A DNA stretch of 32,000 nt from Sulfitobacter sp. SK011 (GTDB lineage Bacteria; Pseudomonadota; Alphaproteobacteria; Rhodobacterales; Rhodobacteraceae): the NCBI RefSeq assembly GCF_003352065.1, contig NZ_CP025803.1, positions 1,683,574 through 1,715,573 of the forward strand, read 5' to 3'. The notes under the pieces are model-generated. The model saw nothing but the letters and a program-made list of their open reading frames with translations. It did not search any database and was not told the DNA's origin. The number at the start of each line of letters is the position of its first letter. Position 1 is the stretch's first letter. The translations under genes and the position numbers were made by a program. Positions 1-32,000 of the stretch are shown here, piece by piece.

Positions 1-1
1 G

Positions 2-937
2 GTAAGCCGGGGGTCTGATGCAAATGCCAATCCCGGCATCGGCAACGCGCTGTTGCCTGCAGCGGACGAAGAGGGCGTGTATTACATAATTGAATCCGCC
101 CCGGTGGTCACTGGCGAAGAACTGGTCGACGCGCAGCCGTCCTTTGATCAGAATGGCGCACCTGCGGTAAATTTCCGGTTCAACACATCCGGTGCCCGCA
201 AATTTGGCGATTACACCGCCGACAACATTGGCGCGCCTTTTGCGATTGTGCTGGACGACGAAGTGATCAGCGCGCCGACCATTCAAAGCCATATCCCGGG
301 CGGTTCGGGCATCATCACCGGGCGTTTTTCGGTCGAGGAATCAACCAACCTCGCCGTGCTGCTGCGCGCTGGTGCACTGCCGGCCGGTCTTGAGTTTCTC
401 GAAGAACGCACCATTGGTCCGGAGTTGGGGCAAGACAGCATTGATGCGGGTAAGGTCGCCACGATGGTCGCCTTTGCTGCTGTGCTGTTCTTCATGTGGG
501 TCAGCTATGGTTTGTTTGGCATTTTCGCGAACATCGCGCTGATCGTGAACGTCGGTATCCTGTTTGGCATTCTCAGCATGATTGGGGCCACGCTAACCTT
601 GCCGGGCATTGCCGGTATCGTGTTGACCGTTGGGATGGCTGTGGATGCCAACGTGCTGATCTTTGAGCGTATCCGCGAGGAACTGAAAACCGCCAAAGGG
701 CCGGCACGGGCCATCGCCCTTGGCTATGAAAAAGCGTTGTCGGCCATTATCGACGCCAACATCACCACGCTGATTACGGCAGTTATTCTTTTTGCCATGG
801 GCTCTGGTCCGGTGCGCGGCTTTGCCATCACACTGGGGCTCGGCATCATCACATCCGTCTTTACGGCCATCTTTGTCACCCGCTTGATGGTGGTCATCTG
901 GTTCGAATGGCGGCGTCCAAAAACGATTGAGGTCTGA
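2..937 (+). CDS. secD: Protein translocase subunit SecD, C-terminal part (5' end lies left of the window)
   Basis: The reading frame is open from the window edge. The translation has the periplasmic domain followed by the SecD/SecF membrane domain (GIAGIVLTVGMAVDANVLIFERIREE). secF follows immediately. Confidence 0.9.
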   Translation, partial: VSRGSDANANPGIGNALLPAADEEGVYYIIESAPVVTGEELVDAQPSFDQNGAPAVNFRFNTSGARKFGDYTADNIGAPFAIVLDDEVISAPTIQSHIPGGSGIITGRFSVEESTNLAVLLRAGALPAGLEFLEERTIGPELGQDSIDAGKVATMVAFAAVLFFMWVSYGLFGIFANIALIVNVGILFGILSMIGATLTLPGIAGIVLTVGMAVDANVLIFERIREELKTAKGPARAIALGYEKALSAIIDANITTLITAVILFAMGSGPVRGFAITLGLGIITSVFTAIFVTRLMVVIWFEWRRPKTIEV

Positions 938-938
938 C

Positions 939-1907
939 ATGCGTTTGCGATTGTTTAAGGACGACACGAGCTTTGATTTCTTCAAACGCTGGAAGCTGTG
1001 GCTTGGTATTTCCGGGGTCATGATGCTCGTGGCCTTTGGGTCTTTCATGCTGCAAGGCCTGAATTTTGGCATCGATTTTCGCGGTGGCACGACCATTCGG
1101 TCAGAAAGCCCGCTGCCCGTTGATATCGGCGTCTATCGCGGCGCGATGGACGCGCTCGATCTGGGCGATATCACCATCACCGAAGTGTTCGACCCGTCAT
1201 TTCGTGACGACCAGAATGTCGCGATGATCCGCATACAGGCGCAGGATGAACAAGAGGCAGTGACAGTAGAAGTCATTGAGGCGGTTGAGGCCGCGTTGAA
1301 AGAGGTCCGCCCCTATATCAAGTTTATCTCGGTTGAATCTGTCGGCCCCAAGGTCTCTGGTGAATTGATCCAAACTGCTGTTATCGCGGTGGTTTTGGCA
1401 ATTGGTGCGGTCCTGATCTACATTTGGCTGCGCTTTGAATGGCAGTTTGCCGCGGGCGCAGTTCTGGCGCTGGTGCACGACGTTTTGCTGACCATCGGTA
1501 TCTTTTCCGAACTGCAGATCCGGTTCGATCTGGCCATCATCGCGGCCTTGCTGACCATTGTCGGGTACTCTTTGAACGACACGGTGGTGGTCTTTGACCG
1601 GGTCCGCGAAAACCTGCGCAAATACAAAAAACGCCCCCTGAACGAAGTGCTGAACCTCAGCATCAACGAGACGATGAGCCGGACATTCATGACCTCGTTC
1701 ACCACATTGCTGGCGCTGATCGCGCTTTTTGTGCTGGGCGGTGATGTGATCCGTGGGTTTGTTTTTGCGATGATCTGGGGTGTGATCGTCGGGACCTATT
1801 CGTCGATCTTTGTGGCCTCGGCGATCCTGCTGTATTTCGGCGTCAAACGCGACTGGACCAAGCAAGACCCCAACGCTGGCAATCAATACGCCAACATAGA
1901 TGCTTGA
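939..1907 (+). CDS. secF: Protein translocase subunit SecF
   Basis: SecF-type membrane domain (LNDTVVVFDRVRENL). The ATG at 939 lies 6 nt after GAGG (929-932) and 2 nt after the secD stop. The ORF track's TTG at 927 is an alternative start. Confidence 0.9.
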   Translation: MRLRLFKDDTSFDFFKRWKLWLGISGVMMLVAFGSFMLQGLNFGIDFRGGTTIRSESPLPVDIGVYRGAMDALDLGDITITEVFDPSFRDDQNVAMIRIQAQDEQEAVTVEVIEAVEAALKEVRPYIKFISVESVGPKVSGELIQTAVIAVVLAIGAVLIYIWLRFEWQFAAGAVLALVHDVLLTIGIFSELQIRFDLAIIAALLTIVGYSLNDTVVVFDRVRENLRKYKKRPLNEVLNLSINETMSRTFMTSFTTLLALIALFVLGGDVIRGFVFAMIWGVIVGTYSSIFVASAILLYFGVKRDWTKQDPNAGNQYANIDA

Positions 1908-2655
1908 TGCCATTCAGTCGGCCCTGTCCACGGACGGGCTGATCTGGTTGATTCTGGCGGTATTTATCGCAGGGCTGGTGCGCGGCTTTGCGGGTTTTGG
2001 CAGCGCGATGATCATCATGCCGGTTGCATCCTCCATCCTGTCACCAGTCGAGGCGGTGATTTTCCTGGTTGCCGCCGAAATGCTTGGTCCTTTGCCAAAT
2101 CTGCCTGCTGCATGGCGCGAAGGGCGGCCGCGTGACGTGGGCGTGCTGATGATCGGTGCGGTGATTGCCCTGCCTATTGGCCTTTTGTGCCTAAGCCTGA
2201 TCAACCCGCTGATTTTTGGCTGGATCATCTCAATCGCAGTGATTGTCTTGCTGTCCCTGACCGTCTCGGGCTGGCGGTACAAAGGCACGCTGTCGCGGGG
2301 TCTGACCATCGCGACGGGGGGATTGGGCGGCTTTATGACCGGGTTCGCGGGCATTCCCGGCCCGCCTGTCATTATGCTTTATATGGCCAGCCAACTGCCC
2401 ATCTGGGTGATCCGCGCGAATTTTCTGCTGTATTTGCTGGCGATTGATCTGGTGCTGTTTCCCGTGCTCTGGCTGTCGGGTTTGATGGTCTGGAAGATTG
2501 CATTGCTCGGATTGATGGTCGGTATACCCAATCTGATCGCCAATGTGATCGGGGCGCGGCTTTTTGACCCGCAAGCCGAACGGGTTTTTCGCAATGTGGC
2601 CTATGTCGTGATCGCCTCTTCGGCTATCATCGGCCTGCCATTGTGGAAAGGGTAA
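1900..2655 (+). CDS. TauE/SafE (TSUP, DUF81) family membrane permease
   Basis: 251-aa polytopic membrane protein with the N-terminal GxxxGxxGxG-like motif (AGLVRGFAGFGSAMI) and a second glycine-rich half-repeat (GGLGGFMTGFAGIPGPPV). The start overlaps the secF stop by 8 nt. Confidence 0.7.
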   Translation: MLDAIQSALSTDGLIWLILAVFIAGLVRGFAGFGSAMIIMPVASSILSPVEAVIFLVAAEMLGPLPNLPAAWREGRPRDVGVLMIGAVIALPIGLLCLSLINPLIFGWIISIAVIVLLSLTVSGWRYKGTLSRGLTIATGGLGGFMTGFAGIPGPPVIMLYMASQLPIWVIRANFLLYLLAIDLVLFPVLWLSGLMVWKIALLGLMVGIPNLIANVIGARLFDPQAERVFRNVAYVVIASSAIIGLPLWKG

Positions 2656-2658
2656 CCG

Positions 2659-3012
2659 ATGCGCCTGCATGAAATAGTATTCACAGATGCCAAGCCGGTT
2701 GATGGCTATGGTCCGGGGTTTTTCCGTATTGGCGGGCAGGTGATCAACGGGCCGGTGGTGGCGGGGCCGATGGGCACGCAAACATGGGGTGGGTTTGAGG
2801 ATGCCGAGATGCTGCTGGAGTTGGCGGAGCATATAGATGTGCTTTTTGTCGGCACCGGCGCAGATATCGCGCATCTGCCAGATGCCTTACACCAAAGACT
2901 GACCGAGGCTGGTATCGCCGCTGAGACCATGTCATCACCTGCCGCCTGTCGCACCTATAATGTCCTGCTCAGCGAAGGCCGCCGGATTGCGCTGGCTGTC
3001 CTGCCGGTTTGA
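2659..3012 (+). CDS. Mth938-like (DUF498 / NDUFAF3-like) domain protein
   Basis: 117 aa. The pattern GYGPGFFRIGG...HIDVLFVGTGADI...ETMSSPAACRTYNVLLSEGRRIALAVLP matches what I recall of the Mth938 family. Confidence 0.6.
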   Translation: MRLHEIVFTDAKPVDGYGPGFFRIGGQVINGPVVAGPMGTQTWGGFEDAEMLLELAEHIDVLFVGTGADIAHLPDALHQRLTEAGIAAETMSSPAACRTYNVLLSEGRRIALAVLPV

Positions 3013-3075
3013 GCACTCGCGTTGACGCCGCAATGAACGCTTTTGGCCTGCGCTGCGATGCGATACTGCTGACCC

Positions 3076-3693
3076 ATGATATTGCGCGTTGAAAATCTGA
3101 CCCTCGCGCGGGGGGGCATTCCTGTTTTGACGGGGCTGGGGTTTGAGCTGGCCCCCGGCACAGCGCTGATTGTACGTGGGCCAAACGGGGCGGGTAAAAC
3201 GACGTTGCTGCGCACGATTGCCGGTCTGCAAGCCAGCCTGACCGGGCAGATCACCGGCGCGCAGGATCAGATCGCCTATGCCGGTCATGCCGATGGGCTC
3301 AAGGCGATGCTGAGTGTGACAGAGAACCTCAGCTTTTGGGCGGCCGTCTTTGGCCAAGGTCGCATTGATGCTGCCCTGGACGCTTATGCGCTGCGGCCGC
3401 TGGCTGACCGATTGGCCGGGACATTGTCGGCAGGCCAAAAGCGACGTCTGGGTCTGGCGCGATTATTGGTGACAGGGCGGTCCATTTGGGTGCTGGACGA
3501 GCCAACAGTTTCCTTGGATGCCGAGGCCACGCGTATGTTTGCAGACGCGGTGCGCGCCCATTTGGGACAGGGGGGATCGGCCCTTATTGCCACACATATT
3601 GATCTGGGGCTTGAGGCCGAGGTGCTGGATGTCACCGCCTACCGGGCCACGCACAGAACCCGCGCCGGCGCAAGCGACGAGGCATTTTTGTGA
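3076..3693 (+). CDS. ccmA: Heme exporter ATP-binding protein CcmA
   Basis: Walker [13 protein letters not shown] signature LSAGQKRR and Walker B IWVLDEP. It heads the ccmBCDG genes. Confidence 0.9.
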
Positions 3694-4346
3694 TTGCCTT
3701 GCTGATACGCGACCTGCGGCTGGCATTCCGTGCGGGCGGCGGCTTTGGCCTTGGGCTGGCGTTTTTCCTCATTGTCACGGTGCTGGTGCCGTTCAGCGTA
3801 GGACCGCAGGCGGCCTTGCTGGGCACCATCGCGCCAGGTGTTTTGTGGCTTGGCGCGCTCTTGGCGTGCCTTTTGTCGCTCGACCGGTTGCTGGCGTTGG
3901 ATTACGAGGATGGCACCCTTGATTTGCTGGTCACAGCACCGCTGCCGCTGGAGGCGGCGGTCAGCATCAAGGCCTTGGCCCATTGGCTGACCACCGGGTT
4001 GCCGTTGGTTCTGGCGGCACCGGTGCTGGGTATATTGCTGAACCTTCCGACAACCGGTTATGGCTGGCTGGTGCTGTCCTTGGCGCTTGGCACCCCGGCG
4101 CTGTCGGTGATCGGCACCTTCGGTGCGGCCCTCACCGTGGGTATCAAACGCGGTGGATTGCTGATGTCGCTGCTGGTGCTGCCGCTCTATGTGCCGACGT
4201 TGATTTTCGGCGCAGAGGCCGCGCGCCAAGGTGCCGCTGGTCTGGACGCGAGCACCCCAATGTTGATGCTTGCGGGGATCACCTTTGCCACCATCGCGCT
4301 GATGCCTTTTGCCTCTGCTGCAGTGTTGCGGATGGGCCTGAGATGA
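3690..4346 (+). CDS. ccmB: Heme exporter membrane protein CcmB
   Basis: 218-aa polytopic protein with a 4-nt overlap with ccmA. Position and length are typical of CcmB. Confidence 0.88.
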
Positions 4347-4398
4347 GCGCGGCCATTTGTCCATTGAGCGTGGCGCGCCAGAGAGGTAGATAAGCGCC

Positions 4399-5133
4399 AT
4401 GTCCCTTTGGCAATATGCAAATCCGGTCAAGTTTCTGGCGCTGAGCGCGCGGGTGCAGCCCTATGTCTGGGCGGCGGCGGTGATCTGCGTGGCCGTGGGG
4501 TTGATCTGGGGTTTCTTCGGAACGCCCGAAGATGCCAGACAAGGGTCCACGGTCAAGATTATCTATCTGCATGTGCCTGCCGCCCTGATGGCGATCAATG
4601 CGTGGTTCATGATGCTGATTGCCTCGCTGATCTGGCTGATCCGGCGTCACCACGTGAGTGCGCTGGCGGCCAAGGCCGCGGCACCCGTCGGCATCGTGAT
4701 GACGTTGATCGCGCTTATCACGGGTGCAATCTGGGGCCAGCCGATGTGGGGCACATGGTGGGCGTGGGACCCGCGACTGACCTCATTTCTGATCCTGTTT
4801 CTGTTTTATCTGGGCTACATCGCCCTTTGGGAAGCGGTTGAGGACCCCGACACTGCCGCGGACCTCACGTCGGTTCTGTGCCTTGTCGGATCGGTCTTTG
4901 CGGTGCTGTCGCGCTATGCGGTCAAATTCTGGAACCAAGGGCTTCATCAGGGGACATCGGTGCCGGTGGCCACAGGCGGGCGCACGGTGGCAGATGTATT
5001 TTTCTATCCCCTGCTGGTCAGCATGGTGGGCTTTGGATTGTTGTTTGTGGCACTGGTGATTTACCGCACCGGAACCGAAATACGTTTGCGCCGGGCGGCG
5101 GCTTTGCTGGCGCGGGCGGGCAGGGAGGTATGA
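4399..5133 (+). CDS. ccmC: Heme exporter protein CcmC
   Basis: Tryptophan-rich heme-handling motif WGTWWAWDPRLTS, plus its position in the ccm operon. Confidence 0.9.
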   Translation: MSLWQYANPVKFLALSARVQPYVWAAAVICVAVGLIWGFFGTPEDARQGSTVKIIYLHVPAALMAINAWFMMLIASLIWLIRRHHVSALAAKAAAPVGIVMTLIALITGAIWGQPMWGTWWAWDPRLTSFLILFLFYLGYIALWEAVEDPDTAADLTSVLCLVGSVFAVLSRYAVKFWNQGLHQGTSVPVATGGRTVADVFFYPLLVSMVGFGLLFVALVIYRTGTEIRLRRAAALLARAGREV

Positions 5134-5288
5134 TGCCGGAGCTGGGAAAATATGCGTTTGAGGTGTTGTCGGCCTATGCCGCCTCGCTTGCACTTTTGGG
5201 ACTTTTGGTTGTCATGACATTGCGCCGGGGCAAAGCCGCGCAGGCGGCCCTTGCGCGCGCAGAGGCGGAGGCAAAGGCAAATGGCTAA
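5130..5288 (+). CDS. ccmD: Heme exporter protein CcmD (52 aa)
   Basis: The ATG at 5130 overlaps the ccmC stop (ATGA). The product is a single-TM peptide, MMPELGKYAFEVLSAYAASLALLGLLVVMTLRRGK. This ORF is only the tail of the longer track ORF 4878-5288. Confidence 0.75.
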   Translation: MMPELGKYAFEVLSAYAASLALLGLLVVMTLRRGKAAQAALARAEAEAKANG

Positions 5289-5820
5289 AATCCGGCCACT
5301 GATGATCGCCCCGCCCGTGATCTTTGCCGCATTCGTGGCCCTCGCGGCAATGGGCATGTTTCGCGACGACCCTGAAGGGTTGCCCTCAACGCTGGTGGGG
5401 CAGGCGGCACCGGCATTGCCCAATGCGCCCCTTTCCAATTTTTCAGCCCCCGCACCGGACGCCCTGACCTCAGGCGAGGTAACATTGGTGAATTTCTGGG
5501 CCAGCTGGTGTCCACCTTGCCGCGCTGAACACCCCAAACTGCTGCAAATGCAGGCCGAGGGGATTGCCATCGTTGGCGTGAATTTCAAAGACACCGAAAG
5601 TGCCGCCACGAAATACCTGCGCGATGATGGCAATCCGTTTGCCGCCGTGGGATTTGACCCGCAAGGGCGTACCGCGATCGACTGGGGCGTCACCGCCCCG
5701 CCAGAGACTTTTATCGTGGGGGCAGATGGTACTGTTTTGTTCCGCTACGCCGGACCTTTGGTAGGCAGCGACTATGAACAGCGGTTTCTACCCGAATTGA
5801 CCAAAGCCCTGGAGCAATAA
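5281..5820 (+). CDS. ccmG: Thiol:disulfide oxidoreductase CcmG/DsbE
   Basis: Signal anchor followed by a thioredoxin fold with WCPPC. The ATG at 5281 overlaps the ccmD stop. The track start at 5251 is probably upstream of the true start. Confidence 0.85.
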   Translation: MAKIRPLMIAPPVIFAAFVALAAMGMFRDDPEGLPSTLVGQAAPALPNAPLSNFSAPAPDALTSGEVTLVNFWASWCPPCRAEHPKLLQMQAEGIAIVGVNFKDTESAATKYLRDDGNPFAAVGFDPQGRTAIDWGVTAPPETFIVGADGTVLFRYAGPLVGSDYEQRFLPELTKALEQ

Positions 5821-5823
5821 AAA

Positions 5824-5850
5824 AAGGCCCCGAAGTATCCTCGGGGCCTT
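5824..5850. terminator. Bidirectional rho-independent terminator between ccmG and acnA
   Basis: Perfect 10-bp stem AAGGCCCCGA / TCGGGGCCTT with a 7-nt loop. It has an A-run on one side and a T-rich tract on the other, and sits between convergent genes. Confidence 0.7.
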
Positions 5851-5872
5851 TGTTATTTCAAACTGCACAGAC

Positions 5873-8662
5873 CTACTCCGCAGCGATGGCACCGCCTTTG
5901 GCCAGATCGCGCAGCACATAATGCAGCACACCGCCATGTTCGATATATTCAATCTCGATCGCGGTATCGATGCGGCATTTGATGGTGATCTCTTTGACCG
6001 ACCCGTCCGCCATGGTGATTGTGCAGGGCACTTCCTGCAGCGGCTTGATCGTATCCAGACCAGAGATCGACACCGTTTCCTCACCAGTCAGGCCCAGCGT
6101 TTTGCGGGTGTCGCCGCCGGTGAACTCAAACGGGATTACGCCCATCCCAACAAGGTTGGAACGGTGGATGCGCTCAAAGTTCTCGGCAATCACGGCCTTG
6201 ACCCCCAGCAGCGCCGTGCCTTTGGCCGCCCAGTCACGCGATGATCCGGCACCGTATTGTTCACCGCCAAAGATGACCAGCGGTGTGCTGGCATCCTGAT
6301 AGGCCATCGCCGCCTCAAAGATCGAGGTCTGTTTGCCATCGGGGCCGCGAGTATAGCCGCCCTCGACACCATCCAGCATTTCATTCTTGATGCGGATGTT
6401 GGCAAAGGTGCCGCGCATCATCACTTCGTGGTTGCCACGGCGCGACCCATACGAGTTGAATTCACGCACCGGCACCTGCCGTTCAACCAGATACTGACCG
6501 GCGGGCGTGCTTTCCTTGAACGATCCCGCAGGCGAGATGTGGTCGGTGGTGATCATGTCACCCAAGAGCGCCAGCACCTTGGCCCCTTCTATGTTGGTGA
6601 TCACACCGGGGTCCTTGCTCATCCCCTGGAAATAGGGCGGGTTCTGAACATAGGTGGACTGTGGCGGCCAATCGTAGGTCTGGCTGTCCGTGGTCTCAAC
6701 CGCCTGCCATTTGTCATCGCCCTTGAACACATCGGCGTATTTGGTCTGGAACGCCTCGCGGGTGACGGTTTGTTGCACCAGATCGGCAACTTCTTTGGAG
6801 GTCGGCCAGATGTCCTTGAGATAGACGTCGTTGCCGTCCTGATCCTGACCCAAAGGCGCACCCGTGAGGTCGTGATTCATATCCCCGACCAGCGCATAGG
6901 CGACAACCAGCGGCGGTGACGCAAGGTAGTTGGCGCGCACGTCCGGGCTGATCCGGCCTTCAAAATTGCGGTTCCCGGACAGCACCGAGGTGCCGATCAG
7001 ATCATAGTCGTTGATGGCCTTGCTGATCGCCGGTTCCAGCGGGCCAGAGTTACCGATGCAGGTTGTGCAGCCATATCCAACAAGGTTGAACCCGATGGCA
7101 TCAAGATCCTCTTGCAGACCAGCAGCCTCAAGGTAATGCGAAACAACCTGTGATCCCGGTGCCAGTGAGGTTTTGACCCAAGGTTTGCGGGTCAGGCCAA
7201 GCGCGCGGGCTTTGCGCGCCACAAGGCCGGCCCCGATCATCACGTAAGGGTTCGACGTATTGGTGCAGGACGTGATTGACGCAATCACGATTGAACCGTC
7301 GTGCAATTGGTAATTGCCGTCCTCAGTCGCGACATAGCCGCGCTTATGGTTGCCCTCGTCGCCGGGAATATCGCGCGGCTCTGGCTGTCCGCCTTCACCT
7401 TCCCAAGTGATTTCCTGCGCCGCGGAGGCGTCTTTGCCGGTCCGGACGCCTTTGACGTATTTGGCAAAGGCCGTATGTGCAGTGTCGAGCGCGATATAAT
7501 CCTGTGGCCTTTTGGGGCCAGAGATCGCCGGGACGATGGTGCCCATATCGAGGTTCAGCGTATCGGTATAGATCGGCGCGTAATCGTCGTCGCGCCACAG
7601 ACCATTTGCCTTTGCATAGGCTTCAACCAACGCGATACGGTCCTTTTCACGTCCCGTTGTGGTCAGATACCGCAGAGTTTCCTTGTCGATCGGGAAAAAG
7701 CCACAGGTGGCCCCATATTCGGGGGCCATATTGGCAATTGTTGCACGGTCCGCCAGCGGCAGCGTGTCCAGACCGGCACCGTAGAATTCGACGAACTTGC
7801 CAACAACACCCTTTTCGCGCAGCATTTCAACAACCTTGAGCACAAGGTCGGTGCCGGTGGTGCCTTCCTTCATCTCGCCTGTCAGCTCAAACCCGACAAC
7901 TTCGGGGATCAACATGGAAATGGGCTGACCCAGCATCGCGGCTTCGGCCTCGATCCCGCCGACGCCCCAGCCGAGAACGGCGGCACCGTTGACCATTGTC
8001 GTGTGGCTGTCTGTACCGACCAGTGTGTCAGGATAGGCAACCATTTCGCCGTTCTGGTCCTTGTCCGACCACACCGTCTGGCTCAGATATTCAAGGTTCA
8101 CCTGATGGCAGATGCCTGTCCCGGGGGGTACAACGCGGAAGTTGTTAAACGCTTTTTGTCCCCATTTGAGGAACGTATAGCGCTCGATGTTGCGTTCATA
8201 TTCGCGGTCCACATTCATCTGAAACGCGCGCGGATTGCCAAATTCATCAATCATGACAGAGTGGTCAATGACCAGATCAACAGGGTTCAGCGGGTTGATC
8301 TTTTCGGGATCGCCACCCAATGCAACCAGCCCGTCGCGCATCGCGGCCAGATCAACGACCGCTGGAACACCTGTGAAATCCTGCATCAGAACGCGGGCAG
8401 GGCGGTAGGCAATCTCGCGCGGGTTCTTGCCCCCCTTGGCTGCCCATTCGGCAAAAGCCTTGATGTCGTCCACGGTAACCGTCTTTCCATCCTCAAACCG
8501 CAACATATTTTCAAGCACAACCTTGAGCGCGGCAGGCAGTTTGGAAAAATCACCCAATCCGGCTTCCTCTGCGGCAGGTATCGAATAATACGCGATCTTC
8601 TGATCGCCTGCGGTGAGTGTCTTGCGGGTTTTGGCGGTGTCCTGACCAACTTGGATCGTCAT
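5873..8662 (-). CDS. acnA: Aconitate hydratase A
   Basis: 929-aa ORF with aconitase family motifs, including the Fe-S ligand regions (IASITSCTNTSNP, GYGCTTCIGNSG) and the C-terminal swivel domain. Confidence 0.95.
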   Translation of the reverse strand: MTIQVGQDTAKTRKTLTAGDQKIAYYSIPAAEEAGLGDFSKLPAALKVVLENMLRFEDGKTVTVDDIKAFAEWAAKGGKNPREIAYRPARVLMQDFTGVPAVVDLAAMRDGLVALGGDPEKINPLNPVDLVIDHSVMIDEFGNPRAFQMNVDREYERNIERYTFLKWGQKAFNNFRVVPPGTGICHQVNLEYLSQTVWSDKDQNGEMVAYPDTLVGTDSHTTMVNGAAVLGWGVGGIEAEAAMLGQPISMLIPEVVGFELTGEMKEGTTGTDLVLKVVEMLREKGVVGKFVEFYGAGLDTLPLADRATIANMAPEYGATCGFFPIDKETLRYLTTTGREKDRIALVEAYAKANGLWRDDDYAPIYTDTLNLDMGTIVPAISGPKRPQDYIALDTAHTAFAKYVKGVRTGKDASAAQEITWEGEGGQPEPRDIPGDEGNHKRGYVATEDGNYQLHDGSIVIASITSCTNTSNPYVMIGAGLVARKARALGLTRKPWVKTSLAPGSQVVSHYLEAAGLQEDLDAIGFNLVGYGCTTCIGNSGPLEPAISKAINDYDLIGTSVLSGNRNFEGRISPDVRANYLASPPLVVAYALVGDMNHDLTGAPLGQDQDGNDVYLKDIWPTSKEVADLVQQTVTREAFQTKYADVFKGDDKWQAVETTDSQTYDWPPQSTYVQNPPYFQGMSKDPGVITNIEGAKVLALLGDMITTDHISPAGSFKESTPAGQYLVERQVPVREFNSYGSRRGNHEVMMRGTFANIRIKNEMLDGVEGGYTRGPDGKQTSIFEAAMAYQDASTPLVIFGGEQYGAGSSRDWAAKGTALLGVKAVIAENFERIHRSNLVGMGVIPFEFTGGDTRKTLGLTGEETVSISGLDTIKPLQEVPCTITMADGSVKEITIKCRIDTAIEIEYIEHGGVLHYVLRDLAKGGAIAAE

Positions 8663-8888
8663 GGAGTGGCTCCTTGCATTGGTGATGGGTGGCAGTTGCT
8701 TGATGCGTAGATGCCATTATGGCCACCGCTATTCAACTGCTATTCAGTCAATATCACTCCCAATGTATACCATTGTGTACCGAATTTGAAGCAAAGTCCC
8801 TCATCAAGGTCTCAAGAAACGTTGATTGGTCATTACAAAGATTGAAGGTTAGGCATGAAGGACGTTGAACAGCAATCATTGGAATCAC

Positions 8889-9590
8889 ATGAAAATCGCC
8901 GCACTTGCCCTTGCCGCCATTACAGCCCTGAACATTGGGACACCGCTTGTCGCGCAAAATTATCCGGTGGTTGTTGAACTTTATACGTCTCAGGGATGTT
9001 CGTCATGTCCGGCTGCGGATGCGCTTTTGCATGAACTGGCCGACCGCGATGATGTCATCGCCCTGGCGTTGCACGTGGATTATTGGGACTACATCGGGTG
9101 GACAGACGAATTTGGCGATCCGGCCCATGCCGATCGCCAGCGCGCCTATGCCAATGCCGCACAGCGCCGGTCGATTTACACGCCCGAGATGGTGGTGCAG
9201 GGGCAAACCGATATCGTCGGGGCGAAAGCAATGGCGCTGTCCAAAGCAATTTCGCACCATGCCCAGGAAACGCCGCGCGTCGGGCTGGATATTTCGCGCG
9301 ATGGTACGAACCTGAATATTGCGGCCCAAATGCTCGGGGTCGTGAAGGGGCCGATGATCGTGCAAATGCTGCGCTATACGCCGCGACGGGTGACAGAGAT
9401 CAAGCGTGGTGAAAACGCTGGCAAAACCATTGAATATGCCAATATCGTTGAAGGCTGGCAGGTTCTGGGTACCTGGGATGGGGAAACACCGCTGGCGATG
9501 GCCGCTGCTGCGCCGGGCGACAAACCTGCGGTGGTCATCATTCAGGCACAAGGCGCAGGCCCTATTTTGGCGGCCGCCCGGCTGAGATAG
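8889..9590 (+). CDS. DUF1223 family secreted thioredoxin-like protein
   Basis: Signal peptide MKIAALALAAITALNIGTPLVAQ, then VVELYTSQGCSSCPAADALL...HVDYWDYIGWTDEF, which is typical of DUF1223. The start is placed at the ATG that begins the signal peptide. Confidence 0.75.
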   Translation: MKIAALALAAITALNIGTPLVAQNYPVVVELYTSQGCSSCPAADALLHELADRDDVIALALHVDYWDYIGWTDEFGDPAHADRQRAYANAAQRRSIYTPEMVVQGQTDIVGAKAMALSKAISHHAQETPRVGLDISRDGTNLNIAAQMLGVVKGPMIVQMLRYTPRRVTEIKRGENAGKTIEYANIVEGWQVLGTWDGETPLAMAAAAPGDKPAVVIIQAQGAGPILAAARLR

Positions 9591-9623
9591 CGCAGCGGTT
9601 CCAAAATTGGGGTGCGATTCCCG

Positions 9624-10523
9624 TTAGGGTTCGTGGCTGCGCCAGCGACGATGGACCCAGAACCATTGATCGGGATGTGCGCTGATCCGCGATGACAGGC
9701 TGTCATTGAGGGCCTGGGTCATGGTTGTCGCATCCGAATGCGGCACCGGGCTTTCCAGAATACAGTCAAAGTTCAGCCCATCAGGTTTCCGGATGCTGTA
9801 AAACGGGATCAGCAGGGCGTTATAGCGCAAAGCAAGCTCTGCCGCTGAGGGGGCGGTGCGTGCCGGTTCCCCCATGAAATCCAGGATCGGAGCAAACTGA
9901 ACGTGCTGATCAAATAGCAACACCAGTTGGCCACCATCTTTGAGGTGGCGCACAAACCCGGCAGTGCCCTTGCGCCCCTGCGGAAAAACCGGGCCACCAA
10001 AACGCTCCATTGTTTTGACGTAATGGGCATTGAAATACGGGTTTTTCATATCGCGGTAGAGGCCGCCAATATCAAAACCACGGGCAACCAAGGCAGCACG
10101 TGTTGCCTCGTAATTCCCGAAATGGCCAGTGACAAGGATCACGGGCTGCCCCTTGGCCGCCGCTTTTTCCAGCGCGTCAAAGCCCGGTCCCTGCGGTGTG
10201 TTCTTAGCCATCCTTTTCGGAAAATCATGGGCCGAATAGTTCTCAATGAAGGTGCGACCAACATTGTTGAGGCACCGCGATGCAATGGCGCGCCGTTCCG
10301 CTGTGGGCATCTCTGGCCAGATCAGGTCGAGATTGATCAAAGCGCGTCTGCGGTATCCGGCCACCGGGCCAAGTATATGCTGGACCAGCCAGCCGACCGC
10401 ACGGACCCGCGGAGCATAGGGCAGCATCAGCGCAAGTCGGATCACGCCCACAATCAACGCATTGCTCAGATAATGGCCGGTCTTGCGCGTCAGACTGGCG
10501 GATGGGACGGTTGGGTGCGACAT
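9624..10523 (-). CDS. Lysophospholipid / lipid A biosynthesis (LpxL/HtrB-type) acyltransferase
   Basis: N-terminal anchor, an HX4D/E-type motif (TGHFGNYE) and the C-terminal PDQWFWVHRRWR tail characteristic of the lauroyl acyltransferase family. Confidence 0.75.
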   Translation of the reverse strand: MSHPTVPSASLTRKTGHYLSNALIVGVIRLALMLPYAPRVRAVGWLVQHILGPVAGYRRRALINLDLIWPEMPTAERRAIASRCLNNVGRTFIENYSAHDFPKRMAKNTPQGPGFDALEKAAAKGQPVILVTGHFGNYEATRAALVARGFDIGGLYRDMKNPYFNAHYVKTMERFGGPVFPQGRKGTAGFVRHLKDGGQLVLLFDQHVQFAPILDFMGEPARTAPSAAELALRYNALLIPFYSIRKPDGLNFDCILESPVPHSDATTMTQALNDSLSSRISAHPDQWFWVHRRWRSHEP

Positions 10524-10594
10524 AAGCCTCGACGGGGAAAACAGATGGCGCAGACATATCCGCTGTCTTGGCGCTCAACAAGGCGCTGCCGACC

Positions 10595-11662
10595 CTATTC
10601 TTCATCCTCTTCGATCACCAGCAACAGATCACCGGATTGCTCCATCTGCCTGATCACAGTGACAATGTCCGCCATCGCTGTTTCGGCATCTGCTGGTTTG
10701 ACGCTGCCTGCTTCTGTTATGTCCTCGCGCAATTGATCGGCCATGCGGCCAGACATATTTTCGAGGATGTATTCCAAGGTTGCGCCGTTTCCGGCCGCTT
10801 CCGCGCCGGCAAGCGCGGTAATCAACTGGGCCGGATCGACCTCACGCAGGATGCGCGGAATGTCGCGCGGCGCTATGCGCTTGGGAATATTGGCGAAGGT
10901 AAAGATCGCCCTGCGCACTGCATTGGCAAATCCCATGTCGGTTTCGTCCAGCCCGGTCAAAACATCATCCCGGGTCAGGGTTGTTGATGAATTCAGGATC
11001 GCGCCGACCCGCTCAACCGGATCATTGTCGAACGCGCGGACCGGCTGCGCGTCCAGCTGGCTGGCCAGTGACAACCCGATCCGGTCGACCGCATCCGGTG
11101 TGACGGCACCCGTCAGTGACACCGCATAGGTGATGCGCCGGGCCTGCGGGCCGGGCAAGCGGCCCAACAGATCCGCAGCCAGAGCCACGGGCAGTTTGGA
11201 CAACATAACAGCGGCCACTTCAATGCTTTCATGCTCCAGAACCGGCAGCAATCGTTCTGGCCCCAGTTCCTTGAGACGGGCCCACGGATCACCCGACTGT
11301 CGCACCCCCGCTTCTTTGCGCAGGCGCGCCGCGGTTTGGCGGCTAATGGTGCCGTCCAGCGCGTCAAGAGCACCGGCAATGCCATCAGGAAACGACAGAC
11401 CGATCCGTTCCACCTCGTCAGAGAATTCCGCCACCACAGCCGCCAATGTGTCCCGGTCCACTACGCGCATGTTACCCATCTGATGTGTCAGATTGGCCTG
11501 CAATTCGTCCGGCAGATCCTCAAGCGGAATGTCGGCCCCCTCGTTGAGCAGCAATCGCACGACGATTGCGGCCTTGGCACGCTTGCTCAATAACGCAGAA
11601 ACGCCGCCCCCCATCGATGTGGAAAGCGGCGCGAAATTGCCCATGGGTACCATGTCGTTCAT
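10595..11662 (-). CDS. FliG-like protein (flagellar motor switch FliG family), stand-alone
   Basis: Translation shows FliG middle/C-terminal signatures: LEHESIEVAAVMLSKLP (EHPQ-like), VERVGAILN, IFTFANI (MFxFEDL-like) and NMSGRMADQLRED. The start is set at the first ATG (11662). The track ORF starts at a TTG at 11707. Confidence 0.65.
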   Translation of the reverse strand: MNDMVPMGNFAPLSTSMGGGVSALLSKRAKAAIVVRLLLNEGADIPLEDLPDELQANLTHQMGNMRVVDRDTLAAVVAEFSDEVERIGLSFPDGIAGALDALDGTISRQTAARLRKEAGVRQSGDPWARLKELGPERLLPVLEHESIEVAAVMLSKLPVALAADLLGRLPGPQARRITYAVSLTGAVTPDAVDRIGLSLASQLDAQPVRAFDNDPVERVGAILNSSTTLTRDDVLTGLDETDMGFANAVRRAIFTFANIPKRIAPRDIPRILREVDPAQLITALAGAEAAGNGATLEYILENMSGRMADQLREDITEAGSVKPADAETAMADIVTVIRQMEQSGDLLLVIEEDEE

Positions 11663-11740
11663 CGTTTGCCTGACCCCTATTGCCTTGGGGCCTTTAATGG
11701 CAGGCAATCATGAAAAAAGGTTTAGGAGCTATGGCAAATT

Positions 11741-12259
11741 TTAGTAGGTATAGGTCTGGCCCGTCGCAATTGCGGTGCGCAAGGATGCCTCGGCCCATGT
11801 GCCGCCGCCGCCATGCGCGCGAATGGCCCGCAATTGCACCAGTGCATCGGCAATCTTCCCCTGCTCAACCAACCCCTGGCCCATATAGGACCGCGCCAGG
11901 ATGTTTGCGGGGTTAACTGCCAAAGCCTGAGAGTAATAGCCCATTGCCACATCCATGCGGCCCATCTTGCGGTTGGTGAACCCCAGATACGTCAAGGTGC
12001 GGTCATCGGCCTGCGGCATGGCCGCCAGCACAGTCTGTGCATCCATATAACGCCCGGCATGGGCCAGTTCCCGCACCGTTTCATAAAGCGCGTCGACATC
12101 AAGATTGCCTTCCTGAGCGGCGACGCATTTTTTAGTCTTCTTATCATAGACTTGACCGTCTTCGCATTTTGGCTTTGACGGTGCGCCTCCGTCTCCACCT
12201 GCGGCCAAAAGGCCTGTCGGCAGAGCGAGCGTGAGGGCAGTGGCGATCAGGATACGCAT
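11741..12259 (-). CDS. Secreted TPR-repeat protein
   Basis: Signal peptide MRILIATALTLALPTGLLAA at the internal ATG 12259. TPR-like helices follow (YLGFTNRKMGRMDVAMGYYSQALAVNPANILARSYMGQGLVEQGK). The N-terminal extension in the track ORF is discounted. Confidence 0.6.
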   Translation of the reverse strand: MRILIATALTLALPTGLLAAGGDGGAPSKPKCEDGQVYDKKTKKCVAAQEGNLDVDALYETVRELAHAGRYMDAQTVLAAMPQADDRTLTYLGFTNRKMGRMDVAMGYYSQALAVNPANILARSYMGQGLVEQGKIADALVQLRAIRAHGGGGTWAEASLRTAIATGQTYTY

Positions 12260-12387
12260 AAAATAACTCCAGATAATCAAGCACGTGTTAGCAAAAAACA
12301 TAGCATGATTGCATACCCGGTAAAGGGGAGGCTGCTGTTCGCGCTTCACAATTGCGTTTGGTCTGGGACGTATGATCCGGGCTTAGG

Positions 12388-12549
12388 CTAGGTGGTCGCG
12401 TCCACAACGCAGGTGCCTGATGCCGTATCATAACTGCTGCCTTCAGAGCAGGACATCGCCTGTTTGTCGTGCTGGCAACCGGCCGCAAAAGACAATGTGG
12501 GTGTCAGGGCCAGCGCAAGGGCCACACATGCAAGTCTCAGTTTCATCAT
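12388..12549 (-). CDS. Small putative lipoprotein (53 aa), Cys-rich
   Basis: AAAGGAG lies 7 nt upstream of the ATGATG at 12549. Signal peptide with a lipobox-like LSFAAGC. The mature part is only about 30 aa. Confidence 0.45.
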   Translation of the reverse strand: MMKLRLACVALALALTPTLSFAAGCQHDKQAMSCSEGSSYDTASGTCVVDATT

Positions 12550-12642
12550 ACTACTCCTTTGATGTGCATTGGGCGGATCATACATAATCCGCCCCCATTT
12601 TCAAAGCAGTTTAGCGCGGTAGGCCAGGGGGTGCCGCGCCGA

Positions 12643-13947
<1,305 letters not shown>

Positions 13948-14204
13948 CGGGCACACACTTTCTGAGACTGTTTCTGGGGTCAAAAGGGCAATAGACTGAC
14001 GGGGGGGCAAGGACAAGCGCCCAGCAGGTGCATCCGGCAACAAGCCCGTTTCTAGGCGATCATGTCGTTGGGGCGCGCCGTGTCGAAGGGTCTTTTGATC
14101 CATGCCTGCAAGGCAGAATCCTGCTGACACCTTGGATTTGACACTAAATTGCCTTTCTTTTGTACCAGATCGCGTACAACGTCTCTGGAAAATAGGAGAG
14201 AATT

Positions 14205-15347
14205 ATGCGCGTTACAGCACTTTTGGCGACTGCTGCACTGATCCTTGGTGCACCAGTCCTGACCGATCAGATCACCAACAACACCCATGCTGCGGCCTTT
14301 GCCAAGGGTGGCAACGGCGGCGGTGGCGGCAACGGTGGCGGCGGCGGCGGCAACGGCGGTGGAAATGGTGGCGGCAAAGGGGCCGATAAGGGCGGCAACT
14401 CTGGCGGCAAGAGCGCGGGCAATGGGCGCAGCAAGGCCAACGGCGGCGGCAACGCCAAAAAGTCCTCAGGCCGGTCCATTGCGCGTTCTTCGGGGCAGGG
14501 ATCGAAAGCCTTCAAGTCTCAAGGGAATAAATCTCAAGCCAGCAAGAGTACCCGCAGCAACAGGTCGGTCAAAACCGCGACGACAAACTCAAAGCGGCCT
14601 CCTGAACTGGCACCTCGGACCAAGAACCTGCATTCGCAGCTGAAGGGGCTCAATTCGCTCAATCGCAACATCAACGGATTGATGAATTCATCGGACCCCA
14701 AGATGGAGGGTTTTCGGGATTTCATAGAAGCCAGCGCCGAGAGCGCCGCTGCGGAGGTGGCTTTGGAAGAGGCGATTGCGAACTATGCAACGCTTTCGGA
14801 TAACCTTGCACAATCGCTGGACCTGCTGGGCCTCGACGTGCCGACAACGCAGGACGAATTCGACGCGCTGTCAGCCACGATTGCCGACATTGCGAACACC
14901 CCGGCACCGCAAGAAGCTGACTTTACCGCTGCCGATGGCACTGTTGATCTGGACGCCTATGACAAAGCGGTATCCGAGTGGACCGGTGATGTGACCGCGG
15001 CCACCGCGGCACTGGGTCAGGTCGACGCAACCAGTGCCGGTTTCTCTGCCCTGCAGGATGCCGAGACAGAGGTCGAGACGACAGCCATCGCATCTTCGGA
15101 AGAGGCGATGATTGATGCCATTGTGGCGGGCATGAACGCCACCGGTAACACCACCTACACCGCCGAGGATATCACGCCCGAGATGGTTGATTGGGTTGGT
15201 GAAAAACTTGGGGTTGGTGAGGATCAGACCGGACTGATTGACGATTATATCGCGAAGCAGGACGAACCGGAGGTCACGGCCGCCACCACACCGGAGGATG
15301 ATGAAATCCTACCCGTCGATGAGACCACATTGGTCTTGGCCGACTAA
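14205..15347 (+). CDS. Secreted low-complexity protein (Gly/Asn-rich, then basic Ser/Lys-rich, then acidic C-terminal half)
   Basis: Signal peptide MRVTALLATAALILGAPVL, with GGAG upstream of the start. It is a long ORF between purB and a strong terminator. I recognise no family. Confidence 0.55.
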   Translation: MRVTALLATAALILGAPVLTDQITNNTHAAAFAKGGNGGGGGNGGGGGGNGGGNGGGKGADKGGNSGGKSAGNGRSKANGGGNAKKSSGRSIARSSGQGSKAFKSQGNKSQASKSTRSNRSVKTATTNSKRPPELAPRTKNLHSQLKGLNSLNRNINGLMNSSDPKMEGFRDFIEASAESAAAEVALEEAIANYATLSDNLAQSLDLLGLDVPTTQDEFDALSATIADIANTPAPQEADFTAADGTVDLDAYDKAVSEWTGDVTAATAALGQVDATSAGFSALQDAETEVETTAIASSEEAMIDAIVAGMNATGNTTYTAEDITPEMVDWVGEKLGVGEDQTGLIDDYIAKQDEPEVTAATTPEDDEILPVDETTLVLAD

Positions 15348-15362
15348 AATTGCTTCCCAAAA

Positions 15363-15398
15363 CTGAATGGCACGGCCCGCAAAGGCCATGCCATTCAG
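15363..15398. terminator. Bidirectional terminator hairpin between convergent genes
   Basis: CTGAATGGCACGGCC / GGCCATGCCATTCAG pairs 14 of 15 bp around a 6-nt loop. It lies 16 nt after the stop at 15347. Confidence 0.65.
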
Positions 15399-15428
15399 AT
15401 CACGGGAATTTCACGACAATACCTGCGC

Positions 15429-15686
15429 TTATTTGACGCGCAACGCATTGAGAGCATCGCGGTTGCGGCAATATTCAGGTGCCTCATCCAAATGGTCGTT
15501 TGAGCGCTGCAGTTTTGCACATGCCACCGGGTCGCTGCATCCTGTGCACTGCAGAACCATCGACCGATATTCCTGTGCCGCCTGTTCCGGGTTGTTTTGA
15601 GCAAGCGAGCCCAGATCAACATCCATCCGTTCGGTCAGGCCGAACATGAGATCCGCACTTTTGCCGATCTTCGAAAAAATTGCCAT
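15429..15686 (-). CDS. DUF6455-like small protein
   Basis: 85 aa from the ATG at 15686 (GGAG 6 nt upstream). The pattern ...EYRSMVLQCTGCSDPVACAKL...APEYCRNRDALNAL matches my recollection of the DUF6455 family common in Rhodobacteraceae. Confidence 0.55.
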   Translation of the reverse strand: MAIFSKIGKSADLMFGLTERMDVDLGSLAQNNPEQAAQEYRSMVLQCTGCSDPVACAKLQRSNDHLDEAPEYCRNRDALNALRVK

Positions 15687-15802
15687 TGGTCGCTCCACTT
15701 CACGTCCGAAAATACCAGTCGGTGAATGACAGTTTGCCGTGTTTCCGGCAGGAATTCCTTGATCTTGATCAAATGGGGGCGATTATTGGGGCCGGATTGC
15801 CG

Positions 15803-17026
15803 CTAAGCTGACCCGTCAACAAGTTCGGTCAGCACCTCAGATGACCGTTCAAGGGTGCGGTGCACCGGGCATTTATCCGCAATCTCAAGCAAGCGTTGGC
15901 GCTGGTCACCGGTCAGATCGCCGGTCAGATAGATGCGCCTGCGCCAGGTATCGATCTTGTCGCCACTGCCAGTTTCGGCGTCTTGTGCGTGCACTTTGTC
16001 ATGGCAGATATCCACACTGACATGTTCCAGGGGCCAGCCCTTGCGCCGGGCATACATGCGGATCGTCATTGAGGTGCAGGCCCCAAGGCCCGCCGACAGA
16101 AAGCCGTAAGGCGACATGCCGCGGTTGGTGCCGCCATAGGCCGCAGGTTCATCCGCCAAGGCATGATGATTGGGGCCGGACATCACGTCTTGCAAATATC
16201 CGTTTGGATCAGCCTCAGACACGCGCACAATACCCTCGGGCGCGCCCGGTGGTGGCGCGGGCGGTTTGAGGGGCAGGTATCTGGCCGCCCAGGTCGCAAT
16301 CACGTCAGCGGCGTATTCTGCATCCGCCGCGCGGGTGACCAGATGGTCCGCATTATCAAGGGTGACAAAACTTTTCGGGTGTTTGGCGGCCAGAAAAATC
16401 TGGCTGGCATTATCAATGCTGACAATCTCATCGCGCGGCGCGTGCAAGATCAGCAGGGCGGCATTCAGTTTGGCAATCGCCGGGGTGAGGGCACCGCTGG
16501 CCACGTCTTCGATAAAGCCTTTGCCAATGTTGAACGGCCGCCCACCAAGGCTCACCTCTGCCACACCCTTGGCAATGATCTCTGGCAGGGCATCGGCGAA
16601 ATTATGGGTCACATGTTCGGGGTCAAACGGCGCACCGATGGTGGCGACTGCCTTGATCTGGTCCATCTGGCTGGCGGCCTTGAGCACCGCCGCGCCGCCC
16701 AGCGAATGCCCGATCAGCAATGAGGGTGGCTTGCCATCCCCATCCAGATAGGTGCAGGCCGCAATCAGATCATCGACGTTTGACGTGAACGACGTATTGG
16801 CAAATTCACCTTCGGAATGGCCAAGCCCGGTAAAGTCAAACCGCAACACCGCAATGCCCATCCCTGCCAGGCGCGCAGCGATGCGCCGCGCCGCTGGAAT
16901 GTCTTTTCCACAAGTAAAACAATGCGCAAAGAGCGCTGTCGCCAAATGTGGCCCATCCGGCATGTCAAGCCGCGCCGCCAGCGTGCTGCCGTCATGGCCG
17001 GGAAAAGTGATGCGGTGGGTGGGCAT
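15803..17026 (-). CDS. Bifunctional alpha/beta hydrolase / OsmC family protein
   Basis: ATG at 17026 with AAAGGAG upstream. The N-terminal hydrolase has nucleophile elbow GHSLGG. The C-terminal part is OsmC-like (GFLSAGLGACTSMTIRMYA...ADKCPVHRTL). The remainder of the 675-aa track ORF is antisense to the next gene and is rejected. Confidence 0.8.
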   Translation of the reverse strand: MPTHRITFPGHDGSTLAARLDMPDGPHLATALFAHCFTCGKDIPAARRIAARLAGMGIAVLRFDFTGLGHSEGEFANTSFTSNVDDLIAACTYLDGDGKPPSLLIGHSLGGAAVLKAASQMDQIKAVATIGAPFDPEHVTHNFADALPEIIAKGVAEVSLGGRPFNIGKGFIEDVASGALTPAIAKLNAALLILHAPRDEIVSIDNASQIFLAAKHPKSFVTLDNADHLVTRAADAEYAADVIATWAARYLPLKPPAPPPGAPEGIVRVSEADPNGYLQDVMSGPNHHALADEPAAYGGTNRGMSPYGFLSAGLGACTSMTIRMYARRKGWPLEHVSVDICHDKVHAQDAETGSGDKIDTWRRRIYLTGDLTGDQRQRLLEIADKCPVHRTLERSSEVLTELVDGSA

Positions 17027-17224
17027 TGCGAACTCCTTTGTGCGTAGCTTCAAAGGGTGGGTGATCAAACAGGGCGGCGCAAGGGCTGTGACAGCCTTCT
17101 CACGACCCCGTGACGCGGGATGCATCGGATTGTGATCTGCGACCATCAAATCCAACCCAGCGTTTGCGTGTTCCAAATTCGCGATGTAGCAGTTGTCTGA
17201 CAATTCTTTCAGAAAGACGCCCCC

Positions 17225-18379
17225 ATGACCGACGCGCCAAGACCCCGCCTGCACCCCGCCACCATCGCCGCCCATGCGGCTGGCGCAACAGATAAGGCCA
17301 GTGGTGGGGTTGTGCCGCCGGTGCACTTTGCCACGACCTTTGCGCGGGGTGCCGATTACCTGCCCGTGAACCCCGACAACGTCTATCTGCGGTCTCACAA
17401 CGAAAACGTGCGCGTGGCTGAAAAGGTACTGAACGCGCTGGAAGGGGCCGAGGATACCTTGCTTTTCCCCTCGGGCATGGCGGCGGTTGCGGCGGTGTTT
17501 CGCACCGTGCCAAATGGCGCGTCCGTGCTGGTGCAAAGCCAGATCTACTGGGGCACAACCAAGTGGATACGCGATTTTTGTGCCCGACGTCAGATCACGC
17601 CGCATGAGGTTGAAGCCTCTGATATAAATGCGTTTTCTCAGGCTTGTGAGGACCACAAGCCGGCTCTGGCGTGGGTCGAGACCCCATCGAACCCCTGGCT
17701 GCGGATCACCGATATTGCGGCGACCGCCAAAGCCGCACATGCGGTGGGCGCAAAACTGATCGTCGACAGCACCGCCGCCACCCCGGTTCTCAGCCAACCC
17801 CTGTCGCTGGGTGCGGACATCGTGATGCACTCAGCGACCAAGGGCATCAATGGCCATTCTGATGTGCTGGCCGGGTCACTGGCAACGGCTGATCCCGGCA
17901 ACGCGATGTGGGCGATGATCCGTGAGGACCGCGATTGCGCCGGCGCGGTTCTGGGACCGATGGAGGCATGGCTGCTGACCCGTGGCATGCGCACGCTGCC
18001 GCTTCGGATGCGGGAAATGTCACGCAATGCCATGGAGTTAGCGGAGTTTCTTGAAGACCATCCAAAAGTCGAGGCGGTGCTTTACCCCGGCCTGTCGTCC
18101 CATCCGGGCCACGATCTGGCGGCACGCCAGATGACAGGTGGGTTCGGGCCGCTGTTGTCGTTCATTGTCAAAGGCGGCGCACCCGAGGCCCTGAACGTCG
18201 CGGGCCGTTTGCAGGTGTTCCACCGCGCCACTTCGCTGGGTGGGGTGGAAAGCCTGGTCGAACACCGCCACACCATTGAGCCGCACACCGGCATCCCCGA
18301 AGGGCTGCTGCGGATATCGGTGGGCATCGAGGATGTGCGCGATTTGGAAGCGGATCTGGCACAGGCGCTGGGGCAGTAG
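17225..18379 (+). CDS. Cys/Met-metabolism PLP-dependent enzyme (cystathionine gamma-synthase / beta-lyase family)
   Basis: 384 aa with the PLP-lysine motif SATKGINGHSDVLAG and the C-terminal LGGVESL...RISVGIED signature. Confidence 0.85.
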   Translation: MTDAPRPRLHPATIAAHAAGATDKASGGVVPPVHFATTFARGADYLPVNPDNVYLRSHNENVRVAEKVLNALEGAEDTLLFPSGMAAVAAVFRTVPNGASVLVQSQIYWGTTKWIRDFCARRQITPHEVEASDINAFSQACEDHKPALAWVETPSNPWLRITDIAATAKAAHAVGAKLIVDSTAATPVLSQPLSLGADIVMHSATKGINGHSDVLAGSLATADPGNAMWAMIREDRDCAGAVLGPMEAWLLTRGMRTLPLRMREMSRNAMELAEFLEDHPKVEAVLYPGLSSHPGHDLAARQMTGGFGPLLSFIVKGGAPEALNVAGRLQVFHRATSLGGVESLVEHRHTIEPHTGIPEGLLRISVGIEDVRDLEADLAQALGQ

Positions 18380-18584
18380 AGGCTCAGCGGCTAAGAGATT
18401 GGATTAATGAAGAAAATGGGTTCTGTGATGTGGCTGTATCACGTCGGTATTGCGTCGGTGGCTTTGGTTTGTTGGGGGCGGGTTAAGGGGCGTGCGGTGG
18501 TTTGGATGAAACTTCTCGATGCAACGATATTTGTCTAATTCGGCCCAAACCGGACCTTCAAGCAGTTTGCGGCTAAAGGCAGGT

Positions 18585-18815
18585 TTGAGCCGATTGTGTT
18601 GAAAAACCCCGTTATTGACGAAAATCGAAAAATTTTTCGCCTTAGAGAGTGACCAACTTTTGGAGGCGAGGGGGTCGGCCAATTTGGCCGGCTGCGGCTC
18701 CTGTGCCCGCACTATGCCTCTTACGGTCGATCTGTTCTGACTTTTGGGCTTAATGGGCAGCTGCGCAAAAATCGCGGATTTCAAATTTCAGAGTTTTTCA
18801 ACACAATCAGCCCTT
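18585..18815. repeat. Inverted pair of the GATTGTGTTGAAAAAC repeat (arms about 18585-18640 and 18760-18815)
   Basis: The exact 16-mer is at 18592-18607 and its reverse complement is at 18793-18808. Flanking similarity extends about 50 bp on each arm. A third copy sits at 30282-30297. Confidence 0.6.
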
Positions 18816-19125
18816 ACCGGAAGTGCTCTCGCTCCGCCTTTCGCGGGTGCAGCAAACTGTTTGCCAAAGCCATCAGCCGCGACGCAGCAAGAAAAGCGGA
18901 CGTTCAGTCACAGCGCAGCGAGATTTGGAATGCCGATGTCTGAGTTGCGGACCGCGCAGAGACCAGAAATTAGGCTTCACAAACAAAGGAATAGGTCAGC
19001 ATCCTAAGTTCACTGAGCCCCCTGAGTTGATTTTTTGTCATCTCCTTGGCTGCAGCACCGAACAATATCCGCGTTGTTGGAGAAAGTGATTTTTCGGGCT
19101 TGGCCTGCTCCGTTCTCTCTTTGAG

Positions 19126-19791
19126 TCAATTGTAGCATTCCAAAGTAGAATCCATTTCGTGAATGATACGGAAACCAGCAGGCAACAAATGCTTAGACAT
19201 CTCCTCTGGTGTCGCGAGATGACTGATCGATGGTTCCGAAGCCCATGGCGCCGGATACAGCACGTCGCCGCCTTCTCCTTGCAGAATATCATAGATTCCA
19301 AATCGTGTGCCGGGTTTGAGAACGCGCCGTGCCTCAGTATAGATCGCAGCCTTGTTTGGGATGTTCATTGCAACGTGAACAGTCAAGGCACCATCGAAAT
19401 GATTTTTTGGAAATGGGAGGTTTGTTGCATCGCCCTGAATGAACTCTGTTTTGTCGCTCAGATTGACCCAGTCGGAAATTGCCGTTCCCACATCACAAAA
19501 CTCTTGGGTCAAATCCACCCCAGTTACATGGACACCCGCTTCTGCTGCCAATGTTCTGGCCACGCCGCCCAAGCCACTTCCAATATCCAAGACCTTCGAT
19601 TTGGGAGCCAGCCGCAAGTGCCCCAGCAGCTGAAGGGTCGCCTCGCGTCCTCGAAAATGAAACTCGTCTATGGATTCAAATTCTGAAGCGCTCAGCTCAT
19701 CTGGCTCGAATCCAGCTTCACGCAGATCACGTGCGATCTTATCGACCAAACCTCCACCGCCGCTGTAATGAGTTGACACGGGTTCAGGCAT
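19126..19791 (-). CDS. Class I SAM-dependent methyltransferase
   Basis: SAM-binding motif I VLDIGSGLGGVARTLA. AGGAG lies 9 nt upstream of the ATG at 19791. Confidence 0.8.
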   Translation of the reverse strand: MPEPVSTHYSGGGGLVDKIARDLREAGFEPDELSASEFESIDEFHFRGREATLQLLGHLRLAPKSKVLDIGSGLGGVARTLAAEAGVHVTGVDLTQEFCDVGTAISDWVNLSDKTEFIQGDATNLPFPKNHFDGALTVHVAMNIPNKAAIYTEARRVLKPGTRFGIYDILQGEGGDVLYPAPWASEPSISHLATPEEMSKHLLPAGFRIIHEMDSTLECYN

Positions 19792-19870
19792 CTGCCGATC
19801 TCCTTCCCGCGCTCTCAGGCTGCAATTTTCTCGACACTTGCCAGAGGCGAAGGGGAGACGTCACAGCGGC

Positions 19871-20392
19871 TTACCAAGGTTTCTCACCCTGTGTCGCCCA
19901 GACGTCTATAAAGTTGTCCCGATTGGGCATTTGCACTGACGGAAGCGTGTCCGCTGTCATGGCCGTGCCTTCGTCTATGATGCCGTTTCGCTCAAGTATG
20001 AACGCAGCCAATGCATAGACCTCGTCATCAGTAAGCGATTTTGGTGCATCGAGTGGCATGGCGCGTCGGATGTAGTCGAAGAGTGTCGTGGCATAGGGCC
20101 AATGCTTGCCCACCGACTTTGGCCAAATCTCGTTCGGCCAAACCGGTGGCATGACTGGGCCTTCCGTGCCGGTCGCGCCATGACAGTTCGTGCATTGGGC
20201 GGCATAAATCTCCGCCCCTTCGACAGCGGTTCCGCTGCCCCCCGGAAGACCACGCCCATCGGGCATGACATAGGTCGCATAAAAAGGCACTTCGTCCGGT
20301 GACAACGGCTGCCCCAAATCCGGTCCTTCGGCGAGAGAGGCGGTGGCAGTCAGAACGGCAAACCCGAATAGTGAAAGCTTAGATGTAGACAT
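19871..20392 (-). CDS. Monoheme c-type cytochrome, partner subunit of sulfite dehydrogenase (SorB/SoxD-like)
   Basis: Signal peptide MSTSKLSLFGFAVLTATASLA and a single CTNCH heme site. The ATG at 20392 overlaps the upstream gene's end by 14 nt. Confidence 0.75.
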   Translation of the reverse strand: MSTSKLSLFGFAVLTATASLAEGPDLGQPLSPDEVPFYATYVMPDGRGLPGGSGTAVEGAEIYAAQCTNCHGATGTEGPVMPPVWPNEIWPKSVGKHWPYATTLFDYIRRAMPLDAPKSLTDDEVYALAAFILERNGIIDEGTAMTADTLPSVQMPNRDNFIDVWATQGEKPW

Positions 20393-21671
20393 TCTGAACC
20401 GCTCCTTCTGCTGTGATTTGCCAAGGCTGAATGGCGTTGTAGTGGAGAAAGTTCGACGGATCGTACCTCGCCTTCCAATCCGTCCTTGTCGGCTGAACTG
20501 CACCTGTCTCATCCGTTGCGCGGCTCATGAGTACCAACGGCGCGCCGTCCCAACGCCAGGGCAACCGGAACCGGGTGAGCGCGCGCGGATGGACGGGCCC
20601 CTCCAACGCCGCCTCGGCCCAGCTTTGTCCACCGTCGGCGGAGACCTCTACGCGTTCGACCTTGCCCACACCGGACCAAGCGAGCCCGGATATTTCGTAA
20701 AACCCCGGACCATTCATCGTCATGGTGGATGAGGGATGCGTGATAAACGACTTCACACCAATTGCGAAAGTGAACTTTACAGATGAACCGTCGGCAAGGA
20801 TTTCAGTGTACTCCCCCGACTCGTGTTTAGTGTAGGCTGGCGCGTCAGTGACCCAAAGGCTCGTTAGCCACTTGACGTTCATATTCCCCTCGAAACCGGG
20901 CAGAAGCAGACGCATCGGGTATCCTTGCTCTGGCCGTATACGTTCACCGTTCTGGTAGAGCGCGATAATTCCGTCTTCCATGATTTTCTCGATTGGGATC
21001 GATCTGGCAAGTGCAGGTCCGTCGCTGCCCACAGCCACGACCCAGGTCCCTTCAGGCTTCACGCCCGCCTCGTCCATCAGGGCCGACAGTGGCACACCCG
21101 TCCATTCGGAGTTCGACAGCAGGCCATGCAGCATGTCGCATCCGGCCTGCATTGGTTCAGGCATTATGGCGTTGAAGAGGCTATTGCCGGCGCATTCCAG
21201 AAAGTGTGTCGCAGTAACCTTTGGGTAGCGTTCGAGCGCATCCAAATCGAATTTCAGCGAGCGGTCGACAAGACCATGCACCATTAACCTGTGGCTCGAG
21301 GGGTCTACATCGGGTCTCCCGCCGTGATGGACTTCAAAATGCAGTCCGCTCGGAGTTATTGTGCCCTGCAGGCGGTGATGTGGCGTGCCGGAAAGACTGA
21401 ATGCCGCGGCTACATCCTGCCATGGCTCGATAATAGCGCGCTGGACCTCGGCTTCAGCTTCCGCAGGCACCCCGTACCCGCGCGCGCGTTCGCCAGAGAT
21501 CGTAACCCAGTCAGGAATTGTGGCCTCTGCAGCAGCTCGTGTCGACGATGTTAATCCGGCCGCAACGGCCCCTGTTCCAAATAATGTACTTTTCAGCACG
21601 AGACGCCTGCTAAGCAAACCGCCACCGGCAACAAACTCGTGTTCTGCACCGTTACTTGTGTATCGATTCAT
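20379..21671 (-). CDS. Sulfite dehydrogenase molybdopterin subunit (SorA/SoxC family)
   Basis: Twin-arginine signal (LLSRRLVLKSTLF), followed by a sulfite-oxidase-type Moco domain and dimerisation domain. It is translationally coupled to a cytochrome c gene. Confidence 0.85.
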   Translation of the reverse strand: MNRYTSNGAEHEFVAGGGLLSRRLVLKSTLFGTGAVAAGLTSSTRAAAEATIPDWVTISGERARGYGVPAEAEAEVQRAIIEPWQDVAAAFSLSGTPHHRLQGTITPSGLHFEVHHGGRPDVDPSSHRLMVHGLVDRSLKFDLDALERYPKVTATHFLECAGNSLFNAIMPEPMQAGCDMLHGLLSNSEWTGVPLSALMDEAGVKPEGTWVVAVGSDGPALARSIPIEKIMEDGIIALYQNGERIRPEQGYPMRLLLPGFEGNMNVKWLTSLWVTDAPAYTKHESGEYTEILADGSSVKFTFAIGVKSFITHPSSTMTMNGPGFYEISGLAWSGVGKVERVEVSADGGQSWAEAALEGPVHPRALTRFRLPWRWDGAPLVLMSRATDETGAVQPTRTDWKARYDPSNFLHYNAIQPWQITAEGAVQNVYI

Positions 21672-21822
21672 TGATACGGCCCCCTAAAATTGCTTGCATA
21701 AACTGCTCGCACTGGGCCTCAACACTTGCGATCTGTCCAACCGCTTAGAACCATTCTAACACAAAAAGCTCGATTTTTTAAGGGCGCAGTTTACGCAAGC
21801 GAAATCTGAACTTTAGCTGCGT

Positions 21823-22094
21823 CCGCATGTGAGACATAGAACGAGAGCGCAGTGAATGGCCGGAATAGGGTTCGGTCGATTTGCAGAGTTTGAATGTCCG
21901 ATTTAGTGAAATCGTGCGGCGCCGCCGCGGGCAATGCCGCGATACGATTAAGCAATCACGGTGATTTTCGCTGCGCCAGCATCAGGCAGCTCCGTCCCGC
22001 ATCTGACGAGTTCATGTGCCGGGCAGCGGAAGTCGGCAAACCCCCGGAACCAGTTAATCGTGCTAAACGAAGCGAAGGTTCCCGCAGAGCCCAA
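21823..22094 (+). repeat. Two tandem copies of the ~100-nt hairpin repeat (weak copy 21823-21990; clear copy U2b 21991-22094)
   Basis: Hand alignment to the units at 22933, 23919 and 26630. The consensus is GTCCGCATCTGAC..AGTTCA..CAGCGAAAG.CGGCAAACCC..GTCACTCGTG..GCAGCGAAGGT..GAAGAGCCCAA. Confidence 0.5.
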
Positions 22095-22203
22095 ATAGAC
22101 ATCACAGCAAACGGGCTTGCCGGGCATTAAACGATTACGTTTAATAGTGGGGCCACAGCGCGGGCGGGGTCCAAGGGAGATCTTCATTATGCCGACTACA
22201 TTG
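22087..22203 (+). repeat. 117-bp direct repeat, copy 1 (promoter region plus the first 5 codons of the binding-protein gene)
   Basis: Identical to 25305-25421 except for one base (T at 22147 versus C at 25365). Confidence 0.92.
22117..22145 (+). promoter_or_regulatory. Candidate sigma70-type promoter TTGCCG-17 nt-TTTAAT overlapped by the palindrome ATTAAACG-ATTA-CGTTTAAT (22126-22145)
   Basis: The hexamers and 17-nt spacing were read directly. A perfect 8+8 bp inverted repeat covers the spacer and -10. It lies 43 nt upstream of the ATG at 22189, which has a GGGAG RBS. Confidence 0.4.
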
Positions 22204-22881
22204 CGCATGTTCGTTCCTGCGGCGATCCGGGCTGTCATGGACCGCCTCACGCCGCGCTTAGAAGCCGAGACAGGCGTGCGGCTCATACAAGAGGTTGAGC
22301 TTAACCCACTGATACCGAAACGGATCAGAGCTGGTGAGCCTTATGACATTGGCCTGACCAATCCACCTTATGCGAAGGCCTTGATCGTTGACGGATTTGC
22401 AGACGGCGACAGCCACCGTGCATTCGGGCGTGTCTCACTTGCGGTTGCGCGCAAGGGCGTGGCGAATGGCCAAATAATAGCGGACTCACATGGTATCGAA
22501 GCGCTTCTCCGCAGCGCAAAAAGCATAGCCTATACAGGCGCTGGGACGAGCGGACGCACCTATCTGGATGTGATGGAGCGCATGGGACTGACTGACTCCG
22601 TCTTGCCGCAAAGTTATGCGGTGGCTGGGGGCGTGCCCGCGGTGACGGTCGCGACTGGCGAATACGAGCTTGCAATTGCCCCTCTCACAACAGTGATTGC
22701 CACGCCCGGAGTCGTTCCCGCAGCCGTGTTCCCGGAACACCTTGGGACACATATAGACATGTCGGTATTTCGGACCGCCGCATCACCAACAGCCGCGGCA
22801 ACAGTGATTGACATCCTAACCGATCACGATCTCGACGATGAACTCGCTGCGGCGGGAATTGCGCGTTTTCAACTGATCTGA
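22189..22881 (+). CDS. ModA-like (SBP_bac_11 type) substrate-binding domain protein without a signal peptide
   Basis: 230 aa from the ATG at 22189. The layout is a type-2 periplasmic-binding fold resembling the molybdate/tungstate binders, including SIAYTGAGTSGRTYLDVM. No N-terminal hydrophobic leader is present. Confidence 0.6.
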   Translation: MPTTLRMFVPAAIRAVMDRLTPRLEAETGVRLIQEVELNPLIPKRIRAGEPYDIGLTNPPYAKALIVDGFADGDSHRAFGRVSLAVARKGVANGQIIADSHGIEALLRSAKSIAYTGAGTSGRTYLDVMERMGLTDSVLPQSYAVAGGVPAVTVATGEYELAIAPLTTVIATPGVVPAAVFPEHLGTHIDMSVFRTAASPTAAATVIDILTDHDLDDELAAAGIARFQLI

Positions 22882-22932
22882 TTGCGTTTTGGGCTTCCGG
22901 CAAAATTGCGCACTGATAGGAGAGGCCTGTAA

Positions 22933-23040
22933 GTCCGCATCGTCCGCATCTGACCAGTTCAGGCGGATTGTAGCGAAAGCCGGCAAACCCTGGAACCCGT
23001 CACTCGTGAAACACGCAGCGAATGTTATCGAAGAGCCCAA
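22933..23040 (+). repeat. Hairpin repeat unit U3
   Basis: By eye about 70% identical to U2b over about 105 nt. It begins with a 9-bp tandem duplication, GTCCGCATC GTCCGCATC. Confidence 0.55.
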
Positions 23041-23140
23041 CCTACTGAATGCTGCGTCATACTCAGATGTCGCCTTTGGTGACATACCTTTCAGGTATGC
23101 GTCTGTTCCTGCTATTGTGTGGGTCAGGAGGGATGTTTCT

Positions 23141-23812
23141 ATGAGTAGAATTGCATTCGAAATGCGGGACCAGATGGATGACATGTCGGAAGCCGATTTC
23201 GAAGACACCATGGGCTTGAGTAAATCTGAATTCCGCGACTACCTAAGATCGGCTGCAGACCAAGAGGATAAGTGCCTTGCGCAAGAGGGCGAACCTGCAC
23301 CCAATTTTGCCGCTCACACTCTGAACGCCGAAGGAAGTATCTCTTCCGGACTTCTGGACCTTTCCGATCTTCGTGGCGCTCCTGTCTCGCTGATATTTGG
23401 GTGCTACACATGCCCGGTTTTCCGTCGCCAATCAGATAGGATGAAGCAACTGATTGAGCACTACGGTGGACGGGTTCAGTTCGTTTTTGTCTATGTGTTG
23501 GAGGCGCATCCAACAGATGGATGGAACACTGATTCAAACAGAGCGACCGGAGTAATGTATGCCCAGACCATCAATTTGGAGGACCGTGCCAAAGTAGCCA
23601 ATGACTGGCGAAGCGCATACGAATTCGAGAATCCGGTTGTGCTTGATTGGCCAGACAATCGAATAAACGCGGATTATGCTGGAGAACCAGAACGGCTTTA
23701 TGTGCTGGACGGTGACGGCATCGTGACGTTCAAATCGGAACAGGGGCCATACTACGATAGCCATCTCGAGGACTGGGCCGCCGCCCTAGAAAATGTCGTC
23801 CGCTCAAATTAG
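23141..23812 (+). CDS. Thioredoxin-fold protein of the iodothyronine-deiodinase-like family (Cys-type)
   Basis: ATG at 23141, about 8 nt after CAGGAGGGA. The active-site-like motif LIFGCYTCPVFR resembles the deiodinase FGS-x-T-U/C-P-x-F. The upstream part of track ORF 22889-23812 covers repeat U3 and is rejected. Confidence 0.55.
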   Translation: MSRIAFEMRDQMDDMSEADFEDTMGLSKSEFRDYLRSAADQEDKCLAQEGEPAPNFAAHTLNAEGSISSGLLDLSDLRGAPVSLIFGCYTCPVFRRQSDRMKQLIEHYGGRVQFVFVYVLEAHPTDGWNTDSNRATGVMYAQTINLEDRAKVANDWRSAYEFENPVVLDWPDNRINADYAGEPERLYVLDGDGIVTFKSEQGPYYDSHLEDWAAALENVVRSN

Positions 23813-23918
23813 GCAAACTTGCATCCGCGAAGTCCCTGGGTCTCAATATTCACAGACGGCCAATTTGCCTCACAACCCGGAACCAGCCATTGGTATGACC
23901 AAGTCGCATGGCCGTTTC

Positions 23919-24017
23919 GTCCTGCATCTGTCGGGTTCGAACACGATGCAGCGAAAGCCCGGTTCTCTCAAACTTGCCGTTCATCCTCGGCGCAGCGAAG
24001 GTGTCGGAAGAGCCCAA
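23919..24017 (+). repeat. Hairpin repeat unit U4
   Basis: Alignable to U2b/U3/U5. The 5' hairpin arms are CTGCATC / GATGCAG. Confidence 0.5.
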
Positions 24018-24136
24018 TGCGGGCTTAAATTCAGTTCTTTGCACAGGTGTTGTTGGGACCGGATTTCCCTGGCAGGCTGCTTTGTGAAACAGTGTGCCAT
24101 CATACTACCCAAGCGATTTTTTTCATCGGAGTGCCT

Positions 24137-25186
24137 ATGGAACGCAAACTGGCCGCGATCTTGGCTACAGACATCGTCGGATTTGCAGGGCTCGTTTCAC
24201 GTGACGAGAGTGGAACGCTTGAAAAGCTAGAGCGTCTCAGCCGTGATGTCATCGGCATGCAGGTCGAAGCCAACAGAGGTCGCGTGTTTAAGTCAACTGG
24301 TGACGGGTTTCTGGCCGAATTTTCGAGCACACAGGAAGCGGTGAACTGTGCTTTCGGAATTCAAAGCATATTGGCACTGGAAGCACTTCGTTCAAAAACG
24401 GATGACCACCTGTTACTTCGCATTGGCGTTTCGATGGGCGACGTTGTGGTGCAGGGAGACGATCTACTGGGCGAAGGGGTCAATACCGCAGCCCGACTTG
24501 AAGCGATGGCGGAACCGGGCGGTATCGCCGTTTCCAGCGAAGTGATGTCGCAAATACGGGACAAAATCGACCTGCCACTCGAAGACTGTGGTCACAAGCG
24601 CCTGAAAAGCACCGACGCTCCGATACACGTATTTATGACGCGATCAAAAACTGGTGGCACGGGGGGATTTCTGGACTTCGATGAAAACGAATTGGCAACG
24701 ACGCTCATTAAGGGCGGCTGCCTATGTGGATCCATTAGATTTGAAGTGAATGCACCAGCAATCAGCACCGGATATTGCCATTGCAGATGTTGCCAGAAAT
24801 TTTCCGGGTCGGCAGTCAACGCGTGGACCGCCTTTCCGGCATCCGCGGTTCGGTTTCTAGACAAGGAGCCCTCCTATTTTGCTTCCTCGCCAATCGCAAA
24901 ACGAGGCTTTTGTTCCGAATGTGGAACAAGCCTAACGTACAAGCTATTTCAGCCGAAAGAGACAGCGTTTCTGGTTTTGCACACATCAAGTCTCGACGAG
25001 CCAGAAAACTATCCGCCAGCCGTCCACTCTGGAATGGAAAGCAAATTGCCGTGGTTTGATATCATGGATGATTTGCCTCGAACGCGGTCTGCTGACTCCA
25101 GAGTATTGCAGGAAGCATGGTCGAGCGTTGGCTTGCCTGACCCGGAGTCGTGGGGCCCTTGGGCAAAAACTCCTGAAGTATTCTAG
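24137..25186 (+). CDS. Class III adenylate/guanylate cyclase catalytic domain fused to a GFA (glutathione-dependent formaldehyde-activating / CENP-V-like) zinc domain
   Basis: Cyclase motifs: AAILATDIVGFAGL, KSTGDGFLAEF and RIGVSMGDVV..GEGVNTAARLE. The C-terminal part has GGCLCGSIRFEV...CHCRCCQKFSGS...FCSECGTSL. The ATG at 24137 follows GGAG. Confidence 0.8.
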   Translation: MERKLAAILATDIVGFAGLVSRDESGTLEKLERLSRDVIGMQVEANRGRVFKSTGDGFLAEFSSTQEAVNCAFGIQSILALEALRSKTDDHLLLRIGVSMGDVVVQGDDLLGEGVNTAARLEAMAEPGGIAVSSEVMSQIRDKIDLPLEDCGHKRLKSTDAPIHVFMTRSKTGGTGGFLDFDENELATTLIKGGCLCGSIRFEVNAPAISTGYCHCRCCQKFSGSAVNAWTAFPASAVRFLDKEPSYFASSPIAKRGFCSECGTSLTYKLFQPKETAFLVLHTSSLDEPENYPPAVHSGMESKLPWFDIMDDLPRTRSADSRVLQEAWSSVGLPDPESWGPWAKTPEVF

Positions 25187-25304
25187 CCGAAGTCAGTCTT
25201 GGAGCCAGTGTTGCAGCGACCCGTTGAAACCACACCGCAGAGCGGTCGCCTGGAGCTCCCAAGCTACGAAAAATGCCTGACCAATTTCGTCAGATGACCG
25301 CAAT

Positions 25305-25421
25305 GAGCCCAAATAGACATCACAGCAAACGGGCTTGCCGGGCATTAAACGATTACGTTTAATAGCGGGGCCACAGCGCGGGCGGGGTCCAAGGGAGATC
25401 TTCATTATGCCGACTACATTG
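25305..25421 (+). repeat. 117-bp direct repeat, copy 2 (orphan promoter/palindrome/RBS plus ATG CCG ACT ACA TTG, then TGG TAA)
   Basis: 116 of 117 bases are identical to 22087-22203. The palindrome is at 25344-25363. Confidence 0.92.
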
Positions 25422-25525
25422 TGGTAACTTGCATTGGGTGGCTCCTCTCATAAGCAGTTCATGTCAACTGCACTATGGCGCATTGCGACGCCGGTTGAAG
25501 CAGGAGCCATCCACCCCATCCCGCA
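25418..25525 (-). mobile_element. Orphan 5' end of an IS110-family element (non-coding leader plus the first about 6 codons, MQVTTI), recombinase body missing
   Basis: Reverse complement aligns with the leaders upstream of both IS110 recombinase genes (28605-28693 and 30188-30275). This includes the start-codon context GGAGCCACCCA-ATG and the first codons ATG CAA GTT ACC ACA AT. Confidence 0.7.
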
Positions 25526-25829
25526 CGTTACCCGTTCGCGGTCGGCACTATTTTGCGTTCGCGGCGAACGACCGGTTCGACGGGCCGCACCGCAGCATCA
25601 AACTCGCGAGGTGAACGGCAGCAAGGGGCCGGTCCTGTCGGTCCAAGTCGGCGTCGTTTTCAGCTTTATGCCGCAATGCGGAAGGCGGCTACGAGCCCTT
25701 TCCAGTCGTGTCTCGGCGGCTTCATTTCGCAGTTGCGGCAAGCTGGTCGCCATCGCTTGGATGCCTGCCAATATCGTGAGGCCGAGCGGTGTCGGCCGAG
25801 ACAATCGCCCGCCACCATGCCGAAGTCAC

Positions 25830-26480
25830 TTAACCGGCTTCCAAATCCGAAATTCGCTCGGCAAACAAGTTTTTCAGGACCGCCGACAAGGCTTCATTCC
25901 GCAAGACGCGCTGCATTTCAATCACATTTCTCTGGCCAAAAAAACGAAGCCGGTGAACTTCTTCAACACTGGGGGCTGTTTCGTCCGTTTTCACACGTTC
26001 GATATTGTTTCCGGCCTCAATCGTGCCTTCCTGAAGCACACGAAGATAGAATCCGGTTTTTGCAGTGGATATACAGGTTTCGAGTGCTTTGGATGAACCC
26101 AATTTCACCCCGAATTTATAGCAGGGCATACGTGGCATCGTAACCTCAAACACAGCCCGACCAACGCTGAACTGGTCGCCAATACGCACTTCGCTCTCGA
26201 CCAACCCCTCGGTAGTCAAGTTCTCGCCAAAGTGTCCGTGCTCAAACGGCTCTTGCCCATAGAGGTCATTGTAAAATGAATAATGTTCAATCGGCGATGC
26301 GAGAACCGCTTTGTCGGGGCCACCATGCGCCTTTAGGTTGGCCTGTTCATCTCCGTCGATATTAGTTCGGCGCACCATGCACAGGCCGCCAATTGGCTTT
26401 TTGTGGATGGCCGTGGGTACATCCTTGCCCATGTGCCGGATCATTCTTGGTTTGCCAATACTGATTGCCAGAACGCGCAT
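25830..26480 (-). CDS. MOSC domain protein (YiiM-like)
   Basis: ATG at 26480 preceded by GGAGAAAGA. The MOSC beta-barrel pattern is present (GDEQANLKAHGGPDKAV...GENLTTEGL...RIGD...EVTMPRMPCYKF) with a C-terminal helical extension. Confidence 0.8.
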   Translation of the reverse strand: MRVLAISIGKPRMIRHMGKDVPTAIHKKPIGGLCMVRRTNIDGDEQANLKAHGGPDKAVLASPIEHYSFYNDLYGQEPFEHGHFGENLTTEGLVESEVRIGDQFSVGRAVFEVTMPRMPCYKFGVKLGSSKALETCISTAKTGFYLRVLQEGTIEAGNNIERVKTDETAPSVEEVHRLRFFGQRNVIEMQRVLRNEALSAVLKNLFAERISDLEAG

Positions 26481-26629
26481 TCTTTCTCCAATCCCGGCAC
26501 ATAAAGAGGGCCGATCTGAGTGACTGCATATCACAGTTTGCACCCGCAAAGAATGGCAGCCACCGGCACAAAGTCGTGTGCTGTCCGGACGAAACCTGAA
26601 TTTTGGTGACCGCAGCGAACGGCAGGATA

Positions 26630-26730
26630 GTCCGCTTCATACCAGTTCAAGCGTAGCGCGGAGAAAGGTCCGCAAACCCCCGAAGCGGTCACTCGTGCAA
26701 TATGCAACGAAGGCCACCGAAGAGCCCGAA
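26630..26730 (+). repeat. Hairpin repeat unit U5
   Basis: Alignable to U2b/U3/U4 (..CGCAAACCCCCGAAGCGGTCACTCGTG..GCAACGAAGGCCACCGAAGAGCCCGAA). It has the same orientation although the flanking genes are on the minus strand. Confidence 0.5.
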
Positions 26731-26763
26731 GTTACCGACCTGAATCCTGTCTTCGGTAAGAGA

Positions 26764-27324
26764 TTATCTGAGGGCTGAGTCCATGCCAATGGAAGAGATG
26801 AGCTCGTAGTAGCCAAAGATGACCATTAGGAAAAAGGCGAAGAGTATGAGCTCATGCTTGAAGTGGTGGGAGTGAAAAAATTTTCTGTCGCGATGATGAA
26901 TGACATCCATCAATTCGTCGCCAAAGCGTATCGACAAAAAAGTACCTAAGCCTGACAACAGAATGACCCCCCAATAGGGAAACGGATTTGTGAATATTGT
27001 GTACAGCAGTTCGGTGAGGATCGTTGTGTCATAGTAGCTCGGGCCTAACAGAAATGTTGCAGCGTTTATGCCAAAGGCAACGATCCAAACGGCTATTTCC
27101 GAAATTACCATGCGAATACCGAATAGCAATCGGAGTGGAAAATCCAAGAGAAATCCTGCGTCGGCTATCGGCGTGCACAAAACAAAGAAACTCCACGTCA
27201 GCAAAGCCGCGATGCCGCCGGTTGCGACATCGTATTCGTAGGCCAGATACGCAAAATAGCCGACTAGAAGACCGCATAGGAGAATGAACTTGAAGAGTAC
27301 TTGTGAGTGCGGTTTTGCCGTCAT
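26764..27324 (-). CDS. Hypothetical integral membrane protein (about 5 TM segments, His-rich loop HHRDRKFFHSHHFKHE)
   Basis: 186-aa ORF from the ATG at 27324, with several clearly hydrophobic segments. GC is lower than in the backbone. No family recognised. Confidence 0.5.
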   Translation of the reverse strand: MTAKPHSQVLFKFILLCGLLVGYFAYLAYEYDVATGGIAALLTWSFFVLCTPIADAGFLLDFPLRLLFGIRMVISEIAVWIVAFGINAATFLLGPSYYDTTILTELLYTIFTNPFPYWGVILLSGLGTFLSIRFGDELMDVIHHRDRKFFHSHHFKHELILFAFFLMVIFGYYELISSIGMDSALR

Positions 27325-28604
27325 GATGATGCCTTTGTGCAATCTTCAAAGGCGGTGTATTGAATTACTTTCGGACGGTCCACAAACGATCGTTTCGCGT
27401 TGCAGCAATTTTAGCCTTAATAAAAACCCGCTGAGCTGTAATTTCCTCGCTGGCGGTTACACTGCAATGACCGGAAAGTCCGCGTTACAGTCCTTGCCCG
27501 CTCAAAGTTGAGGCGGCTCCTCGCCCGCTACGACAGTCCAAAAGGCCATTCTGCGGTCTAGCCACGAAGAACCTCAATGGAGACATACGCTGGCTCGAGG
27601 TGCGCCTTGCTGGCATGACACCCGCGGCACTTATTGGACCGCACAATACGCGGACACACCCTATTTTTTGACAAATGTGATCTGGTTCACAGACAAACGC
27701 CGAAGCGCATTGTAGTACCATTTAAAAGAAACACGGCATCAACCTCGGAGAACCAGAAAATGCAACGCCGCAAACAAATTCATACCCAGAGACTCAGTCA
27801 GCCATCAGGCTACCCCAACTCATTCGGACGGCAGGTGTTTGAACGCATTCTCAACGCCATACGCCAGAGCATCGAGATCCAGTTGAAGGTGAGCCAATAT
27901 CACTGACGGTTGGTGAGCAAGAAGTTCGTCTCATACCAAAAGCAGAGGCGAGGGCCCTGACTCTGTCGGATATCTGTAAGAGTATCTGTAGAGTCCTTTT
28001 TTTTGGGTTAAATATCTGAGTGAATCCAGACAATACCCAGAAGATATACCCTACCTAATTTTTTCCTTTCAAGGGCTCCGGAGATCTTTTTTTGCTCTGT
28101 ATCTCGTTGGCCGTAGCCGCTGGCGCAATCCTCATAACGGAAATCCAGACCTCCAGTTAGTGCTTACACAAGGCCAGGATCAAACGACCGGTAGCCAATT
28201 TGCTAACAATCAGTTCCAATTATTTCCCAAAATGCCACAATTTCTACGATACGCCGCCGCTTTTCCATGAGAGGCACAACTGTGCAACGCATGCAAGGAT
28301 CTGGGCAATGATGGTAGCTGGCAAGTTCATTCTGACACGTATCGAAATTCATGCTGTATCGCTACGTGCAGTAAATTATGCACACGAACCATATGGATCA
28401 CCTGCAGCTCATCTGCGTCGTCTGCTTAATATTGGACGTGGTGAGCAGCCAGGAGGTTCCTTTGGAAGGGCGATGGCAGCGCAGTCAAATTTTTCCAGCG
28501 GCTCCACCGCTGAGATGGATCGGAACCTCTAAACAGGTCACGTTTGCAACGACAGCACCTGCCCATAGAGCAGACACTGGGGAAAAACACGGCCATGACC
28601 GAGT

Positions 28605-29407
28605 TGCGGATGGAGTGGATGGCGTCTGCACCCAACCGTCACGCAACGTGGCATAGTGCAGATGTTTTCATCAGCTAGGAACGGAGCCCCATCATGGAAG
28701 TTACGACAATAGGATTGGATTTTGGTAAGGACGTCTTCCAAGTTCACGGTATCACCGCTGACGGTACAGTTGTTTTCAATCGAACAATTCGACGCCGACA
28801 GTTGCTCAATTTCTTTGAGACGCTGCCGCGCAGTCTTGTCGGTATTGAGGCGTGCGGATCAGCCCATCATTGGGCGCGTGAGTTGATTGAGATTGGTCAC
28901 GATGTGCGCCTAATGCCTGCCGTCTATGTGAAGCCATATGTGAAGCGTGGCAAAACAGATGCGGTTGATGCGGAAGCGATTTGCGAGGCAGTTACGCGAC
29001 CGACGATGCGCTTTGTCGCTGTAAAGTCGAAAGAACAACAGGCCCTGCTGACCATTCATCGGGTGCGCCAGCTCGTTGTCCGTCAGAAAACTCAGATGTT
29101 GAACGTGATCTGGGGTCTTCTTCGGGAGTTTGGCCACGTGATCGGCAACGGACCGGTTGCTGCGATGCGCTTCATCAAAGCTTTTGAAACCGATGATTGT
29201 CCAGATATTCCTGACGTGGCGAAGAGTATGCTCAAGACGCTTTGTGATCAGGTTGTTGCTCTCGATGACCGGGTCGCCTTCTATGACAAGTTGATCAAGT
29301 ATCATGCCAGGATCGACGAGCGCGCCAAACGGATAAGGACAGTGCCAGGCGTCGGCCCCATCACGGCCTCAGCCATCGTGGCCACCATCGGTGATGGCAA
29401 GACGTTC
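28605..29407 (+). mobile_element. IS110-family element, 3'-truncated (leader 28605-28693 plus recombinase fragment)
   Basis: The leader is homologous to the other two copies. The coding part is described in the pseudogene entry. Confidence 0.8.
28694..29407 (+). pseudogene. IS110-family (DEDD/RuvC-like) recombinase, truncated after ...VPGVGPITASAIVATIGDGKTF
   Basis: N-terminal DEDD domain motifs (IGLDFGKD, GIEACGSAHHW, KTDAVDAEAI). The ORF tail LAAAGFVERGQPQPCR is the antisense of the other copy, so the C-terminal catalytic domain is missing. Confidence 0.8.
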
Positions 29408-30187
29408 CTTGCCGCCGCTGGATTTGTTGAGAGGGGTCAACCCCAGCCATGCCGCTAGATCGCGCCCTGTCCGAAACTGATGCGCGTCACCGATTGTGGC
29501 GACAATCGCCGATGCCGTGACCGGCCCAATGCCAGGCATGCGCATTAATCGACGTGCATCTGAGTTCAGCATTGCGTGTTGCTCTATCATCTTGGAATAG
29601 CCAGAGATGCGTTCGTTCATGCCGATGAATTGGTAGCACTGGATGCCCAGCATGCCGTTCGCGATGTCGGGCATGTCCAGGTGATCACCTTCATGGTGAC
29701 GCTTTGCAAAAGCCGTAACTGCTTCGATCCCAATCGGCAAAACATGCCCAAACTCGCGCAACAGGCTGCGGATCATGTTGGCCAATTGGGTGCGTTGCCG
29801 GACTGCCAAATCCCGGGTGCGATGGATCGACAATATAGCCTGTTGATCTTCAGTCTTGATCTCAACAAACCGCATAGTCGGGCGTCTGACGGCCTCACAA
29901 ATGGCTTCAGCATCAACGGCGTCGCTCTTGCCGCGCTTCACATAGGGTTTTACATATCCAGCGGGCATGAGCTTCACTTCGTGCCCTAATTTGCGCAGTT
30001 GGCGGCCCCAGTGATGGGACGATCCGCAGGCTTCCATGCCAACCCTGCACGGTGGCAGCGCCTCAAAGAATGACAGCAGCTTCGCGCGCTTGATCGCCTT
30101 GTTGAAAACAACGCGGCCATTCTCCGAAATTCCGTGCACTTGAAATACGTCCTTGGCCAAATCTAGGCCGACTGTCTTAACTGTCAT
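29399..30187 (-). pseudogene. Second, different IS110-family recombinase, truncated after ...LGLTPLNKSSGGKERL
   Basis: MTVKTVGLDLAKD..., GMEACGSSHHW and KSDAVDAEAI. By eye it is roughly 60% identical to the plus-strand copy. About the last 70 aa expected for the family are absent, and the ORF tail AITDGGHDG is antisense of the other copy. Confidence 0.8.
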
Positions 30188-30275
30188 TGGGTGGCTCCTT
30201 TCCTAGCAGTTGGTGATAACTGCACTTTGGCACATTCGATGCCGGTGGAGCAGGAGCCACCCACCTCATCCGCTT
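30188..30275 (-). ncRNA. Structured 5' non-coding leader of the IS110-family element (bridge-RNA-type region, candidate)
   Basis: Perfect 12-bp stem TGGGTGGCTCCT (30188-30199) / AGGAGCCACCCA (30252-30263) encloses 52 nt. The region is conserved in two other copies. IS110-group elements are known to encode their guide RNA in this position. Confidence 0.4.
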
Positions 30276-30276
30276 A

Positions 30277-30335
30277 GGGCTGATTTTGTTGAAAAACTTT
30301 GTTTTTGGGTCAGAATCTCAATTTTGCTCGCCGTA
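30277..30335. repeat. Third copy of the GATTGTGTTGAAAAAC repeat (GGGCTGATTTTGTTGAAAAACTTTG...), abutting the IS leader
   Basis: Aligns with the reverse complement of 18760-18815 (GGGCTGATTGTGTTGAAAAACTCTG...). Confidence 0.55.
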
Positions 30336-30659
30336 CGGGCCTTCGTGCCGGATCTCGACAGGCATCTAGCAGCCTGCGATCTTGCGCTTGTGCAAGGCGG
30401 TCTGACGACATGCATGGAACTCGCCGCTGCCGCTACGCCGTTTCTGTACTTCCCACTCCGAAACCATTTCGAGCAGAACTTTCACGTCGCCAGCCGTCTG
30501 GACAGATACAACGCGGGACGAAAAATGATCTTCTCGGAATCTGATCCAGAAGCCATTGCGGAGGCAATGGTAACCGAGCTGAAGAGCCCGCGGGGAGCAA
30601 ACCCGGTGGCAAGTGACGGCGCAAGCCGCGCAGCGAGAATGCTGGCGGAATTGCTATAG
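30330..30659 (+). pseudogene. C-terminal fragment of a GT-B fold glycosyltransferase (MGT/MurG-like)
   Basis: Only about the last 110 aa are present (FVPDLDRHLAACDLALVQGGLTTCMELAAAATPFLYFPLRNHFEQNFHVASRL...). The upstream in-frame sequence is repeat and IS leader, not glycosyltransferase. Confidence 0.5.
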
Positions 30660-31083
30660 ACCTACGGAATGCTGGCCCTTGCTCTTTCAAGGAAAGGGAC
30701 CTTTGTACAAATTGCAATGTAGGTCCACTTCCCGCCATATGCTGCAGCATCTGCCACTTCGGGCTCTTATTGCTGCCGTTAGCTGCAAGATGCTCTGAGG
30801 TCCGCTCTGCGTGACAATGCGGACTTGTGCAGGTGCAGTTAGTGTTGAAGTGGAAAACCTTCACTCTTGAAGCATCGGTCAATTGGCAGCGCAGCACGGT
30901 TCATCGAACCGGTCGTTCAGCCGCTTCAATCTGAGCATTCCACAAACTGATCGTTCGCTGCAGTTTAGCTGAACAATCGAGACAGCGGTTAAACCAGCCT
31001 GATGTGCTTGGACCATAGTTTCTCTAATTTCTATGCTAGGAAAGTAAGCGTGGAGCGACGGTCTAAACGTAGAAGGCCCGAGT

Positions 31084-32000
31084 TTACAGATTGACGCCTG
31101 ACCGGCGCAAACCGTCCAAGAAAAGCTCGCTGTGTTCTTCTTTGAGGAATGGATAGGAACTTGCAATTGCGTTGTAGTCCAATGGCAAGCCCATCTCTGA
31201 CAGCTTTCTGGCAGCTTGCAGGGCTTCATCGCGATCGCCCGTCAATCCGGATAACGCAACCCGCCTTTGCAGTGCACGACCGTAGTATGGGTCGCACGAT
31301 TGCGAAAGTCTCAGACGTTCGTTTGCCTTGTCAAATTGCTTGTCAAGCATATGCCAAAGTCCAAGGTCGGCTTCAATGACAGCGCGGTATGGGTAGGTTG
31401 GATCAACTCTAAACAGGCGCTCTTGGTAGGAGCGTGCCTTCTGCGGATTTCCCGAAAACCCTGTAATACAACCGCCGAAATGATAGTTCATTCCTGCACT
31501 CGGGTTAAGTTCGATCGCACGCTCCACATGCAACAACGCCATTTCATGGTTTTTGTTGGTCCAAAGCTCGCCTACCGCCGTCAGCGCGTGGGCAATCCAG
31601 GCACTGCGATCAATATCGAGCGCCCGCCGTGCAGCTTCAAGCGTGGGTGCAAAGGCTGAGGCGCTATCTGACGAAGAAAAATTGGCCATCGCCATTTGAA
31701 ACTGGGCGGTGGCGATCAATGTAAAAGGCAACACCCAATGCGGCGCGCGTTCAGCCGCATCGCGCGCCAATCGATCAGCCTCCACGAAGTCACTGCGCTT
31801 CCCGTTGCTGAGCAACGATGCCGCACGCATCGTTAGCTCCCAAACGGTCATATCCCCCGGTGGTTTGCGAAGGATGCGGCGGGCCTCAGCTCGTTCCAGT
31901 TCGGGGGACACATTGGAGGCAATCTGGCCTGCTATTTCCTCTTCGACGTCAAAAAGTTCGTCTATGTCACAGGCCAGACTTTCACTCCATATCTGTGTGT
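31084..32000 (-). CDS. TPR-repeat C-terminal region of a larger protein (5' end lies right of the window)
   Basis: The frame stays open to the window edge, upstream of the GTG at 31911 (...DIDELFDVEEEIAGQIASNVSPELERAE...). The C-terminus ...EHSELFLDGLRRSGVNL and the TPR body resemble the TPR modules attached to cyclase or winged-helix signalling proteins in alphaproteobacteria. Confidence 0.65.
   Translation of the reverse strand, partial: TQIWSESLACDIDELFDVEEEIAGQIASNVSPELERAEARRILRKPPGDMTVWELTMRAASLLSNGKRSDFVEADRLARDAAERAPHWVLPFTLIATAQFQMAMANFSSSDSASAFAPTLEAARRALDIDRSAWIAHALTAVGELWTNKNHEMALLHVERAIELNPSAGMNYHFGGCITGFSGNPQKARSYQERLFRVDPTYPYRAVIEADLGLWHMLDKQFDKANERLRLSQSCDPYYGRALQRRVALSGLTGDRDEALQAARKLSEMGLPLDYNAIASSYPFLKEEHSELFLDGLRRSGVNL

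Follow-up and report, generated by a model that had tools for sequence, protein, structure and literature searches.

Among the described systems closest to the locus reported here are integrons, with an IntI integrase, an attI site and arrays of attC cassettes, where IntI is a tyrosine recombinase marked by its own specific insertion and attC sites fold into imperfect hairpins kept by structure more than by sequence. Close too are CALINs, clusters of attC sites that lack an integron integrase and for which an integrase is not required, and the pdif modules of Acinetobacter plasmids, which depend on XerC/XerD and carry 28-bp XerC–spacer–XerD sites. Plasmid and transposon resolution systems (TnpI/IRS, Cre/loxP and ResD/rfsF) and mosaic intergenic repeats (BIME/REP in E. 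coli, RIME in rhizobia and NIME with dRS3 in Neisseria) also bear on it. Mosaic repeats serve mobile elements as targets or anchors, and integrase targets in Neisseria include short repeats that flank variable segments. Integrons have been reported to be entirely absent from Alphaproteobacteria (PMC9668308).

We analysed a 32-kb stretch of DNA, hereafter the window, that contains an accessory island of the chromosome of the marine bacterium Sulfitobacter sp. SK011. A first-pass annotation had described this island as an array of exchangeable blocks, repeat-delimited and co-oriented but distinct from an integron, a description that comparative genomics backs. Judging from sequence comparison, we lean towards reading the repeat units as boundary sites of such an array of modules, with a 210-aa recombinase acting in trans as the likeliest catalyst.

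Results

Co-oriented repeat units in an accessory island

Four units of ~105 nt, U2b, U3, U4 and U5, all on the plus strand, are statistically solid: a profile built from them gave nhmmer E values from 1e-27 to 5e-31, and a 26-nt signature matched four times in the window against 0.03 expected. The plus-strand consensus proposed earlier was essentially right. All four units lie in the island, with none in 18 kb of core genes:

21985–22098, plus strand: unit U2b (nhmmer E 9e-31; GTCCCGC at 21994–22000, GAGCCC at 22087–22092)
22933–23043, plus strand: unit U3 (nhmmer E 5e-31; GTCCGC at 22942–22947, GAGCCC at 23033–23038)
23910–24020, plus strand: unit U4 (nhmmer E 1.5e-27; GTCCTGC at 23919–23925, GAGCCC at 24010–24015)
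26621–26733, plus strand: unit U5 (nhmmer E 1.2e-27; GTCCGC at 26630–26635, GAGCCC at 26722–26727)

U3 carries a second copy of GTCCGC at 22933–22938. Five further 'weaker copies' proposed by the first-pass annotation did not hold up, all scoring E > 0.3 with the four-unit profile and being missed too by a profile iterated on 28 relatives; two of the five coincide with junction motifs (25296–25310 and 27466–27483). Homology proposed among three ~46-nt sub-repeats was weak (z = 5.4, 3.7 and 0.3).

Members of the unit family were identified in about 25 Rhodobacterales genomes as well as on plasmids, and the family is widespread across Roseobacteraceae chromosomes and plasmids of many genera. It is mosaic, with 5′ and 3′ halves of the unit also found alone, and one 134-kb plasmid has about five copies, the distant ones in both orientations. 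Together with the lack of a recombinase in the window, this composition counts for the mundane alternative raised at the outset, a passive mosaic intergenic repeat (REP/BIME, RIME or NIME-like) whose copies are rearranged by homologous or illegitimate recombination; units within one genome can be 95–100% identical, sufficient for homologous recombination. Like mosaic repeats, the units are extragenic, with recombining sub-motifs and common partial copies. Unlike them, the units share the orientation of their neighbours, in 14 of 15 non-redundant pairs (p = 5e-4), which speaks against a passive repeat.

The units are all intergenic, and a 5′ hairpin with compensatory changes between copies had been taken to suggest selection on structure. 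Both points would favour structured RNA (a terminator, 3′-UTR stabiliser or small RNA) repeated after genes. Neither the hairpin nor selection on structure found support in fold and covariation tests: RNAalifold returned no consensus pairs on 15 units, single-copy folds were like those of shuffles (z-scores of −1.7 to +1.1), and covariation over the named helix (paired in 67% of cells) and a second helix added in the analysis did not rise above shuffles or slid controls. No unit matched Rfam at gathering score, and at E ≤ 1 the sole hit was one to an IRES, E 0.1, attributable to chance. Units showed no enrichment of terminator-like or promoter-like signals, and their orientation does not follow the strand of the flanking genes. 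On this evidence a structured RNA is very improbable. Across the 15 units, 24 alignment columns are invariant in sequence; the sites are kept by sequence, not by structure, and differ from BIME/REP in having no palindromic stem-loops, the fold tests being negative.

Modules with fixed ends recur in unrelated contexts

The remaining features of the island are listed below.

18582–18818, no strand assigned: MITE-like element with ~35-nt inverted ends G(A/G)GC(C/T)GATTGTGTTGAAAAAC (inverted-repeat search)
19126–21671, minus strand: methyltransferase, cytochrome c and SorA-like molybdoenzyme, left of U2b (Pfam)
22087–22949, plus strand: module M1, ModA-like solute-binding protein (SBP_bac_11), gene 22189–22881 (Pfam; own conserved ends)
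23033–23925, plus strand: module M2, deiodinase-like protein, gene end 23812 (Pfam; recurrence at other loci)
24010–25304, plus strand: module M3, adenylate/guanylate cyclase–GFA fusion, gene 24047–25186 (Pfam; boundaries putative, from hexamers only)
25296–25310, plus strand: unit-less junction GACCGC-AAT-GAGCCC, a right-end-type arm directly abutting the GAGCCC core
25305–25421, plus strand: 117-nt duplicate of the first 117 nt of M1, 99% identical (repeat search, blastn)
25421–25521, minus strand: IS110-family 5′ fragment, upstream region plus five codons, 82% identical to 30178–30271 (blastn)
25830–26549, minus strand: MOSC-domain gene (Pfam); the closing arm of its segment, GCAGCGAACGGCAGGATA, lies directly before U5
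26722–27483, plus strand: module M5, 192-aa membrane protein, gene 26764–27342 on the minus strand (boundaries putative, from motifs)
28606–30273, no strand assigned: two truncated convergent IS110-family transposases, plus strand 28694–29458 and minus strand 29369–30187 (Pfam, plasmid IS110 matches, blastn)

The MITE-like element marks the border between core genes to its left and the lower-GC accessory region. To the right of it, the methyltransferase–cytochrome c–SorA segment has as its right end the arm CAGGCAGCTCC before GTCCCGC, and M5 extends from the GAGCCC of U5 to AATGACCGGAAAGTCCGC at 27466–27483. The 0.94- and 0.99-kb spacings reported earlier are correct, and the claim of one gene per interval stands for U2b–U3 and U3–U4. 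It fails for U4–U5, which contains the cyclase–GFA fusion, the M1 duplicate, the IS110 5′ fragment and the MOSC gene. The duplicate starts with GAGCCCAA, ends at codon 5 of the gene and is joined to the IS110 fragment. The window contains three IS110-family transposase remnants. Calling the genes functionally unrelated is doubtful, given that methyltransferase followed by deiodinase-like protein is a conserved gene pair in relatives and that SorA, the ModA-like binder and MOSC have a molybdenum theme in common.

Discrete modules keep their ends from one context to another, with breakpoints exactly at unit edges: there are four unrelated contexts for M1, the binding-protein module, and three for M2, the deiodinase-like one. 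M1 is 88–91% identical to loci L066, L069 and L070, at which the left end of the binding-protein module shows the same unit-less junction architecture as 25296–25310. All M1 alignments begin at 22087 and finish at 22928–22949, with identity to relatives of 77–88% inside and 45–57% outside; M2 is 97.5% identical to locus L058 and 93.6% identical to L059–L061, with flanks at the random level, and its protein matches one from Sulfitobacter sp. SK011 at 100% identity. Over both modules, identity is 77–98% inside against 45–58% outside (54% for random 60-mers) and drops to the random level exactly at the unit-edge hexamers GAGCCC and GTCC(C/T)GC.

These breakpoints bear directly on the passive-repeat explanation. 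In more than ten comparisons in which both sides of the junction are readable, homology ends at the edge hexamers and never inside the unit interior, which would be the best substrate for homologous recombination because it is the best-conserved part; at some module contexts there is no such substrate at all because the flanking units are unalignable. The mosaic composition agrees with a REP/BIME-like family, but a passive repeat does not explain why the breakpoints are always at the two edge hexamers, and, unlike in mosaic repeats, unit edges coincide with the ends of mobile modules. We consider a passive repeat fairly unlikely. A unit-type start follows a GTCCGC-type hexamer in 24 cases and GAGCCC in none, whereas a module-type start follows GAGCCC in 36 cases and GTCCGC in none; each hexamer is strictly tied to its right-hand arm.

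Content also varies within a single slot of Sulfitobacter plasmids, delimited by hipA...GAAGAGCCCAA and GTCCGC-TTCTTTCC. Three alternatives were seen there: an ankyrin module; a GNAT module; and an ankyrin module with a unit and a 4.2-kb four-gene module. A further plasmid carries the 4.2-kb module at 100% identity and with the same ends. Seven different left/right combinations were seen for GTCCGC, and the hipA-linked GAGCCC has at least four different partners 3′ of it.

A further explanation makes the ~100-nt unit itself a small non-autonomous mobile element that enters module junctions, perhaps by a strand-specific mechanism (for example, single-strand or HUH-type), its own insertion bias giving co-orientation and clustering. 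It draws on near-identical units whose flanks differ, found in Yoonia and Loktanella (L005, L022 and L032), on two Sulfitobacter plasmids with a common unit interior and different neighbours on both sides, on the existence of unit-less junctions and on the stronger conservation of the unit relative to module ends. It leaves unexplained, however, why modules keep the same ends in unrelated contexts, whether or not a unit adjoins them, and the units lack terminal inverted repeats, target duplication and subterminal hairpins. A search for MITE features around the unit, which has the ends GTCCGC... and ...GAGCCCAA, found no inverted repeat and no flank duplication, and 0.64 Mb of sequence yielded no uninterrupted target of the form expected. 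A mobile unit of this kind appears quite unlikely.

A candidate recombinase linked to a hypervariable junction

The earlier statement that no integrase is present holds for the window: Pfam Phage_integrase had no match among the ORFs scanned across its 32 kb, and tblastn of the 210-aa recombinase against it found nothing. This candidate is a tyrosine recombinase with a catalytic domain only (Pfam Phage_integrase, 1.4e-17; catalytic signature LRGCD, HSLRR, GHT and RY visible) and is extremely common in roseobacters. Its gene is physically linked to a hypervariable junction, in that 40 of 63 loci have a GAGCCC 74–77 nt past the stop codon and the sequence past this core varies: 40 pairs of loci are at least 90% identical before it, and 28 of these pairs fall below 65% after it; the recombinase loci are not independent, because many may have plasmid backbones in common. 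Units downstream of the gene are co-oriented with it in 17 cases and opposed in 1. A detectable unit is present in only 26 of 80 recombinase loci, and units are not denser near the recombinase (~1 per 18 kb) than on a roseobacter plasmid in general (~1 per 22 kb). One site holds the recombinase gene on one plasmid and the 4.2-kb module on another, placing the gene itself in a cassette position. The 210-aa recombinase is our candidate and the most likely catalyst.

Resolution systems likewise encode a small tyrosine recombinase beside its own site, and recombination between replicons at such a site would preserve one flank and make the other variable, the pattern seen past the recombinase-linked GAGCCC. 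The present sites differ in lying in arrays between cargo genes, far from the recombinase and on chromosomes too, and here, unlike there, the recombinase gene itself is in a cassette position.

Comparison with integrons and pdif modules

As in integrons and CALINs, co-oriented repeated sites lie between short, mostly one-gene modules, and a module can be common to different arrays, with its breakpoint at a short core of the site edge. A tyrosine recombinase gene that adjoins a site, followed by hypervariable content and co-oriented sites, recalls integrons, and arrays without a recombinase occur, as with CALINs. The co-oriented array, the roughly one gene per interval and the window free of an integrase could accordingly be read as a true integron remnant with degenerate attC sites. 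Against this, RYYYAAC...GTTRRRY core pairs are absent from either strand of 18400–31000 (about two expected in shuffles), which confirms the lack of attC features noted by the first-pass annotation, and there is no hairpin. The sites also lack R/L boxes; it is their sequence that is conserved, and their two junction hexamers stand ~90 nt apart. Genes occupy both strands. There is no IntI: the 210-aa candidate recombinase consists solely of a catalytic domain, scores 23.9 bits with the integron-integrase model TIGR02249 (cut-off 265 bits) and is itself carried as a module. An integron remnant, already refuted on the defining features tested (integrase, core pairs and hairpin), is extremely improbable. 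Without IntI, attC cores or hairpin, the array is not an integron; its recurring cassettes with breakpoints at site cores are a functional resemblance to integrons, not membership.

Like pdif modules, which include toxin–antitoxin modules, the blocks described here are discrete, hold one to a few genes between short recombination sites and are reassorted among plasmids with breakpoints at the sites. Here, however, the sites are co-oriented, whereas those of pdif alternate, and they are embedded in a ~105-nt composite repeat and form chromosomal as well as plasmid arrays. No dif-like 28-mer was found in the window at up to nine mismatches.

Discussion

Each module has conserved ends. On the left it begins with GAGCCC; on the right it closes with an arm, for example GAATGGCAGCTTT, and then comes GTCC(C/T)GC, the start of the unit. 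In the mechanism we propose, modules and intervening units would be inserted, deleted and replaced through conservative recombination that is probably site-specific, with crossover at, or just 5′ of, the hexamers; conservative recombination there would yield head-to-tail, co-oriented arrays, presumably by way of circular intermediates. The 210-aa recombinase, itself carried as a module, would act in trans. Two different hexamers serve as junctions, which one simple core site does not explain.

On this model the window would contain a recombinase-less array comparable to a CALIN and damaged later by IS110 activity. Most likely, to judge from the comparisons above, the SK011 array is the recombinase-less part of a previously undescribed site-specific module-exchange system.

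Four conserved units in the chromosomal island

Core genes fill the left 18 kb of the window (secDF, ccmABC, aconitase, lipid A acyltransferase, fliG and an adenylosuccinate-lyase-like gene), and from ~18.6 kb rightward the G+C content drops from about 0.60 to 0.49–0.56 and the content turns accessory. A tRNA scan of the window found none. The accessory part holds four copies of a ~105-nt repeat, here called the unit, set among gene-bearing modules as follows.

Layout of the island from left to right, in window coordinates; the units were placed by profile search
Methyltransferase, cytochrome c and SorA-like molybdoenzyme genes (SorA trio): minus strand, right end at 22000
U2b: 21985–22098, plus strand, unit
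Binding-protein module (ModA-like solute-binding protein)
U3: 22933–23043, plus strand, unit
Deiodinase-like module
U4: 23910–24020, plus strand, unit
Cyclase-GFA fusion module
Unit-less junction: 25305
Second binding-protein module, first 117 nt only: right of 25305, interrupted at codon 5, where it meets an IS110 5' fragment
MOSC protein gene
U5: 26621–26733, plus strand, unit
Membrane-protein module (protein without a Pfam match): closes with AATGACCGGAAAGTCCGC, module end at 27483
Two truncated, convergent IS110-family transposase genes
Glycosyltransferase fragment
TPR protein gene

These four are the copies that the first-pass annotation had called clear: a profile built from them recovered exactly those four (E = 1e-27 to 5e-31, with the next-best match in the window at E = 0.36), its iteration on 28 relatives still returned four window copies only, and a 26-nt signature at the 3' end occurred 4 times in the window against 0.03 expected. 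Five weaker copies proposed alongside them were missed by both profiles and none is a copy of the unit; two of the five positions coincide with short junction motifs.

The unit is conserved at the sequence level, with 24 invariant columns. A 5' hairpin with compensatory changes, put forward as a sign of selection on structure, did not withstand testing: RNAalifold found no consensus pairs in 15 units from 11 genomes, each window copy folded no better than its own shuffles on either strand (z from -1.7 to +1.1), and covariation over the proposed helix and a second, added helix did not rise above shuffled or slid controls. The proposed helix is paired in only 67% of cells, and its compensation is apparent because the copies pair in different registers. 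A second hairpin at the 3' end, pairing GCAGC with GCTGC, was unsupported in the covariation test, and a coding reading of the unit meets stop codons and frame shifts in all six frames. An Rfam search at both thresholds found no family matching the unit, and promoter and terminator signals within it were not above chance. The motif GCAGCGAA recurs at about 46-nt spacing, and z-scores of 5.4, 3.7 and 0.3 weakly suggest that the unit may comprise three homologous 46-nt sub-repeats.

Distribution and orientation of the units

An exact scan for the 3' signature, with one genome per species, returned 54 loci, about half of them chance matches in unrelated phyla and about 25 in Rhodobacterales (Sulfitobacter, Yoonia, Planktotalea, Roseobacter, Loktanella, Roseovarius and others). 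Profile searches found full-length units in the Rhodobacterales loci, often with a second or third unit within the same 8-kb locus. Roseobacter plasmids also carry units; blastn of U2b against plasmids gave no match, and other units did match. Because the 5' and 3' halves of the unit occur alone, the family is a mosaic.

The observation that the repeats share one orientation extends beyond the window: among non-redundant neighbours at most 10 kb apart across 1.33 Mb of sequence, 14 of 15 were co-oriented (P = 5e-4). Co-orientation is local, given that a complete 134-kb plasmid has distant copies in both orientations. Neighbouring units lie 0.7–5.3 kb apart and enclose one or a few genes on either strand; the indifference to strand stands, and the proposed strict count of one gene per interval does not.

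Gene modules end at the edges of the unit

A cassette-like organization had been expected to leave the same genes beside different neighbours in other genomes, and this is what the binding-protein and deiodinase-like segments show, each recurring between unrelated flanks. The deiodinase-like segment (23033–23925) is 97.5% identical to metagenomic contig L058 and 93.6% identical to loci L059–L061, with unrelated flanks. Its upstream neighbour in the window is the binding protein and U3; in L059 it is a methyltransferase with a markedly different unit, and in L058 it is DNA other than a unit. The binding-protein segment (22087–22949) is 88–91% identical in three other contexts, beside a trypsin-like protease, beside cytochrome oxidase genes and in a phage-like region. 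None of the three has a neighbouring gene in common with the window, and beyond the module they have none in common among themselves.

The ends of these modules are sharp. In 7 of 7 pairwise comparisons, identity was 77–98% in the 60 nt inside the end and 45–58% in the 60 nt outside, where random 60-mers give 54%. On the left, every break is at GAGCCC, the hexamer that closes the conserved part of the upstream unit, and on the right at GTCC(C/T)GC, with which the conserved part of the downstream unit opens; the sole exception is locus L066, whose right break comes 17 nt earlier. A 117-nt duplicate within the window (22087–22203 and 25305–25421, 99% identical) begins at the same GAGCCCAA as the left breaks. 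Terminal inverted repeats of the modules showed a loose likeness by eye, automated extraction was unreliable, and we do not claim them.

We conclude that, very probably, gene modules are exchanged horizontally as discrete pieces whose ends the units mark. Such exchange could proceed by homologous recombination between passive repeats, for which the unit interior, being the best conserved, would offer the best substrate; yet homology never ends inside a unit at junctions readable on both sides, which is the main argument against that route. Site-specific exchange is accordingly the mode we favour, with fair rather than strong confidence.

The junctions carry two distinct hexamers. Immediately before the unit-type start (NNCTTACCAGTTC) stands GTCCGC, TCCCGC or TCCTGC (24 cases), never GAGCCC; immediately before the commonest module start (..TGACCGATGCTGC) stands GAGCCC (36 cases), never GTCCGC. 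A single-site model with interchangeable hexamers was rejected, since either hexamer occurs strictly with its own right arm. The arm at the right end of modules is looser, GAA(T/C)G(G/A)CNGCNNN, and can abut GAGCCC without a unit; examples are 25296–25310 in the window and the DNA upstream of the binding-protein module in loci L066, L069 and L070. An uninterrupted palindromic empty target, GTCCGC followed directly by GAGCCC, was found nowhere in the 0.64 Mb searched; hexamer junctions with a 3-nt spacer were observed.

A shared slot on Sulfitobacter plasmids

Four near-identical Sulfitobacter plasmid backbones share one slot, bordered by hipA...GCAGCGAATGCTACAGAAGAGCCCAA on one side and GTCCGC-TTCTTTCCCC on the other.

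Content of the plasmid slot
S. indolifex and strain HGT1: ankyrin gene
Strain SK025: GNAT gene
S. pontiacus: ankyrin gene, full unit, then a 4.2-kb LuxR / ornithine cyclodeaminase / aminotransferase / DHDPS block

Direct copies of GTCCGC flank the extra DNA of the S. pontiacus slot, the footprint expected of a one-unit circle recombining with a resident site. The same four-gene block is 100% identical on another strain's plasmid, with the same two ends and different neighbours (28970–33133 in L055 and 6834–10997 in L064); such identity in two Sulfitobacter strains from different oceans implies that the transfer was very recent. At the GTCCGC junction, seven different left/right combinations join otherwise 99–100% identical segments, and to the right of the hipA-linked GAGCCC five genomes show at least four different partners.

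Comparison with known systems

Integrons are entirely absent from Alphaproteobacteria as reported (PMC9668308). An integron, or a cluster of attC sites lacking the integrase, is ruled out here by the lack of IntI, attC cores and a hairpin, by the sequence-conserved sites and by genes on both strands; the absence of attC features noted by the first-pass annotation holds, a search of 18400–31000 for RYYYAAC/GTTRRRY pairs having found 0. A pdif/Xer arrangement is ruled out by the lack of a dif-like site in the window, and a MITE by units without inverted ends or target duplications. BIME, RIME and NIME repeats have a mosaic composition in common with the units, which lack the palindromes of those repeats. 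The nearest functional likeness is to integron cassettes and pdif modules, in which short recombination sites delimit exchangeable modules of one to few genes, and we place the finding among site-bounded gene cassette arrays. An 'interchangeable gene cassette' is noted, without a mechanism, in a study of roseobacter plasmids; searching that paper by term turned up no mention of a recombinase or integrase, and no recombination repeats (PMC6789725). Our literature searches found no description of the unit repeat or of the module-exchange system.

A candidate recombinase

The window lacks an integrase, as the earlier reading had it, and the gene for the 210-aa tyrosine recombinase described here is absent from it too. 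That enzyme is encoded in L004 and L045, loci retrieved only via the unit signature, and an S. pontiacus plasmid has two copies of its gene.

Loci with the 210-aa recombinase gene
L056: 7075–7707
L057: 36626–37255
Also L004, L045 and L071–L152

The protein is little beyond a catalytic domain (Pfam, 1.4e-17), lies far below the cut-offs of XerC/D and integron-integrase models, and has as its nearest relation among solved structures a distant one, XerD (E = 1e-4). Its matches at E <= 1e-40 form at least 7,944 clusters at 90% identity, on plasmids and 3.6–3.9-Mb chromosomes of Ruegeria, Leisingera, Roseovarius, Yoonia, Phaeobacter and others; family members are mutually 85–95% identical, and the family appears not to have been studied before.

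We sampled its neighbourhood in 80 metagenomic loci, many of which may share backbones. GAGCCC stands 74–77 nt past the recombinase stop codon in 40 of the 63 loci with enough flank, with a conserved inverted repeat, TTGGCGAACGG-n5-GCCGTTCGCCAA (also written GGCGAACGG-n5-CCGTTCGCC), between gene and core. Of the locus pairs, 40 are at least 90% identical over the 60 nt preceding the core; in 28 of these, identity over the 60 nt that follow is below 65%, and sequence clusters number 16 before the core versus 37 after. A variant hexamer beside the recombinase gene travels with the right-hand side, which locates the crossover at the hexamer or immediately 5' of it. Downstream of the gene, 17 units share its orientation and 1 opposes it (upstream, 10 versus 6), and several contigs have the layout recombinase, core, gene, unit, gene, unit. 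The recombinase gene itself can occupy a cassette position: one ...GGGTGT/GAGCCC site downstream of RidA (left flank 98% identical) holds the recombinase cassette on one plasmid and the 4.2-kb LuxR block on another. The upstream boundary of the recombinase cassette is heterogeneous, a unit is detectable in only 26 of the 80 loci, units around the gene are not clearly denser than on plasmids in general, and the two junction hexamers do not fit one simple core site. We regard the enzyme as a possible catalyst of the exchange, a role we judge somewhat less probable than its converse, and its link to the window's array is our inference.

A divergent WYL-regulator / RidA pair lies beside the recombinase gene or its site on two Sulfitobacter plasmids and one Leisingera chromosome (L057 34950–36152; L064 11291–12493; L151 10761–11963).

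Other elements of the window

Three IS110-family remnants are present (28606–30273 and 25421–25521), and roseobacter plasmids match the window IS110 copies. Two are truncated transposase genes that face each other and overlap at 29369–29458; the third, a 5' fragment made up of the upstream region and 5 codons, is joined to the duplicated binding-protein gene start at codon 5 of the latter. IS110 elements encode a guide RNA in their upstream non-coding region, and this region is common to the remnants (25425–25521 and 30178–30271, 82% identical). Just past the IS110 left end, an orphan C-terminal fragment of a family-28 glycosyltransferase (30210–30659) probably reflects truncation of the gene by IS110 insertion.

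A MITE-like element, whose inverted ends are ~35 nt long and read G(A/G)GC(C/T)GATTGTGTTGAAAAAC, sits at the core/island boundary (18582–18818), with a third copy of its end at 30269–30307, abutting the IS110 left end; the element or its ends also occur in L005, L108, L129, L130 and L143. In L108 and L129 such an end lies directly 3' of the recombinase-linked core, so that the MITE terminus mimics the GAGCC core. An ORF without a Pfam match (14205–15347) contains GGC/AAC-rich 9–12-nt tandem repeats at 14307–14454 that would encode a Gly/Asn-rich stretch.

A SAM methyltransferase directly upstream of the deiodinase-like gene is conserved in relatives (L059 2382–4145; L062 9003–10672); in the window the methyltransferase (19126–19791) and the deiodinase-like gene (about 23140–23812) are separated and inverted. 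SorA, the ModA-like binder and MOSC, all molybdenum-related, lie in one island. This hints that the island serves molybdenum or sulfur/selenium redox chemistry and that its genes are functionally related.

An integron-analogous reading

The cassette-array proposal was thus borne out in part as an observation and gained partial support as an interpretation. We tentatively propose, at somewhat short of even confidence, that Roseobacteraceae carry an undescribed, integron-analogous module-exchange system comprising a recombinase cassette, trans-mobilized cassettes and arrays such as that in the window. An autonomous ~1-kb cassette would encode the 210-aa tyrosine recombinase together with a GAGCCC-core site. 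Acting in trans, it would mobilize non-autonomous cassettes in their thousands, each holding one to four genes and all having conserved ends in common. Such cassettes would stack head to tail on chromosomes and plasmids with ~105-nt composite sites between them, and the window would be a chromosomal array of this kind without its own recombinase. With its ends, its cores and a candidate enzyme now defined, the proposal lends itself to direct testing.

Textbooks present integrons as the means by which single genes are stockpiled and shuffled; roseobacters rank with the marine bacteria of greatest abundance and genomic plasticity. If true, the proposal would supply a second, independent solution to the cassette problem and a defined sequence signature for spotting accessory genes in marine metagenomes. 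Its significance would lie in being widespread in an important marine group, where a distinct site and recombinase system moving modules of one to few genes between chromosomes and plasmids would explain roseobacter plasticity.
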